A DNA stretch of 64,000 bases from Candidatus Multivorans sp. GTDB lineage: Bacteria; Acidobacteriota; Thermoanaerobaculia; Multivoradales; Multivoraceae. The notes under the pieces were generated by a model. It did no database searches, had not been told where the DNA came from, and worked only from the letters and a program-made list of their open reading frames with translations. Location of the stretch: NCBI GenBank assembly GCA_965247095.1, contig OZ251997.1:4384001-4448000 (forward strand), written 5' to 3'. A program made the position numbers and the translations under genes. Positions 1 to 64,000 of the stretch are shown piece after piece. Each line of letters begins with the position of its first letter. Within the stretch, counting starts at the first letter, position 1.

Positions 1-260
1 GAAACGCGAACCTCAACATTGTGTCGGACTACGATTCGCTCCGGCTCAATGATATCGAGACGGTCGATCTCCGGATCGAGAAGGAGATCGCCCTGAACGG
101 TCCGGTCAACATGACGTTCGGCATCGATGCCTTCAACATCACCAACGAGGGCACGGGCCTGTCGTACCTGCTTCGCGCGGATGCGACCAACGGCGGCAAC
201 CTGGACGACAACATCTCACCGCGCATCTTCCGCTTGGGTGTGCGCCTGAGCTGGAAGTAG
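1..260 (+). CDS. TonB-dependent receptor-like outer-membrane protein, C-terminal end (5' truncated by window)
   Basis: The frame is open from the window edge. It ends ...DLRIEK...GIDAFNITN...PRIFRLGVRLSWK, the typical C-terminal beta-strand signature of Acidobacterial TonB/Oar-like receptors. Confidence 0.75.
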   Translation, partial: NANLNIVSDYDSLRLNDIETVDLRIEKEIALNGPVNMTFGIDAFNITNEGTGLSYLLRADATNGGNLDDNISPRIFRLGVRLSWK

Positions 261-313
261 TCCGGGAGCAGGAGGCGCATGGCATGAGTTACGCCGTGAG
301 CTGAAGAAACGAG

Positions 314-346
314 AAGGGCCGGGGATTTCCCCGGCCCTTTTTGTTT
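314..346 (+). terminator. Rho-independent terminator
   Basis: 11-bp stem AAGGGCCGGGG/CCCCGGCCCTT with loop ATTT, followed by a T-rich tail, about 55 nt after the receptor stop. Confidence 0.85.
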
Positions 347-446
347 GTGGCCGGTGGATTCCAACGGACTCCAGCCTCTCAGGCCCCGTTGCGGTAGTAG
401 CATGGACGGGCAGATCGGCGGTCTCCGAACCAAGGGTGGAGGACTC

Positions 447-1415
447 ATGAGCTATCGAACCCGTGTCGCCGGCGCGCTCGTCGCCGGCATTCTCCTGGCG
501 GCGGCGGTCTCGGCCCAGGCCTGGGCGGGACGGGGGCGCCTTAGCGGCACCGTTCAGGATCCTGACGGTGCGCCCGTTGCAGGGGCGAGCGTCAAGTTGA
601 CCCTGGACGGCGCCGGTCCGGAAGAGTTCTTGACCAACCAGAAGGGGCGCTGGGCACGGGCCGGGCTGGCCGGCGGCGGTTGGAAGGTGTTCGTGGCGAA
701 GCCGGGTTTCATACCCACCGAGCACACGACGCGTGTCAACGAGTACGCGACTGCCTCGGACCGCGTCTTTCTGAAGACGGTCTTGGAGCCGGGCGAGGCA
801 TCGACCGGCGAGTCGGCGGCACTGGACGACAGCGAGGCAGCTCAGGCGGCGCGCGAACTGCTGGAACGCGGCAATGCGCTGATCGGTGAGCAGGACTTCG
901 AGGGCGCGATTCAGGCCTTCACCGAGGCGTTGCCGGCTCTGTCGGACGGCGCGAAGGCGGCGGTGCTGGTCACGATCGCTCAGAACCAGGCGCGTCTGGA
1001 GCGCCACGACGAGGCATTGGCGAGTTTGGAGCAGGCACTCGGCTACGCGCCCACGAACGTGGATGCGCTGCGCCTGATGAGCCGGCGGCTGACGGCGCTG
1101 GGCCGCTCCGAGGAGGCGCAGGCGTACATCGAGCGAATGCCGGAGGATCAGCGCGCAGACCCCGAGATTCTGCTGCGCGAGGGGGTCGAGCTCTACAACC
1201 AGGACGACTTCGAGGGCGCCCGCGCCAAGTTCGACGCCGCGATCGAGGCGTCGCCCGAGTGGGGAGATGCGTACTACTACCGCGGCTTGGCGAACATGGC
1301 GTCGGGCCGGAATGCGGCCGCGGCCGCCGACTTCCGCCGACTCATCGAGCTGGCGCCTGACGATCCGAAGGCCGAGGAGGCGAAGCAGTTCGCGGAGTAC
1401 CTGGAATCGCTCTGA
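447..1415 (+). CDS. Secreted carboxypeptidase-regulatory-like domain + TPR protein
   Basis: GGAGG RBS before ATG447. Signal peptide, GRLSGTVQDPDGAPVAGASV (CarboxypepD_reg-like) and C-terminal TPR helices. Confidence 0.8.
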   Translation: MSYRTRVAGALVAGILLAAAVSAQAWAGRGRLSGTVQDPDGAPVAGASVKLTLDGAGPEEFLTNQKGRWARAGLAGGGWKVFVAKPGFIPTEHTTRVNEYATASDRVFLKTVLEPGEASTGESAALDDSEAAQAARELLERGNALIGEQDFEGAIQAFTEALPALSDGAKAAVLVTIAQNQARLERHDEALASLEQALGYAPTNVDALRLMSRRLTALGRSEEAQAYIERMPEDQRADPEILLREGVELYNQDDFEGARAKFDAAIEASPEWGDAYYYRGLANMASGRNAAAAADFRRLIELAPDDPKAEEAKQFAEYLESL

Positions 1416-1450
1416 GCGAGCGGTCCCGGCAGGCAGCGGCCGCCCTCCTG

Positions 1451-3604
1451 TTGACGGTTCCGGCCTTGGTGGCCTGCCAGCCGGGGCAGGGCCACGAAGA
1501 GTCGGCGGTCGTTGGGGAGGCTACTCGCTGGCCTGAGGCGCCCGTTCCCGGTTTCGCGAGCGATGTCGTCCTGGTGACGATCGACACCCTCCGTGCGGAC
1601 GCGCTTGGTTTCGCGGGCAACGCGGCAGCGGAGACCCCTCACCTGGACGGTCTGGCAGCGAGCGGCTGGGTCTTCGACAGGGCGCATGCGCACAGCGTGA
1701 TGACGCTGCCTTCGCACGCGAACCTGCTGACGGGCCAACTGCCGTATGAGCACGGAGTGCGTGACAACGCCGGCTTCGTGCTGCCGGAGTCCGTGCCGAC
1801 CGCTGCCGAGGCGTTTGCCGGCGCCGGATTCCGGACGGCCGCATTCGTCGCCGCGTTCCCGCTCGACGCCCGCTACGGGCTGGACCGGGGCTTCGAGGTC
1901 TACGACGATGCCTATCCGGAGGGTTCGGCGCGGGCCTTTGCCGTCGCGGAGCGGAGCGGCGAGGAAGTAGTGGCGGCGGCAGCTTCCTGGTGGGAGCGGC
2001 ATGAGGGTGAACCCAGGTTCCTTTGGGTCCATCTGTACGAGCCCCACGTCCCGTACGAGCCGCCTGCGCCGTTCTCGGCCCGCTTCGCCGAAGAGCCCTA
2101 CCTGGGCGAAGTCGCGGCGGCCGACGACTACGTGGGCCGGTTGGTGCAGGCGGTGGCGCCCCGCGAAGGGCGCCCGGACGTGCTCGTGATCGTCACCTCG
2201 GATCACGGCGAGGGCCTGGGAGATCACGGTGAAGAGACGCACGGCCTCTTCGCGTACGAGGCAACGCTTGCCGTGCCCCTCGTCTTGTGGGCCGAAGCGC
2301 TGACCGCCGCCCGGATCGATACGCCCGTGCGCCACGTCGACGTGTTGCCGACGATGCTGGAAGCGGCAGGGATCGAAGCCTCCGCGATCCCCGACATGGC
2401 GGGCCGCAGTCTCTGGAGGGCGCTTGGCGACGGCGGTGGACCGGATGGACGCGACGCGACCTACTTCGAGGCGCTGCGCTCCAACCTTCAGCGTGGTTGG
2501 GCGCCTCTGCGCGGCGTGATTGTCGAGCGCAAGGCCGGGACCGGCGGAGAGGGCGGCGTCCGCATACTCAAGTACATCTCGCTGCCGCGCCCCGAACTCT
2601 ACGATCTCGCTGCCGACCCGGCGGAGGTCAGAAACCTCCATGCCGCGGAGGCATCGGCCGCGGCCGAGTTCGCGGCTCTGTTGCCGGTCGAATCCGAGTG
2701 GCCGCCGCTGGCTGGCACGGTCAGCGAGGACGAGCGGCGGGCGCTCCAGAGTCTTGGTTACCTGAGTTCCTCGGGCGGCAGCCTCCTGCCGGAGTCATAC
2801 GGTGAGCAGGACGACCCCAAGAACCTCGTGGACCTCGATCGGTTGATCCAGCACTATTCGGAGGCGTACCAGGATGGCCGCCTGGAGCAGGCCGAGGACC
2901 TCGCGCGGCGGACGATCCAGCGCCGACCGCAGATGGGCCTCGGATACTCCAACTTGGCCCAGGTCCTGCTCGACCAGGGGCGGATCGAGGAAGCGCTGCG
3001 CCTGATGGTCGACGCCGAGCGACGGGGCCTGGCGTCCCCTTTCCTGCAACGGCAGTTGGCGTTGACTCTGGCCCAGGTGGGGCAAGCGCAGGGCGCGGTG
3101 CGCTTGATGGAGCGGCATGCCGGATCGAGAGATCCGGACGCGCTGAACGTCCTTGGCCTGGTGCTTGCCGAGTCGGGTGAGACCGATCGTGCCAGGGACA
3201 TCCTGCTGCGGTCCATTGAGCTTGACGAGAGGAACCCGAGAGCGCGGCAGAACCTGGCTCTTGCGGCTCTCCACGCCGGAGACTGGCCGCTTTGCGAGCG
3301 TGAAGCGCGCGAAGCGCTTGCACTCAACCCTGCGTTGCCGCTGGCCTGGAACTACTTGGGGATCGCACTGTTCAACCAGCGACGGGCGGACGAGGCGATC
3401 GAGGCCTGGCGGCAGGCGGTGGCGCTCGATCCGCGTGACCTCGGCGTGTTGTTCAACCTGGGGAGCGTGGCTGCGCGAGCCGGACGCCGGGAGGTTGCCG
3501 GGCCGGCGCTGGAGCGGTTTGTGCGCGAGGCGTCCGCGCCGGCTCTCGGCGGGCGCCATGCAGCGGATCTTGCGGTGGCGCGGTCGTTGCTGCGAGGCCT
3601 GTAG
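1451..3604 (+). CDS. Sulfatase/alkaline-phosphatase-superfamily hydrolase with C-terminal TPRs
   Basis: VVLVTIDTLRAD, TLPSHANLLTG, HLYEPH, SDHGEGLGDHGE and ELYDLAADP motifs, then TPRs. The start may extend to an in-frame CTG at 1412 overlapping the upstream stop. Confidence 0.85.
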   Translation: MTVPALVACQPGQGHEESAVVGEATRWPEAPVPGFASDVVLVTIDTLRADALGFAGNAAAETPHLDGLAASGWVFDRAHAHSVMTLPSHANLLTGQLPYEHGVRDNAGFVLPESVPTAAEAFAGAGFRTAAFVAAFPLDARYGLDRGFEVYDDAYPEGSARAFAVAERSGEEVVAAAASWWERHEGEPRFLWVHLYEPHVPYEPPAPFSARFAEEPYLGEVAAADDYVGRLVQAVAPREGRPDVLVIVTSDHGEGLGDHGEETHGLFAYEATLAVPLVLWAEALTAARIDTPVRHVDVLPTMLEAAGIEASAIPDMAGRSLWRALGDGGGPDGRDATYFEALRSNLQRGWAPLRGVIVERKAGTGGEGGVRILKYISLPRPELYDLAADPAEVRNLHAAEASAAAEFAALLPVESEWPPLAGTVSEDERRALQSLGYLSSSGGSLLPESYGEQDDPKNLVDLDRLIQHYSEAYQDGRLEQAEDLARRTIQRRPQMGLGYSNLAQVLLDQGRIEEALRLMVDAERRGLASPFLQRQLALTLAQVGQAQGAVRLMERHAGSRDPDALNVLGLVLAESGETDRARDILLRSIELDERNPRARQNLALAALHAGDWPLCEREAREALALNPALPLAWNYLGIALFNQRRADEAIEAWRQAVALDPRDLGVLFNLGSVAARAGRREVAGPALERFVREASAPALGGRHAADLAVARSLLRGL

Positions 3605-3611
3605 CAGCTAG

Positions 3612-5876
3612 TCAGCCGTCCTCCGGGGGCTCTGCCGCTTCCAGTCCACCCTCGCGGGCGTCCTCCTGGTCGTTGCGGTAGAGCTGTTGGTAGCGCTCCA
3701 TCTCGGCTGCCGCCTCTTCGTCCCGGCCGAGGCGTCTCAGTACCTGCGCCAGCCCGTAGGCGGCCTCGCTGTGCTCGGGCGCCAGGCCAACCGCTCGGCG
3801 GTAAACGGCTTCAGCCCGCGTGAGGCGGTCTCGTCCTTCGGAGGCTGTTGCCTCGCCGGCGGCGCCGCCCCAGGCGCGGCCCAGTTCGGTCAGCAGGGCT
3901 GCGTCCGGCTCGGTCAGCGTCGCCGCGAGCTCCAGGGACTCAGCCGCCTCCAGGTGTGCGCCGCGCCAGAGGAGCAGACCGCCGAGCAGCCGGTGCGCTG
4001 CCGCGGACGAGGGCAGGAGAGCAGCCGCCTCGCGGGCCTGTAGCTCGGCTTCTGCCGGCTTGTTGTTCTCCCAGAGCGTGGACGCGAGGTCGAGGCGCAG
4101 GGAGGCGTCAAGGGGATCATGAGAAACGGCGCGGAGGAGCGGCTCTTCCGCCGCCTGGAAGTTGCGGCTGCGCATCTGCTCGCGCCCGATCCGCGCCCAG
4201 GCGCGTTCCTCGTTCGCCTCAGCCTCCTCCGCGTTCGGAGCGCCGCCGATTCGTTCGAGATGGCCTCGCGCCGGCGCGTCGTCGGGCCGGACCTCGAGCA
4301 ACCTTTCGAGGAGTCCACGTGCTTCCTCGTTGCGGTCGATGCTCATCAGCAGGACGGCGTAGTCGGCCAGCACCGCGGGATGGCCGGGTTGATCTTCGAG
4401 GGCTTGACGGAACATCTCCTCGGCCTCGACCAGACGCTCGAGTGACATCAGCACGGCCCCCCGCTGGTAGAGACCGTCGGCACGCCCCGGCGCCGCGACG
4501 AGCGCCTGGTCGGCGGCGGTCAGCGCCTCTTCGCCGCGGCCGGCGCCCAGCAGAATGGAGGATGCGGCATAGGCGGGCCGGGGGTCGGTCGGCGCCAACT
4601 GCGCCTCCCGGGCGAGGATGCCGAGCGCCGCCTCGACATCGCCGGCGGTGGCCAGTTCCAGGGCCTCCCGCACCTCGCGGCCGGTCGGGTCGGCGATGTC
4701 GCGCCGCATCCGGTTGACCGAGGCGACCTCGTTGCCTGCTGCCCGCGACAGCGTCTGGAATCGCTCCAGGACCTCCCTTGCCTCCTCGCGCTCGTCGCTG
4801 GCGGCAAGCGCCTGTCCGAGCGCCTGGTAGGCGTCCGGAGTGTCCGGCTCGAGTTCGGTGGCCAGACGCAGGAACGGCACCGCACGCTCGGCCTCGCCGG
4901 CCGAATGGAGGAAGCGACCGTACTCGAGCACGACGTCCCGGGCCACGGGAGGCGGATTCTCCGGCGGCGGGCTGTTGGGCAGCGGCTCGGCGAACGGCGC
5001 CAGCGTCTTGATCGCTTCCTGCAGGCGGCCTGCCTGAAAGTAGGCGCTCGCGAGCAGGACCGCATCCTCGGGGCCGCTGGTCGGGGCGGCCTCGATTTGG
5101 CCGAGAGCGGCATCTGCGTCGCCGACCACCAGGTAGGCGCGGGCGAGAGTGCGCCGGATGGCGCCGTCGATGCCGGGAGGCGGCTCGTCGGCCAGAAGGC
5201 GCAGTTCGTTGATCGCGCCCCGGGGGTCCGCTTGTTGGAGCAGGACCTGCGCTCGGAGCATCTTGAGGCCGGGATCGTCGCCGCTCAGTCCTTCGAGCAA
5301 CGTCTCGGCTTCGGGCGTTCGCTCGAGGACGATTGCGCCTGCCGCCGCCGCCATCCGGGCTTCGTGGTCCTGCGGGTTGGCCGCGGTCCAGGGTCGCAGG
5401 AACGCGTAGGCCTCGGCCGGTTGTCCGACTCGCCCCAGCAGCATGCCGAGCGAGCGCAGCGCCGGCGAGCGGGGCTGGATCGCCAGGGAGCGCCGATAGT
5501 AGACACCCGCCGCCTGGCGCCGTCCGAGCGCTTCGGCGGCGCGGCCGGCGTTGTAGAGCACGCCCGGATCGGCCGGTTCGGGGGCCGCCAGCGGCGCCAG
5601 GATCTCGATCGCCCTCTCCATGTTGCCCGCCTCGACGTGCAGACTGCCGAGCAGGGCGAACGCCGCGTCCGGTGCGTCGTCCTCGGCGCAGAGCGCCTCC
5701 GCCAAGGCGATGGCGCCGGCCAGATCTCCGGCGCCGGCGCGCTCCAGAACCTCGGCCATGGCGGCAGGGAGTTCCGGGACGGGGGCGATCTGCTGAGCAG
5801 GACGTGGCGCCGCTGTCCCCATCGCGGAGTGTGCCGCCAAAACCACAAAGGTGGCGACAAGGACCGGAGGGTTCAT
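3612..5876 (-). CDS. Secreted multi-TPR protein
   Basis: Signal peptide and many Ala/Leu-rich TPR units (e.g. AYQALGQALAA, AAYGLAQVLRRLG). Confidence 0.8.
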   Translation of the reverse strand: MNPPVLVATFVVLAAHSAMGTAAPRPAQQIAPVPELPAAMAEVLERAGAGDLAGAIALAEALCAEDDAPDAAFALLGSLHVEAGNMERAIEILAPLAAPEPADPGVLYNAGRAAEALGRRQAAGVYYRRSLAIQPRSPALRSLGMLLGRVGQPAEAYAFLRPWTAANPQDHEARMAAAAGAIVLERTPEAETLLEGLSGDDPGLKMLRAQVLLQQADPRGAINELRLLADEPPPGIDGAIRRTLARAYLVVGDADAALGQIEAAPTSGPEDAVLLASAYFQAGRLQEAIKTLAPFAEPLPNSPPPENPPPVARDVVLEYGRFLHSAGEAERAVPFLRLATELEPDTPDAYQALGQALAASDEREEAREVLERFQTLSRAAGNEVASVNRMRRDIADPTGREVREALELATAGDVEAALGILAREAQLAPTDPRPAYAASSILLGAGRGEEALTAADQALVAAPGRADGLYQRGAVLMSLERLVEAEEMFRQALEDQPGHPAVLADYAVLLMSIDRNEEARGLLERLLEVRPDDAPARGHLERIGGAPNAEEAEANEERAWARIGREQMRSRNFQAAEEPLLRAVSHDPLDASLRLDLASTLWENNKPAEAELQAREAAALLPSSAAAHRLLGGLLLWRGAHLEAAESLELAATLTEPDAALLTELGRAWGGAAGEATASEGRDRLTRAEAVYRRAVGLAPEHSEAAYGLAQVLRRLGRDEEAAAEMERYQQLYRNDQEDAREGGLEAAEPPEDG

Positions 5877-5885
5877 GCGGCGATG

Positions 5886-7589
5886 CTATCTCCGCAGCCG
5901 GACGCGCCGGTTGGCCGGCAGGTCGCGCAGCACGAGGGCTTTCTCCGCGGGAGGTTGGCGCACGGTCAGGCGTTCGACCCGTTCCTCGTCCCCGAGTCCG
6001 AAGAAGAGGGTCTGGGTGCTCTGAGACAGGTAGGACGAGCCCGCCCGCACTTCTCGAATCTGCGTCCCTCCACCTGTCGTGAGCACCACTCGGGCGCCGA
6101 TCGTTCCAGGGCCGCTCCCGTTGTGCGAAGAGAAGCCGAACGCAAGCCACCTCCCGGAAGTCCGGTTCTCGTACGTTTCGGATAGCTGGTTCGAGTTGAC
6201 GACCACCACGTCGAGGTCGCCGTCGAGATCGAGGTCGGCGACCGCCGAGCCGCGGCTGGTGCGCACGGCGTCGAGACCGACATCGCGCCGCTCCCGGAAG
6301 CGCCCACCGCCCAGGTTCTCGAACAGTTGGTTGGGTTGCTCGTACGTTCCGACTTCGCCGATACGCGCCGCGTTCGGCTGGATGTGGCCGTTGGCCACGA
6401 ACAGGTCGAGATCACCGTCGAGGTCGGCGTCCAGGGCATTGACACCGAAAGCCAGGCGCTGCAGCGAAGGCTGGGCCAGCCCCGACGGGAAGCGCTGGTC
6501 GAGGAAGACACCGCCGCCGGCGCTGCGGTAGAAGGCGTTCGTCTCGAGCGCGAAGTTGGTCACCACCAGGTCCTGTAGACCGTCGCCGTCGAGGTCGGCC
6601 AGTTCGACCCCCATCCCGGCCTCCGCGTTGCCGCTTCGGTCATAGGCGGCGCCGGAGAGCAGCGACTCGTCCTCGAACCGGCCGCCGCCGAGACCGCGGA
6701 AAAGCAGGTTCGGATCCTTGTCGTTGGCCACGTACAGATCGGGCCAGCGGTCACCGTCGAGATCGCCGATCACCACGCCGAGGCCTGCCTCGGCGACGGT
6801 GTCGAGGCCGCTGGCGGCGGTCGCGTCGACGAAGTACCCGTTGCCGTCGTTGAGGTAGAGGCGGTCCGGCACGCCGTTGTACATGTCGGGGTGGCAGTAG
6901 CCGCGTTCGGGCTTGCCGGTGTCGCCGTCCGACCTCTTGTTTGAGGCGCCAAGGCCGCAGAACTTGTTGTTCGTGACCGAGAAGTCGGTGTAGTTCGCCA
7001 CGTAGAGGTCGAGGTCGCCGTCCAGGTCGATGTCGCCGAAGGCGGCCGAGGCGCTCCAGCGGGGATCGTCGACGCCTCGCTCCGTGCCGGCGGCCCGGAA
7101 GCTGCCGTCGCCCAGGTTCAGAAAGAGCTCGTTGTTGCCGAATGCAGTGACGTAGAGGTCGAAGTCGCCGTCGCCGTCGATGTCGCCCGCGGCGCCGCCG
7201 ATGCCGTAGCCGCCGATGTCGATGCCGGCTGGGCCCGTCACATCGGCGAAACGCGGGGAACCGGCGCCCGTGTCGTTGCGCAACAGCCGGGATCGCGGCG
7301 GCGGACCGTCGTATCCGGGGAGGATCCCGCCGTCGACGAAGAAGACGTCGTCGTCGCCGTCGCCGTCGTAGTCGAAGAGCACGACCCCGCCTGCCATCGT
7401 CTCGACCATGTACATCCGGCCCGAGACTCCGGCGTTGTGCTTGAAGTCGAGTCCCCAGGCAACGCTGACCTCTCGGAAGGTGACTTCGCCGCCGGCAGCG
7501 GAAGTCGCCAGAGCTGCAATGCCGGACAGGCCGGCCGCTGCCAGACGCGCTATGCAGGCGCCCCGCTTGCTTTCGGCCGGCGTGTTCAT
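5886..7589 (-). CDS. CRTAC1-family FG-GAP repeat / ASPIC-UnbV protein
   Basis: Repeated DxDGDGDxDL motifs, YCHP, EAGMG and C-terminal GSSYLSQ...FGLG (ASPIC/UnbV). Confidence 0.9.
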   Translation of the reverse strand: MNTPAESKRGACIARLAAAGLSGIAALATSAAGGEVTFREVSVAWGLDFKHNAGVSGRMYMVETMAGGVVLFDYDGDGDDDVFFVDGGILPGYDGPPPRSRLLRNDTGAGSPRFADVTGPAGIDIGGYGIGGAAGDIDGDGDFDLYVTAFGNNELFLNLGDGSFRAAGTERGVDDPRWSASAAFGDIDLDGDLDLYVANYTDFSVTNNKFCGLGASNKRSDGDTGKPERGYCHPDMYNGVPDRLYLNDGNGYFVDATAASGLDTVAEAGLGVVIGDLDGDRWPDLYVANDKDPNLLFRGLGGGRFEDESLLSGAAYDRSGNAEAGMGVELADLDGDGLQDLVVTNFALETNAFYRSAGGGVFLDQRFPSGLAQPSLQRLAFGVNALDADLDGDLDLFVANGHIQPNAARIGEVGTYEQPNQLFENLGGGRFRERRDVGLDAVRTSRGSAVADLDLDGDLDVVVVNSNQLSETYENRTSGRWLAFGFSSHNGSGPGTIGARVVLTTGGGTQIREVRAGSSYLSQSTQTLFFGLGDEERVERLTVRQPPAEKALVLRDLPANRRVRLRR

Positions 7590-9295
7590 CGGACCACCCG
7601 CACACGCTGCCCGAGCGCCAGTCCCGGCAGCCGCAGGCTGCCCTGCCTGGGCCAGCGAATCCTGAGCTCGACGACTCCGGCGGGCGCCTCGGCATCGCCG
7701 GCCTCGTCTGCGTTGCCGGAGACTGGCACACCGAAGGTCTGGGTCAGCGGATTCTGGGACAGGTAGGACGAGCCGGCCCGGATCTCGCGCCGCTGGTTCC
7801 CGCCCCGCGACCGAAGCTCAAGCAACGCGCCGATTGCACGCCGGTTGGGTGTCCCGGTGTCGAGCAGGTCCACCTGGATCGCCTCGCCTCGAAGGTCGCT
7901 CTCGTTGCGGTAGGCCTCCGCGTGGTCATTGCTGTTCGCGATGACGAGATCGAGATCGCCGTCGAGATCGAAATCGGCGGTGGCCAGCCCGCGGCTGACG
8001 CGAACGGCTGAGATGCCGCTATCCTGGATTTCTACGAACCGGCCGCCGAGGTTCTCGAGGAGTTGGTTGGGCTGCTTGTAGGCCGCGCCGCCGAAACCTT
8101 CGTGTTCGGTGATGTTGTGGATCACGTGGCCGTTCGCGACCGCGAGGTCGAGGTCGCCATCGAGATCGAAGTCGGCCAGGTCGGTTCCGAAACCGACCCA
8201 GGGCATGGACGGTTCGGCGATGCCGGCGATGAACCGTCGCTCGAGGAACAGCCCGTCGCCCCGGTTCGCGTAGAGGGCGTTGGTCTGCCGGTCGAGGTGG
8301 GTGATGATCAGGTCCTCGAAACCGTTGCCGTCGATGTCGCCGACGGCAATGCCCATGCCGGCCTCGGGCTCGCCGCGGTCCGACAGCGCGGTGCCGGCGA
8401 GAAGAGCATCGTCCTCGAAACGAAGACCCTCCGCAGTGGCCCGGTTCAGGAAGTGCAGGTTGGGGTCCATGTCGTTTGCGACGTAGATGTCGGGCCTCCG
8501 GTCGTCGTCGAAGTCCGTGATGACGACGCCCAGGCCGGCGCCGCGAGCTTCACCGAAGCCGAACTCCGCCGTCGCGTCTACGAAGGAGGTCCGGCCCTGT
8601 TCGCGGTAGTCGTTGCGGTAGAAGCGGTCCGGCAGAGGGTCGTAGGCATCCGGGTGGCAGTAGGAGCGGATGCCGCGTTCCGGTTGGCCGCAGAGCTGGT
8701 TGTTGTCGTAGCTGAAGTCGACGTAGTTCGTGACGTAGAGGTCGAGATCGCCGTCCAGATCCACATCGCCGAACGCTGCCGAGGCGCTCCAGGAAGGGTC
8801 GGCGGCGGCGTTGTCCGGCGGTGCGGCACGGAAGGCGCCGTCGCCGTCGTTCAGCCATAGCCGATTCGGCCCGAAGGCGGTCAGGTAGAGATCGGGATCG
8901 CCGTCCCCGTCGACATCGCCGGCCACGGCGCCCATGCCGTAACTGTCGAGGAGGATGCCCGACGGGTCCGTTACGTCGACGAAACGGCCACCTTCGTTGG
9001 CCAGGTCATTGCGCAGCAGGGTCGTCCGGCCAGGCTTGCCGCCGTAGGGCGCTGGCTCGCCGCTGTCCACGAACAGCAGGTCGTCGTCGCCGTCGCCGTC
9101 GTAGTCGAACGCGACCACGCCGCTGCCCACCGTCTCGACCATGTAGTAGTCGCCCCGCCCGCCATGGTGGTGACGGAAATCGATGCCCCAGACTTCGGCG
9201 GCGTCCACGAAACGGAGGGCCCGGTCGCCTGCCGCTTCGTCGGCCGCGGTCATCGCGAGCGCGGCCGCGAGGGTTGGGATCAGGGCGAGAACCAC
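7586..9295 (-). CDS. CRTAC1-family FG-GAP repeat / ASPIC-UnbV protein
   Basis: Same architecture as its neighbour (DYDGDGDDDL, YCHP, EAGMG, GSSYLSQ). 4-nt overlap with the downstream gene. Confidence 0.9.
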   Translation of the reverse strand: MVLALIPTLAAALAMTAADEAAGDRALRFVDAAEVWGIDFRHHHGGRGDYYMVETVGSGVVAFDYDGDGDDDLLFVDSGEPAPYGGKPGRTTLLRNDLANEGGRFVDVTDPSGILLDSYGMGAVAGDVDGDGDPDLYLTAFGPNRLWLNDGDGAFRAAPPDNAAADPSWSASAAFGDVDLDGDLDLYVTNYVDFSYDNNQLCGQPERGIRSYCHPDAYDPLPDRFYRNDYREQGRTSFVDATAEFGFGEARGAGLGVVITDFDDDRRPDIYVANDMDPNLHFLNRATAEGLRFEDDALLAGTALSDRGEPEAGMGIAVGDIDGNGFEDLIITHLDRQTNALYANRGDGLFLERRFIAGIAEPSMPWVGFGTDLADFDLDGDLDLAVANGHVIHNITEHEGFGGAAYKQPNQLLENLGGRFVEIQDSGISAVRVSRGLATADFDLDGDLDLVIANSNDHAEAYRNESDLRGEAIQVDLLDTGTPNRRAIGALLELRSRGGNQRREIRAGSSYLSQNPLTQTFGVPVSGNADEAGDAEAPAGVVELRIRWPRQGSLRLPGLALGQRVRVVR

Positions 9296-11238
9296 GGTTC
9301 GCGCACCGGTTCGTTGTTCTGGTAGGAGCGGAGACGGAACTCCTGGCCCGGAGTCGGCGAGCCGCCGCGATTCCTGACCTCCTCGAGCACTTGCCTCTGC
9401 AGGGCCGCGGCGCGCTCGAAATCGCCGACTTCGGCGAGCGCCATCGCGAGCGTCTCGCCGTGCTCCAGCGTCGGCCGCTCCGACATCAGGCGCTGGGCGA
9501 TGGCCAGCGCCTCGCGGCCGTTGCGAACGCTCGGGTCGGAACTCGCTGCCAGCAGCCGCGCCAGCAGGGTGTCCAGGTGGTCCATCGCGCCGGCAGCCCG
9601 ATCCTCGGTGCTCAGCAGCGCCTGGCGACCGCTGGCCAGGGCCCCGCGGGCCGACGCGTAGCGCTTGCCGAGAATGAGGGCCATGGCGCGGGCGCCGTGC
9701 CAGGCCCCGTTCGCTGGATCGCGGGTCAGCGCTCGAGCGAAGTGGCCGGCGGCTTCCGGGTAGCGCTCCTGTTGCGCCAAGAGGCGTCCGAGCAGGGCGT
9801 GGGCCTCAGCGAAGTCGGGATCGAGCTCAACTGCCTCTTGGAGGTGGAAGGCGGGGTTGCCGGTGTCCTCGTGGGCCGGCTCTTCGTTGGGCAGCGCGCC
9901 GCCTCTTTCCGCCTCGGCGAGAACCGCCAGACGGTAGTGGGCTTCGGCGCGTTCCCGCGGTGCGCCCGGGGCGGCCTCGAGCACATCGAACAGGGCGGTC
10001 CGGGCCGCCTCCGGATCCCCCGCGGCCTGGTGTGCGGCGCCCAGGGCCAACTGGGCTATCGGCATCGCCGCGTCCTTTTCCAGCACGTCACCCAGCAGCG
10101 CGATCGCCTCCGGCGCCCCGCCAAGTCGAGTCAGTACTTCGGCGTGACGGACCCGCGCCTCGAGGTCGTCGGGATCGATCTCGACCGCCCGCCGGAGGTG
10201 GCGTTCGGCACCCTCCAGGTCGCCCCGCTCGGCCAGGATGAGCGCAAGGTTGTAGTGCGGTTCGCGGTAGCTGTCGTCTATGTCGACCGCGCGGCGCATG
10301 TGCACTTCGGCGCCTGCCTTGTCGCCGAGTTCGATCAGCGCCATGCCGACGTTGAACAACGTGACGGGGTCGTCGGGGAGGGCCTCCAGTGCGGCTTCAA
10401 AGGCGCTTAGCGCGGCCTGAGCGTCGCCTCGGCGCATCGCGTCGGTGCCGCGCTTGAAGTGCGCCTCGCGACTGGCGTTCAGCCGCTGCAGGGCCGCGAA
10501 CAGCGGGTCGGGAAAGCCGACGCGAATGTGCTGATTCCGTTCCAGGTGGAGCGCCGCCTCCTCGCGCCGGCCCAGCCGTCGGAGCGCCAACCCGATGTGG
10601 TGGTGAATGGCGGACCCGTCGGGTTGTCCCCTGAGCGCGGTCTCGAAGCGTTCGGCCGCGCGCTCGAACTCTCCGCGTTCGTAGTCGATCCGGCCGAGGC
10701 CGAAGCGGGCGGCGGAGTACTGCTGATCGAGTTCCAGGATTCGCACATAGTCGCGCTCGGCGTCGTCGACGCGGCCGAGTTCGAGCAGGGCGTCGCCGCG
10801 GCGGGTTCGTGCCGCGAGGTCGCGGGGCGCCAGTGCAAGAACCCGGTCGAGTGCAGCGACCGTACTTTCGATGTTGCCTTCGAACGTCTCGTGAACGGCC
10901 AGAAAGTAGGGCCAGCGTGGATCGGCGGGAGCGAGCGTTTCGGCGTTGCGGAGAGCGGCGGCGGCGGGCCCCATGAAGTCGTACAGGAGGTAGAGCTGAC
11001 CGAGATGGCCGAAGGCGGCTGCCAACTCGGCGTCGTCGGACTCGGGCGCTTCGAGCAGGCTGTCGACGCGGGTTCGCGCTGCCGTCAGTTGAGCCTGCAC
11101 GGACTGCTCGTAGTGGTCGATCCGTGGCTGATCGAGGGACTCGAGGGCGGGCTGCGCGAGGGCCTGCAGAGGGTTCAGAGTCAAGAGCGCGACGAGCGTG
11201 GCCAGCGTGGCCGCCCCTGTTGACGGTACGGGGTTCAC
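9280..11238 (-). CDS. Secreted multi-TPR protein
   Basis: GTG at 11238 overlaps the upstream TGA (GTGA). Signal peptide, then TPRs, with a C-terminal RLLAASSDPSVRNGREAL motif. Confidence 0.8.
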   Translation of the reverse strand: MNPVPSTGAATLATLVALLTLNPLQALAQPALESLDQPRIDHYEQSVQAQLTAARTRVDSLLEAPESDDAELAAAFGHLGQLYLLYDFMGPAAAALRNAETLAPADPRWPYFLAVHETFEGNIESTVAALDRVLALAPRDLAARTRRGDALLELGRVDDAERDYVRILELDQQYSAARFGLGRIDYERGEFERAAERFETALRGQPDGSAIHHHIGLALRRLGRREEAALHLERNQHIRVGFPDPLFAALQRLNASREAHFKRGTDAMRRGDAQAALSAFEAALEALPDDPVTLFNVGMALIELGDKAGAEVHMRRAVDIDDSYREPHYNLALILAERGDLEGAERHLRRAVEIDPDDLEARVRHAEVLTRLGGAPEAIALLGDVLEKDAAMPIAQLALGAAHQAAGDPEAARTALFDVLEAAPGAPRERAEAHYRLAVLAEAERGGALPNEEPAHEDTGNPAFHLQEAVELDPDFAEAHALLGRLLAQQERYPEAAGHFARALTRDPANGAWHGARAMALILGKRYASARGALASGRQALLSTEDRAAGAMDHLDTLLARLLAASSDPSVRNGREALAIAQRLMSERPTLEHGETLAMALAEVGDFERAAALQRQVLEEVRNRGGSPTPGQEFRLRSYQNNEPVREPWFSP

Positions 11239-13019
11239 CGCGATGCACCTGTTGCCGCGGCGTCGGGCTCGCCGAGGCCGCGGACCAGGGTGAAGTACCG
11301 GCCCAGGCCGCCGGGAGTGAAGACCTCGCGACCACCGCCGGGCCAGGAGACGACGACGGTCGGGGCTGCGCCGGCAGCGACGAAGGCGATGCGGGGATCG
11401 TTGGACGCCGCATAGGAACCGTCGGTGTGGAAGCGTCGCCAACGGCGTACGGTGTCATTCCCGGCGTCGCGTACGCCGACCCAGGCGCCGAGAGCGCGGC
11501 GTCCGGGTGTGCTCTCGTCTTTGCCCGCGAGTCGCAGATCGACTCCGGCCCAGGCTTGCGACGCCGGCCGGAGTTGGTTGACGAGAACGCGCGCCGGGCC
11601 GTTGTTGGTCGCGACCACGAGATCCGGGTCGCCGTCGTTGTCCAGATCACCCGCGGCCAGCCCCCGGCTCACTTCGGAGACGATGGGGCTCTCGAAGTCC
11701 AGGATCTCCTCGAAGCGGCCGTTGCCGAGCCCGCGGAACAGTTGATCCGTCTGCCGCAGCGGCAGCGATTCACCCGCCCGGAATTGCTCCTCGATCCGCT
11801 TGACGGCGCCGTTGGCAACGTAGATGTCGAGTTCGCCGTCCAGGTCGTAGTCGAGCGCCGCAGTGCCGAAGCCGGTGTAGGAGAAGCTGGGGCGTCCCAG
11901 ACCGCTGGCGCGTGTGACGTCGTCCCAGATGCCGTCGCCAAGGTTCAGATAGAGCGTGTTTGTTTCCCGGCGGAGATGGGTCATGAAGAGGTCGACCAGG
12001 CCGTCGCCGTTGAAGTCCTCCGCCAGCACGCCCATGCTCGCCTGCGGTTGGCCCGACGCGCTGACGGACGTACCGGCCATGACCGCGTCGTCGACGAAGG
12101 TGGCGCCATCGCGATTGAGCAGCAGGGCGTTGGCCTCCTGGTCGTTGGCGACGTAGATGTCGATCAGGCCGTCGCCGTCGAAGTCGGATGCGATCGTTCC
12201 CAGGGTTGGCCGGGCGAGGTCGGCCAGACCGAGGCGTGCGGTCCAGTCCTCGAACACGCCGCTGCCGCGATTCCTCAGCACGCGGTTCGCCTCGGCCCGA
12301 TAGGCCTTCGGCCCGCAGTAGTCCAGCACGCCCTCGGCTGAGGCGCACTGCTTGTGGATGGCGACCCGGAACTCGACGTAGTTACCCACGAAGAGGTCGA
12401 GGAGACCGTCGGCGTCGAAGTCGAAGAAACTGGCAGCGGCGCTCCAACGCGGATCGGCGGTGCTGCCTTGGGTGATGTTGGTGAACCGAGCCGCGCCAGG
12501 CCCCGATTCGTTGCGCCAGAGCTCGTTCGGCCCCAGGTTCAGAATGTAGAGGTCGGGGTCGCCGTCGTTGTCGATGTCGCCGGCGGTGACGCCCATGGCG
12601 TAGCCACGGGCGTCGAGCCCGCTTTCGGCGGTGATGTCCGTGAAGCGGAGACCGTCGCTGTCCAGGTCGTTGCGATACAGGCGGTCGCGCAGGATTGAGT
12701 CGCTGGCGTTTCCGGATGCGGGCGAGACGCCCGCGTTCCCAGGCGGCGCCAGCGGGTGCCCCTGGCCGAGGTAGAGGTCGAGGTCGCCGTCGCCGTCGAT
12801 GTCGAGCAGCGCGACGGCGCCCCCCATGTGCTCGGCAAAGTAGAGCTTGTCCGTCATTCCGTTCGCGTGTGTGAAATCAACGCCGAGGTCGGCGGCGCGG
12901 TCGACGAAGACCGGCTTCGGATCCTCGGCAGCGAGAGGCTCAGCTATCGCGGCCGCGGCCAGGGCCAGGGCTAGGGCGACCGCTGGTGACGGGCAGTTCC
13001 CGGACACGATGGACGGCAT
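11235..13019 (-). CDS. CRTAC1-family FG-GAP repeat / ASPIC-UnbV protein
   Basis: DIDGDGDLDL repeats, YCGP, QASMG and GSYAASND. Carries an in-frame REP-like insert at 12712-12743. Confidence 0.9.
   Translation of the reverse strand: MPSIVSGNCPSPAVALALALAAAAIAEPLAAEDPKPVFVDRAADLGVDFTHANGMTDKLYFAEHMGGAVALLDIDGDGDLDLYLGQGHPLAPPGNAGVSPASGNASDSILRDRLYRNDLDSDGLRFTDITAESGLDARGYAMGVTAGDIDNDGDPDLYILNLGPNELWRNESGPGAARFTNITQGSTADPRWSAAASFFDFDADGLLDLFVGNYVEFRVAIHKQCASAEGVLDYCGPKAYRAEANRVLRNRGSGVFEDWTARLGLADLARPTLGTIASDFDGDGLIDIYVANDQEANALLLNRDGATFVDDAVMAGTSVSASGQPQASMGVLAEDFNGDGLVDLFMTHLRRETNTLYLNLGDGIWDDVTRASGLGRPSFSYTGFGTAALDYDLDGELDIYVANGAVKRIEEQFRAGESLPLRQTDQLFRGLGNGRFEEILDFESPIVSEVSRGLAAGDLDNDGDPDLVVATNNGPARVLVNQLRPASQAWAGVDLRLAGKDESTPGRRALGAWVGVRDAGNDTVRRWRRFHTDGSYAASNDPRIAFVAAGAAPTVVVSWPGGGREVFTPGGLGRYFTLVRGLGEPDAAATGASR
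12712..12743 (-). repeat. REP-like family A hairpin, inside a CDS
   Basis: CCTGGGAACGCGGGCGTCTCGCCCGCATCCGG on the minus strand, read as PGNAGVSPASG. Confidence 0.85.
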
Positions 13020-14572
13020 CAGGCCAGCGGCACCGGCGCGGCGGTCAGCGGCGGGCCGACGCGTGCCGTTCGCCCGTAGCCCAGGTTGTGGAGCACGTCC
13101 TCGGTCGTATGCCCCGGCACGATGTCGCAGAGGAAGCCGCCGTTGTCGTCGTCGTCGATCAGGAGTTCGGTCGCTTCAGGGAGGACGCAGTGTTTGCTGC
13201 CGCGCACGCCGCCGAGCATCTCCTGGTAGGCGCCGACCGAGAAGAAGCCCACATGCAGCGGCGTCTCGCGTAGTTCGGAAGAGGTCAGGTCCGGGAGGAA
13301 GAGTGACACCGTGCTGCCGCGGGGTGGGTAGACGTCGTCGCGGTCGCAGGTGATGCCGCCCAGGCGCACACGGTGGAAGGGCCGGTCGAGGTGGTTGAGA
13401 GGCAGGCAGATGAAATGCTCGCCCAGGGCCCACGTGTCCGGGAAGGAGGTCATGATCGAGCCGTCGACCAGGTACCAGGGAAGCTCGGGGCTGTTCGGCT
13501 TGACCGAGATGACCCGGAACAGGTGGGCCGCGTGCTCGGACACGGTGTAGCGCCCGAACTCGCCGATCAGCGCCGGCGGCCTGGAGCCGTGGGCGGCGCA
13601 GCGTGCGGTCGCGGTCTCGAGCAGCCGGCGGGCGAAGAGGTCGTAGTCGAAGCTGCCGTCGAGTGTGGTCCTTCCGGGCACCCCGCCGCCGAAGTCGAAG
13701 AAGCGGAGTTCCCGGTGGTGGCGGCCGAGGCGAGCGTAGAGATCGAGCGCCGGTTCGAGAGCCGTGACGAACTCCTCCTCGTCGCTGCTTGCCGAACCGA
13801 ACATCGCGTGCAGGAGGACGAAGCGCGTTGCGGGCGTCCGGTCGATCTCGGTTGCGAGGCGCTCGGCCTCGGCGGCATCGACGCCGAAACGCGAGTCGCG
13901 ATCGGCCAGCCGCGTACCGTCGAGCCGGGCGGCGGCGCCGGCCCTTGGGCCCCGCAGCCTGAGGCGGACTCCGATCTCGAAGGTCAGGCCGCTGCCGGCG
14001 AAGGTTTGAAGCTCGGAGGCGTCCTCGAGGATGGGGATCGTGCCGCGGTGTTCGCTCCGGAGCGCGACCAGGTTCTGCGCGTAGTCGCTGCCCGGGCCCT
14101 TGAACCCGTTCGCGAGCACGAGCCGATCTTCGGGCAGTTGGCCGGATCGGATCATGCGCCGGGCGATCTCGACGTCGACGTTCGACGACATCTCGTGGTG
14201 AGCGCCGGCCGCCAGAGTCGAGCGGACGATCTCCTCGGCGGTGTTCGCCTTCGAGGCGAAGGCGAAGTGGAACGGGGCGGGGTAGCCGACCAGGTCGATC
14301 GCACGGTCGAAGCAGCGTTCCATCGCCGTCACCTGGGCGCGGATGTTGGGCAGGAAGGCGATCTCGAGCGGACTGGGCATGGGAGTCGAGGGCAGGCCGG
14401 ATGCCGGGACGCGTCCCGGCTCGAAGAAGGCAGCGAAGTCCAGCCCGTGCGCTCTCAGGCGGCCGCCCGCCGCTTCGAGGAAGTGGTTGAAGCGGTACCC
14501 GTCCGGAACCGGCGCCGGCGACTGCCAGCCGATCCTGCAAGGTACGGAAGGCGGCGCTTGACTGGAATCCAT
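13019..14572 (-). CDS. PLP-dependent arginine decarboxylase-like protein (Orn/DAP/Arg decarboxylase family)
   Basis: FASKAN (PLP Lys), SRFG, DFGGG, EFGRY, GITCDRDD and GAYQEMLGG...HC motifs. Confidence 0.75.
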   Translation of the reverse strand: MDSSQAPPSVPCRIGWQSPAPVPDGYRFNHFLEAAGGRLRAHGLDFAAFFEPGRVPASGLPSTPMPSPLEIAFLPNIRAQVTAMERCFDRAIDLVGYPAPFHFAFASKANTAEEIVRSTLAAGAHHEMSSNVDVEIARRMIRSGQLPEDRLVLANGFKGPGSDYAQNLVALRSEHRGTIPILEDASELQTFAGSGLTFEIGVRLRLRGPRAGAAARLDGTRLADRDSRFGVDAAEAERLATEIDRTPATRFVLLHAMFGSASSDEEEFVTALEPALDLYARLGRHHRELRFFDFGGGVPGRTTLDGSFDYDLFARRLLETATARCAAHGSRPPALIGEFGRYTVSEHAAHLFRVISVKPNSPELPWYLVDGSIMTSFPDTWALGEHFICLPLNHLDRPFHRVRLGGITCDRDDVYPPRGSTVSLFLPDLTSSELRETPLHVGFFSVGAYQEMLGGVRGSKHCVLPEATELLIDDDDNGGFLCDIVPGHTTEDVLHNLGYGRTARVGPPLTAAPVPLA

Positions 14573-14660
14573 GGCGGCACCCGTGTCGGGTTGTTCATTC
14601 TACCGGCGGGTTGGGTGGTTCCCGAACGGCCGTCTCAGCGGCATGAGGCCCGCAGCCGCT

Positions 14661-15092
14661 TCAGCGCAGCCGTTGGTCGAACCGGAACGTCCGAATCTCG
14701 CCGGGCTCTACCGCGCCGAACCTTCGGTGCAGCGGGTTGATCACGATGTTCCGCTCCAGCGGATTCACCACGCTGGGCACGGCGAAGGCGAGATGTTCCT
14801 TCAGTGCTGCCGCGCCGGCTTTCTGGCCGTTTCGAGCGCCTTCGCCAACGGGCAGTTCGACTACGTCGTCGTCCGGGATCGTCACGTCCAGGATCCCGAA
14901 GGTGGGGGAGTCCGAGATGTCCTCGATACGCGCCAGCATCTCGAGCATGGCCAGGGAGGACGTCTCACTGCAGTAGACGACGGGCATCCCAAGCGGGTTC
15001 CAACGGCCTCCGCTGAGGGCGGCGCCCATGCCGCTCAACATGGTGGGCGGGTCGGTTGCATGGGCGGTCTTGGCGACTCTCCAAACCCTCAT
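14661..15092 (-). CDS. RES-domain toxin (NAD+ phosphorylase family)
   Basis: GAALSGGRWN, VYCS...LAMLE, VPSVV..E.N..INP.H and FD.RL motifs. Lies downstream of an Xre antitoxin. Confidence 0.9.
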   Translation of the reverse strand: MRVWRVAKTAHATDPPTMLSGMGAALSGGRWNPLGMPVVYCSETSSLAMLEMLARIEDISDSPTFGILDVTIPDDDVVELPVGEGARNGQKAGAAALKEHLAFAVPSVVNPLERNIVINPLHRRFGAVEPGEIRTFRFDQRLR

Positions 15093-15100
15093 CGACGACG

Positions 15101-15502
15101 TCAGAGCGGGATGCCGTGCTCGATGCGGTGCAGGAGCACGACGACATCGTTGGCGCCGGTGACGGTATCGGCGCGTTCCAGGGGTGTTTCTCCGTCAAGC
15201 CCGATGTTGGGGCGCTTCATCCACCGCAGAGCCGCTTGGTGCTTGCCGTCGAAGAAATCCAGCGCCTTGTTGTACGCCTTGGCGACCGCGACGACCCGGT
15301 CGGCTTCGTGGCGTTTCAGTGCTCCGCTCTGCAGTCGGCGCAGCATGGTCTGGCGCGGGATGCCGACGATGCCCGCCAGTTCGATGTCCGATACTTCCAG
15401 CGCGGTCTTCAGTTCGCGCAGCAGGCCTGCGGAGCACGATCCCCCCCGAATCTCGTCGATGGCGGGGAGACTAAGCTCCTCACGAGTGTCTCGACTGTTC
15501 AT
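15101..15502 (-). CDS. Xre/MbcA/ParS-family antitoxin
   Basis: HTH-like ELAGIVGIPRQTMLRR, then ALRWMKRPNIGLDGETPLE...IEHG (MbcA/ParS C-terminal domain). Confidence 0.9.
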   Translation of the reverse strand: MNSRDTREELSLPAIDEIRGGSCSAGLLRELKTALEVSDIELAGIVGIPRQTMLRRLQSGALKRHEADRVVAVAKAYNKALDFFDGKHQAALRWMKRPNIGLDGETPLERADTVTGANDVVVLLHRIEHGIPL

Positions 15503-15523
15503 TCGGTGTCTCCGGCAAGTCCG

Positions 15524-15549
15524 ATCTGGTGCAATGGAAAGTACCAAAT
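15524..15549. promoter_or_regulatory. Possible Xre autoregulatory operator
   Basis: Imperfect inverted repeat ATCTGGTGC-N8-GTACCAAAT in an AT-richer stretch just upstream of the antitoxin. Confidence 0.3.
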
Positions 15550-15599
15550 GAGTAGTCGGCGCGCAAGGACTTTGGCGGCTCTCGCCGTATCCTTGGCGC

Positions 15600-16886
15600 G
15601 TGATCGAGGCATTCCGACAGCGTGCGGAGGAGATCTTCCTCGCGGGCGTGGCGGCGGCCGACCCGGTGGCGTCGACCGCTTCGGCGCTCGGCGCACTCGA
15701 TCTGCGCGTGGCGGCGGGTGGCCGCACAGCCGTGCTGGCGGTCGGAAAGGCCGCGTTCGGCATGGCGGAGGCGGCGGTGCAGGCCCTCGGGGACAGGGTC
15801 CGGCCGTCCGACGTGCTGCTCGTGACGCACGACGAGGCAGTGGGGCCGGCGGGGTTCGGGGCGCTCCGTTCGGGACACCCGCTGCCGGACGAGCGCGGTT
15901 TTGCCGCGGCAAGGGAGTTCGAGCGGCGCGCCGCGGCGCTCGGCGAGGAAGACCTGGCGCTGGTGCTGATCTCGGGCGGAGCTTCGGCTCTGCTGCCGGC
16001 GCCCGCACCGGGTATCGGGCTTGAAGAGAAGCTGGAGGTGACCCGTCAGTTGCTCCGCGGCGGCGCCACGATCCACGAACTGAACGCGGTGCGCAAGCAT
16101 CTTTCAACGACCAAGGGCGGTGGTCTGTTGCGCCAACTGCGGCCGGCGCGGGTGATCACACTCGCCCTCTCGGACGTGATCGACGACGACCCGTCGGTGA
16201 TCGGCAGCGGGCCGACGGCGCCCGATCCGAGCACCTTCGCGGATGCATACGGCGTGCTTGAGCGTTGCGGCGTGGCGCGGTCGTGCCCGGCGGCGGTTCG
16301 AACCCGGTTCGAGGCGGGAATCAGCGGCGACCTCGAAGAGACGCCCAAGCCCCGAGACCCCGTCTTCGACGGCGCGATCTACCGGATCGTCGGCGGCAAC
16401 CGGACCAGCGTCCGGGCGATGGCCGCGGCGAGCGGTTCGGCCGTCGAGATCGAACCGGCGCCCCTGGAGGGCGAAGCGCGCGAGGTCGGTGCGGCGCTCG
16501 CGAAACGCTTTGCCGCGTGTCCTCCGCCCGTCTACATCGCCGGCGGCGAGACGACGGTCACTGTCCGAGGCGGCGGCAGGGGCGGCCGCAACCAGGAGCT
16601 TGCGCTGGCCTTCGCCCTCGAGACAGCCAAGGGTTCGCTGGCCGACCGTGACGACTGGGTGTTCCTCGTCGCCGGCACCGATGGCCGCGACGGCCCCACT
16701 GACGCCGCCGGCGGCATCGTGGACGCCTCGACCGCGGCCCGCATCCAAAGGGCCGGCGTCGACCCGATCGCCGCGATCGACGACAACGACTCCTACCGTG
16801 CCCTCGATGCTGCCAACGCGTTGCTTCGCACCGGCGCGACGGGCACCAACGTCGCCGATGTGGTTGTGTTCTTGTCAGGTCTGTGA
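15600..16886 (+). CDS. Glycerate 2-kinase (MOFRL/DUF4147 family)
   Basis: GKAA, GHPLPD, LISGGASAL, LSDV, GGETTV, GGRNQE, GTDGRDG and TGTNVAD motifs. Confidence 0.92.
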   Translation: MIEAFRQRAEEIFLAGVAAADPVASTASALGALDLRVAAGGRTAVLAVGKAAFGMAEAAVQALGDRVRPSDVLLVTHDEAVGPAGFGALRSGHPLPDERGFAAAREFERRAAALGEEDLALVLISGGASALLPAPAPGIGLEEKLEVTRQLLRGGATIHELNAVRKHLSTTKGGGLLRQLRPARVITLALSDVIDDDPSVIGSGPTAPDPSTFADAYGVLERCGVARSCPAAVRTRFEAGISGDLEETPKPRDPVFDGAIYRIVGGNRTSVRAMAAASGSAVEIEPAPLEGEAREVGAALAKRFAACPPPVYIAGGETTVTVRGGGRGGRNQELALAFALETAKGSLADRDDWVFLVAGTDGRDGPTDAAGGIVDASTAARIQRAGVDPIAAIDDNDSYRALDAANALLRTGATGTNVADVVVFLSGL

Positions 16887-16929
16887 CATACGCTGGGTGC
16901 TTTGAGGGCACGTTCTGGAGGGCACTGAA

Positions 16930-19900
16930 GTGGAGAGTAGGAACGTGGCGGGCTGTGCCGGTTCGGATTCGAGAGGGCCTTTCGCCCCTCTCCTCTGGTT
17001 GGGGCTTGTCGGCTGTTCGTTGGCGATGTTCCTACCGGTGGCGCCCGCGGGCGGCATCGTCTACGTCGCGCCCGGTGACGACGTGATGGTGGACCGGACA
17101 CCGATCATCGTGTTCGGTGAAGTGCGGTCCGTGATGGCGGCCCCCGGGGCGTGGCGACCCTCCACGGACGCTTTCTTCGAGGTGGAGGAAGTGTTGAAGG
17201 GGAACGTCGCCGGCGGCACGATCGTTGTCCGGCAACCCGGGGGTGTCAGCGCGGACGGCGTGGTCTCGGGCATCTTCGGCCTGCCGATGATGGCGGCTGG
17301 CGACCGGATGCTGCTCTTCCTCGAGGAGATTCCGGATACCGGCGCCGTCGCCGCCTACCGCACGGTGGATTTGTCTCTGGGCATGTTCTTCGAGGTACGG
17401 TCGGCCGCGGGCAATCTGCTTGTGCGCGAGGCGGCGCTTCATGAGGCGGCGCCGGCGTCGAACGGTGAGGCGGATTCCGAGCCGGTGAGCCGGCAATTCC
17501 GGAGTAGCGATGACTTTCGCCGCTGGATCGGTGACCGCGTGGGCGGCGTGGAGCGAGAGGTGGACTACTTCACCGCGGCCGTTCCAGCCGACGGGCCGGT
17601 CTCCCGGATCTCGCCCTACCGGTTGATCAAGTCTCCCTCTGTATGCGACGCATCCAACCTGCCGCTTCGGTGGCAGCAGTTCGATCGTGGACGGAGCGTC
17701 GGGTTCACGATCCAGGCCGAAGGGCAGGTCGGTGTCCCGGGCAGAGGAATCGCCGAGGTAGCGCGCGCGATGCGTGCCTGGAACGACGATCCGGAGAGCC
17801 GCGTTCAGCTCGTGAATCTGGGCACCACGAACAAGAAGGCCGAGATCGCCCGAAGCGACGGTGTCAACTCGATCCTCTTCGAGGATCCGCACGACGAGAT
17901 TCGGGGCTACTTTCCCTCGACCTCAGGCATCCTGGCCATCACCCGTTACCGCTTCTTGTGCTCGGAGACGAACCGCCACAAGATCCCCGGCAACAGGTGG
18001 CAGGAGGCGTTGCCGCTCCTTGAGACCGACATCCTGACCCAGGACGGTTACGGCCAGGGCTGGGCGGCCCGGACCCTCAACGCCGGCAAGGTGCATGAGT
18101 ACGTGATGGCTCATGAGTTGGGCCATGCCATCGGCCTCGCTCATTCCTGCGCCCAGGGGTTTGCCGATACATGCAGCGCCCTGACCGCCGATTCCCTGAT
18201 GCAAGCGATCGCGAGCGGCAAGCGGATCTACCGCGGTGGCGCGCCCAACGCCGACGATCTGGCGGCCGTGCGCTTTCTCTACCCAGCGCATGGCGGACCT
18301 GCCAGTCCGTCCGATCTGACTGCCAAGACGGTCGATCAGCACAGCGTAGAACTTGCCTGGAAGGACAACTCGAACGACGAAACGGCGTTCGACATCTTCG
18401 AGCGTCCCATCAACGAGAAGGACTTCAAGCTGATCGCCAGTGTCGGGAGCAACACGACCTCCTTTGTCGTCGAAGGACTGCCGGCGGCGACCTATCGCTC
18501 CTACCGGGTGGCCTCCAGCAATGCCGGTGGACGGTCCTCGGCTACCAACGAAGCCAGCGCGGTGACGCTCGGCGAGGTGCGGGCATGCGCCGAGGATGAC
18601 CAGACTCTGTGCCTGAACGAAGGCAGGTTCCAGGTCACCGCGGAGTGGGCGACCGCGGGCGGCGGCGCCGGCGGGGGCGTCGCCGTGCCGCTGACCGCGG
18701 ACACCGGCGCCTTCTGGTTCTTCGATTCAGCCAACGTGGAGATGGTCGTCAAGGTGCTCGACGGCTGCGGTCTGAACGACCACTTCTGGGTGTTCGCCGG
18801 TGGCTTGACCGACACCCAGACCGGCGCGACGCGCACCTACGCCAACCGCCTCGGTAGCCCGTTTCGGCCCGTGAAGGACACCACCTCCTTCTCGTGTACT
18901 GCCACGGATGACCACGGCGATTCCCGTGCGGAGGCGACCGACATTCCGCTGGAAGACTCGTGGGCCGGCTTCCTGGGGGCCGGCGACACCGACTTCTTCA
19001 TCTTCCGGGTTCCCCGCGCCGGCAGGGTGCAACTCCGCACAACGGGTACGACCGATACCGAAGGTGTGCTGATGAACGCTGCCGGATCGGTCCTGGCCAG
19101 CGACTCGGACTCCGGCGCCGAGAAGAACTTCCGATTGACCGTCCCGGTGGGGCCGGGGACGTACTACGCACGCGTGACCGCCGCGGATGTCGAAACGACC
19201 GGCGTCTACACGTTGCACACGGGGTTCTCGGCCACGACCGTCATCTCCAGGCGGGACCGCGACGCGCTGATCGCGCTCTATCGGGCGACCGATGGCGACA
19301 ACTGGACCGACAAGGAGAACTGGCTGAGCAACCGCCCGCTCGACGAGTGGTACGGCGTGACCATCAGCTCGGGCGGCCGCGTGACCTGGGTCGACCTGAG
19401 CGAGAACGGGCTCAGAGGTGAGGTTCCGGCGGCGCTCGGCGATCTGGATCGACTCCGGGTGCTCGTACTGAGCGGGAACCAGTTGACTGGGGCCGATCCC
19501 CCGCGAGGTCGGCAATCTCCGCGACCTTGTGTGGCTGTTCGTGCAGTCGAACGAGTTGACAGGCGAGCTTCCGCGGGAGCTGGGCCGCCTCTCCAACCTG
19601 GTCTACCTGTACGTGTACTCGAACCGACTGACCGGCGAGATTCCAGCGGAGCTGGGGCGCCTCCCCAACCTGGCGTACCTGCGACTGGGCTTCAATGAAC
19701 TGACCGGCGGCATTCCCGGCTCGTTCCGCAACTTGAGCAGGCTGAACCTGCTGGGGGTGCGAGGCAATCGGTTGACCGGCGAGATCCCTTCCTGGCTGGG
19801 CGAACTGAGGGACATGAGGCGGCTCTGGCTCGGGGACAACGAGTTCTCTGGCGGCATTCCGCCGGCGCTCGGCAATCTGACCGACCTGGTGGCGCTGCGT

Positions 19901-20137
19901 TTGTGGTTCAACAACTTGACCGGTCCGGTGCCGCCCGAGCTCGGTCGTCTCACGGCGTTGACGGAAATCTACATCCACGGCACAGAGCTCTCGGGCCCCC
20001 TCCCGGACGAACTGCTCGACATCGGTGAACTCGCGGCGTTCTGGTTCCATGGCAGCAGCCTGTGCGCTCCGGCAACCGCCGAGTTCGACGAGTGGCTCGA
20101 CGGCATCGAAGACTGGCGGGGCGACCGCTGCGAGTAG
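16930..20137 (+). pseudogene. Large secreted metzincin protease + FN3 + Cys-rich + PPC + LRR protein, split by a +1 frameshift (or a sequencing error)
   Basis: HELGHAIGLAH at 18112-18144 with an SLM Met-turn, followed by FN3 and PPC domains. The LRRs (LxxLxLxxNxLTGxIP) continue in another frame after GGGG at 19489-19492. Start codon uncertain. Confidence 0.75.
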
Positions 20138-20180
20138 GAGCTTGCGCGGCGGAAACCCGCGTCGTGCCGAGTTCCGGCCC

Positions 20181-20212
20181 CCTGGGAACGCGGGCATCCT
20201 GCCCGCATCTGG
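20181..20212 (+). repeat. REP-like family A hairpin
   Basis: CCTGGGAACGCGGGCATCCTGCCCGCATCTGG, between convergent genes. Confidence 0.85.
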
Positions 20213-20222
20213 CGCTCAGGGG

Positions 20223-21608
<1,386 letters not shown>

Positions 21609-21614
21609 CTACTA

Positions 21615-21646
21615 CCGGATGCGGGCAGGATGCCCGCGTTCCCAGG
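21615..21646 (-). repeat. REP-like family A hairpin
   Basis: Reverse complement of CCTGGGAACGCGGGCATCCTGCCCGCATCCGG. Confidence 0.85.
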
Positions 21647-21702
21647 GGTGTCGCGGCCGCCGGCGCAGTAAGATGCGCCGGTTCCAAGAGAGGGGATTGC
21701 GC

Positions 21703-23724
21703 ATGTCCAGGGCGGCGAATGGTCTTGTTCTTGTGCTGTTCGTGTCCGTCGCCGTGCCGGCGACAGCCCAACGCGGCACGGAAGGCGGGGAGTGGCCGCA
21801 CTACGCCGGCGACAGCGGCGCCACGAAGTACTCGCCCCTGGATCAGATCGACGCCGAGAACTTCGCGCAGTTGGAGATCGCCTGGAGCTGGGAGTCGGCC
21901 GACGCCCTGCTGAAGGACAAGACCGACCTGGTGCCGGGGCACTACCGGGGCACGCCGCTGATGATCGAGGGCGTCGTCTACATGTCGACCGGCCTGGGTC
22001 AGGTGGCGGCGCTCGATCCGGCCACCGGCGAGACGCTGTGGCGGCACGATCCCCGGGACTGGGAGGTCGATCAACGACGCGGGCTGATGCAGAACCGGGG
22101 CCTCGAGTACTGGAGCGACGGCGAGGCGGCACGCATCCTGGTCGCGGCCCGAGGCGGGCGGCTGGTCTCGATCGATACGAAGACGGGCAAGCCCGACGCG
22201 GATTTCGGCGAGGAGGGCGTCGTCGACCTGATGCAGGGTCTACTGCCCGGACGCGCGAACCGAAACATGAACTGGACCGCGCCGGTGACCGTGGTTGCCG
22301 ACACCATCGTCGTCGGCGGGACGATCTTCGACTTCCCGCTGCGCAACACGAATCCGCCGGGGGACATCCGCGGCTTCGACATCAGGACCGGCGAGCTGAA
22401 GTGGACGTTCCACAGCGTGCCCCGGGAGGGCGAGCCCTACATCGAGACCTGGGAGAACGAGTCCTGGAGGAAGATGGGCAACACGAACGTCTGGTCGATG
22501 ATGAGCGCCGACCAGGAACTCGGCTACGTCTACATGCCCTTCGGCACGCCGACCAACGACTACTACGGCGGCGAGCGGCACGGCGACAACGTGTACGCCG
22601 AGTCGGTCGTCTGCCTCGATGCGCGCACCGGCGAGGTCGTCTGGCACTTCCAGACCATCCACCACGGCGTCTGGGACTACGACCTGGCTTCGGCGCCGAA
22701 CCTGATCGACATCACGGTCGACGGCAAGGACATCAAGGCGGTCGCGGTGGTCTCCAAGGCCGGCATGACCTACGTCTTCGACCGGGCCACGGGGGAACAC
22801 GTCTGGCCGATCGTCGAAGCGCCGGTCAACTACCACTCCCAGGTGCCGGGCGAGAAGCTGTCGCGCACCCAGCCGTTCACCACCCGGCCGCGGCCGTTCG
22901 AGACCCTCGGCATCGACTACGAGGACCTGATCGACTTCACGCCGGAGCTGCGGGCCGAGGCGCTGAAGGTGATCCGGGACTACGTGATCGGCCCGCTCTT
23001 CACGCCGCCGATCATCCACGGCGAGGACGGCAAGCGCGCCTACCTCCAGAACCCGGGCCCCGGCGGCGGCGCGAACTGGACCGGCGCGTCCTACGACCCG
23101 GAGACCGACATCCTCTACGTGCCTTCGCTGACCCGGCCCGGGGCGATCTCGCTCTCGGCGCCCGACGCGGCGCGCTCGGACTGGCGGTACGTCATCAACC
23201 GTCGCGCCATGCCCCTGGTGCAGGGCCTGCCCCTGCTCAAGCCGCCGTACCGCCGGATCACCGCGATCGACATGAACCGCGGCGAGATCGTGTGGCAGGC
23301 GCCGCTCGGGGACGGCCCGCGCAACCACCCGGCGATCAGGCATCTGAACCTGGGCCGCCTGGGCACGCCGCCGCAGGACGGGGTCGTCACCGAGGGCGGC
23401 GTGCTGGTGACCAGGACGCTGGTCGTCTCCATTGAGCCGATCCTCGACGAACTGGGCGACCGGGCGGCCACCGGCAGCTACCTCGACGCCTTCGACAAGG
23501 CGACCGGGGCACTGCTGGCCCAGGTCGAGGTCGACCGCGCCCTCCACAGCTCGCCGATGACCTACATGCACGAGGGCCGCCAGTACATCCTCGTCGCCAG
23601 CGGCGGCGAGAGCCCGGGCCCCGGCGTACCCGTCGAAGCCACGGCCGCCGTCGACGCAGCGCCGCGGCCCAAGCGCCAGCCCCCACGCAAATCCGAACTG
23701 CTCGCCTTCGCGTTGCCTGAATAG
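21703..23724 (+). CDS. PQQ-dependent (quinoprotein glucose-dehydrogenase-like) dehydrogenase
   Basis: Signal peptide, WPHYAGD..TKYSPLDQI, HHGVWDYD, GGANW and PMTYMHEGRQYI motifs. Confidence 0.9.
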   Translation: MSRAANGLVLVLFVSVAVPATAQRGTEGGEWPHYAGDSGATKYSPLDQIDAENFAQLEIAWSWESADALLKDKTDLVPGHYRGTPLMIEGVVYMSTGLGQVAALDPATGETLWRHDPRDWEVDQRRGLMQNRGLEYWSDGEAARILVAARGGRLVSIDTKTGKPDADFGEEGVVDLMQGLLPGRANRNMNWTAPVTVVADTIVVGGTIFDFPLRNTNPPGDIRGFDIRTGELKWTFHSVPREGEPYIETWENESWRKMGNTNVWSMMSADQELGYVYMPFGTPTNDYYGGERHGDNVYAESVVCLDARTGEVVWHFQTIHHGVWDYDLASAPNLIDITVDGKDIKAVAVVSKAGMTYVFDRATGEHVWPIVEAPVNYHSQVPGEKLSRTQPFTTRPRPFETLGIDYEDLIDFTPELRAEALKVIRDYVIGPLFTPPIIHGEDGKRAYLQNPGPGGGANWTGASYDPETDILYVPSLTRPGAISLSAPDAARSDWRYVINRRAMPLVQGLPLLKPPYRRITAIDMNRGEIVWQAPLGDGPRNHPAIRHLNLGRLGTPPQDGVVTEGGVLVTRTLVVSIEPILDELGDRAATGSYLDAFDKATGALLAQVEVDRALHSSPMTYMHEGRQYILVASGGESPGPGVPVEATAAVDAAPRPKRQPPRKSELLAFALPE

Positions 23725-23778
23725 CGTCGCCGGAGTCGGAGTCGACGACGGCGGCGTGGCGCGGTTGTGCCGCCGGCG

Positions 23779-25182
23779 CTACGCGGTGAGGCCGGCCAGC
23801 GGGCCGACGAGGTCGATGTAGTCGCCGCGCTGGCCGTAGGTGTGGCTGAGGCCGACGCGGTCGATGTCGAGGCCCATGGCGCGGGCGACGCTGACGAGGA
23901 GTCGCTGGTGGGGGATGCCGGCGAACTTCGTTGTGCCGCCCGGCAGGAGCTGGATCGGAACCCGCATCTCGGCGGGCGTGTTGTGGGGCCAGTACATGTA
24001 GCGGCCGCCCTTGAAGGCCCAGGCGCCGCCGATGAGCACGGGGCAGTAGTGGCGGTAGCCGTGCCAGCCGTCTCCAAGTTCGGAGCCCCAGACGATCAGG
24101 GTGTTGTCCATCAGTGAGCCGCCGCCGGCATCCGGGATCGCCTCGAGCGTGCTGACGAGCCGCGCGACCTGCTCGGCGTGGAACTCGACGTAGTCCGTCA
24201 TCGCGGCGTGCTTGCGCGCGTCGTCGTGGATGTAGTGGGCGATGCCCTTGTGCACCTTGTCGCTGATGTGGTCGGCCCCGAACTCGGCGGTCGGCATCTC
24301 GCCGAGCGAGAACGAGACGACGCGGGTGATGTCGCAACTGAAGGCCGCGGCGATGGTGTCGACGAAGGCGTCGAACTGCAGGTCGTAGCGGTCGAACGAG
24401 GCGGCCGGCCGCGGCGGCGCCTCGCAGGAGAGAGTCGCGAGACCCTCGAGCCGTCGCCCAAGCCGATCGACGAGCCCGAAGTGGGACTCGAGCCGGGCGC
24501 GGTCGTTGGCGTCGAAGCGCGCGGCCACGGCACGGTACTCCTGGTAGGCGAAGTCGAGCGTGCTGCGGCGATAGGCGCCGACCTTGTCGCCGGATGAGGC
24601 CGGCCCGAACACCCGGTTCCAGGCCCGCAGCGGCGTGTTCTCAGCCGGCAGGCGAACGCCGCCGCTGTTGTAGCTGATGGGCCGACCCGCCTCGAGCGCC
24701 GCATCGACGCTGACTTCCAGCGAAGGCAGCCGGTCGGGCCGCGCGATGTGCACCGCGACGAGCTGGTCAAGCGAAGCGGAGGTGGAGCGCGTGTCGCGGG
24801 AGGAGAAGTCGGCGGTGTTGCCGGTCCAGGCGTGAACCCAGCCGCGGTCGTGCCGGTTGCCGCCGACGTCGAGCTCGGCGGTCGCCAGGGAGAGGCCGTC
24901 GAGCGCGAGCACGCGGCGCCGGTGCTCGTAGAGCGGCGCCAGCGGCTTGCTGAACGCGGACTTGGGCAACGGTTCCAGGTCGAGCGCCCAGGGCGCCGCT
25001 TCGGAGGCGCCCTCCGGACGCATCCTCCAGGTGGCGTAGGGCCAGCCGTGGCAGTGGCTGATCAGGATCAGCCGCCGCGTCTGTTCGGGGCTCTGGGCCA
25101 GGGCGCGCAGCGCGCCGCCGGGCCATCCGGCGCCAAGCGCGGTGAGCCCTCCGAGCTGAAGGAGGTGGCGTCGCGTGATCAT
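23779..25182 (-). CDS. DUF1552-family Tat-exported protein
   Basis: TRRHLL Tat signal, SLDQLVA, FSCDITRV and SLMDNTLIVWGSE.G.G.H motifs. Confidence 0.8.
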   Translation of the reverse strand: MITRRHLLQLGGLTALGAGWPGGALRALAQSPEQTRRLILISHCHGWPYATWRMRPEGASEAAPWALDLEPLPKSAFSKPLAPLYEHRRRVLALDGLSLATAELDVGGNRHDRGWVHAWTGNTADFSSRDTRSTSASLDQLVAVHIARPDRLPSLEVSVDAALEAGRPISYNSGGVRLPAENTPLRAWNRVFGPASSGDKVGAYRRSTLDFAYQEYRAVAARFDANDRARLESHFGLVDRLGRRLEGLATLSCEAPPRPAASFDRYDLQFDAFVDTIAAAFSCDITRVVSFSLGEMPTAEFGADHISDKVHKGIAHYIHDDARKHAAMTDYVEFHAEQVARLVSTLEAIPDAGGGSLMDNTLIVWGSELGDGWHGYRHYCPVLIGGAWAFKGGRYMYWPHNTPAEMRVPIQLLPGGTTKFAGIPHQRLLVSVARAMGLDIDRVGLSHTYGQRGDYIDLVGPLAGLTA

Positions 25183-25230
25183 CGGCCTTCTCTTCGTCAG
25201 TTCCCGTGGGCTGTCGGCGTGGCGGTCATC

Positions 25231-27678
25231 TCAGCGCGGCGTAATGCCAAGCTCGTCGCGGATGATCGAGAAGTCGAAGGGCGCGGCCCCGCCGGCGCGT
25301 TGCTCCATGTTCTCCATGTGCTTGAGCAGCAGATCGACCTCTCTGCGTCCGGCGGCTGTCCGCGCGAATTCTCGCGGCGTCTCCTGGCCCAGGGCCGGCA
25401 GCGGCAGGTCGGGCCACTCCGCGTAGTGGCGCGCCTTGTGCTCCGCGGCAAATCGCTCGTCCTCGGGTGAGGGCGCCGGCAGCGACGGCGCTTCTCCGAC
25501 GGCTGAGCCGAACGCGAACGGATTGGTCTGCTCTCGCGCGCGGTGTCGGATGCGGGCGCCGCATGCCGCCTCGAGGCGCTCCCGCAGCGCGTCGGCCCGC
25601 GCTTCGGAGTTCGTCTCGGTCCGCAGCGCCGTCGGTTCGAGCCGGGTGATACCGAGGACCGTCCTCTGGCCTTCTGGCAGCGTTCCGTCATAGGCGCCTA
25701 GGAAGACGTAGGTCGCCGCCCCGTCTTCGGCGCCTTCCTCGATGAAGCCCTCAAGTTGCGCGATGATCCGGCCAATTTCGGTCATCGTTCCGGGCAGGAC
25801 CTCGAATCGGTCCACCGTCTGCGTCAGCAGGTCGCCGTCCCGGTTGCGCAGTTCCCGCGGCAGCGATCGCCGTATGCGGAGTTCTTCGAGGGCGTCGATC
25901 CAGTAGCGGATGAGGGCGCGGCCAAAGGCCGCGTCCCGGAGTCGCTCGACCGGCACGTCCCGCTTGCGGCGTAGCCGGCGCCGAGCACGATCGACCACGT
26001 CGTGCGCCTCGAACGGGTTCAGCACGCCGCTGTGGATGCCGGCGAGCAGCGAGAGACCGTCGTGGTCCACGACTCGGGCCAGCAGCGCGTCACGCACCAC
26101 GACGATCTTGGAAGCACTCCTTTCCAACACCGTGCGCCGTTCGCCCGAGAGTAGATCGCGCAGGGTCAGCGACCTTCCCGCCTCGACGGCCTCCACTTCC
26201 CATACCGAGAGCCACGCGGCGCGTTGCGCCTCCAGCCAGTCTCGTTCCGCCGCCGTGCAACGGCGGCCATGCGCCGTGAGGTAGGCATCGACCACCGTGG
26301 TTCCGTTGGCCTCGAAAGAAAAGACCGACAAGGGGTAGGTGAGAAAGACGGAGTCGCTTTCGGCGGCCAGGTCGTCCTGGAATCTCCACCACTCTTCGCC
26401 GAATTCCCGCGTCGCGAAGTTCCGTAGATCGCCGAGGAGCCGTGCGTCCATCTCGTGCGTCGCGGTCGCGCGCCGACCCTCGGCATGCTCGGCCTCATCG
26501 GTCCGCAGGTGGCACTTCTTGTACTTGCGGCCGCTGCCGCAGGGACACGGTTCGTTGCGCTCCGCCCGCGGGCGGAACGGCTCGTTCGGCAGCGCCCATG
26601 CGATTCGGTCGACGAACTCATCTCCGACGAACTCCTCGTTCTCGGAACCGGCCGGCTCGAAGTCCGGCAAGCGGTCGCAGGCCGCGGAGAGCACCACCTC
26701 CCGTTCCTTGTCGTCGAAGTGCGACACGCGGACGGGGGCGAACGTCTCGGCGCTGAGAATCGCCGCGTGCTTTCCGAGGAACGCCGTGAGAACCTGCGCG
26801 CAGGCTGTGGCGATCTCCACGTCGCGCGCCGCGAGCGGCCGGGAAACGCTGTCCGGGCCGCGACGTTGCACCAGCGGATAGGCGTTCGCGCTGTGCGCGC
26901 GCCATCCGTGTTCCATCGCCTCGCGTCGCATCGACCGCGGCAGAGCGGCGACGGATTCGAAGGTGAGGGAGAGCACATCGGAACCCAGGAAGCCGTCTTC
27001 GTAGGCGCGCGCTTTGGAGGCGTCGAGGAACGCATAGAAGTCGTCGAGGGAGGGGAAGATCAGTATGCCGTTCACGTCGCCGAGCTGGCCGATGATCGAC
27101 ACGCAGGCGCCGTCGACGCCGAGGGCAGGGATGTCCAAACGCAGGATGGGCGGTTCGTCGCCGAGCGCCCACGGCTCGAGCGCGTACAGTGCGTTGCCGG
27201 CCGAGAACAGCGCCTCAACCGCTACGGCCGGCACCCGACCTTCCGCCAGGTAGCTTCCTTCGATGTCCCTGTCATCCGCCTCCATTGCTTCGCACAGCTC
27301 CTCGAAGAGATCGTCGAGTTCCGGCGTGGGAGCGACCGTTACCGGAATGTCGCCGGCTGTCTCCGCCCGCACTTCGTCGACGATCGAGGCGTTGGCGACA
27401 CGAATGGCGTCGGGCCGCCGGGGCGGTCCGACCGCCGGTTGGGCGACGGCGGCGCGCAGCGTGCGCGCAACGGCGCCGTCGCCTTCCCCGGGCGCGACGA
27501 GCCCTTGGCCGACGATCAGGCCCTCCGGCAGTTCGAGCCAGAGAACGAAATCGGGACGGTACGGCTCGGAGTGATCATCGACGAAAAAGGGCGCCGTGAA
27601 GACGCCGCCGACCCACTCGTTTCCGTTTGGGGCGCCCGCGCGGCGAGACCGCCGGGCTGTGGCGCGTCGAAGCGTCAC
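25231..27678 (-). CDS. SEC-C motif protein with a C-terminal MbcA/ParS-like motif
   Basis: RNEPCPCGSGRKYKKCH and C-terminal WPDLPLPALGQETPRE. The start (GTG 27678) is inferred. Confidence 0.75.
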   Translation of the reverse strand: MTLRRATARRSRRAGAPNGNEWVGGVFTAPFFVDDHSEPYRPDFVLWLELPEGLIVGQGLVAPGEGDGAVARTLRAAVAQPAVGPPRRPDAIRVANASIVDEVRAETAGDIPVTVAPTPELDDLFEELCEAMEADDRDIEGSYLAEGRVPAVAVEALFSAGNALYALEPWALGDEPPILRLDIPALGVDGACVSIIGQLGDVNGILIFPSLDDFYAFLDASKARAYEDGFLGSDVLSLTFESVAALPRSMRREAMEHGWRAHSANAYPLVQRRGPDSVSRPLAARDVEIATACAQVLTAFLGKHAAILSAETFAPVRVSHFDDKEREVVLSAACDRLPDFEPAGSENEEFVGDEFVDRIAWALPNEPFRPRAERNEPCPCGSGRKYKKCHLRTDEAEHAEGRRATATHEMDARLLGDLRNFATREFGEEWWRFQDDLAAESDSVFLTYPLSVFSFEANGTTVVDAYLTAHGRRCTAAERDWLEAQRAAWLSVWEVEAVEAGRSLTLRDLLSGERRTVLERSASKIVVVRDALLARVVDHDGLSLLAGIHSGVLNPFEAHDVVDRARRRLRRKRDVPVERLRDAAFGRALIRYWIDALEELRIRRSLPRELRNRDGDLLTQTVDRFEVLPGTMTEIGRIIAQLEGFIEEGAEDGAATYVFLGAYDGTLPEGQRTVLGITRLEPTALRTETNSEARADALRERLEAACGARIRHRAREQTNPFAFGSAVGEAPSLPAPSPEDERFAAEHKARHYAEWPDLPLPALGQETPREFARTAAGRREVDLLLKHMENMEQRAGGAAPFDFSIIRDELGITPR

Positions 27679-27731
27679 GCGGCTGAACTGCCGAAGTTTG
27701 ATCGAGAGATCATGGTTTGCGGTTCCTGAGA

Positions 27732-29552
27732 TTATCCCGGCCTGGTGCGGAAGATGTCGCTGGCGGCGATCGAGACCAGCAGCTCCTTGATGGAGTCGTC
27801 CTCGCGGAAGCTCTGCTGGATCGACTCGATGCCGGGCGCTGTGCGCTCCAGTTGGTTGCCGAGAGCGTAGCGCGTCCAGTGGAGCGCGTAGCAGTCCCGC
27901 ACGCGATTGCTGGCTGCGAGCTGGTGTGCGAAATCGACGCCGTCGGTGAAGACGAGCTTCTCGGCGCCGGGCAGTCGAAGGGCGCCGCTGCCGTCGACCG
28001 GTTGCCCGTTGTCCTCGGCTCGCCAGGCGCCCATCGCGTCGTAGTGCTCGAAAGCGAATCCGGCCGGATTGATCCGCCGGTGGCAGGAGTTGCAGGTCCG
28101 CGGCTTGGTGGCGGCCGCGGTCCGCTCGCGATTCGTGCTCTCGGCGCTTAAGGTGTCCGGCGGCAGTGCGGTTTCGGCGCCTTCCGTGGGCTCGCCCAGT
28201 TCCATGCAGGCGATGCGTTCCAGGATGCGGACGCCTCTGGGAATCGGCCCCGGCTGCACCGCGTAGGCGCCGATCGCGAGTACCGAAGGCAGCGTCAGGA
28301 GCCCGGCGCGGCGGTCGGAGTCGAACTCGGCCGGATAGAGCGTGAGCGGCGCCTTGCGTCCGATCGATGCGGAGACGTATTCGATCTGCCGCGTCACGCT
28401 GGGGCGGCCTTCGCTGCGCGTTGCGCTGGCGCCGTAGATCGGCGCCGTGGCGTCCGACACATAGCCGTGGTTGCCGGTCATGAGCGCGGTGAACGTCCCA
28501 TCGCCGTCGAAGATCGCCTCTTCGACGAAGAGTTCCGTCTCCAGCTTCATCGAGTGGCGGATCGGACCCATGATCGCCGGCCACTTCGTGTCGTCGTCGC
28601 GCGCGTTCTTGAGCGCCCGCGAGATTCCGAACCGTGGTCCGAAGGCGCGCCGCGCGGGTGCGATCAGGAGGACCTGGTCGGTGCCCAACCACTGGTGATG
28701 GAAATGAACGAGGGCGGACCGGGCCCTGTCGTCGTCGAGCATCCGGCGGGCCTGGCGCTCGACGCCTTCGGAACCGGTGAGGTCGCCGGAACGGGCCGCT
28801 GCGAAGAGCTCCTCGTCGGGCATCGAGTCCCAGAGAAAGTAGGAAAGCCGGGTCGCGAGTTCCCAGGGGTCGAGTTCGGGTTTCGCGTCCGTCGACGAAG
28901 TGTCAGGTACCAGCTTGAAGTGAAACGCCGGCGCCTGCAGGATGCCGGCGACGGTGAGCGCGACCGCCTCGTCCGGAGGTCCGTTCTTGAGGTTCGCCTG
29001 CCAGAACGCTTCGATGCGGTCGGTCTCCTCGGCGGGTAGCGGCCGGCGGTAGGCACGCTCGGCGAAACGGAGAAGACTCGAGGTGGCGCACGCCTCCTTC
29101 TCTTCGGCCGGTAGTCCAGCCCAGTCGGAGCAGGTGAAGAAGGTCGGGGAGAGCAGGGCGAAGGGACCGAAGTGCATGGCCGCGAGGTGGAGTTCCTCGA
29201 CCTGGTAGGAAGACGGACTCTGGCCCTGGACGATGCCCTCGAAGCCGTCGGAGCCGGGCTCGGCCGGGAAGTGCCATGGCCACGGGTCAGGCGGCGGCGG
29301 CGGCGCGAAGACACCCTTGCTCGCCGTGCGGCGAGGGCTCAACCGGTCGGCGATGGGCGGGCGCTTGGGCCACTTCTCGCCGTCTCTCGGGAAGCCGAGC
29401 AGGTCGGCGATCGTGTTGTTGTACTCGGTCGGCGTCAGCGCCAGGGGGGCCGTCCCGTGGGCTTCGCCCGGTTCCCCCGACTCTGCCGCTGCCGGAAGGG
29501 CGAAGCCGGCGGCGCAGAGCAGCACCAGGACCGTGCTGAGGTCGAACTTCAT
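27732..29552 (-). CDS. DUF1592/DUF1588/DUF1595/DUF1585 (PSD-domain) protein
   Basis: LTPTEYNNTIADL, FAERAYRRP, LATRLSYFLWDSMPD, RAGLLT, CNSCH and FEHYDAMG motifs. Confidence 0.88.
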   Translation of the reverse strand: MKFDLSTVLVLLCAAGFALPAAAESGEPGEAHGTAPLALTPTEYNNTIADLLGFPRDGEKWPKRPPIADRLSPRRTASKGVFAPPPPPDPWPWHFPAEPGSDGFEGIVQGQSPSSYQVEELHLAAMHFGPFALLSPTFFTCSDWAGLPAEEKEACATSSLLRFAERAYRRPLPAEETDRIEAFWQANLKNGPPDEAVALTVAGILQAPAFHFKLVPDTSSTDAKPELDPWELATRLSYFLWDSMPDEELFAAARSGDLTGSEGVERQARRMLDDDRARSALVHFHHQWLGTDQVLLIAPARRAFGPRFGISRALKNARDDDTKWPAIMGPIRHSMKLETELFVEEAIFDGDGTFTALMTGNHGYVSDATAPIYGASATRSEGRPSVTRQIEYVSASIGRKAPLTLYPAEFDSDRRAGLLTLPSVLAIGAYAVQPGPIPRGVRILERIACMELGEPTEGAETALPPDTLSAESTNRERTAAATKPRTCNSCHRRINPAGFAFEHYDAMGAWRAEDNGQPVDGSGALRLPGAEKLVFTDGVDFAHQLAASNRVRDCYALHWTRYALGNQLERTAPGIESIQQSFREDDSIKELLVSIAASDIFRTRPG

Positions 29553-29655
29553 GGTTGATGGCGTAGGTTAGCGGCTCCGGTGCACCTGAAGTTGTAACAC
29601 TGTATCAGGCTGCCCCTTCGGTACGCAGCCGCGGCGTTTCGCTAGAGGTGAGTTG

Positions 29656-31233
29656 CTACTTGGGGTCTCGCGCGGCGCTGCCCGAGGTGCGCAGGATGAA
29701 GCCGTCGAGCGTTTCCTTCCACTGCGGCAGCAGAGACTGCTCCACGTACATCATGTGCCCGGCGGCGAAGTCCTCACGCTGGATGTTGGCCCTAAGCTCC
29801 GGCGGCAGACCCATGTGGTCGAGCGTCCAGACAGCCGCGAAGTAGGGCGTCGCCAGGTCGTACAGGCCGTTGATCAAGAGCACTTCGAGTTCTGGATTCC
29901 GGCGCATTGCGGCGGCAAGGTCGGGGGCGACGTTCGGTGTACCGTCGCCGCGCGAGAAGCGGCCTGCGTTCACCCGCCCCCAGTTCCAGTCGCGGACGAC
30001 GCCGCTCGGAACATACTCGCGGTCGCCGTCGTAGCCGAGCTCGCTCCGCAGGTAGCTGTTGAACGCCGACGTGTAGGCCGAGCTGATCGCCGTGGACTGC
30101 GGATCGTGGGAAGGCCGGGCCTCCAGCGCGTCCCCCGCCGGGCCGGTGAAGCGCGCGTCCAGGCGGCCGACGATCTTCCCTTCGTCGCGCAGCAACTCGG
30201 CCTCGAAGGCCGGAGCAGTCACCCGCAGGTCCGACTTGTCGAGGAAGTCGCGCGAGAGCCCGGTGTAGCGGTGCAGGCGGTCGACCACCCGGGCGCGAGT
30301 GTCCGGGCCGAGCGTGCTGCCCCGAAGCAACGCGGTGGCGTACTCGGTGAGCGCCCATTCCTCGACGTCGGCCATCAGGGTCTCGAGGTCCGCCGGGGCT
30401 CCCTCCGGCAGCGCGTCCAGGTAGCGGGCGGCAATGGCGTAGGACGGCAGGTTGACGATGTAGGGGAGGTCTTCGCCGGGCGCGAACTGGATCGTGTTGA
30501 ACTGCAGGACCGCCGAGACCAGGACGATGCCATTCAGGTCGATGTTCGCGCGCTGCAGGTGGGCGGCGAGCACCGCCGATCGGGTCGTGCCGTAGCTCTC
30601 GCCGAGCAGGTACCGGGGCGAGTTCCAGCGGTCGTGCGCGCTGAGAAACCGCTGGATGAACTGGGCCAGCGACTTTGCGTCCTCGTCGATGCCCCAGTAA
30701 TCGGATCCCGGAGTCTCGCCCAGGGTATGGCTGAAGCCGGTGCCGATGGGGTCGACCATGACGATGTCGGCGATGTCGAGAAGCGTCCAGGCGTTGTCCT
30801 CGAGAGGGTAGGGCGGCGCTCCCTGCGGGCCGACATCGGGGGTCACGACCCGCCGCGGCCCCATGATCCCCATGTGCAGCCAGAAGGACGCGGAGCCGGG
30901 GCCTCCGTTGTAGGAGAACACCAGGGGGCGCTCCTGCGGCGCCGCGCCGTTCGTCCGGAAGTACGCCGTGTACCAGAGATGTGCGGCCGGGACGCCGTCG
31001 TCGTTGTCGAGTTCGATTCCGGTGACGACAGCGTCGTACTCAACCGTGTCGCCGCCGACATCGATCGAGTGGCTCGTCTCCCAGCGGCCGGGCGGAGGGG
31101 GCGTTTCGCCGACCGCCGATGCGCCGTCGCCTTCCTCCGCGAGCGCCGGGGCCGTCGCGGCCGCAACGGCGACGCAGATCAGGGCGAGGGCCGGTCTGGC
31201 TGCCGCGAGCCGCGGGAGGACGGAGAACGCCAT
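29656..31233 (-). CDS. Serine carboxypeptidase (S10 family), secreted
   Basis: NGGPGSAS, DPIGTGFS, GESYG, GLYDLATP and GHMMY motifs. Confidence 0.92.
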   Translation of the reverse strand: MAFSVLPRLAAARPALALICVAVAAATAPALAEEGDGASAVGETPPPPGRWETSHSIDVGGDTVEYDAVVTGIELDNDDGVPAAHLWYTAYFRTNGAAPQERPLVFSYNGGPGSASFWLHMGIMGPRRVVTPDVGPQGAPPYPLEDNAWTLLDIADIVMVDPIGTGFSHTLGETPGSDYWGIDEDAKSLAQFIQRFLSAHDRWNSPRYLLGESYGTTRSAVLAAHLQRANIDLNGIVLVSAVLQFNTIQFAPGEDLPYIVNLPSYAIAARYLDALPEGAPADLETLMADVEEWALTEYATALLRGSTLGPDTRARVVDRLHRYTGLSRDFLDKSDLRVTAPAFEAELLRDEGKIVGRLDARFTGPAGDALEARPSHDPQSTAISSAYTSAFNSYLRSELGYDGDREYVPSGVVRDWNWGRVNAGRFSRGDGTPNVAPDLAAAMRRNPELEVLLINGLYDLATPYFAAVWTLDHMGLPPELRANIQREDFAAGHMMYVEQSLLPQWKETLDGFILRTSGSAARDPK

Positions 31234-31291
31234 CGGGTTGGCGTATTGTAGCGCCCTGCCGGAAGTCGGCGGACCACGAGAGGGAGGATCC

Positions 31292-32314
31292 ATGAGACAC
31301 GTTGGACTGACGATTCGTGCCGCGCTCGCCGCGGCCACAATGTTTGCGGCGGGTTCGCTGTGGGCGCAGGAGTGGACCACGACGACGGATACCCACCGGT
31401 TCATGGAGGTCCGGAACGGCATCTACCTTACCCAGACCACGGCGCAGGTGTTCAACAGCAACTCGCTCGTGATCGTCAATGATGAGGATGTCGTCATCGT
31501 CGATTCGCACGTCACACCGGCGAAGGCGCGCGACCTGATCGCTTCGATCCCGGCCATTACCGACAAGCCCGTGACGGCGCTGATCAACTCCCACTACCAC
31601 TGGGACCACGCCCACGGCAACCAGGAGTTCGCCGACATCCCGATCATCGGCCACGAGTACACGCGGATGAAGCTGGCGATCGCCGCTCACGAGGAGCCGA
31701 CCTACCTGAGTGGGCTGGCCGGGAACGCGGCGAGGCTGGCGCAGCTCGCGGAGCAGATCGAGGCGGCCGAGGACGACGAGGAGCGCGAGGGGCTCGAGAC
31801 CTATCGCGCGATGTTCGCCGCCCACGCCGCGGACTTCGACGAGATCACTCCGCTGCCGCCCGACGTGACGCTGCACGAGCGGATGACCCTGTTCCGGGGC
31901 AGCCGCGAGATCCAGATCATCTTCCTGGGCCGCGCCCATACCGGTGGCGACGTGGCGGTCTACTTCCCGCAGGACCGTCTCGTCTTCACGGGCGACATGC
32001 TGTTCGGTGGGCCGTCGTTCCTCGGCGACGGCTACGTCGACGAGTGGCCCGAGACGCTGCAGAATCTGAAGGCGCTGGACTTCGACATCGCCGTTCCCGG
32101 GCATGGCGAGCCGCTCACCGATCTGAGTTCGATCGAGAAGTCGCAGGAGTACTACCGCGTTCTGTGGGAGCGAACGGCGGAGAAGCATGCGGCGGGGGTT
32201 TCTGCCGAGGAGGTGCCTGGGACGATCGACCTCTCCGATACCGCGTTTCCAGACCGCAAGCCTTCTCTGGTCGAGGTACATCGGATGTACCACCGCCTCG
32301 AGAACCCCGACTGA
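31292..32314 (+). CDS. Secreted MBL-fold metallo-hydrolase (cyclase-like)
   Basis: GGAGG RBS, signal peptide, and SHYHWDH, AHTGGD, TGD and PGHG motifs. Confidence 0.9.
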   Translation: MRHVGLTIRAALAAATMFAAGSLWAQEWTTTTDTHRFMEVRNGIYLTQTTAQVFNSNSLVIVNDEDVVIVDSHVTPAKARDLIASIPAITDKPVTALINSHYHWDHAHGNQEFADIPIIGHEYTRMKLAIAAHEEPTYLSGLAGNAARLAQLAEQIEAAEDDEEREGLETYRAMFAAHAADFDEITPLPPDVTLHERMTLFRGSREIQIIFLGRAHTGGDVAVYFPQDRLVFTGDMLFGGPSFLGDGYVDEWPETLQNLKALDFDIAVPGHGEPLTDLSSIEKSQEYYRVLWERTAEKHAAGVSAEEVPGTIDLSDTAFPDRKPSLVEVHRMYHRLENPD

Positions 32315-32317
32315 GCG

Positions 32318-32419
32318 CCCCTGGGCACCCGGGTGGCGCGATCCGCGCCACCCGCGAACCACTCCGTGCGCCCGTCATCGGACCCACGGATGGCACGCGG
32401 GCGTCTCGCCCGCATCCGG
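32318..32419 (+). repeat. Composite REP-like element: family B double hairpin (32318-32391) fused to a family A copy (32392-32419)
   Basis: CCCCTGGGCACC-CGGGTGGCGCG ATC CGCGCCACCCG-CGAACCAC-TCCGTGCGCCCG TCAT CGG..., then GGCACGCGGGCGTCTCGCCCGCATCCGG. Confidence 0.85.
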
Positions 32420-32479
32420 CGCGGAGCGCCGGCTCGCGGTAGACGCCAACCGCGCGACTGTGCGAACCTCCATAGTCCG

Positions 32480-33562
32480 ATGAAGCGGATCGGCATCAGC
32501 ACCGGCGGCGGCGACGCGCCCGGACTCAACGCCGTGATCCGGGCCGTGACCCTGGCCTCCATTCGCCGCGGCTGGGAGGTCGTCGGCCTTCTGCGCGGTT
32601 ACGGTGCCTTCTTCGACCCCAGCCAGATCCGCATCCTCGATCGCGACGCGGTGCGCGGCACGACCCATCTCGGCGGCACGATCCTGGGCACGCGTAGCGG
32701 CGGAAACCCGTTCGAGCGGCGGGTCGAGCAGGACGACGGCGCCGTCGTCGTGGAGGACGTAACCGAGGAGGCCGTGGCGGGCTTCCATCGTCTTGACCTC
32801 GACGCCCTGGTGGCAGTCGGGGGCGATGGTTCCATGCGGCTCGCGCTCAAGTTGCACGGGCTCGGCGTGCCGGTGGTCGGCGTGCCGAAGACGATCGACA
32901 ACGACCTCGCAGGCACCAACGTCACGTTCGGCTTCCACACCGCCGTCGACGTGGCGACGGCGGCGATCGAACGTCTGCACTCGACCGCAGAAGCCCACGA
33001 CCGCATCTTCGTGGTCGAGCTGATGGGCCGTTACGCCGGTTGGATCGCCCTGTTCGCGGGCGTCGCGGCGACGGCCCAGGTCATCCTGATCCCCGAGATC
33101 CTGTACGACATGGACCACGTCTGCGATCACCTGATGGCGCGTGAGGGACGCGGCCGGCACTCGGCGGTGGTCGTGGCGGCCGAAGGCGCCCGACCGGTAG
33201 GCGGCGACTTCACGTGGTCGAAGGGCGTCGGAGGCGGCCCGGCCGAGCGCCTGGGCGGCGTCGCCGAGCGGGTAGCAGCCGAGATCCACGAACGGACCGG
33301 CAAGGAGACGCGGACCGTGACCCTGGGCCACCTCCAGCGTGGCGGCCAACCGATTCCCTACGACCGCCTGATCGCGTTGCGCTTCGGCGCCGCCGCCGTC
33401 CGTCAGATCGAAGCGGGGAAGTTCGGCGTCATGGTCGCCCTCTACCCGCCCACGGTGCGCGCCGTGCCCCTCGAACGCGCCGTGGGCCGCATGAAGAGCG
33501 TCCCGCTCGAAGCCGACGTCGTCGCCACCGCCCGCGACCTCGGCATCTGCCTCGGCGAGTAG
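32480..33562 (+). CDS. pfkA: 6-phosphofructokinase (PfkA family, GGDG type)
   Basis: TGGGDAPGLN, GGTILG, GGDGS, PKTIDND, MGRYAG and LGHLQRGG motifs. Confidence 0.95.
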   Translation: MKRIGISTGGGDAPGLNAVIRAVTLASIRRGWEVVGLLRGYGAFFDPSQIRILDRDAVRGTTHLGGTILGTRSGGNPFERRVEQDDGAVVVEDVTEEAVAGFHRLDLDALVAVGGDGSMRLALKLHGLGVPVVGVPKTIDNDLAGTNVTFGFHTAVDVATAAIERLHSTAEAHDRIFVVELMGRYAGWIALFAGVAATAQVILIPEILYDMDHVCDHLMAREGRGRHSAVVVAAEGARPVGGDFTWSKGVGGGPAERLGGVAERVAAEIHERTGKETRTVTLGHLQRGGQPIPYDRLIALRFGAAAVRQIEAGKFGVMVALYPPTVRAVPLERAVGRMKSVPLEADVVATARDLGICLGE

Positions 33563-33630
33563 CCCCTGGGAACCCGGGTGGCGCGGTCCGCGCCACCCTC
33601 GAACCACTCCTCGCGCCCGTCATCGGGCAC
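33563..33630 (+). repeat. REP-like family B double hairpin
   Basis: CCCCTGGGAACCCGGGTGGCGCGGTCCGCGCCACCCTCGAACCAC...CGCCCGTCATCGGG, directly after the pfkA stop. Confidence 0.85.
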
Positions 33631-33703
33631 GCGCACCGGCGTCGCGTAGACTGCGTCCCTTCGGGCCAGCCGCGGATGCCGGTGAGGACGGGCGCCGGAG
33701 GAT

Positions 33704-35200
33704 GTGGTGGCGAAGAAGAGCGGACTGAACACTGCGACCCTGGTCTTGCTGGGGGCTCGACGCCTCGCGGAGCTGCTCATCGACGCGACGTCCCACGACG
33801 CGGCTGCCCAGCGGGTCCTCAGGCTGGAAATCGCCGCGGCGGAGAGTCCGAAGGCGGCGGCCATCGAGATACGCAAGCGGTTGACTGCGCTAGCGCACTC
33901 CAGGACGTTCGTCCGCCGCTCGCGCGCTGGCCGGTTGGCCCGGGAGCTGGACACGCAACGGGAAGCGATCGAGACGTTTGTGGCCGGGTGCGACCCAAAG
34001 CTGGCTGTGGACGTGCTCTGGCGGTTCATGAGCGTGGCGGATCGGGTCCTTCAACGGTGCGACGACAGCGATGGCCTCATCGGCGATGTGTTCCGGCGTG
34101 CCCGGGCGGACCTCGGACGTGCCACGGAGGCGGCCCGACCCGACCCGGTGAAGCTCTCCGGAAAGGTCTTCGAGGCACTGTTGAGCAACACCCTGGGTCA
34201 GTACGACGGCCTGATCGGCGAGCTGGCGTCCGCACTGGGCGAGACGGGCCTGGACCACTTGCGGCGGAAGGTGCTCGCATTCCGGGACAGCAGGGGTGGC
34301 GCCGCGTCCGACGCTGCGCCGAGCAACGTCGTTGCCGGCCCTTGGGCCGCAGGCGACGCGGACAACGGCGGAAGGCGCGATGTCTCGTATCTGCTGAAGT
34401 ACACCGTCCCTCAGGCTCTAACGGAAATCGCCGACGCGCAGGGAGACGTGGACGCCTTCGTGGCCCAGTTCGACCAGCAACGGCGGACGATCCCGGTCTT
34501 CGCGGCTGAGATCGCGCAGCGGCTCCTCGCTGCAAATCGGGCGGAGGAGGCGCTGGAGATTCTCCAGGAGGCCGATCATGCAACGGACAGCGGCCCACAC
34601 CTCAGGAGGGAATGGAGCGATGCCAGAATCGCCGTTCTGGATGCGCTCGGTCGGAGCGCCGAGGCCCAGGCCAATCGGTGGATGGACTTCGAGAGCAGAC
34701 TCGACTCGGAGCGCCTGAGCGCATACCTGAAACGATTGCCGGCTTCCGAGAAGGAGGCGGCAACGGAAACCGCCCTGGCCTGCGCCGCCGACTACCACGA
34801 CGTGCACGAGGCGCTCGCCTTTCTGCTCGCTTGGCCCGATCTGCCAGGCGCCGCCGCTCTCATCGTGCGAAGAGCGAGGGAACTGAATGGCGGTCTCTAC
34901 GGCACCTTGAATGCTGCGGTCTCCTCACTGACCTCTGACCATCCCCTCGCGGCGACCCTGGCGCTGCGGGCGCTGATGGACTTCACCCTGGGCAACGCGC
35001 GTTCCACCCGCTACGGGCACGCGGCGAGGCAACTTCTGGAATGCACCGGGCTGGCGCAGAGGATCAGCGACTACCGCGGCTTCCACTCCCACGACGAGTA
35101 CTTGGCGAATCTGCTGGAGACGCATGACAGGAAGACGAAGTTCTGGGGACTGGTGGGGGACTTGGTCGGCGACGGCACGGATGTCTCCCGCTCCCGATAG
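33704..35200 (+). CDS. DUF6880-like hypothetical helical protein
   Basis: N-terminal KSGLNTATLVLLGARRLAELL, CDDSDG.IG.VF and C-terminal RY.HAA..L...H.RK..FW resemble DUF6880 (recalled, not searched). Confidence 0.65.
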   Translation: MVAKKSGLNTATLVLLGARRLAELLIDATSHDAAAQRVLRLEIAAAESPKAAAIEIRKRLTALAHSRTFVRRSRAGRLARELDTQREAIETFVAGCDPKLAVDVLWRFMSVADRVLQRCDDSDGLIGDVFRRARADLGRATEAARPDPVKLSGKVFEALLSNTLGQYDGLIGELASALGETGLDHLRRKVLAFRDSRGGAASDAAPSNVVAGPWAAGDADNGGRRDVSYLLKYTVPQALTEIADAQGDVDAFVAQFDQQRRTIPVFAAEIAQRLLAANRAEEALEILQEADHATDSGPHLRREWSDARIAVLDALGRSAEAQANRWMDFESRLDSERLSAYLKRLPASEKEAATETALACAADYHDVHEALAFLLAWPDLPGAAALIVRRARELNGGLYGTLNAAVSSLTSDHPLAATLALRALMDFTLGNARSTRYGHAARQLLECTGLAQRISDYRGFHSHDEYLANLLETHDRKTKFWGLVGDLVGDGTDVSRSR

Positions 35201-35271
35201 CGCCGGGCCTGCGGCGGTTGACCGTTACGTCCTTCGGGATCGATGGGCCGGAGCAGCCACGTGCCTCCGGA

Positions 35272-35305
35272 CTTCGGGTGCGGGCATCGTTGCCCGCATC
35301 CGAAG
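35272..35305. repeat. Degenerate family A hairpin with an extended stem
   Basis: CTTCGGGTGCGGGCA-TCGT-TGCCCGCATCCGAAG. Confidence 0.6.
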
Positions 35306-35390
35306 CCAATCGTCGGCCTCGGGTAGTGGTCCTGTCGATGGCGAGTCACGAGGCCCGTGCCGCTGTGGGATTTTGCTAGCCTAGACCGTC

Positions 35391-35621
35391 ATGGCCACGG
35401 CAACGTTCGACACCTTGGCAACGGCCCGCAAGTTGGCGGAGTCCGGTTTGGAAGCCGCTCAGGCGGAGGCTGTCACCGAAGCGATCCGGGCCGCGGTAAC
35501 GGTAGGCGTGGCGACAAAATCGGACTTGGAGACGCTTCGCGCCGATTTGACTTGGCGCATGGTCCTCGTCGTAGGCGCCCTGCTCGCGTTGGCGACGGCG
35601 GTCGACCGTCTGCTTGGCTGA
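35391..35621 (+). CDS. Small DUF1640/CCDC90-like coiled-coil membrane protein
   Basis: FDTLATARKLAESG...QAEAV...ATKSDL, plus a C-terminal hydrophobic helix. Confidence 0.7.
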   Translation: MATATFDTLATARKLAESGLEAAQAEAVTEAIRAAVTVGVATKSDLETLRADLTWRMVLVVGALLALATAVDRLLG

Positions 35622-35639
35622 CCAGGGTGAAGAACCGCG

Positions 35640-35864
35640 ATGGCGGACCAGATCAGGGGCTCCGTCGATTCAGACGTCGCCGAACTCTGCCGAGCCTCTT
35701 CCGCTGGTGAGCGTCGCAAACTCGACCTGCTTGTCAGCCTGCGTCTTCGCGACGTTGCCGAATCCGGGAGATCGTTGGAGGACGTCGTGCGGAAGGTCAG
35801 CCGCAACGCCCAGCGCCGGGGTCTGACCGAGGAGATTCTGCAGTCGTTACTGGCTGAAGAGTGA
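35640..35864 (+). CDS. Small putative antitoxin
   Basis: 74 aa ending SRNAQRRGLTEEILQSLL. Its stop overlaps (GTGA) the start of a PIN-type toxin remnant. Confidence 0.65.
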   Translation: MADQIRGSVDSDVAELCRASSAGERRKLDLLVSLRLRDVAESGRSLEDVVRKVSRNAQRRGLTEEILQSLLAEE

Positions 35865-36007
35865 CGCGAGTCGTCTTCGACACGAGCGTCATCGTCAGCG
35901 CGGCGCTGTTTCACCGATCCGTGCCGGGGCGCGCGTTTCTGTGGGCCCTGCGTCATGGCACGGTTTGGTTTCTTTTGGCTAGGGGATTGGGCGCGGGGTT
36001 GAGGTGA
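35861..36007 (+). pseudogene. Truncated PIN-domain toxin
   Basis: Reads VTRVVFDTSVIVSAALFHRSVPGRAF..., a PIN_3-type N-terminus, but stops after 48 codons. Confidence 0.7.
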
Positions 36008-36032
36008 TGCGAGGCCTTCCCAGTGGGCCCCG

Positions 36033-37436
36033 CTACGACAACGCCTCCACAACCTTCATCAACGTGTCCTTCGCGTCCCCGAAGGTCAGCACGGTGTTCG
36101 GGGCGAAGAACAGCTCGTTCTCGATGCCGGCGAACCCCGGTCGCATGGACCGCTTGAGCACGATGCAGGAACGGGCGAGGTCGGCGTTCAAGACCGGCAT
36201 GCCGTAGATGGAGCTCGACGGGTTGTGCTTCGCCGCCGGGTTGACGACGTCGTTGGCGCCGACGACGAGGGCGACGTCGGTGTTCTTGAAGTCGTCGTTG
36301 ATCTCCTCGAGTTCGCAGAGCGACGTGTAGGGGATCTTCGCTTCGGCCAGCAGCACGTTCATGTGGCCGGGCATGCGGCCCGCGACCGGGTGGATCGCGT
36401 AGCGGACCTGGGTGCCGTTCGCCTCCAGGATCTCGGCCAGTTCGCTGACGACGTGCTGGGCCTGGGCAACCGCCATGCCGTAGCCGGGGCAGACGATGAC
36501 GGAATTGGCGCCGGACAGGAGCATCGCGGCGTCGCCGACCGAGGCCTCCTGGACCCGGTCGCCTCCGGCCGCGGCCTTTGCGGCGTCCCCCTCGTCGACC
36601 TTGCCGAAGGCGCCGAACAGGACGTTTCGGAAGGACCGGTTCATCGCCTTGCTCATGACCACCGACAAGATGAAGCCTGAGGCGCCGTCCAGCGCCCCGG
36701 CGATGATCAGGACGTTGTTGTCGAGCGCGAAGCCGGTCGCCGCTGCGGCCAGACCGGCGTAGGAGTTCAGCAGGGTAATGACGACCGGCATGTCGGCGCC
36801 GCCGATGGGCGCCACGAACAGGATGCCCAGGAGCAGGGGCATCGCCGCCATGGCGTAGAACAGGACCTGGTTCGAGGGGTCGATCGTGACCAGCACCAGG
36901 AGCAGGAAGGTGCCGCCGAACATCAGGATGTTGCTTACGTTCTGCAGCGGCCAGGTGATGCTACGGCCGGGAATCAGGCCGGAGAGCTTGCCGAAGGCCA
37001 TGAGTGAGCCGGTGAAGGTGAGGCCGCCGAACAGCACCTCGAAGCCGATCGCCCCCATCGTCGTGGGGTCGATGTGCTCGCTGTGGCGGTAGTACTCGGA
37101 GACGCCGACCAGGGCGGCGGCGAGACCGCCGAAGGCGTGGGAGAGGGCAATCCGCTCGGGCATCCGGGTCATCGGGATGAGCGCCGAGATGGCGATGCCG
37201 ACCGCGCTGCCGATGAAGACGGTGAGCAGGATCCACTTGTAGGTCTGGAAGAAGCCGACGAGCTCGTAGCGCGCGCCGATGTCCGGGTGCAGCAGGGTGC
37301 CCCAGACAGCGAAGACCATGCCGAGTTCGGCGAGGATCAGGCCCCGGCGGGCGGTATGTGCGGCGGTCAAACCGCGCAGCCCGAGGATGAACAGGAACGA
37401 CGCGATGAGGTAGAGCGTCTCGACCTGGTTGATCAC
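36033..37436 (-). CDS. pntB: NAD(P) transhydrogenase subunit beta
   Basis: GGADMPVVI.LLNSY, PGYGMAVAQAQH, HPVAGRMPGHMNVLLAEA and GANDVVNPAA motifs. Confidence 0.97.
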   Translation of the reverse strand: MINQVETLYLIASFLFILGLRGLTAAHTARRGLILAELGMVFAVWGTLLHPDIGARYELVGFFQTYKWILLTVFIGSAVGIAISALIPMTRMPERIALSHAFGGLAAALVGVSEYYRHSEHIDPTTMGAIGFEVLFGGLTFTGSLMAFGKLSGLIPGRSITWPLQNVSNILMFGGTFLLLVLVTIDPSNQVLFYAMAAMPLLLGILFVAPIGGADMPVVITLLNSYAGLAAAATGFALDNNVLIIAGALDGASGFILSVVMSKAMNRSFRNVLFGAFGKVDEGDAAKAAAGGDRVQEASVGDAAMLLSGANSVIVCPGYGMAVAQAQHVVSELAEILEANGTQVRYAIHPVAGRMPGHMNVLLAEAKIPYTSLCELEEINDDFKNTDVALVVGANDVVNPAAKHNPSSSIYGMPVLNADLARSCIVLKRSMRPGFAGIENELFFAPNTVLTFGDAKDTLMKVVEALS

Positions 37437-37747
37437 GACTTGGCGTCTCCCGCCGGTTCAGCCTTCGGGTCCTGCCTCTTGAACATCCGCAGCATGCGGT
37501 CCGTGATCCAGAAGCCGCCGACGACGTTGATCGTCGCGCAGAGCACGGCGACCGCGCCGAGCACGGTGCTCACGTCGTTGTAGTGAGCGCCGGCGGCAAC
37601 CAGCGAGCCGACCAGGGAGATGCCGGAGATGGCGTTGGTGAATGCCATCAGCGGGGTGTGGAGCAGGGCCGGTACACCCTTGATCACGCCGTAGCCGACG
37701 AAGGCCGCGAGCATGAAGATGTACAGCCCAAGGAAGATCTCGAGCAT
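37433..37747 (-). CDS. pntAB: NAD(P) transhydrogenase subunit alpha, part 2
   Basis: LHTPLMAFTNAISG and NVVGGF..TDRML.MF motifs. Confidence 0.95.
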   Translation of the reverse strand: MLEIFLGLYIFMLAAFVGYGVIKGVPALLHTPLMAFTNAISGISLVGSLVAAGAHYNDVSTVLGAVAVLCATINVVGGFWITDRMLRMFKRQDPKAEPAGDAKS

Positions 37748-37789
37748 TAGTGTGCTCCTCCTTGCGCGGGTTCAGGCTGGCCGGTGGGC

Positions 37790-38917
37790 TCAGGCCAGCG
37801 CTTCAGCGACCTGTGTGTCGACGATCTCGCCGCCGTGGGTGACGACGCAACCCTTGACGATCTCGTTGTCGAAGTCGAAGCTCAGCTCGCCGTCGGTCAG
37901 CAGATAGAGCACCAGCTTCTCGGCGTTGCGCGAGAACATGCGGCTGGCGTCGGCGGCCAGATCACTGGCCAGATTGAGCGGTCCGAGCACGGTGACGCCG
38001 TTGACCTTGACTTCCTCGCCCGGCCGCGTCAGCTCGCAGTTGCCGCCCTGTTCGGCGGCCAGGTCGACGACGAGCGAACCGTTCGGCATCCCCGCGACCA
38101 TCTCGGCCGTGATCAGGCGCGGCGCCGGCCGGCCGGGAATGAGCGCCGTCGTGATGCAGGCGTCGGTCGAGCGCAGACGCTCAGCGATCACCTCGTTCGC
38201 CCGGCGCTGGCTCTCCTCGGGGACCTCGCGGGCGTAGCCGCCCTCGGTCTCGGCGTCCTCGATCGCCGGGACCTCGACGAAGCTGGCGCCCAGGCTTTCG
38301 ACCTGCTCCTTGACCACGGCGCGCACGTCGTAGGCCTCGACCACGGCGCCCAGCCGGTGGGCGGTGGCGATCGCCTGCAGTCCGGCCACGCCGGCGCCGA
38401 GGACGAGAACGCGGGCCGGGTTGATGCGCCCCGCGGCCGTCATCAGCAGCGGGAAGAACTGGGGCAGGCGATAGGCCGCGAGCACGGCGGCGCGGTAGCC
38501 GGCGACGGTGCTCTGGGAACTCAGGACGTCCATCGATTGCGCCAGGGTGACACGGGGAATCCGGTCGAGCGCGATGGCGGTGAGCCGGGCAGAGCACAGC
38601 TGCCGCACGAGCGGTCCGGCGGAGAGGGGAAAGAGCAGGCCGACGACCGCCGCGCCCGCCTTGGACGCTTCGATCTCGGCAGCGCCGGGCGCCTGGACGC
38701 GGACGACGAGGTCGGCGGCGCCCAGGACCTCGCCGGCCGTCGCCGCGATCTCGGCGCCGGCTTCGCGGTAGGCGTCGTCGTCGAATCCGGCCTCAGCGCC
38801 GGCGCCTGCTTCGACCAGGAAGTCGACACCCTTGGCGTGAATTCGGGCGACGCTCTCGGGGACCAGGGCGACCCGGCGCTCTCCCGGATGCGTTTCGCGT
38901 ACGACTCCGGCTTTCAT
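37790..38917 (-). CDS. pntAA: NAD(P) transhydrogenase subunit alpha, part 1
   Basis: ERRVALVP, AQSMDVLSSQ, GAGVAGLQA and DLAAEQGGNC motifs. Confidence 0.96.
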   Translation of the reverse strand: MKAGVVRETHPGERRVALVPESVARIHAKGVDFLVEAGAGAEAGFDDDAYREAGAEIAATAGEVLGAADLVVRVQAPGAAEIEASKAGAAVVGLLFPLSAGPLVRQLCSARLTAIALDRIPRVTLAQSMDVLSSQSTVAGYRAAVLAAYRLPQFFPLLMTAAGRINPARVLVLGAGVAGLQAIATAHRLGAVVEAYDVRAVVKEQVESLGASFVEVPAIEDAETEGGYAREVPEESQRRANEVIAERLRSTDACITTALIPGRPAPRLITAEMVAGMPNGSLVVDLAAEQGGNCELTRPGEEVKVNGVTVLGPLNLASDLAADASRMFSRNAEKLVLYLLTDGELSFDFDNEIVKGCVVTHGGEIVDTQVAEALA

Positions 38918-38992
38918 GTTCGCGCGCGAAGGTTATGCCTGCCGGGCGGCGGGAGCAAACGGATGCGGAGTTCCGGCGCTCGGACTGAGGCG

Positions 38993-40267
38993 TCAGGAGA
39001 CCTGGAAGCCGGCGCTCTGGACGGCTGTCTTGAGAGCGCTCAGAGGTGCTATGCCCCAGACGGTAGCGCTGCCGCGGTTGAGGTCGACGTGGGCCATCTC
39101 CACGCCCGGCGCGGCGAGCAGGGCGCTCTCCACCGCTTCCGCGCAGTTTCCGCAGGTCATGCCGCCGACGGCGATCTCGACTGCCGCGCCGGCGTCGCCC
39201 GAGGCTTCCGAGGCCCTCTTCAACCTTCGATCAACGGCCGCCTGCCGCTGCCAGCGCCGGAACTCCTGCAGGCCGAACCAGCCGAACATCAGCACCAGCA
39301 GGATTGCGGACGTGGCGCCCCACCACGGCACTCCGTGCTCGTGGGCGTGCCCAACCTGCAGTGCGGCGCCGCCGACCAGAGTCTCGAACAGCATGGCGAA
39401 GCCGACGCTGCCGACGATGACGGTCGTCAGGTACACCACGGTCACCTGCCGGCCGAACGCCCGGTAGACGGTGCCGACGGTGGCGACGTTGGTGGCCGGG
39501 CCGGCCATCAGAAAGACCAGGGCGGCGCCCAGCGGCAGGCCGTTGGCAACCAGGGCCGCGGCGATCGGCACCGAGGCTGTCGCGCAAACGTAGAGCGGCA
39601 GAGAGATGACGAGCGCGGCGGCCGCCGCGCCGAAGGTGCCGAGCGCCGCCAGATCGAGCCAGGCCTGCTGCGGCAGGAGCACTTCGATCGCGGCGGAGAC
39701 CAGAATCCCGACCGCGACCCAGCGCCAGATGCTGCGCAGGAGCTCGGCGCCGTGGTCGACCATGTCGGCGATCTTCGGAAACACCGTTCCGCCGATAAGG
39801 TGCCCGCTATTCGGCTCGCCGCCGGCCCCTTCGACCGTGGCTTCTTCCTCCGCTATGGAGACGTCGATCTTCATCCGCTCGATCCACCAGCCGCCGGCCA
39901 CTCCGGTCACCGCGGCGGCCGCGACCTTGAAGAGGGCGAATGGCCAGCCGAGGAAGGTCGCGCTGACCAGGATCGAGTCGACGCCGGTCTGCGGCGTGCT
40001 GATCAGAAAGCCCATCGCGGAGCCGTTGCTGGCCCCGGTGCGCTTGAGGCCGATGCCGGCCGGGATCACGCCGCACGAGCAGAGCGGCAGCGGCACGCCC
40101 AGGACCACGGCCTTGATCACGCCGCTGTAGCCGCTGAGCTGGCGCCGGATCAGGTTGCGTGGCAGCAGGACGTGGAGCAGGGCGGCGAGCAGGGCGCCGA
40201 ACAGCAGCCAGGGTGCGAGCTCAGCGAGCACGCTCCAGGTTGCCTGTAGAAAGCCGGTCTCCGTCAT
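38993..40267 (-). CDS. DUF318/SO_0444-type metal permease with a C-terminal HMA domain
   Basis: PLPLCSCGVIP, STPQTG, PLYVCATAS.P, GPATN and C-terminal GMTCGNC. Confidence 0.88.
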   Translation of the reverse strand: MTETGFLQATWSVLAELAPWLLFGALLAALLHVLLPRNLIRRQLSGYSGVIKAVVLGVPLPLCSCGVIPAGIGLKRTGASNGSAMGFLISTPQTGVDSILVSATFLGWPFALFKVAAAAVTGVAGGWWIERMKIDVSIAEEEATVEGAGGEPNSGHLIGGTVFPKIADMVDHGAELLRSIWRWVAVGILVSAAIEVLLPQQAWLDLAALGTFGAAAAALVISLPLYVCATASVPIAAALVANGLPLGAALVFLMAGPATNVATVGTVYRAFGRQVTVVYLTTVIVGSVGFAMLFETLVGGAALQVGHAHEHGVPWWGATSAILLVLMFGWFGLQEFRRWQRQAAVDRRLKRASEASGDAGAAVEIAVGGMTCGNCAEAVESALLAAPGVEMAHVDLNRGSATVWGIAPLSALKTAVQSAGFQVS

Positions 40268-40387
40268 GGCAGAACCACTCTATCGTCGCAGAACGCTCCA
40301 GCGCTCGGGCCGATTCCAACTCTCCGAAGAATAGCGCCCTTGGCTCCAAGGCTGTTTCGCTCGGGAGCTGACTCGGGCGCCGACGAG

Positions 40388-40407
40388 ACTTAGTGTAGAC
40401 TAAACTT
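40388..40407. promoter_or_regulatory. Putative DtxR/MntR/SirR operator
   Basis: AT-rich palindrome TTAGT-GTAG-ACTAA (40390-40403), 25 nt upstream of the DtxR-family gene and in the divergent intergenic region. It resembles the TTAG-N6-CTAA box. Confidence 0.7.
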
Positions 40408-40428
40408 CTGATTCGCGGTAACGAATAC

Positions 40429-41475
40429 ATGAACCCTCTCCTCGCACTCGTCGTTCTCGCTGCGGTCATCGCCCTGGCCGCCCTGGTGGCATGGCCGGAC
40501 CGCGGCTGGCTGTGGCGCTGGCGCTCCGGCGGGCGCGCCCTGCACCGCACGCGCACCGAGGACGCGCTCAAGCACCTGTTCGACTGCGAGTACCAGGGGC
40601 GCCAGGCGACCCACCAGAGCCTGGTCGGCGTACTGCGGCTCGGGGGCCGGCGGAGCACCGAACTCCTCGCCCGCATGGAGCGGCTGGGGCTCATCGTGTC
40701 GGCGGCGGGGGGCTTCCGGCTGACCGCCGAGGGACGCAGCGAGGCGCTGCGTGTGATCCGCATCCACCGGTTGTGGGAGCGCTACCTGGCGGACGAGACG
40801 GGGCTGGAGCCGGAGCGCTGGCACCCGGAAGCCGAGCGCCGGGAGCATGTGACTTCGCCCGAGCAGGCGGAGGAGCTGTCCGTGCGACTCGGTCATCCGC
40901 CGTTCGACCCGCACGGCGACCCGATCCCGACGCGGGAAGGCGACCTGCCGCCGCAAGCCGGCCGGGCGCTGACGGACTTCGCTGTCGGCGAGGTAGTCGA
41001 GGTGGTCCACGTAGAGGATGAGCCCGCCGCGGTCTATGCGCAGTTGGTCGCCGAAGGTGTCCATCCCGGCATGAAGTTGCGCATCTCGTCCGTGGCGCCC
41101 GAGCGCATCCGCTTCGAGGCCGACCTGGACGAGGTCGTGCTGGCGCCGGTCATCGCCGCCAACATCTTCGCCATACCGGCCGCGGAGGCGGCTTCCGACG
41201 AGAGACCGGTATCCGCCGGCGCCACCGGATCGCTGTCGGGCGTGGCCGTCGGCGAGCAGGCGCTGGTGGTCGGCTTCTCGCGCTTCTGCCGTGGAATGGA
41301 GCGTCGCCGACTGCTCGACCTGGGGCTGCTTCCGGGCACCTTGGTGGAAGCGAAGATGGCCAGTCCGTCGGGCGACCCGGTGGCCTACCGGGTGCGCGGC
41401 GCCGTGATCGCCCTGCGTCGCTCGCAGGCGGATCAGATCCAGGTTCAACGACCCCAGCAGGCGGCTTCAGCATGA
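40429..41475 (+). CDS. DtxR/MntR-family metalloregulator with an N-terminal TM helix and two FeoA-like domains
   Basis: [33 protein letters not shown] and [11 protein letters not shown]...[17 protein letters not shown] motifs. Confidence 0.88.
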
Positions 41476-43763
41476 CGCAACCGGCACGCGCGCACGACTG
41501 CACCAGTTGCCCGGCGCATCACCTCGGCAATTTGGTCCGGCTCGGCGTCGACATGAGCAACTGGGACTACGTCGTCGCCCTGGCCGGCAATCCGAACACC
41601 GGCAAGAGCACGGTGTTCAACGCGCTCACCGGCCTGCGCCAGCACACCGGCAACTGGCCCGGCAAGACCGTGACCCGCGCCGAGGGCGGTTTCGAGTACG
41701 GCGGCGACCGCTACAAGCTGGTCGACCTGCCCGGGACCTACTCGCTGCTCTCGTCGAGTCTCGACGAGGAGGCGGCCCGCGACTTCATCCTCTTCGCGCG
41801 CCCGGACGTGACCGTGGTCGTCGTCGATGCGACGTGCCTGGAGCGGAACCTGAACCTGGCGCTCCAGGTACTGGAGATCACGGACCGCGCCGTCGTGTGC
41901 CTCAACGTGATGGACGAGGCGCGTCGCAAGGGGTTGACCGTCGATGCGCGGCGCCTGGCGCGGGATCTGGGCGTGCCGGTGGTGGCGACGGCGGCTCGCT
42001 CGGGCGAGGGGCTTGAGGAACTGAACCGGGTCGTCGCGGAAGTGGCAACGGGCGCCTATCGTTGCCGCCCGCGCCGGGTGGGCGGCCGATCTCCAGTGCT
42101 GAGCGAGGCGACCCGGCGGTTGTCCGGAGCGATTCAGGACGCGTTCCCCCTGCTGCCGAATCCGCAGTGGGTCGCGCTTCGGCTGCTCGACGGCGACCGC
42201 ACCCTTGCCGCCGCCGTGGAGAGTGGTTCCTTGGCCGAGCTGGTCGATCTGGGAGTGCGGGAGGAGGGCGGCGTTCCGGAGGTCGCCGAACCGGAGGCGA
42301 CCCAGGCGGCTGCCGTCGAGTTGGCGGAACCCTCAATCGACGCCGAACCCGTCGCCCGCGCGGCGGTACTCGAACTGGCCGGCAAACTGCGCTGGCGCGT
42401 AGGCCGGAACTTCCACCAGGCGCTGACCGAGGCGGTCTACGCCGAGGCCGCCCGCATCGCCGACCGCGCCGTCTCGCGCGACGGTGAACGCCGGCACTTC
42501 GACTTCGACGCCAGTTTCGACCGGGTGGTGACCAGCCGGGTGTTCGGCTTCCCGCTCATGCTGCTCATGCTGACGGTCGTCTTCTGGCTCACGATCGCGG
42601 GCGCCAACGTGCCGTCGTCGATGCTCGCCTCGCTCCTGATCGACACCGTGCATCCGCTGCTCAAGCAGGTGGCCGCCGCCTTCGGGCTGGTCTGGTGGCT
42701 CGACGGCCTGCTGATCGACGGCGTCTATCTGGCGACAGCCTGGGTGGTCGCCGTGATGCTGCCGCCGATGGCGATCTTCTTCCCGCTGTTCACGCTGCTC
42801 GAGGACTTCGGCTACCTGCCGCGCGTGGCGTTCAACCTCGACCGCATGTTCCACCGCGTCGGCGCTCACGGCAAGCAGTCGCTGACGATGGCCATGGGTT
42901 GGGGCTGCAACGCGGCGGCGATCATCTCGACGCGGATCATCGACAGTCCGCGCGAGCGCCTGATCGCGATCATCACGAACAACTTCTCGCTCTGTAACGG
43001 CCGCTGGCCGACCCAGATCCTGATCGCCTCGATCTTCATCGGCGGTCTCGTGCCGGCGCACATCGCGGGCGCCGTGTCCGCGCTGTCGGTGGTCGCGATC
43101 GCTGTGCTGGGCGTGCTCTTGACCTTCGCCGTGTCCTGGTTCCTGTCGCGCACCGTGCTGCGGGGCGAGGCGTCCGCGTTCTCCCTCGAACTGCCGCCGT
43201 ACCGCCCGCCGCGGGTGCTGCAGACGATCTACACCTCGATCATCGACCGCACGCTGATCGTGCTCTGGCGGGCGGTCGTGTTCGCGGCGCCGGCCGGTGC
43301 GGTCATCTGGCTGCTCAGCAACATCCGCGCCGGCGATGCGTCGCTGGCCGAGAACCTGATCGGCGCCCTGGACCCGTTCGGCTTCGCGCTCGGCCTGTCC
43401 GGGATCATCCTCGTCGCCTACATCATCGCGATACCCGCGAACGAGATCGTGATCCCGACCATCCTCATGCTGGCCGTGCTCGTCGCCGGCGTTCCGGGGG
43501 TCGGCGCAGGCGCCGGCGTCATGTTCGAGCTCGACTCCGAGGCCGCCACGGCCGGCGTCCTCAAGGCCGGCGGCTTCACGCTGCTGACCGCCGTCTGCCT
43601 GATGCTCTTCTCCCTCGTCCACAACCCCTGCTCGACCACCCTCTACACCATCTGGAGGGAGACCCGCAGCGTCCGCTGGACCGCGGTTTCAGCCCTGCTG
43701 CCCGTGGCCATGGGCTTCGTGCTCTGCTTCGCCGTTGCCCAGGTCTGGCGGGCGCTGAGCTAG
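41472..43763 (+). CDS. feoB: Ferrous iron transporter B
   Basis: [31 protein letters not shown] and ELPPY motifs. Confidence 0.93.
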
Positions 43764-43790
43764 CTGCGTCGCGCGGCGTCGAACAGGACG

Positions 43791-44033
43791 CTACTTGCGC
43801 CCGTACCTGCGCTGGAACTTCTCGATCTGGCCGGCGCTGTCGACGAAGTGCTGGCGTCCCGTGTAGAAGGGGTGGGACGCGGACGAGATCTCAAGCCGGA
43901 TCTCGTAGTGCTCGACGCCGTCGATATCCCGGGTGTTCTCGCTGGTCATCGTCGACTGGGAGATGAACTCGGCGTCGGCCGAGGGGTCGATGAACACGAC
44001 CGGGTGGAGCTTCGGGTGGATATCGCTCTTCAT
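43791..44033 (-). CDS. rpmE: 50S ribosomal protein L31, type B (no Zn-binding Cys)
   Basis: MKSDIHP...[12 protein letters not shown]...FQRRYG; contains no cysteine. Confidence 0.95.
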
Positions 44034-44157
44034 GATGATCTCGCTCGGGTTGGGATCGGGCGGATGCGTCTTCGCGCAGAAACGCCTCCGGCGGCGGGCG
44101 ATCATAGCCGATTCGCGAGCCCGAGTGGCCTGTGGCCGCCCATGCCGGCGCTTCGCG

Positions 44158-44189
44158 CCGGATGCGGGCAGGATGCCCGCGTTCCCAGG
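44158..44189 (-). repeat. REP-like family A hairpin
   Basis: Reverse complement of CCTGGGAACGCGGGCATCCTGCCCGCATCCGG, between leuS and rpmE. Confidence 0.85.
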
Positions 44190-44222
44190 ATCGGAGCGAC
44201 AGGTGGTTCCCCACATAGGAGG

Positions 44223-46814
44223 TCAGACGACGATGTTGACCAGCCGGCCCGGCACCACGATGACCTTGCGCGGCGCCCTGCCGTCCATGAAGCGCCGGGC
44301 CTTGGGGGAGGCCAGAGCGAGTTCCTCCAGGGTCGCCCTGTCGGCGTCGGCGGCGACCTGGAGCACGTCGCGCTTCTTGCCCATGACCTGCACGACGATG
44401 TTGATCGTCTCGTCGACCACCAGGGCCGGATCGTAGGCCGGCCAGTCCTGGTGGCAGATCAGGCCCTCGCAACCCAGCCGCGACCACAATTCCTCGGCGA
44501 GGTGTGGAGCGAAGGGCGAGAGCACGCACAGGAAGGTCATCAGCGCCTCGCGCGGTACGCGGTCGGCGGCGGTCGCCGCGTTGACCCAGATCATCATCTG
44601 CGAGATCGCGGTGTTCATGTCGAGCGTGTCGATGTCCTCGCCGACCTTGCGTACGGTCTTGTGGAGCAGGCGATTCAGTTCGCCGGCGACTTCGGCTGCG
44701 TCGCTGCTGACCCGGGTGGCGCCGCCGCCGGTCCGCTCGTCCACGACCAGGCGCCAGGTCCGTTGCAGGAAGCGGTGTACGCCGTCGACGTCCTTGGTCT
44801 GCCAGGGTTTCTGCTGGTCGAGCGGCCCCATGAACAACTCGTGCAGCCGCAGCGTGTCGGCGCCCCAGCGCTCGATCACGTCGTCCGGGTTGGCGACGTT
44901 CAGCTTCGACTTGGACATCTTCTCGACCCGGGCTTCGAGCGCCTCGTCCGTGCCGGCGAGGAACACACGTTCGCCACGCCAGTCCACCGTGTCGGGGTGG
45001 TGGTACTTGCCGCCCTGGTCGCGGTAGCTGTAGGCCAGGATCATCCCCTGGTTGAACAGCCGGGCGAACGGTTCGGACGTCGAGACCAGCCCCGCGTCGT
45101 AGAGCACCTTCTGCCAGAAGCGGGCGTAGAGCAGGTGGAGGACCGCGTGCTCGACGCCGCCGATGTAGAGGTCGACGGGCATCCAGTATCGCTCCAGCTC
45201 GCGTGACCAGGGCGCCTCCGTGTTGTGAGGATCGATGTAGCGCAGGAAGTACCAGCAGGAGCCTGCCCACTGCGGCATCGTGTTCGTTTCGCGCCTTGCT
45301 TTGCGGCCATCCGGCAGGGTCACGACGAGCCAGTCGTCGCCGGCTCGGGCCAGCGGTGGACGCCCGTCGGCGGTGGGCTTGAACTCGTCCACTTCGGGCA
45401 GCTCGACCGGCAGGTCGTCCTGCGGCACGGGCAGGATCTCGCCGGTGGGCTCGCCGTCGTCGCCGAGCACGTGCAGCACCGGGAAGGGCTCGCCCCAGTA
45501 GCGTTGGCGCGAGAAGAGCCAGTCGCGCAGCCGGTACTCGACGCGCCGGGTGCCGTGGCCCTCAGAGGCGAGCCACTCGATCATCCGTTCCTTCGCCGCG
45601 TCGACCAGGAGGCCGTCGAGGAAGCCGCTGTTGATGGCCGGGCCGTCCTCCAGGTAGGCGTCGCCTTCCCAGCCGGCGGGCGGCGCCACCGTGCGGACGA
45701 TGGGCAGGTCGTACTCCACGGCAAAGTCCCAGTCACGCTGATCCTGGCCGGGAACGCCCATGATCGCGCCGGAGCCGTAGCTCATCAGCACGTAGTCGGC
45801 GACCCAGATCGGGATCGGCTGGCCGGTGGCGGGGTTCGTGGCGTAGGCGCCGGTGAACACGCCGGTCTTGCTCTTGGCCAGGTCGGTGCGCTGCAACTCG
45901 CTCTTGTTCGTCGCCTCGTGCACGTAGGCGTCGACCGCGGCCCGCTGATCGGCGACCGTGATCCTGGCGACCAGGGGATGTTCGGGCGCCAGCACGCAAT
46001 AGGTGGCGCCGAACAAGGTGTCGGGACGGGTCGTGAACACGGGGAAGCTGTCGTCGCTATCCGCAATCGGCATGAGGATCTCAGCGCCGTGCGACTTGCC
46101 GATCCAGTTGCGCTGCATCTCCTTGACGTACTCCGGCCAGTCGACCTGGTCGAGGTCTTCCAGCAGACGCTCGGCGTAGGCGGTGATCCGGAGCATCCAC
46201 TGCCGCATCGTCCGCCGCTCAACGGGATCGCCGGTGTCGACGTAGGCGCCGTCCTTGATCTCCTCGTTGGCGAGTACGGTGCCCAGCGCCGGGCACCACC
46301 AGACCGGCACGTCCTCCAGGTAGGCGAGGCCGCGCTTGTGGAGCTCCAGGAAGATCCACTGCGTCCAGCGGTAGTAGTCGACCGAGGACGTGTCGACTTC
46401 GCGCTCCCAGTCGTACGAGAAACCGAGGCGCTCGATCTGCCGCCTGAAGTTGGCGATGTTGCGCTGCGTGATCAGCCGCGGGTGCTCGTTCTCGCGCACC
46501 GCGGCACGCTCCGCCGGCAGGCCGAAGGCGTCCCAACCCATCGGATGGAGGACGTTGAAGCCCTCCATGCGCCGCTTGCGCGCCACCACGTCGGTCGCCG
46601 TGTAGCCCTCCGGGTGGCCGATGTGCAGCCCCGCCCCGGAGGGGTAGGGGAACATGTCGAGTACGTAGTACTTGGGCCGGCTCGCGAGGAGCTCGGGGTC
46701 GTCCGGGGTCCGGAACGCGCTCTGCTCTCGCCAGATCTGCTGCCACCTGGGCTCGATCTCGGCGGCGTCGTAGACGTGCCGGCGGGGCCTGGATTCGGGA
46801 TCCTGCGTCGTCAT
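44223..46814 (-). CDS. leuS: Leucine--tRNA ligase
   Basis: MFPYPSGAGLHIGH, GWDAFGLPAE, FTTRPDT and KMSKS motifs. Confidence 0.98.
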   Translation of the reverse strand: MTTQDPESRPRRHVYDAAEIEPRWQQIWREQSAFRTPDDPELLASRPKYYVLDMFPYPSGAGLHIGHPEGYTATDVVARKRRMEGFNVLHPMGWDAFGLPAERAAVRENEHPRLITQRNIANFRRQIERLGFSYDWEREVDTSSVDYYRWTQWIFLELHKRGLAYLEDVPVWWCPALGTVLANEEIKDGAYVDTGDPVERRTMRQWMLRITAYAERLLEDLDQVDWPEYVKEMQRNWIGKSHGAEILMPIADSDDSFPVFTTRPDTLFGATYCVLAPEHPLVARITVADQRAAVDAYVHEATNKSELQRTDLAKSKTGVFTGAYATNPATGQPIPIWVADYVLMSYGSGAIMGVPGQDQRDWDFAVEYDLPIVRTVAPPAGWEGDAYLEDGPAINSGFLDGLLVDAAKERMIEWLASEGHGTRRVEYRLRDWLFSRQRYWGEPFPVLHVLGDDGEPTGEILPVPQDDLPVELPEVDEFKPTADGRPPLARAGDDWLVVTLPDGRKARRETNTMPQWAGSCWYFLRYIDPHNTEAPWSRELERYWMPVDLYIGGVEHAVLHLLYARFWQKVLYDAGLVSTSEPFARLFNQGMILAYSYRDQGGKYHHPDTVDWRGERVFLAGTDEALEARVEKMSKSKLNVANPDDVIERWGADTLRLHELFMGPLDQQKPWQTKDVDGVHRFLQRTWRLVVDERTGGGATRVSSDAAEVAGELNRLLHKTVRKVGEDIDTLDMNTAISQMMIWVNAATAADRVPREALMTFLCVLSPFAPHLAEELWSRLGCEGLICHQDWPAYDPALVVDETINIVVQVMGKKRDVLQVAADADRATLEELALASPKARRFMDGRAPRKVIVVPGRLVNIVV

Positions 46815-46930
46815 CTCGGTGGCGCCACCCGGCAGCGGCGCGGGCGGGAAGGGCCGGAAACGCCGGCCCGGCAGCGGAGTGTACCGTCAGGCGGACCATC
46901 TCCGGCCGCTGTCCGCTACCATCCAAGCTC

Positions 46931-48067
46931 ATGGATCCATTGCACGAACAGATGACGTCCTGGCGCCGGGACTTCCACCGCCATCCCGAACTCGCGTTCG
47001 AGGAGGAAGTGACCAGCCGCAAGGTGGCCGAACTGCTCGGGTCCTTCGGCGGCATCGAGGTCCATCGCGGCCTCGCCGGTACCGGCGTGGTCGGCGTGCT
47101 CAAGTCCGGTTCGTCCGAGCGCAGCATCGCGCTCCGGGCGGACATGGACGCGCTGCCGATCGAGGAGGAGAACGAGTTCGAGCACCGCTCGCAGAACCCC
47201 GGCACGATGCACGCCTGCGGCCACGACGGCCACACCGCGATGCTGCTCGGCGCCGCGAAGTACCTCTCCTTGAACCGGTCCTTCGACGGCACCGTCTACT
47301 TCTTCTTCCAACCCGCGGAGGAGAAGGACGGGGGCGCCCGCGTGATGATCGAGGAAGGGCTGTTCGAGCAGTTTCCGGCCGAGGAGGTCTACGGCGTCCA
47401 CAACTATCCGGGCATGTCGGTAGGCAACTTCGGCCTCTGCGCCGGGCCGCTGATGGCGGCCATCGACGTGTTCGAGTTCGCCGTAACCAGCGCCGGCGGC
47501 CATGCCGCCTTCCCCCACGGCACGGTGGATCCGATCCCGGTCGCTGCCGAGATCGTGCTCGCCCTGCAGACGATCGTGGCCCGCAACGTCGACCCGCTGA
47601 AGAACGCGGTGGTGTCCGTGACCCGCGTCCACGGCGGTCACGCGGACAACGTGATCCCGAGCCGCGTCGTCCACGGCGGCTGCGTCCGTACCTTCGCGCC
47701 CGAGGTGCAGAAGTTGATCGAACGGCGCATGCGCCAGATCGGCCGCGGCATCTGCAGCGCCCACGGCGCCGGCTTCGAACTCGAGTACCGCCGCTACTAC
47801 CCGGCCACCGTGAACGCCGTCGAACAGACCGAGAAGGCCGCCAACGCCGCCCGCGAGGTCGGCCGCGACGTGATCACCGACATGACCCCGGTCATGGGCT
47901 CCGAAGACTTCGCCTTCATGCTCCAGCAACGCCCCGGCGCCTTCATGTTCCTCGGCAACGGCGACAGCGCCGGCCTCCACACCCCCCGCTACGACTTCAA
48001 CGACGAAATCCTCCCACTCGGCCTCCGCTACTGGACCACCTTGGTCGAGACCCAACTCTCGGCCTGA
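46931..48067 (+). CDS. M20D amidohydrolase (hippuricase-like)
   Basis: HRHPELAF, RADMDALP, MHACGHDGH, QPAEE and GSEDF motifs. Confidence 0.93.
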   Translation: MDPLHEQMTSWRRDFHRHPELAFEEEVTSRKVAELLGSFGGIEVHRGLAGTGVVGVLKSGSSERSIALRADMDALPIEEENEFEHRSQNPGTMHACGHDGHTAMLLGAAKYLSLNRSFDGTVYFFFQPAEEKDGGARVMIEEGLFEQFPAEEVYGVHNYPGMSVGNFGLCAGPLMAAIDVFEFAVTSAGGHAAFPHGTVDPIPVAAEIVLALQTIVARNVDPLKNAVVSVTRVHGGHADNVIPSRVVHGGCVRTFAPEVQKLIERRMRQIGRGICSAHGAGFELEYRRYYPATVNAVEQTEKAANAAREVGRDVITDMTPVMGSEDFAFMLQQRPGAFMFLGNGDSAGLHTPRYDFNDEILPLGLRYWTTLVETQLSA

Positions 48068-48129
48068 TTGCGGCTGTGCGGCTGACGCACGCCCGGCGGC
48101 TTTGCGGGTTCCACCCGCCGCCGGCGCCG

Positions 48130-49047
48130 CTACGCGCAGTTGCAGAGTTCGATGAAGAAGGCGCGGACGGTGTCGATGAACTCGGGGGAGGTCAGGGTGT
48201 TGAGGTGGTTCGCGCCTTCGATGACGTGGAGGCGGTGCTCCTGCATGACGCCGACCAGGGCGTCGGCGTTGGGCTTCAGGGGATCGTCGCTGCCGATGAT
48301 GTTGAGGGTGGGGACCTGGTTGATGCGCAGGAGTTCGGCGCTCAGGTCGAGCGCGGGCATGCCGCGCACCACGGCGGCCAGGGCCAGCGGGTCGTTCGAG
48401 GCGACCATCGCCTGACCGATCGCCTGAACCTGCTCTGATGTCGGCGGTTCGTCCCCGGGCCACAGGAACTCGATCAGCGGACCTCCGCCCTTGCCCGCCT
48501 CGAGCGACGAGGCCAGCGCCCCGTACAGATCGTCGTCGCGCAGTTCGGCGCTCGGCCACCCGGCGCCGCCGACCACCGCGGAGAGCAGCCGATCGGGCGC
48601 CAGGGCGATGAGCTTCATCGTGATGAAACCGCCCATCGAGTAACCGACGACGTTCGCCTGCTGCAGCCTCATGTGGTCGAGCAGATCGACGACATCCAGG
48701 GCCATGCGCTCGCCGTAGTTCGTCGGGTCGTGCGGCTTGTCGCTCTTGCCGTGGCCGCGCTGGTCGACGGCGATGACCTGAAACTCCTCGGCCAGGCGGT
48801 CGATGATGCCGGCGGCGCCCCAATTCGAGGCGGCGGTGCCGGTGATGCCGTGCAGCAGCACCACCGGGTCGCCGCGGCCCTGGACCTGGTAGTGGATGGC
48901 GACGCCGTCGCTGGCCGTGAAGGTCTGGGTTGTCGCCTCGCTCTGGGCGTAGGCGGCGGTGAACGCGGCGAGCGCGAGCAGCGTTGCCAGGACGGCGCGG
49001 CACATCGGCCGGAACATCGGCCGGAGATTCGTCGTACTCGTATTCAT
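48130..49047 (-). CDS. Secreted alpha/beta hydrolase
   Basis: GGAGG RBS, signal peptide, and LLHG, DQRGHG, GYSMGG and GANH motifs. Confidence 0.88.
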   Translation of the reverse strand: MNTSTTNLRPMFRPMCRAVLATLLALAAFTAAYAQSEATTQTFTASDGVAIHYQVQGRGDPVVLLHGITGTAASNWGAAGIIDRLAEEFQVIAVDQRGHGKSDKPHDPTNYGERMALDVVDLLDHMRLQQANVVGYSMGGFITMKLIALAPDRLLSAVVGGAGWPSAELRDDDLYGALASSLEAGKGGGPLIEFLWPGDEPPTSEQVQAIGQAMVASNDPLALAAVVRGMPALDLSAELLRINQVPTLNIIGSDDPLKPNADALVGVMQEHRLHVIEGANHLNTLTSPEFIDTVRAFFIELCNCA

Positions 49048-49154
49048 GGAGGTCCTCCGAGGTTGGCGAAGGCTAGCAAGCCACCGGTGGAAGCGCTCGC
49101 TCCGATAGGCTCGTTTCCGTCGAGCCCCTGTGACCAACGCCGGAGGAGTCGCTG

Positions 49155-49619
49155 ATGAGCGCAACGAACACGGAACAGACGGAGCAGGAGTCGAAGTCCC
49201 GGTCGCTGGTGGACTCGGCCGTGGAGACGGCGCACAAGGTCGCGCTCGCCGGCGTCGGTGTCGCGGGCGAGGCGGCCGATGCGGGGGTCAAGGTCTTCGA
49301 CCGGCTGGTCGAGCGCGGCGAGAAGATCGAGGCGCAGGGGAAGGTGTCTCTCGATGCACTACGGGTCAAGGCCGAGGAGCGCGTCGGGCAGGTGCGCACC
49401 GTGGCCGGAGAGCGGTTCGAGAAGACCCGGGCCCGGGCCAGGTCCGGGATTGACGAGCAGTTGGAGCGCCGGCTGGAGAAGATCGGGGTGCCCGGCAAGG
49501 CTGACTTCCAAGCGGTGGTCGAGCGGCTGAGCGCGATCGAGGCGCGCCTCGAGGCGCTGGAGAAGAAGCCGAAGCCGCGGCGGCGGACGGCGAAGAAGGC
49601 GCCGGCGAAGGCCGAGTAG
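49155..49619 (+). CDS. Phasin / poly-granule-associated protein (PhaF/PhaI-like)
   Basis: LAGVG...FDRLVERGE...IGVP, a coiled coil and a K/A-rich tail. Confidence 0.75.
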   Translation: MSATNTEQTEQESKSRSLVDSAVETAHKVALAGVGVAGEAADAGVKVFDRLVERGEKIEAQGKVSLDALRVKAEERVGQVRTVAGERFEKTRARARSGIDEQLERRLEKIGVPGKADFQAVVERLSAIEARLEALEKKPKPRRRTAKKAPAKAE

Positions 49620-49691
49620 CCGGTCCGTCTTCGATCTCAGCGTCCACTCAGGTTGACGCTGCACACTCAAAGCTCGCTTCGAGGAGGCTGA

Positions 49692-50351
49692 GTGACGATG
49701 AAGACAGTGAGGAGTTCCCGGGCTTGGATTCCGGCAATGCTGATCGTAGTGTGGTCTCACGCGGCCCCGGGCCTGGCAGAAGACGGCAGGTTCGATCTGG
49801 GCTTCCGTACGGACATTGGTCTGGGTACCGGCCATCCTTCCAACGACATTCCGGGGTACAGCCTGTTCGGTCACTACGGGCTCAACGAGCGCTGGAACAT
49901 CGGCTTCGGCCTGGATCACTCGCCGGCATTCGACTTTGAACGAACACCCGGCGTTCTGGGACTGGAGACGCCGGAAGTGATCGACGCCAAGGGTGCGTCC
50001 ACGACGTTCTCAGGCTGGCTGGAACGCGTCTACGCGCGCCCTGAAGGTCGCATCGAGTGGTTCTGGAATGTCGGCCTGGGGTTCAGTTCGGTCGACATGA
50101 AGGACGTGGCGGGACCCGTAGTGGGAGGAGGCGCCTTCGACATCGCGACAGACGCCGGAAGCGAGTTTCTGGCCATGGTCGGCGTGGGTGTGAGGTTCTG
50201 GTTCGGCGACAGTTGGGGGTTCGAGTTCGCGATTCACCATGATCGGCATTTTGCGGACTGGAAGCTGACGGATCGAGTCTCAGGCAGGACCGGAACGGTC
50301 TCCGACTACGAAGTGAACACGATCAACGTAGGTTTCCTGAAGAGGTTCTGA
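49692..50351 (+). CDS. Outer-membrane beta-barrel protein (hypothetical)
   Basis: Signal peptide, alternating Gly/aromatic beta-strands and a C-terminal Phe (GFLKRF). Confidence 0.65.
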   Translation: MTMKTVRSSRAWIPAMLIVVWSHAAPGLAEDGRFDLGFRTDIGLGTGHPSNDIPGYSLFGHYGLNERWNIGFGLDHSPAFDFERTPGVLGLETPEVIDAKGASTTFSGWLERVYARPEGRIEWFWNVGLGFSSVDMKDVAGPVVGGGAFDIATDAGSEFLAMVGVGVRFWFGDSWGFEFAIHHDRHFADWKLTDRVSGRTGTVSDYEVNTINVGFLKRF

Positions 50352-50388
50352 ACCCGGGCTCTTGGGGCCACGCGGACGACCTGCCGGG

Positions 50389-53028
50389 TTAGGTCGTCCG
50401 ATGGCGGGCCCTTCGCGGGCTTCGCAGCGCGCGGACGAACTCGCGCACGGTCGCCGGTCGGGCGCCGGCCCGAATCCGTTCCTCCGCCAGGTCGAACGCC
50501 ATCTTCCACTGCCGGCGCAGAATGCCGTGGGCGGCGAAGAATCCATAGCGGCGGTCGTACATGTGGGTGGCCTCCGAAGTGACGCCGTTCACTTCGAGTA
50601 CGCGGATGCCCTCGCCGCGCTGGAGCGCTTCGCCGCTCGGGACCCGTACGTCGAAGCGGCCGAAGTCGAAGCCGTCGTAGGCGGTGCTGATCGCGTTCAT
50701 CGCCTGTTCGAGTTCCTGAGTGTGGAGGTGGTTCGCGTCGAGGAAGATCGTGCCGCGGGAGTGCGCGCCGACCTCGGTCAGTTCGACGATTTCGCCGGCT
50801 GCCGGCGTTCGCGTCGCGGCATCGGGATGCTCCTTCGCGTAGATGGGTGCGATCGCAACGGCGCGGCGGTCCAGGAGGATCAGCCGCTCCAGGGTGCTCC
50901 GGCCGTCGCCGGTCACGGTCGGCCGCAACTTGTGGGTGATCGAGAAAACGTGCCCGTCCGACCGGCCGGGATGCCGGGCCCAGAAGACGCCGTACTCCTC
51001 GCCCGCGACGTACTCCTGTACGAGTGCCGGTCCGGGCGTCGCCTCGAAGAACCCGGCCGCGTCGGCTTCTGAGTGCGCTACGGCGATGCCGCGTCCCCGC
51101 TCGCCGGTGTCGGGCTTGAGGACGGCGGGGTAGTCCAGGTCTTGGTCCGCCAGGAACCGCCGGAGCGCGTGGAATCGCTCCTCGCTGTCTCCCGGCGCTA
51201 GCCGCCGCCAGACCGGCAGGGCGTCGCCAATGCCGGCCAGGCCGTCCAGGATGTCGCTCTTCGACTCCCCGAGCAGGCCGCCCAGGGGCATGGCCGGGTT
51301 GATCGCGGTGAAGAAGGCAGGTCGGCCGCGGCGCAGGCCCTGCCACAGGATGAAGAGAGCCAGGGGCGGGTAGAAGGCCCACATGGGCCAGAACTCCCAG
51401 TGCCGGATTCGCAGCAACCGGCCGCGCCAGAGCCGGCGGCCGCGCCAGGTGAGGAGCGGCAGGACGAACGTGCGCACGCCGAAGATCAGGAGCGCCAGCG
51501 CCAGCGCCGCCGCGAGCAGGCCGCCGGGCAGGCGGCCGCCGAACCGCTCGACGGCCTCGCGGCCCAGCAGCGCGTTCATGCCCACGAACGCGGGCGTCCA
51601 GATCGCCACGGCCAGGGCGAAGTACATGCAGAAGCGGAGCAGGCTGGTGCGCAGGATGCCGGCGGCGAGGCAGGTCGGCAGCCGCGAACCGGGCAGGAAG
51701 CGGCTGATCAGGACGACCACCAGGGCACGTCGCCGCAGCCATGCGGAGGCCTCCTCGATCGCGGCCTCGCTGACCCACCACTTGAACGGCGGCAGCTTGA
51801 GCGCGGGCCGCCCGAGGATCCGGGCCAGCCAGGCGAGTCCCAGGTCGCTGCTCAGGATGCCGATGTAGCAGGCGGCTACGGCGACGGGGAAGTCGAGCCG
51901 TCCCTGGGCGATGAGCAGACCGGCCGTGATGCAGGTCAGATCCTCACTCAGATAGGCGGCGAACACGAGGAGCAGGAAGACGATGAGCAGGGCCGGGCCG
52001 GTGAACGGCGGCAGGTCCGTGTCGTCGAACGGCATCGCTGCCCGCCGCAGTCGCTCCGGTTCGGCGTCGGCGCGTGTCGGCGCCTCGCCGGCTTCGACGC
52101 GGCCGAGGAACTCCTCGATTCGTTCCGCCAAGTCGTCGCCGCCCCGGAACAGGAAGAAGTGACTGTCGGGGCGCATCCACAGCTCGCTGTGGGGCACGAT
52201 GCGGTGGTGTTCCAGGGCCGCCGCGGCCGGCACCAGCGGATCCTGTTCGCCGTGGACGATGAACACCGGCGCTTCGAGCGCCTCGAGGATCCCGCGCATC
52301 GGGCGCTGGTCCGTGTCGTAGAAGTTGCGGGCGTAGGAGCGGGCGACCGGACTGTCGAAGGCGCCGAAGTGCGGGACCAGATTGCGCAGTCCCCAGAACA
52401 GGCCGAGCTGGAGACCGTGCAGGCCGTGGTTCACGGTGTAGTCGCCGAGCAGTTCGAGTTCCTGGACGCCGATCGAGGCGACGAGAACGAGCGACGCCAC
52501 CCGATCGGGGGAGTCGTCCGCCATGTGCAGTGCCGGGCCGCCGCCCATGCTGAAGCCGAGGGCATGGAAACGTTCGACTCCCAACTCGTCGAGCAGGACG
52601 ACAGCCGCTTCGGCGTGGGCGCGGATCGAGTAGTCGTTCACCCTGCGCTCGGAGGCGCCGAAGCCGGGAAGGTCGGGGGCGAGGACGCGGCGCCGTTCCG
52701 CGAGCCGGGGCGCCAGACGCCGGAAATCGTCCGCGCTGCCAGGTGAACCGTGGAGAAGTACGAGGGGCAGGGGCTCGTTCTCCGATTCGGCGCCGGCCGG
52801 CGCCGGCCACTCGCGCCACGCCAACCGGACCGGCCGGGAATCGCTCCCGGGAAGCGGCGCCTCGACGGTTTCTCGGCCCGGCGGCAGCGGCGCCGGGTCG
52901 GCCGTGACGCGCGCCAGAGTCGAGGCCAGCAGCAGCGCGGCGTAGACCCCGAGCAGGACCTTCAGCCAGATCCGGCGTCGTCGCGGGCGCCGATCGTCAG
53001 TCCGCTTCGGGAATGCCGATGGGACCAT
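50389..53028 (-). CDS. Fusion protein: alpha/beta hydrolase + DedA/VTT membrane domain + ATP-grasp-like ligase
   Basis: Hydrolase: HGSPG, DLPGFG, GFSMGG. DedA: SEDLTCITAGLL, SRFLPGSR. ATP-grasp: WEFWP, KPDTGERGRG, QEY, GRFDVR, LEVNG. Confidence 0.82.
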   Translation of the reverse strand: MVPSAFPKRTDDRRPRRRRIWLKVLLGVYAALLLASTLARVTADPAPLPPGRETVEAPLPGSDSRPVRLAWREWPAPAGAESENEPLPLVLLHGSPGSADDFRRLAPRLAERRRVLAPDLPGFGASERRVNDYSIRAHAEAAVVLLDELGVERFHALGFSMGGGPALHMADDSPDRVASLVLVASIGVQELELLGDYTVNHGLHGLQLGLFWGLRNLVPHFGAFDSPVARSYARNFYDTDQRPMRGILEALEAPVFIVHGEQDPLVPAAAALEHHRIVPHSELWMRPDSHFFLFRGGDDLAERIEEFLGRVEAGEAPTRADAEPERLRRAAMPFDDTDLPPFTGPALLIVFLLLVFAAYLSEDLTCITAGLLIAQGRLDFPVAVAACYIGILSSDLGLAWLARILGRPALKLPPFKWWVSEAAIEEASAWLRRRALVVVLISRFLPGSRLPTCLAAGILRTSLLRFCMYFALAVAIWTPAFVGMNALLGREAVERFGGRLPGGLLAAALALALLIFGVRTFVLPLLTWRGRRLWRGRLLRIRHWEFWPMWAFYPPLALFILWQGLRRGRPAFFTAINPAMPLGGLLGESKSDILDGLAGIGDALPVWRRLAPGDSEERFHALRRFLADQDLDYPAVLKPDTGERGRGIAVAHSEADAAGFFEATPGPALVQEYVAGEEYGVFWARHPGRSDGHVFSITHKLRPTVTGDGRSTLERLILLDRRAVAIAPIYAKEHPDAATRTPAAGEIVELTEVGAHSRGTIFLDANHLHTQELEQAMNAISTAYDGFDFGRFDVRVPSGEALQRGEGIRVLEVNGVTSEATHMYDRRYGFFAAHGILRRQWKMAFDLAEERIRAGARPATVREFVRALRSPRRARHRTT

Positions 53029-53845
53029 GAACGTCGCCGAGTGCCGCCAGTTCTTCGTTCGAGACCATCGGCCGGAAGCTACCTTCCATCGTCTCCCGCA
53101 GTTGGCGGGCCAGCACCTTCCGATCCGCGCTCTGGAGCGGCTCGTTGCCGAAGGCCACTTCCGCTTCGATGCGGCGAAGCTGCAGGAGCTCAGGAGCGTG
53201 GGGGGTCATCGCCATGTAGCCCCACCAGGCGACGCTCAGGAACGCCGGCGTCTCGTCGGGCGGCGTCTCGTAGCGGACGACGGCCCAGTGGACCGGCAGT
53301 TCCTGCCCGGCCGCGGGCGCGAGCAGGGAGGGCTTCAGCGGGGCGATTTCGTTGCCGGGTGTCGACGTGCCTTCCGGGAACAGGATCACCGGGTCGCCCG
53401 CCGCGAGCGCTTCGGCAATCTGTTCGCCAACCTTCGTGACGTCGCGCCGCCGGCCGCGGTCGACGAAGATGGTGTCGGCGGTGCGGCACATGGCGCCGAC
53501 GACCGGCCAGTCCCGGATCTCCGCCTTGGAGACGAAGCGCCCCGGGGCCAGCGCGGAGAGCAGGAAGACGTCGATATAGGAGAGGTGGTTCGAGATCAGC
53601 AGGAAGGGCTCCTTCGGCGGTTCGCCGCGCACCGTGACCCGGCAGCCGAGGATGGCCAGACTGGCGCGTCCCCACCGGCGCAGCACCGAGCGCCGGACGG
53701 CTCGCCAGGCCAGGGGAGCGCGCCGGGCCAGGAAGGGCCGCAGGATGAGTAGCGGGAACCAGGCGGCCAGTGCCGCCAGGAGGACAGCCGGCCCCCGCCA
53801 GATCATCCGCCAGATCCGGAGAGGACTTCTGCTCTTGGGCCGCAT
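52997..53845 (-). CDS. Lyso-lipid O-acyltransferase (PlsC/OlsA-like)
   Basis: SNHLSYID (HX4D), FVSKAE and FPEGT motifs. Confidence 0.9.
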   Translation of the reverse strand: MRPKSRSPLRIWRMIWRGPAVLLAALAAWFPLLILRPFLARRAPLAWRAVRRSVLRRWGRASLAILGCRVTVRGEPPKEPFLLISNHLSYIDVFLLSALAPGRFVSKAEIRDWPVVGAMCRTADTIFVDRGRRRDVTKVGEQIAEALAAGDPVILFPEGTSTPGNEIAPLKPSLLAPAAGQELPVHWAVVRYETPPDETPAFLSVAWWGYMAMTPHAPELLQLRRIEAEVAFGNEPLQSADRKVLARQLRETMEGSFRPMVSNEELAALGDVHGPIGIPEAD

Positions 53846-53847
53846 CC

Positions 53848-54705
53848 TCAGCGCGGCGCTGGCGGCACTTCGGGTGCCGGTGGCGCCTCGTCCAGCCCGA
53901 AGATCAGCCGGGTCCTGCGGCTGAGAGCGGTCGTGTCCATCAGGACCAGGTAGTCGATCGTTTTGAACTCGCGGTCGATCGCGGGGCGGCTGCAGACCAG
54001 GGCGCCGTAGCGCAGGTAGGTGGCGAAGAGGGGCGGGATCTTGATGTCAGGCAGTGCGGCCACGCGATCGTCGGGCGCCTCGCAGAGGGTGTGGGGGAGG
54101 GGAGGTACGTCGAACTCGGGGTGGACCTTGCCCGCCGCCTGCAGTTGCCGGTAGAGCCGGATGCCGGCCGCCTGATCCTGACTGGTCAATGAACAGCAGC
54201 CGAACAGGTAGCGGCACTGGCTGTGGACCAGGTACCGGGCCAGACCCTTCCAGAGCAGGAACAGTACGGTCCGCTTGCGGTGGTTGCGTTGAATGCAGGC
54301 GCGGCCGATCTCGACCGACTGATCGAGAACGCTTCCGGGCAGGACGTCCAGCTCGTACTCACCGGCCGAGTAGAAGCCGCAGCCGCGGGCGGCCATCGCC
54401 GCCGTCTGCATGCGGTAGGTCCCAATGAGGTGGCCGCCCACGTCGTCGACCAGCATGTGGTGGCAACTCGCGTCGAAACGGTCGGTGTCGCGGCCGGTGG
54501 CGAAGGACTCCTCGAGGCCCTCGCCCAGTTCCAGGTTGAAGACCTCGAAGCGCAGCGCAAGGAGCCGGTCGAGGTCCTGGGCGGTGCGCGCGAAACGGAG
54601 CCGGTAGCTGCCGACTTCGATCTCGCCGTCGGGGAGAAGCTCCGGGTTGGGAAGAGTGCCCGGCGGCTCGACAGGTCGGGACGGGAGACTCGCCGACTCG
54701 GTCAT
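53848..54705 (-). CDS. OlsB-like GNAT N-acyl amino-acid synthase
   Basis: LRFEVFNLELG, D.DRFD..C.H, GTYR, EIGRACI, YLFGC.S, P.L...YLR.GA and D.EF.T.D motifs. Confidence 0.88.
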   Translation of the reverse strand: MTESASLPSRPVEPPGTLPNPELLPDGEIEVGSYRLRFARTAQDLDRLLALRFEVFNLELGEGLEESFATGRDTDRFDASCHHMLVDDVGGHLIGTYRMQTAAMAARGCGFYSAGEYELDVLPGSVLDQSVEIGRACIQRNHRKRTVLFLLWKGLARYLVHSQCRYLFGCCSLTSQDQAAGIRLYRQLQAAGKVHPEFDVPPLPHTLCEAPDDRVAALPDIKIPPLFATYLRYGALVCSRPAIDREFKTIDYLVLMDTTALSRRTRLIFGLDEAPPAPEVPPAPR

Positions 54706-55652
54706 GAGCCCGCCCCGGTCGCGGCGCGTATCCACTCGGTAGTGGGCACCGTCAGGAAGAGGCGGTCGTCCTTGCGCCTCAGGATGCCGGAAACCGCGAC
54801 CGGCTGGCCCACCCAGTCGAGCACCTCGGTCCCCATCGGCTGGCCGCGTTCGTCCAACAGATGGACCAGACGGCGTTCGTCGTTCTCCGTTCGGACCAGC
54901 AGTGCCGCCGGGATGCCGCCGCGGATGCAGAGGGAGGCGCAGTCCCGGTGGGGCTTGCCGCGGCCCGGCTTCATGGCGCCGAGGTAGCACTTCGTGTCGA
55001 CGATTTCGCCGACGAGGGTATGGGCGCGCAGGTAGAGGCGGTCGACCTCTGCGCCCGGTGGCGGAACCACTCCAGCCGCCGCGTCTTCGCTCTCACGAGC
55101 GGGGGGCAAGCCACCGGTTCCGAGGCCGCTTGGAGAGTCCGGTTCCGCCGGAGATCCTCCGTCGACGCCTCCTTCGGTGAGTTCCAGGGAATGCACTTCG
55201 AGCATCGCCGCTTCCGGGTTCCGGATCAGCGTGCCGGAGAGCTGGATTTCTCTGGATGGTGCGGCCGACCAAGGCGCGTTGGGAGGCTCATTCGCGTCGA
55301 GCCCGTGCTTTCCTTCCGCGACCAGAAGGTAACCCGCGGCAGGTCCGTCCGCCGTGAGCAGGCGGGGATGGGGATCGATGAGCAGTTCGCCGCTGTAGTC
55401 CCGCAGCGTGCCGTACTCGAACACTCCTTCGTCGAAGCGTTCCAGCAGCAGGGCCAGGCCGGCGCCGAGCGCCGCGGCCAGCAGCAGGAGCCCGATCACG
55501 GCGCGGCGGGCGAACCGGGAGATCCCGGGCGGCGTCTCATCGAGGTAGCCGACGTAGAACTCGGGTGGCGCGACCCGCGCCACCCGTGAACCAGTCCGTG
55601 CGCCCGTCAATCGGGCGCACGGATGGCACTCGTCGCGGCGTTCGCCGGTCAC
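54702..55652 (-). CDS. Conserved hypothetical membrane-anchored protein with a Cys/His motif
   Basis: GTGA overlap with the upstream stop. EFYVGYL, one TM helix, and DTKCYLGAMKPG.GK.HRDCASLCIRGGIP. Carries a 69-nt in-frame repeat insert. Confidence 0.75.
   Translation of the reverse strand: MTGERRDECHPCARLTGARTGSRVARVAPPEFYVGYLDETPPGISRFARRAVIGLLLLAAALGAGLALLLERFDEGVFEYGTLRDYSGELLIDPHPRLLTADGPAAGYLLVAEGKHGLDANEPPNAPWSAAPSREIQLSGTLIRNPEAAMLEVHSLELTEGGVDGGSPAEPDSPSGLGTGGLPPARESEDAAAGVVPPPGAEVDRLYLRAHTLVGEIVDTKCYLGAMKPGRGKPHRDCASLCIRGGIPAALLVRTENDERRLVHLLDERGQPMGTEVLDWVGQPVAVSGILRRKDDRLFLTVPTTEWIRAATGAGS
55562..55629 (+). repeat. REP-like family B double hairpin, inside a CDS
   Basis: CGGGTGGCGCG ACC CGCGCCACCCG TGAACCAG TCCGTGCGCCCG TCAAT CGGGCGCACGGA TGGCAC. 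Confidence 0.88.
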
Positions 55653-56767
55653 GAGGGCTCCTCGGGCGTGTCGGGGGGCGCTGTGCAGTCGTCGTTCCCG
55701 GGCCCCGGATGCGGGCGAGACGCCCGCGGTCCCAGGGCCGGCTCGGCGTGCGTACCCGGCGGGTTCGGCCTCGGGTCGACGAGTACCCGGCCACCCTCGA
55801 CGCGGACGTTGAAGGTCGGGATCGTCTCGGTGAAGGGCGGCGGCGAGCATCCGTCCTCAGGGCGGTACTGGTAGCCGTGCCAGGGGCAGGTGATGCAGCC
55901 GTCGATCACGCGGCCCTCGCCGAGCGGCCCGTTCTGGTGCTGGCAGACGTTCGATACGGCAGCGATCTTCTCGCCGCCATCCGTCCGGTAGCGGAAGACG
56001 GCTACCCGCTCGCCGCTGAGCACGAAGATGCGGGCGCGGTCGAGGGGGATGTCCGAGACCGCGCAGACATCGACCGCGGCGTCATCGGTGGTCGCCGCCG
56101 GGGACGACGCGCGCCCCCGCCAGCCCGCAACCAGGTGCAGCGAGGCGATGCCGACGAACCCCACGCCGAGCAGCCCCGCGAGCTGGGCAGGCCGTTCGGC
56201 CGCCTGCAAACTGCCCAGCGCCACGTGGACGAGGATCAGCCCGTAGGCGACGTAGACCAGCATGTGCAGCGACTTCCACACCGGCGCCGTCAGGTTCGCG
56301 AGCCAGAAGTCGTGCGAGGTCGCCGCCATCAGGAACAGGATGACGAGCGCCGTGAGGCCGAGCGCCTGGAAGGGGAACTGGGTCAGGCTGTCGTAGTTGC
56401 CGTTGCTCGCCAGCACGCTGACCAGGGGATTCAGGACCCCGAGACCGTGGAACTGGACGACAGCGAACCCGCCGTGGGCGGCCGCGAGCAGGAACATGCA
56501 GACGCCGAGGTGGCGGCGGTTGTAGAGCAGGGGCAGGAAGCGCCGGTCGAGCCGGCACAGCGGACCGATGGCGAGCACCACGTGAAGCAGCAGCAGGGCG
56601 CCCGCGCCCAACGCCCGGATGAGCAGGGTCTCGATCGTTGCCTGGGGCCGCGTCGAGATGCCGATGCCGACGAACAGGCCCAGGAAGACCACCACGCCTA
56701 CGGCGACGCCCAAGTCGTAGAGCCTCTTGTTGCGGTTCCAGAGAACCGCCTGGTACCCGGCGCTCAT
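55649..56767 (-). CDS. Ferric-reductase/MsrQ-like heme-b membrane domain fused to a Rieske [2Fe-2S] domain
   Basis: TM helices with NRRHLG..AAHG and WKSLH..HV His pairs; Rieske motif CQHQNGPL...CPWHG. Confidence 0.85.
   Translation of the reverse strand: MSAGYQAVLWNRNKRLYDLGVAVGVVVFLGLFVGIGISTRPQATIETLLIRALGAGALLLLHVVLAIGPLCRLDRRFLPLLYNRRHLGVCMFLLAAAHGGFAVVQFHGLGVLNPLVSVLASNGNYDSLTQFPFQALGLTALVILFLMAATSHDFWLANLTAPVWKSLHMLVYVAYGLILVHVALGSLQAAERPAQLAGLLGVGFVGIASLHLVAGWRGRASSPAATTDDAAVDVCAVSDIPLDRARIFVLSGERVAVFRYRTDGGEKIAAVSNVCQHQNGPLGEGRVIDGCITCPWHGYQYRPEDGCSPPPFTETIPTFNVRVEGGRVLVDPRPNPPGTHAEPALGPRASRPHPGPGNDDCTAPPDTPEEPS
55705..55736 (-). repeat. REP-like family A hairpin in the 3' tail of the Rieske gene
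   Basis: CCTGGGACCGCGGGCGTCTCGCCCGCATCCGG on the minus strand. Confidence 0.8.
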
Positions 56768-56970
56768 GGTTGCGCTTCCGCGTCCGGATCGTCTTCGCTC
56801 GGTTCGGGCGCGTCTGGGGGTTCTACCCAGGGCGCGTCGATGGCGGTGGGCAACTTGTCCACGAGCGGCGGTTCGGGGCGCAAGAGGAGCGCGGCGGTTA
56901 GCAGCCCCGCCACGATCGGGGCCAGCACCGCCCAGACCAGACGGTGACGCCGTCGCAAACCGCGGATCAC
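56764..56970 (-). CDS. Small membrane protein
   Basis: LRRRHRLVWAVLA TM helix; 4-nt overlaps at both ends. Confidence 0.7.
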   Translation of the reverse strand: MIRGLRRRHRLVWAVLAPIVAGLLTAALLLRPEPPLVDKLPTAIDAPWVEPPDAPEPSEDDPDAEAQP

Positions 56971-57245
56971 GGGGAAACCCGCCTCTGCCGACCGGCGGCC
57001 GCGTCACGGTGAGCGTTGCGCTCCGTCGGAGGCTGCCGGCCGGTGAGCCACCTCAGTAGGACCACCGGCCACAACGCGGCAACGCCGGGCAGGATGATGA
57101 GCCGAAAGCCAAGGCCGGTTGCCTTGGCGGCAGGATCGACGCGGCCCACGCCGCGCCAGACGAAGAACGGGGCGAAGGCCAGTCCACAGGCGATGTACAC
57201 GGCGCAGAGCAGCACCACGACCTCGGCGGCGCGCTCGATGGACAT
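56967..57245 (-). CDS. Small two-TM membrane protein
   Basis: Y...G..FA..F...G..RVDPAA...GFRLIILPG..ALWP; first gene of the coupled run. Confidence 0.75.
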   Translation of the reverse strand: MSIERAAEVVVLLCAVYIACGLAFAPFFVWRGVGRVDPAAKATGLGFRLIILPGVAALWPVVLLRWLTGRQPPTERNAHRDAAAGRQRRVSP

Positions 57246-57340
57246 CGCGGGGAGTATACGCGCGCAGCGTGGCGAACCTGCCGTAGACTCCGCACCGGTC
57301 TTGCCTTGGACAAGTCAACCTGGACGTAGAGGAAGAGAAC

Positions 57341-58483
57341 ATGCGGGTACCGTTTCGCTGCACGGCGACGATCCACGGAGGAGGCCTGAGATCGCTGCTG
57401 CTTGCGAGCCTGATGGCGGCACTGGCGTTCCCGGTCCTTGGCCAGGGAGGCACGCAGGACGTGACCGTCGAGGCCTACGAGCCGCGCTCGACGCTGAAGG
57501 TCGCGGGTGGCTCGGTCACGCGGGCGAAGTTCCCCTTCGTCGACGCCCACGCGCACTTGCGCGGCAGCGACCCGGCGCGGATCGACCAGATGGTCCGCGA
57601 GATGGACGAGATGAACATGGCCGTGTTCGTGAACCTGAGCGGCGGCAGCGGAGAGGGACTGAAGGCGAACATCGCCGCCACCAAGGGCCGCTACCCGGGA
57701 CGGTTCGTCGTCTTCGCAAACGTCAACCTCTCGGGATTGGACCAGCCCGGTTGGGGGGAAGAGGCCGCCGCGCAGCTTGAGGCGGATGTTGCGGCCGGCG
57801 CCCAGGGCCTCAAGATCTACAAGAACCTCGGCATGTTCCTGACCGACAGCACCGGCGAGCGGGTGCCGGCCGACGATCCGCGCATCGATCCGGTGTGGGC
57901 CAAGGCGGGCGAGTTGGGCATCCCGGTCCTGATTCACGTCGGTGAACCGTCGCCGTTCTGGGCGCCCTGGGACGAGCACAACGAGCGCTGGCTGGAGCTG
58001 AAGCAGTTTCCGAACCGCCGCCGCGATGACCCCTTGCGCTTCGCCTCGTTCGAGCAGACGATGACCGAACAGCACAACCTGTTCCGCCGTCATCCGGACA
58101 CGATCTTCATCAACGCCCATCTTGGCTGGCTGGGCAACGACCTGGGGCGGCTCGGGGACCTGCTCGACGAACTGCCGAACATGTACACCGAGATCGGCGC
58201 CGTGGTAGCGGAACTCGGCCGCCAGCCGCATACGGCGGCGGCGTTTCTCACCAAGTACCAGGACCGCGTCCTGATGGGCAAGGACGCCTACGCGCCGAGC
58301 GAGTACCACGTCTACTTCCGCGTGCTCGAGACCGCCGACGAGTACTTCGACTACTACCGCAAGCGCCACGCGCACTGGAAGATGTACGGGCTCGACCTGT
58401 CGGACGAGGTGCTCGAGAAGATCTACTTCCGCAACGCGCTGAAGATCATCCCCGGCCTCGACCGGCGCCTGTTCCCGGAGTGA
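57341..58483 (+). CDS. Secreted amidohydrolase (Amidohydro_2 family)
   Basis: DAHAH, GLKIYK, LIHV, NAHLG and DRVLMGKD motifs. Confidence 0.88.
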   Translation: MRVPFRCTATIHGGGLRSLLLASLMAALAFPVLGQGGTQDVTVEAYEPRSTLKVAGGSVTRAKFPFVDAHAHLRGSDPARIDQMVREMDEMNMAVFVNLSGGSGEGLKANIAATKGRYPGRFVVFANVNLSGLDQPGWGEEAAAQLEADVAAGAQGLKIYKNLGMFLTDSTGERVPADDPRIDPVWAKAGELGIPVLIHVGEPSPFWAPWDEHNERWLELKQFPNRRRDDPLRFASFEQTMTEQHNLFRRHPDTIFINAHLGWLGNDLGRLGDLLDELPNMYTEIGAVVAELGRQPHTAAAFLTKYQDRVLMGKDAYAPSEYHVYFRVLETADEYFDYYRKRHAHWKMYGLDLSDEVLEKIYFRNALKIIPGLDRRLFPE

Positions 58484-58944
58484 GTTCCCGGCTGGCCCGG
58501 GGAGAGGCGACCCGGCGCGAGGAGGGCCAGGAGACCCTGCCCGCCCAGGGCCTCTTCCGCGGCCGGACGGTGGCGCGGCGGTTCGAGTCGCCGGACGGCT
58601 TCATCGTCCTGGTGGGGAAGACCGCCGCCGACAACGACGATCTGAGCCTGCGGCTTGCCCGTCCCGCCGACTTCTGGCTGCACGCGCCGTCCGGCGCCGG
58701 GTCGCATGTGCTGGTGCTCAACGACTCTGGCGTCGACCGGCTGCCACGGGCCACGCGGGACTTCGCTGCGGCGCTGGCCGCGCGCTACTCCAAGTCCCGC
58801 GCCGGCGGCAGGGTGGCCGTGCATCTCGCCCGCGGCCGGGACCTGAGCAAGCCGCGCGGGGCGCCGCCCGGACGGGTCGCGCTACGACGGTACGAGAGCG
58901 TCTTCGCCCGCCCGGCGGCCTTCGGCCGGGTCGACGACGCTTGA
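58480..58944 (+). CDS. Stand-alone NFACT RNA-binding (DUF814) protein
   Basis: VGKTAADNDDLS, DFWLHA..GAGSHV, AALAARYS and KPRGAPPG.V motifs. Confidence 0.85.
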   Translation: MSSRLARGEATRREEGQETLPAQGLFRGRTVARRFESPDGFIVLVGKTAADNDDLSLRLARPADFWLHAPSGAGSHVLVLNDSGVDRLPRATRDFAAALAARYSKSRAGGRVAVHLARGRDLSKPRGAPPGRVALRRYESVFARPAAFGRVDDA

Positions 58945-58946
58945 CG

Positions 58947-58982
58947 AACCGCTGCCTTTCGCGAGAGCCTATGGACGCCCAT
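58947..58982 (-). pseudogene. Remnant of a ParE-type toxin N-terminus
   Basis: ATG58982 overlaps the ParD 3' end and reads MGVHRLSRKAA (ParE-like xRLSxxA). It then runs into the convergent NFACT gene with no further ParE-like sequence. Confidence 0.5.
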
Positions 58983-59226
58983 CGCTTCGGAGCCGCGCTT
59001 CGACTTCTTCCATGATGGAAGGTACCGTCCTCTCACTCGGGCCGCTGTCCAGGCCTTCCTGTACGGCAGCCTGAAGGATCTCGAAATCGACCCGCCGCTC
59101 CCGATCGCGCCGAATCAGATCCCGGATGTACTCGCTGTCATTGGTGAAGTGGCCCGCGGCGATCCGCGCCTTGACCCACTGATCCTGCAGGTCCGTCAGG
59201 GTGATCGTCTTTCGAATAGTCCTCAT
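58969..59226 (-). CDS. ParD-family (RHH) antitoxin
   Basis: KTITLT...WVKARIAAGHFTNDSEYIRDLIR...QEGLDSG. Confidence 0.88.
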   Translation of the reverse strand: MRTIRKTITLTDLQDQWVKARIAAGHFTNDSEYIRDLIRRDRERRVDFEILQAAVQEGLDSGPSERTVPSIMEEVEARLRSDGRP

Positions 59227-59341
59227 CTTGTCTCCAAGAGAATGCTCTCAGTCATACTATTGGTGCAGAGTAGCATGGTACAGCCATGCGGGAACGCCGC
59301 CGTCTTCCTGAGCACGACGTCAGGCGGACCTGTCTGGGAAC

Positions 59342-60547
59342 TCAACCGCCGCCGGTGGCTTCGGCGCCTTCGGCGGCTGCGGCCTCAGGTTCTGGCAAAC
59401 CGGTGCAGTCGCCGCAGTGGACATCGGCGACCGCCTCGCCCGCGGCGAGCTGTGCCACCCAGTCGCGCACGGTGACGCCGTCCGACTCGAAGCTGTAAAA
59501 CTGCGGCCGCAGAATGATCGTGTGCAGCTCGCCCGGCGCGATGTAGCTCCGGTAGTTGTCCTGGTCTTCGAGCGCGGCGTCGATGTCCGCCTCGTTCGCG
59601 TCGAGCAGCGGCTGCAGGCCGTCCTCGGGGTTCGCGCCGGCGAGCATCAGGAAGCGCAGTTGGACATCGTCCTCGGCGGTGTCGTAGCGCGCGAACATGA
59701 CCTCTGGGTGGGCCTTGGCAGCCTGGACGTACAGCGCCTCGAAGGAGAAGTCCTCGTTGGTGACGTCGCTCATGTTCTCGAAGTGGGAGAGCGCCTCGAG
59801 CGTTCCCCAGGCCTCGTGCGGCCGGCTGTCGCCGATCTGCCGGTAGCCCCCGGCGCCGTCGCCGAGCGCGGTGATCCGCGCGTCGGCGTAGTGCTCCGCG
59901 AAGTGGCGCGCGTAGACCGGCGAGGGAATCGAGCCGGCGCTCGAGCCGGTGATGAAGACCGTCTCGGGTCCCAGGAAGTACTCGTAGGTCCAGTCGAGAG
60001 CGGCCTTGCCGTTCGTGTAGCCCCGGTGGTGGACGGTGACCTCGCGCGCCGGCGCCTCTTCCGTCGCCTCCACTTGGTAGACCGCGTCGCGGTCGCCGAT
60101 GTGGACATCGCCGGTGCAGTAGGGCACAAAGACGAAGCTGTGGTCGGCGAACGGGTTCTCGGGGTGGTTGAACGCGGCAATGCCGTGGGCCGCTTGCTCT
60201 TCGGGCTCGGTGCCGCTGGCGGACCGCATCTCTTCGAGCGCGGTCATCGTGTAGCTGGACTGCCCGTGCGGGTCGCAGGTCTGCGCGTTCCAGCAACCGC
60301 CGCCGCCCTGCAGGTAGAAGACGAGCTGGGTCGGATCGCCGGAGCGGACGAAGAAGCGGAAGGGCGAGCCGTCGGAGCAGGTCGTGTCTCCGCCGGGCGT
60401 GATCGTGTTCCAGCCCTCCTGCAGATCGGCGAGGGGCGCCTCGAGATCGACCGGTTCGGGTGCTTCCTCGCCCGCGGTGCAGGCGAGGGCGGCGACGGCG
60501 AAGAGGGAGGCGACCGCGAGTTGGCGGGTGAGTTGTCGGTGCATCAT
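59342..60547 (-). CDS. Pectinacetylesterase-family hydrolase, lipoprotein
   Basis: Lipobox ALAC, and CSDGSP, QGGGGCW, PYCTGDVH and GSSAG motifs. Confidence 0.85.
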   Translation of the reverse strand: MMHRQLTRQLAVASLFAVAALACTAGEEAPEPVDLEAPLADLQEGWNTITPGGDTTCSDGSPFRFFVRSGDPTQLVFYLQGGGGCWNAQTCDPHGQSSYTMTALEEMRSASGTEPEEQAAHGIAAFNHPENPFADHSFVFVPYCTGDVHIGDRDAVYQVEATEEAPAREVTVHHRGYTNGKAALDWTYEYFLGPETVFITGSSAGSIPSPVYARHFAEHYADARITALGDGAGGYRQIGDSRPHEAWGTLEALSHFENMSDVTNEDFSFEALYVQAAKAHPEVMFARYDTAEDDVQLRFLMLAGANPEDGLQPLLDANEADIDAALEDQDNYRSYIAPGELHTIILRPQFYSFESDGVTVRDWVAQLAAGEAVADVHCGDCTGLPEPEAAAAEGAEATGGG

Positions 60548-60575
60548 TGTGGTTTTTCCTTGAATGGTGTGGAGG

Positions 60576-61469
60576 TCAACGGCCGGGCGCCAGGGCGGCC
60601 AGCGCCTCGAGGTCCGTGCCCGGCTTGCCGTCGGGCCGGAACGGTTGGATGCAGACGTGGTCGGCGCCGGCGTCCCAGTGGGCCTGGATCCGTTCGCGGA
60701 GCTGATCCTCGGCGCCCCAGGCGACGAGAGCGTCGACCAGGCGGTCGCTGGCCTGGAAGTCCTTCCAGTCGTCCTCGTTGAAGCCGAGTTCGAGCAGGCT
60801 GTTCCGGTAGTTCGGCGCCCGCAGGTAGACGTACAGGTTGGCGCGGCCGATCTTGCGGGCGGCATCGGCGTCCGTGGTCAGGATCACCTTCTGCTCGGGG
60901 CACAGGAGCGGTCCTTCGCCGAGGATCTCGCGCGCCCTGCGGGTGTGCTCCGGAGTGACCAGGTAGGGATGGGCGCCGTCGGCGCCTGTTGCGGCCAGCT
61001 TCAGCATCAGGGGTCTCAAAGCGGCGATCACGATCGGCGCTTCCTGCTCGGGTTCGGGTCCGCGATAGAACGCCTTGCCGACCGCTTCGAGGTACTCGCG
61101 CATCTTCGGCACCGGCGGTTTGTACTCGTGGCCTCGCAGATGGGTGACCAGGTGCGGATGGGAGACGCCGAGCCCGAGAACGAAACGCCCGGGCAGCATC
61201 TCGGACAGGGTCTTGTGCACAGCCCGCGTGGTCATCGCGTCGCGGGCGTAGATGTTCGCGATGCCGGTGGCGAGCGTCAGGCGCTCGGTGCGGCCGGCGA
61301 GATAGCCGATCAGCGCGAACGGGTCGCGGCCGATCGCCTCCGGAATCCACAGCGCTCCATATCCCTGCGCTTCGATTCCGTTGGCGAAGTCGGCCGCCTG
61401 CGGCGCCGAGAGGCCGTCGAGCCCGGCCCATACGCCGAGCCTGCCGAGAATGGTTGCTGAATCCGCCAT
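60576..61469 (-). CDS. LLM-class (F420-dependent-like) oxidoreductase
   Basis: WIPEA.GRD, ATGIANIYARD, LGLGVSH, GAHPYLVTPEHT and AGADHVCIQ motifs. Confidence 0.88.
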   Translation of the reverse strand: MADSATILGRLGVWAGLDGLSAPQAADFANGIEAQGYGALWIPEAIGRDPFALIGYLAGRTERLTLATGIANIYARDAMTTRAVHKTLSEMLPGRFVLGLGVSHPHLVTHLRGHEYKPPVPKMREYLEAVGKAFYRGPEPEQEAPIVIAALRPLMLKLAATGADGAHPYLVTPEHTRRAREILGEGPLLCPEQKVILTTDADAARKIGRANLYVYLRAPNYRNSLLELGFNEDDWKDFQASDRLVDALVAWGAEDQLRERIQAHWDAGADHVCIQPFRPDGKPGTDLEALAALAPGR

Positions 61470-61561
61470 CGCGCAAGGTTCCTCCGGTCGTGGAATGGTC
61501 GCCGACGGTATCAAGAGAGCGCCGGTCCTCGAGGAGTCGGCGGTGCTAACGTCCCCGCCCG

Positions 61562-62278
61562 ATGACGATGGCAAATGCGAGACGCGGCTGGGCCTGGGAG
61601 CACTGGTTCGGCCTGGTGGGGCTCGCCGTGTTGATCGCGGGCGTCTACATCGGCCTGTTCGTGGCGCCCAGAGAGCGCAACATGGGCGATGTCTATCGCA
61701 TCCTCTACGTCCACGTGCCGTTGCAGTGGAATGCGCTGGTCTGCTTCTTCGGCGCCGGCTTCGTGGGCGCCGCCTCGCTGTGGACGCGCAAGGCCTGGGT
61801 CGACGGCATGCTGGCCGGGGTGATCGAGGTCGGCGTCGTGCTCGAGACGGCGGGCCTGCTCTCCGGCATCGTCTGGGCCAAGCCGACCTGGGGCGTCTAC
61901 TGGGTCTGGGATCCGCGGCTGACCTTCACCTTCGTGATGTGGCTTACCTTCCTCGGTGTGATGGCTTTGCGGCGCTTCGCCGAAGAGCACCGGCGGGCGC
62001 CCTGGACGGCGGCGGCGAGCATCGTCGCCTCGGTCAACGCGCCCCTGGTCTACTACTCGGTCAACTGGTGGCGCAGCATCCACCAGATGCAGTCATCGCC
62101 CGAGACCGTCCACACGACGATGATCCTGCCGCTGCGGATCAACGCGATCGCTCTGCTCCTGGTCTGCGTGTGGTTCGTCGCCCGTCGCTCCCGCATCTCC
62201 CTGGCGCGGCGGCAGGCCGAGGCGACGCCGATGCCAGCTCGGATCGGACGGACGCCTTCAGGGCTGCTCGACAGTTAG
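61562..62278 (+). CDS. ccmC: Heme exporter / cytochrome c maturation protein CcmC
   Basis: YVHVP, WWD motif WAKPTWGVYWVWDPRLT and WWRSIHQ. Confidence 0.9.
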   Translation: MTMANARRGWAWEHWFGLVGLAVLIAGVYIGLFVAPRERNMGDVYRILYVHVPLQWNALVCFFGAGFVGAASLWTRKAWVDGMLAGVIEVGVVLETAGLLSGIVWAKPTWGVYWVWDPRLTFTFVMWLTFLGVMALRRFAEEHRRAPWTAAASIVASVNAPLVYYSVNWWRSIHQMQSSPETVHTTMILPLRINAIALLLVCVWFVARRSRISLARRQAEATPMPARIGRTPSGLLDS

Positions 62279-62983
62279 GCGACACAGCAGCGTATTGTGC
62301 GTTTCGAGGTCGGCTGACCAGATCAGACGCGCTCCGTCCCGCCACTGAATGTCCTCGTAGCCATCCTTCGGTCTCACCGCGGCTGCGCTGTGCTCCACCG
62401 CTGACGGCCATTCGGCGTGGTCGAATCCAAGCATGCGCCAGCCGTCAGGCTCTGCCGTCGCTGCGAACTGGCATGGGCCGACGCCGGGCACCGGTTCGGT
62501 CTCGTCTTCGCAAGCGCGGTCGAGCGGCGCCTCATGGATCACCAGGCATCGCCAACCAGCATTCGTGACTGCGATCGTCGCTCCCGTGGCGGTATCCGTG
62601 AACTGTGCAATGAGTCCGCCATCGCCCATCTGCTGGTTACGGCGACCGATGTACTCCAGACCTGTACCGTCCTCCTTGAAGTCCTTGGCGACGACGTTCA
62701 ATTGCAAGGGGTACTCCGCGTTGAAGACGAATGTCTCGGCATTGAAGGACCGCTCCGTCGTGATCGGCGTCGAATCCTCGATGATCAGGCGTTCGCCCAG
62801 ATAGAAGGCGAACCAGTTGTCGGCCCAGACCTCGCCCTTGATGGACAGGGCGCCCGGACTGTTGACAACGGTGACGTTGGGCGGATCGTCGCAACCGGCC
62901 AGCAAGGCCGCCAAGATCGCCAACCCGAGCGGCGCGATCCGCGCCGCTCGTGAACCGGTCCATGTGCCCGTCATCGGGCGCAT
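62258..62983 (-). CDS. Hypothetical lipoprotein (beta-rich, Cys-containing)
   Basis: Lipobox LLAGC; WADNWF...ITTERSFN...GLEYIG...QMGDGG. The start (62983 or 62974) lies within a family B repeat. Confidence 0.7.
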   Translation of the reverse strand: MRPMTGTWTGSRAARIAPLGLAILAALLAGCDDPPNVTVVNSPGALSIKGEVWADNWFAFYLGERLIIEDSTPITTERSFNAETFVFNAEYPLQLNVVAKDFKEDGTGLEYIGRRNQQMGDGGLIAQFTDTATGATIAVTNAGWRCLVIHEAPLDRACEDETEPVPGVGPCQFAATAEPDGWRMLGFDHAEWPSAVEHSAAAVRPKDGYEDIQWRDGARLIWSADLETHNTLLCRLTVEQP

Positions 62984-62990
62984 GGATGAC
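62926..62990 (+). repeat. REP-like family B double hairpin with compensatory substitutions
   Basis: CGAGCGGCGCG ATC CGCGCCGCTCG TGAACCGG TCCATGTGCCCG TCAT CGGGCGCATGGA TGAC. Confidence 0.85.
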
Positions 62991-63098
62991 AGGTCAAGGT
63001 CAAGGTCAAGGTCTTTCGCATAGTGGGTCTCATCTAAGTGCATACGTGGAACGGTGGGTTCTGTTTCCGCGATCCAAGAGTAACCGCTGGCTAGATGG

Positions 63099-64000
63099 TC
63101 AAGGCAGCGCGAACGCCAGCAGCTCCGGCACAAAGTCGGTCTCCGCGCGCCCGGCCACGGTCAGTGCGATGTACTGCCGGCCCTCGTACACATACGTCAT
63201 CGGCGTGCCGAGGCCGCGCGCGGGCAGCGGCACCTCGGCGATCACGTCGCCGGTGCGCTTGTCCCGCGCCACCAGGCGGTTGCCGCCGTCGTCGTCGTCG
63301 GCGTGCTGGCCGTGGATCAGCAGGGTCTTGGTCAAGAGCGGCCCGGTGTAGGTGTCGCCGCCGAGGGGCGGCAGGTCGAGGTGCTCCAGGCGCGGGTGCC
63401 GGCGCAGCCGGCCGTTGTTGCCGAGCGGCTTCATCCACACGTGCTCGCCGGTGTTCAGATCGATCGCGGTCATGCGCGTATAGGGCGGCTTGAACAACGG
63501 CAGACCCTCGGGCATCTCGGGCCGCCGGCCGCGGCCGCCGTGGGTGTAGCGGAGAGTGCCGCCCTCCAGCGGATCCGGCGTGTAGAACGTGACCATGCTG
63601 AACACGTTCCTCGACGGCACGTAGAGCCAGCCGGTCTCCGGGTCGACCGCGGCGCCGTACCAGTTCGCGCCGCCGCCGGCCGAGGGCCGGAAGATCGTGC
63701 CCAGCTTGCCGCCGCGCACCGGCAGCGACGGCGGCGTGAACAGGGGGCCGATCTCGAAGTCCTTGATCACGTCGAGCGCCATCTGGCGGATCTCGGGCGT
63801 GAAGTCGGCCAGATCGTCTTCGGTCACTCCCTGGTACTCGAAGGGCACCGGCTTGGTCGGAAACGGTTGGGTGGGGGATGCCGTGTCGCCGGGCATCGTC
63901 GCCGGCGGCACCGGACGCTCTTCGATCGGCCACACCGCCTCGCCGGTGACGCGGTCGAAGACGTAGAGGAAGCCCTGCTTGCTGACCTGGGCGACGATCT
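63099..64000 (-). CDS. PQQ-dependent dehydrogenase, C-terminal part (5' end beyond window)
   Basis: SKQGFLYVFDR, WPIEERPVP, GGANW and PMTYVYEGRQYI motifs; paralogous to 21703-23724. Confidence 0.9.
   Translation of the reverse strand, partial: IVAQVSKQGFLYVFDRVTGEAVWPIEERPVPPATMPGDTASPTQPFPTKPVPFEYQGVTEDDLADFTPEIRQMALDVIKDFEIGPLFTPPSLPVRGGKLGTIFRPSAGGGANWYGAAVDPETGWLYVPSRNVFSMVTFYTPDPLEGGTLRYTHGGRGRRPEMPEGLPLFKPPYTRMTAIDLNTGEHVWMKPLGNNGRLRRHPRLEHLDLPPLGGDTYTGPLLTKTLLIHGQHADDDDGGNRLVARDKRTGDVIAEVPLPARGLGTPMTYVYEGRQYIALTVAGRAETDFVPELLAFALP

Follow-up and report, generated by a model that had tools for sequence, protein, structure and literature searches.

An OlsB/OlsA-type acyltransferase pair packed with a hydrolase-DedA-ATP-grasp fusion: a candidate aminolipid-modifying operon in Candidatus Multivorans

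The 64,000-nucleotide stretch of the Candidatus Multivorans sp. genome analysed here (the window; contig OZ251997.1, positions 4,384,001 to 4,448,000) harbours a packed minus-strand set of three genes that encode an N-acyltransferase, an O-acyltransferase and a hydrolase-DedA/VTT-ATP-grasp fusion (Table 1). In this genome the module runs on upstream into a membrane redox pair, which corrects an earlier three-gene view. The chances are about even that the operon makes a modified amino-acid (acyloxyacyl) membrane lipid, and it is probable that the fusion works in an aminolipid pathway.

Table 1. Genes of the module, domains of the fusion protein and upstream co-directional genes (positions in the window).
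Feature	Position	Strand	Details
Haem/Rieske gene: ferric-reductase-like haem membrane domain fused to Rieske [2Fe-2S] domain, upstream, co-directional	55649..57007	-	PF01794 E 1e-12, PF00355 E 7e-15
Upstream co-directional ORF	54702..55850	-	no family match; hydrophobic anchor, Cys-rich C-terminal part
OlsB-type N-acyltransferase, 285 aa	53848..54705	-	PF13444 93.4 bits (cut-off 22.4)
OlsA-type lyso-aminolipid O-acyltransferase, 282 aa	52997..53845	-	PF01553 79.5 bits (cut-off 23)
879-aa fusion: putative signal-anchor, alpha/beta-hydrolase, DedA/VTT, membrane-proximal helix, ATP-grasp ligase	50389..53028	-	
Hydrophobic segment, residues 19-42	52903..52974	-	hydropathy script; 7 K/R in first 18 residues
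Alpha/beta-hydrolase domain, residues 88-302	52123..52767	-	Ser160 (GFSMGG), Asp263, His290
DedA/VTT membrane domain, about residues 345-528	51445..51996	-	PF09335 44.6 bits (cut-off 33.9) over residues 368-484
Membrane-proximal helix (RHWEFWP...), motif FTAxNPxxPxGGxxGESK and ATP-grasp ligase, residues 541-879 and stop codon	50389..51408	-	

The three genes correspond to minus-strand ORFs in the ORF listing. The first ORF spans 53848-54990, and an ATG within it at 54705 gives the OlsB-type product; the other two ORFs are as in Table 1. The ORF coordinates bear out the tight packing described in a sequence-only reading of this DNA: 2 nt lie between the OlsB-type stop and the OlsA-type start, and the end of the OlsA-type gene overlaps the start of the fusion by 32 nt. 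The motifs quoted in that reading, GFSMGG, WEFWP and HX4D (as NHLSYID), are all present in the translations. Because the E-values range from 1e-22 to 1e-33 and there are hundreds of homologues, these genes are real rather than frames left open by chance at the genome's GC content of 69%. The ATG of the OlsB-type gene overlaps the stop of the upstream ORF by 4 nt, and the true start of that ORF probably lies inside the listed frame. Of the 70 loci that fall outside the window's own clade, tblastn found homologues of this ORF next to the module at 28, and at 22 it found a homologue of the haem/Rieske gene close to the ATP-grasp gene. The haem/Rieske gene is probably the first gene of the operon.

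The two acyltransferases were previously called OlsB-like and OlsA-like. Family membership holds (PF13444 and PF01553), whereas assignment to OlsB and OlsA proper does not. The OlsB-type protein scores 126.2 bits against a cut-off of 320 (NF052555) and 124.2 against 350 (NF052554) for the NCBIfam OlsB equivalogs, and the OlsA-type protein scores 145.5 and 133.9 bits against an OlsA equivalog cut-off of 300. Since these cut-offs are missed by far, ornithine specificity should not be assumed, and the names are given as OlsB-type and OlsA-type. The shortfall, which bears on the identity of even the first lipid, counts against the explanation preferred here. The OlsB-type protein groups in a short-OlsB clade in the tree, and its gene is the single PF13444 match in the 4.6-Mb genome. 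The OlsA-type translation has an FPEGT block (FPEGTS) in addition to HX4D. At the family level, the OlsB-type enzyme would N-acylate an amino acid with a 3-hydroxy fatty acid and the OlsA-type enzyme would add a second, ester-linked fatty acid. The pair shares PF13444, PF01553 with HX4D, and adjacent, coupled genes with the OlsB/OlsA ornithine-lipid pathway and its relatives, GluB/OlsA (glutamine lipid) and GlsB/GlsA (glycine lipid). It differs from them in the low equivalog scores and in being joined to the 879-aa protein and the membrane redox pair. Literature searches found no described pathway with an OlsB/OlsA pair, such a fusion and a redox pair, and they likewise turned up no characterised system with this architecture, as the sequence-only reading had proposed.

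The three domains that the same reading assigned to the fusion are upheld by Pfam, profile searches, AF2 models, Foldseek and VIA-align. Among the best 150 representatives of the ATP-grasp family, 68 are at least 780 aa long, the three-domain length class. The hydrophobic segment near the N-terminus (residues 19-42) is predicted, from hydropathy and charge computed by script, to act as a signal-anchor of N-in orientation, which would export the hydrolase domain. A hydrophobic N-terminal segment is present in 57 of 69 proteins of three-domain length, and the net charge before it is positive in 52 of these 57. Three-domain proteins, DedA-grasp proteins and stand-alone grasp proteins beside a separate DedA gene were all found; the existence of both fused and split forms argues that the domains work together.

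Linkage of homologous modules to olsB/olsA-type genes elsewhere, on which the sequence-only reading had made its proposal depend, was seen in two neighbourhood surveys. Relatedness among the genomes in both means that the counts overstate independence. In an even draw of 151 genomes from the phylum, the ATP-grasp module occurs in 17. A PF13444 gene is present in 16 of these 17 carriers, compared to 17 of the 134 genomes that lack the module, and in 12 carriers no more than 5 kb of one contig separates the two genes. The PF13444 gene may be upstream, downstream or on the opposite strand relative to the ATP-grasp gene. The remaining 5 of 17 carriers lack an adjacent PF13444 gene (elsewhere in 4, none in 1), and of the 33 genomes of this sample that have a PF13444 gene, 17 lack the module. 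The second survey, across all phyla, covered the 80 best loci, including 70 outside the window's own clade, 40 of which have long flanks. At 50 of the 80 loci, 40 of the 70 and 23 of the 40, an OlsB-type gene is no more than 10 kb away; an OlsA-type gene is present in 46 of the 80. This linkage to OlsB extends to Verrucomicrobiota, Planctomycetota, Gemmatimonadota, Rhodothermota and Pseudomonadota. Among the long-flank loci outside the clade, 16 of 40 have neither gene in reach; these 16 belong mostly to Opitutales and other Verrucomicrobiota, with some Terriglobia and Desulfobacteraceae.

The loci that lack both genes are consistent with a role of the fusion in envelope homeostasis. MprF and a periplasmic hydrolase partner (AcvB, PA0919) combine cytoplasmic aminoacyl-lipid synthesis, a membrane translocation domain and periplasmic serine-hydrolase turnover. 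By the same logic of synthesis inside and hydrolysis outside, the ATP-grasp domain could aminoacylate some membrane lipid, not necessarily the OlsBA product, which DedA would flip and the periplasmic hydrolase would reverse, thereby tuning surface charge. The layout predicted for the fusion fits: the ligase would face the cytoplasm and the hydrolase the outside, with the transporter domain between them in the membrane. The target could be a phospholipid hydroxyl; the D-Ala-D-lactate ligase VanA, which forms esters, is among the structural matches (Z 13.2), so an ester product is chemically possible. The olsBA genes would then be adjacent only through a shared role in remodelling the envelope during one and the same stress. 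However, the presence of PF13444 in nearly all carriers of the phylum sample, mostly within 5 kb, is far above the usual yield of co-regulation, and the adjacency of olsB survives rearrangement. Unlike MprF, the fusion joins three activities in one polypeptide and uses ATP-grasp rather than aminoacyl-tRNA chemistry, and MprF synthase and flippase domains are absent from the six Pfam families it matches at E<=0.01. Homeostasis of this kind is considered unlikely.

The hydrolase domain matches PF00561 (115.3 bits, E 4.8e-33, residues 88-185) and PF12697 (residues 89-302), and its AF2 model has a pLDDT of 94.5. The fold, together with a Ser-Asp-His triad (S160, D263, H290) whose nucleophile lies in GxSxG, places it among the serine hydrolases of the alpha/beta-hydrolase fold. 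Foldseek matches are esterases, HsaD and perhydrolases (E 3.8e-17); a membrane phospholipase A (6i8w) ranks 49th. Across the 35 fusions used for scoring residue conservation, the Asp is present in all, the His in 32 and the Ser in 30. The nucleophile is Gly in the other 5, indicating that hydrolase activity is dispensable in some lineages. It is conceivable, although quite unlikely, that this domain is instead an acyltransferase that adds the second fatty acid or re-acylates the lipid, making the fusion a second route of synthesis or transacylation. According to PMC12493201, OlsI of Singulisphaera, a member of the alpha/beta-hydrolase superfamily that belongs to the GH3-type pathway of planctomycetes, is the O-acyltransferase of ornithine-lipid synthesis. 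Furthermore, OlsB without OlsA stands beside the fusion at five loci (L022, L028, L043, L074, L080), four of which have the hydrolase domain. That proportion is no enrichment, since 43 of the 57 loci examined have the domain anyway. In addition, an OlsA-type gene is already present in the window, the probable export of the domain would keep it apart from acyl-ACP, and in structure it lies closest to esterases and C-C hydrolases.

The C-terminal 339 aa stay below every cut-off of Pfam and NCBIfam; the best matches are PF02655 (15.2 bits, cut-off 23.2) and cyanophycin synthetase (29.5, cut-off 850). Among the matches listed, a precomputed PF08443 match falls on 9 of 120 homologues. The proposal that this domain is an ATP-grasp is nevertheless sound. 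A profile of 24 homologues searched against the PDB matches the ATP-grasp domain of GshAB (E 4.2e-7) and cyanophycin synthetase (4.6e-7). The AF2 model (pLDDT 83.3) matches CphA1, GshAB and Ddl in Foldseek (E 4.7e-10, probability 1.00), and VIA-align superimposes 261 residues on the CphA1 G domain with Z 15.5 and rmsd 4.6. Other structural relatives are GshAB (Z 14.5), ArgX/LysX (13.8), VanA, RimK and Ddl. K638, E678, R791, D793, E812 and N814 are invariant in the 35 fusions, and K638, D793, E812 and N814 also in a 24-row alignment. By analogy with Ddl, the latter four presumably provide the ATP-binding Lys and the Mg-binding Asp/Glu-x-Asn set. Thus the domain resembles the CphA1 G domain, GshAB (GshF), LysX/ArgX, RimK and Ddl in fold (Z 12-15.5) and in a catalytic set of Lys, Glu, Arg, Asp, Glu and Asn. 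In contrast to these enzymes it shares only 15-20% identity with them, is fused to DedA, and carries, in place of their usual N-terminal substrate domain, a membrane helix together with the invariant FTAxNPxxPxGGxxGESK. N577, P578, E588 and K590 of this membrane-proximal motif are invariant in the 35 fusions. The family marked out by the ATP-grasp module is large, with 1011 clusters at 50% identity (E<=1e-30), and has no name.

Such a ligase might act before acylation, either making the head-group substrate (e.g., a dipeptide for OlsB) or activating the fatty acid as an acyl phosphate. The L-amino-acid ligases are a precedent, as is an acyl-histidine ATP-grasp enzyme of Legionella cited in PMC11631085. 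An enzyme with a soluble substrate has no obvious use for a membrane helix, an interfacial motif that is invariant or a DedA fusion, and OlsB-type enzymes already use acyl-ACP; action before acylation is therefore very unlikely.

The DedA part of the fusion resembles the DedA transporters UptA and YqjA in having a VTT domain above the Pfam cut-off, and its acidic and basic residues are invariant. E362, D363, D395, R443 and R449 are present in 35 of 35 fusions; they may be equivalent to the membrane-embedded residues E39, D51, R130 and R136 that YqjA requires to function. Among curated models the closest is that of the undecaprenyl-phosphate transporter UptA, with a score of 58.1 bits, under the NCBIfam equivalog cut-off of 250. 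Unlike these transporters, the DedA domain here is flanked on both sides by enzyme domains, an arrangement not found described for a DedA protein in literature searches. It is highly improbable that the fusion serves a polyprenyl-phosphate-carrier envelope pathway, such as amino-acid decoration of a carrier-linked glycan, with no direct aminolipid chemistry. In favour of it, UptA is the nearest model, and the weak matches include Ddl and ATP-grasp models of pseudomurein type; against it, the UptA score is far under its cut-off, and glycan or peptidoglycan genes are not recurrent near the module whereas OlsB, OlsA, DinB-like and TANGO2-like genes are.

In the preferred explanation, the 879-aa protein would act on the OlsBA lipid at the inner membrane. 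The cytoplasmic ATP-grasp domain, tethered to the bilayer through the WEFWP helix and the conserved interfacial motif, would phosphorylate a carboxylate and then couple an amine. Most likely it would activate the head group's free alpha-carboxyl and add an amino acid or amine, giving a dipeptide-type or amidated head group; alternatively, the polarity could be reversed, with the carboxylate of an amino acid coupled to an amine of the head group. Amide modification of the head group by the ATP-grasp domain has a likelihood just short of even. Amide ligation is well precedented chemistry, because the nearest ATP-grasp enzymes of solved structure all couple an amine to an alpha-carboxylate. The DedA domain would provide a lipid path in or across the bilayer, and the exported serine-hydrolase domain, on the outer-leaflet or periplasmic side, might trim or re-acylate the product. 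This flip-then-hydrolyse logic is tentative, with well under an even chance.

A 2026 review (PMC12971839) describes ATP-dependent transfer of taurine to the carboxyl of ornithine lipid, which forms cerilipin in Gluconobacter cerinus, by an enzyme that has been assayed and whose gene is still unidentified. An ATP-dependent amide on a head-group carboxyl is the type of reaction that would be expected of an ATP-grasp enzyme acting on an aminolipid; the cerilipin enzyme is without a sequence, so the likeness is confined to reaction type. The same review reports that Ser-Gly and Orn-Ser-Gly head groups exist and that the Ser-Gly lipid is made by way of glycine lipid. It is possible, if doubtful, that WEFWP-type membrane ATP-grasp proteins are the ATP-dependent ligases still missing for aminolipids with amide-extended head groups (such as taurine-ornithine lipid and dipeptide or tripeptide lipids), with DedA hard-wired to lipid-making and lipid-unmaking enzymes. 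If so, this would be the first DedA domain joined to the enzymes that make and unmake its cargo, naming a DedA substrate directly. The cell's only OlsB-type enzyme would lead to an undescribed lipid, possibly altered further by the haem/Rieske membrane module.

Finally, the pathway in Candidatus Multivorans may be a reduced version. DinB-like and TANGO2-like module genes are absent from this genome and from the window's clade. The recurrent neighbour families of the module are OlsB, OlsA, DinB-like and TANGO2-like; at the 70 loci outside the clade, a DinB-like gene accompanies the module in 50 and a TANGO2-like gene in 32.

The window encodes an operon in which genes for an OlsB-type N-acyltransferase, an OlsA-type O-acyltransferase and an 879-aa fusion protein are tightly packed on one strand. 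By ORF coordinates, 2 nt separate the olsB-type stop from the olsA-type start, the end of the olsA-type gene overlaps the start of the fusion gene by 32 nt, and the start of the olsB-type gene shares 4 nt with the stop end of the preceding ORF. The observation of three packed genes made in the sequence-only reading is thus confirmed, and the motifs it named (GFSMGG, WEFWP and HX4D, here NHLSYID) are all found in the translations. GC content is 66-72% across the region. The flanking genes are unrelated to the operon. A scan of 49000-58600 gave no promoter-like sites and a single terminator-like site, on the wrong strand and below the shuffled mean, and is no help in fixing the operon ends. A second alpha/beta-hydrolase gene lies just past the convergent beta-barrel gene, a position kept only in close relatives of the window; it was considered as a member of the module and dropped, since its synteny is confined to the window's own clade.

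Features of the operon and its flanks (window coordinates)
Feature	Coordinates	Strand	Remarks
Upstream redox gene	55649-57007	-	Co-directional ORF; ferric-reductase-like haem membrane domain fused to Rieske domain
Upstream Cys-rich ORF	54702-55850	-	Co-directional ORF; Cys-rich anchored protein, no family match
olsB-type ORF	53848-54990	-	ATG at 54705, giving a 285-aa protein
olsA-type ORF	52997-53845	-	282-aa protein
Fusion gene	50389-53028	-	879-aa protein, downstream of olsA-type
Beta-barrel gene (flank)	49692-50351		Outer-membrane beta-barrel, convergent; same side as leucyl-tRNA synthetase
Second alpha/beta-hydrolase (flank)	48130-49164	-	PF00561, E 1.9e-28; same side as leucyl-tRNA synthetase
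Leucyl-tRNA synthetase (flank)			One side of the operon
Amidohydrolase (flank)			Opposite side, on the other strand

The 285-aa protein matches PF13444 with 93.4 bits and the 282-aa protein matches PF01553 with 79.5 bits. The best matches among the NCBI equivalog models are those for OlsB (126.2 and 124.2 bits, cut-offs 320 and 350) and OlsA (145.5 and 133.9 bits, cut-off 300), respectively; these scores are far under threshold, and the proteins are therefore described only as OlsB/OlsA-type, their amino-acid substrate not being fixed by them. The whole 4.6-Mb genome, which is 99% complete, contains one PF13444 gene, the one in this operon.

The fusion joins an alpha/beta-hydrolase (residues 88-302 by Pfam), a VTT/DedA domain (residues 368-484) and a C-terminal part of 339 residues that reaches no Pfam or NCBIfam cut-off. 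Three results concur that this C-terminal part is an ATP-grasp domain, which bears out the assignment made from the sequence. A profile of 24 homologues matches the ATP-grasp domain of GshAB (E 4.2e-7) and cyanophycin synthetase (E 4.6e-7). The AF2 model (pLDDT 83.3) has Foldseek matches to CphA1, GshAB and Ddl at E of about 5e-10. VIA-align gives Z scores of 15.5 for the G domain of CphA1, 14.5 for GshAB, 13.8 for ArgX/LysX and about 13 for RimK, Ddl and VanA. Residues K638, E678, R791, D793, E812 and N814 are invariant in 35/35 fusions. Typical ATP-grasp enzymes have a substrate domain at the N-terminus, whereas in the fusion a hydrophobic helix (RHWEFWP...) takes its place, together with the invariant motif FTAxNPxxPxGGxxGESK. 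The helix and motif may form a substrate site on the membrane surface.

The hydrolase domain is modeled with a pLDDT of 94.5. Its structural neighbors are esterases, HsaD-type C-C hydrolases and perhydrolases, with a membrane-anchored phospholipase A lower in the list. Ser160, Asp263 and His290 are present in the protein of the window, and among 35 full-length fusions the Asp is found in 35, the His in 32 and the Ser in 30. The alignment column of Ser160 contains Gly in five of 35 three-domain fusions, which retain the Asp and His. Hydrolase domains with this substitution are possibly inactive and retained for binding.

Seven of the first 18 residues of the fusion are Lys or Arg, and a hydrophobic segment (residues 19-42) comes next. 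Such an N-terminal segment is found in 57 of 69 proteins of three-domain length, and 52 of the 57 carry a positive net charge ahead of it. The hydrolase domain has an acidic net charge, and an Arg-rich stretch lies between the final DedA helix and the WEFWP helix. The simplest reading would be an external hydrolase and an internal ATP-grasp domain, the latter on the side where ATP is.

Linkage of the fusion gene to olsB/olsA-type genes in other genomes was examined in two samples. The best 80 loci on named contigs from all phyla were analyzed by tblastn, all-against-all ORF clustering and cluster-built HMMs. An OlsB-type gene is found at 50 of these 80 loci and an OlsA-type gene at 46; with ten close relatives of the window removed, OlsB-type genes are found at 40/70. 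Among loci with long flanks (at least 6 kb upstream and at least 3 kb downstream), 23/40 have an OlsB-type gene and 24/40 have either acyltransferase. The carriers span Acidobacteriota, Planctomycetota, Gemmatimonadota, Rhodothermota/Balneolota, Pseudomonadota, Verrucomicrobiota, Thermodesulfobacteriota and KSB1. The loci with neither gene are mostly from Opitutales and other Verrucomicrobiota, with some from Terriglobia and Desulfobacteraceae. At two loci (L053 and L079) the partner is an OlsF-like fused acyltransferase of about 620 aa encoded directly downstream of the fusion. OlsF-like partners of 610-750 aa replacing separate OlsB and OlsA in this position (L053:4827-6665, L079:11024-12889 and L110) occur in some Verrucomicrobiota, Desulfobacteraceae and one acidobacterial genome. 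Seven loci (L016, L030, L033, L037, L052, L055 and L081) are labeled Heliomicrobium or Heliobacteriaceae (Bacillota) yet carry the Gram-negative-type module. OlsB-type genes from contigs so labeled cluster with those of Blastocatellia (Acidobacteriota) in the OlsB-type tree, and mis-binning or misnaming of metagenome bins seems to lie behind the labels.

Among 151 genomes drawn evenly from the phylum of the window, the ATP-grasp module (E<=1e-20) is carried by 17 and PF13444 by 33. PF13444 is present in 16/17 module carriers versus 17/134 non-carriers. No more than 5 kb separates the two genes on one contig in 12 of the 17 carriers (G000, G129, G003, G016, G020, G031, G050, G054, G075, G091, G098 and G122), in varying arrangements: upstream, downstream or on opposite strands. 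In four carriers the PF13444 gene is elsewhere, either on another contig (G015, G048 and G096) or 30 kb away (G132), and one carrier (G067) has none. Linkage of the fusion to olsB/olsA outside the window, on which the sequence-only reading had staked its proposal, therefore holds; it is strong yet not universal, and since the genomes in both samples are mutually related, the counts are not independent trials.

A quick OlsB-type tree of 78 rows, from which six weak PF13444 matches were excluded (G144, G028, G051, G055, G128 and G140), has two clades: 66 short OlsB-type rows (SH-aLRT 100) and 12 OlsF-like rows on a long branch. It includes no characterized OlsB, GlsB or GluB, so the head group is not assignable from it. 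The short clade contains 19 rows from the phylum sample, of which 11 are beside the module, two have the module elsewhere, five are from genomes without the module and one is a second copy. Rows without linkage are nested among linked ones, which looks like loss or relocation.

The ATP-grasp family is large. In a full HMMER search of 1.84 billion representatives, 2541 clusters (50% identity) matched at E<=0.001, of which 1011 reached E<=1e-30. Among the best 150 representatives, 68 are at least 780 aa long and have three domains, 58 are of 480-779 aa (mostly DedA and ATP-grasp) and 24 are shorter (helix and ATP-grasp, or fragments). In Terriglobia (L038 and L080), a TANGO2-like gene lies between a separate DedA gene and a stand-alone ATP-grasp gene. 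This pattern of fusion and fission argues that the domains act together. The only names among the matches listed in a word-indexed search are "hypothetical protein", "VTT domain-containing protein", "DedA" and "RimK-like ATP-grasp". Cluster look-ups of ten matches returned "hypothetical protein" and no specific name, and the labels in a protein atlas (ATP-grasp, RimK and Ddl-family) were no more than generic.

Many bacteria substitute amino-acid lipids for phospholipids when phosphate is limiting or under stress, and some of these lipids act on host immunity. To our knowledge, no route across the inner membrane is established for them, and the substrates of DedA proteins are mostly unsettled. 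The operon is one testable candidate for both head-group extension and inner-membrane crossing. The family to which the candidate belongs numbers at least 1011 clusters (50% identity) in many phyla, and the operon also offers a handle on DedA proteins. Neither the component families nor the type of chemistry proposed is new; what would be new is the combination of these parts and its application to aminolipids. A literature search, with subscription journals and supplements outside its scope, found no paper on the 879-aa protein or the operon.

Family identities, intact catalytic sets and conserved gene linkage are established by these analyses. In the proposed mechanism, the OlsB/OlsA-type pair would form an acyloxyacyl lipid of an amino acid whose alpha-carboxyl stays free. 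The ATP-grasp domain, held at the membrane, would convert this carboxyl to an acyl phosphate and then to an amide on the lipid head group. The DedA domain would move the lipid, and the exported hydrolase would act on it outside. A carboxylate-plus-amine reaction is favored, since the close structural relatives all use an amine to extend an alpha-carboxylate. Orphan activities in the field are exactly of this ligase kind. According to a 2026 review (PMC12971839), Ser-Gly and Orn-Ser-Gly head groups exist, glycine lipid is an intermediate of the Ser-Gly lipid, and no genes are assigned for ATP-dependent taurine transfer to the ornithine-lipid carboxyl or for making the Ser-Gly and Orn-Ser-Gly lipids. 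Alternatively, the hydrolase domain may have an acyltransferase role. This role stays open by analogy with OlsI, a member of the alpha/beta-hydrolase superfamily that, according to a 2025 paper (PMC12493201), can serve as an ornithine-lipid O-acyltransferase. Ligation of a second amino acid or amine to the lipid, as first proposed from the sequence, is supported as far as computation reaches, with the product and the DedA and hydrolase roles putative.

Further genes accompany the module in other lineages. A protein of the DinB superfamily, about 180 aa long (PF12867 matched by 13/14 members, best E 1e-9), is encoded directly upstream of the fusion at 50 of the 70 loci from outside the window's clade. 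It has conserved HxRHxLDHY and SHTIHHYA motifs. A TANGO2-like protein of about 250 aa (PF05742, representative E 2.4e-8) is encoded at 32 of the 70. The two accompany the fusion at loci within L011-L081 (for example, L046:7999-8592 and L051:7578-8420), and neither gene was found in the window's genome. The TANGO2-like gene is present at 13 of 14 loci lacking the hydrolase domain, a count suggestive, and only suggestive, of the domain and the gene substituting for one another; against this, it is also present at 17 of 43 loci with the hydrolase domain. The module in these lineages is a handle on bacterial TANGO2 relatives and on the co-traveling DinB-like protein.

Finally, what a redox module would do in an operon for aminolipids is not obvious. 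The redox pair (region 54702-57245, minus strand) is co-directional with olsB and coupled to it, and in the window it is probably part of the same functional unit as the aminolipid genes. By tblastn, homologs of the redox fusion and of the Cys-rich protein are near the module at 22/70 and 28/70 distant loci, respectively; order and orientation vary there, and some of these homologs lie on the opposite side of the module or on the opposite strand.
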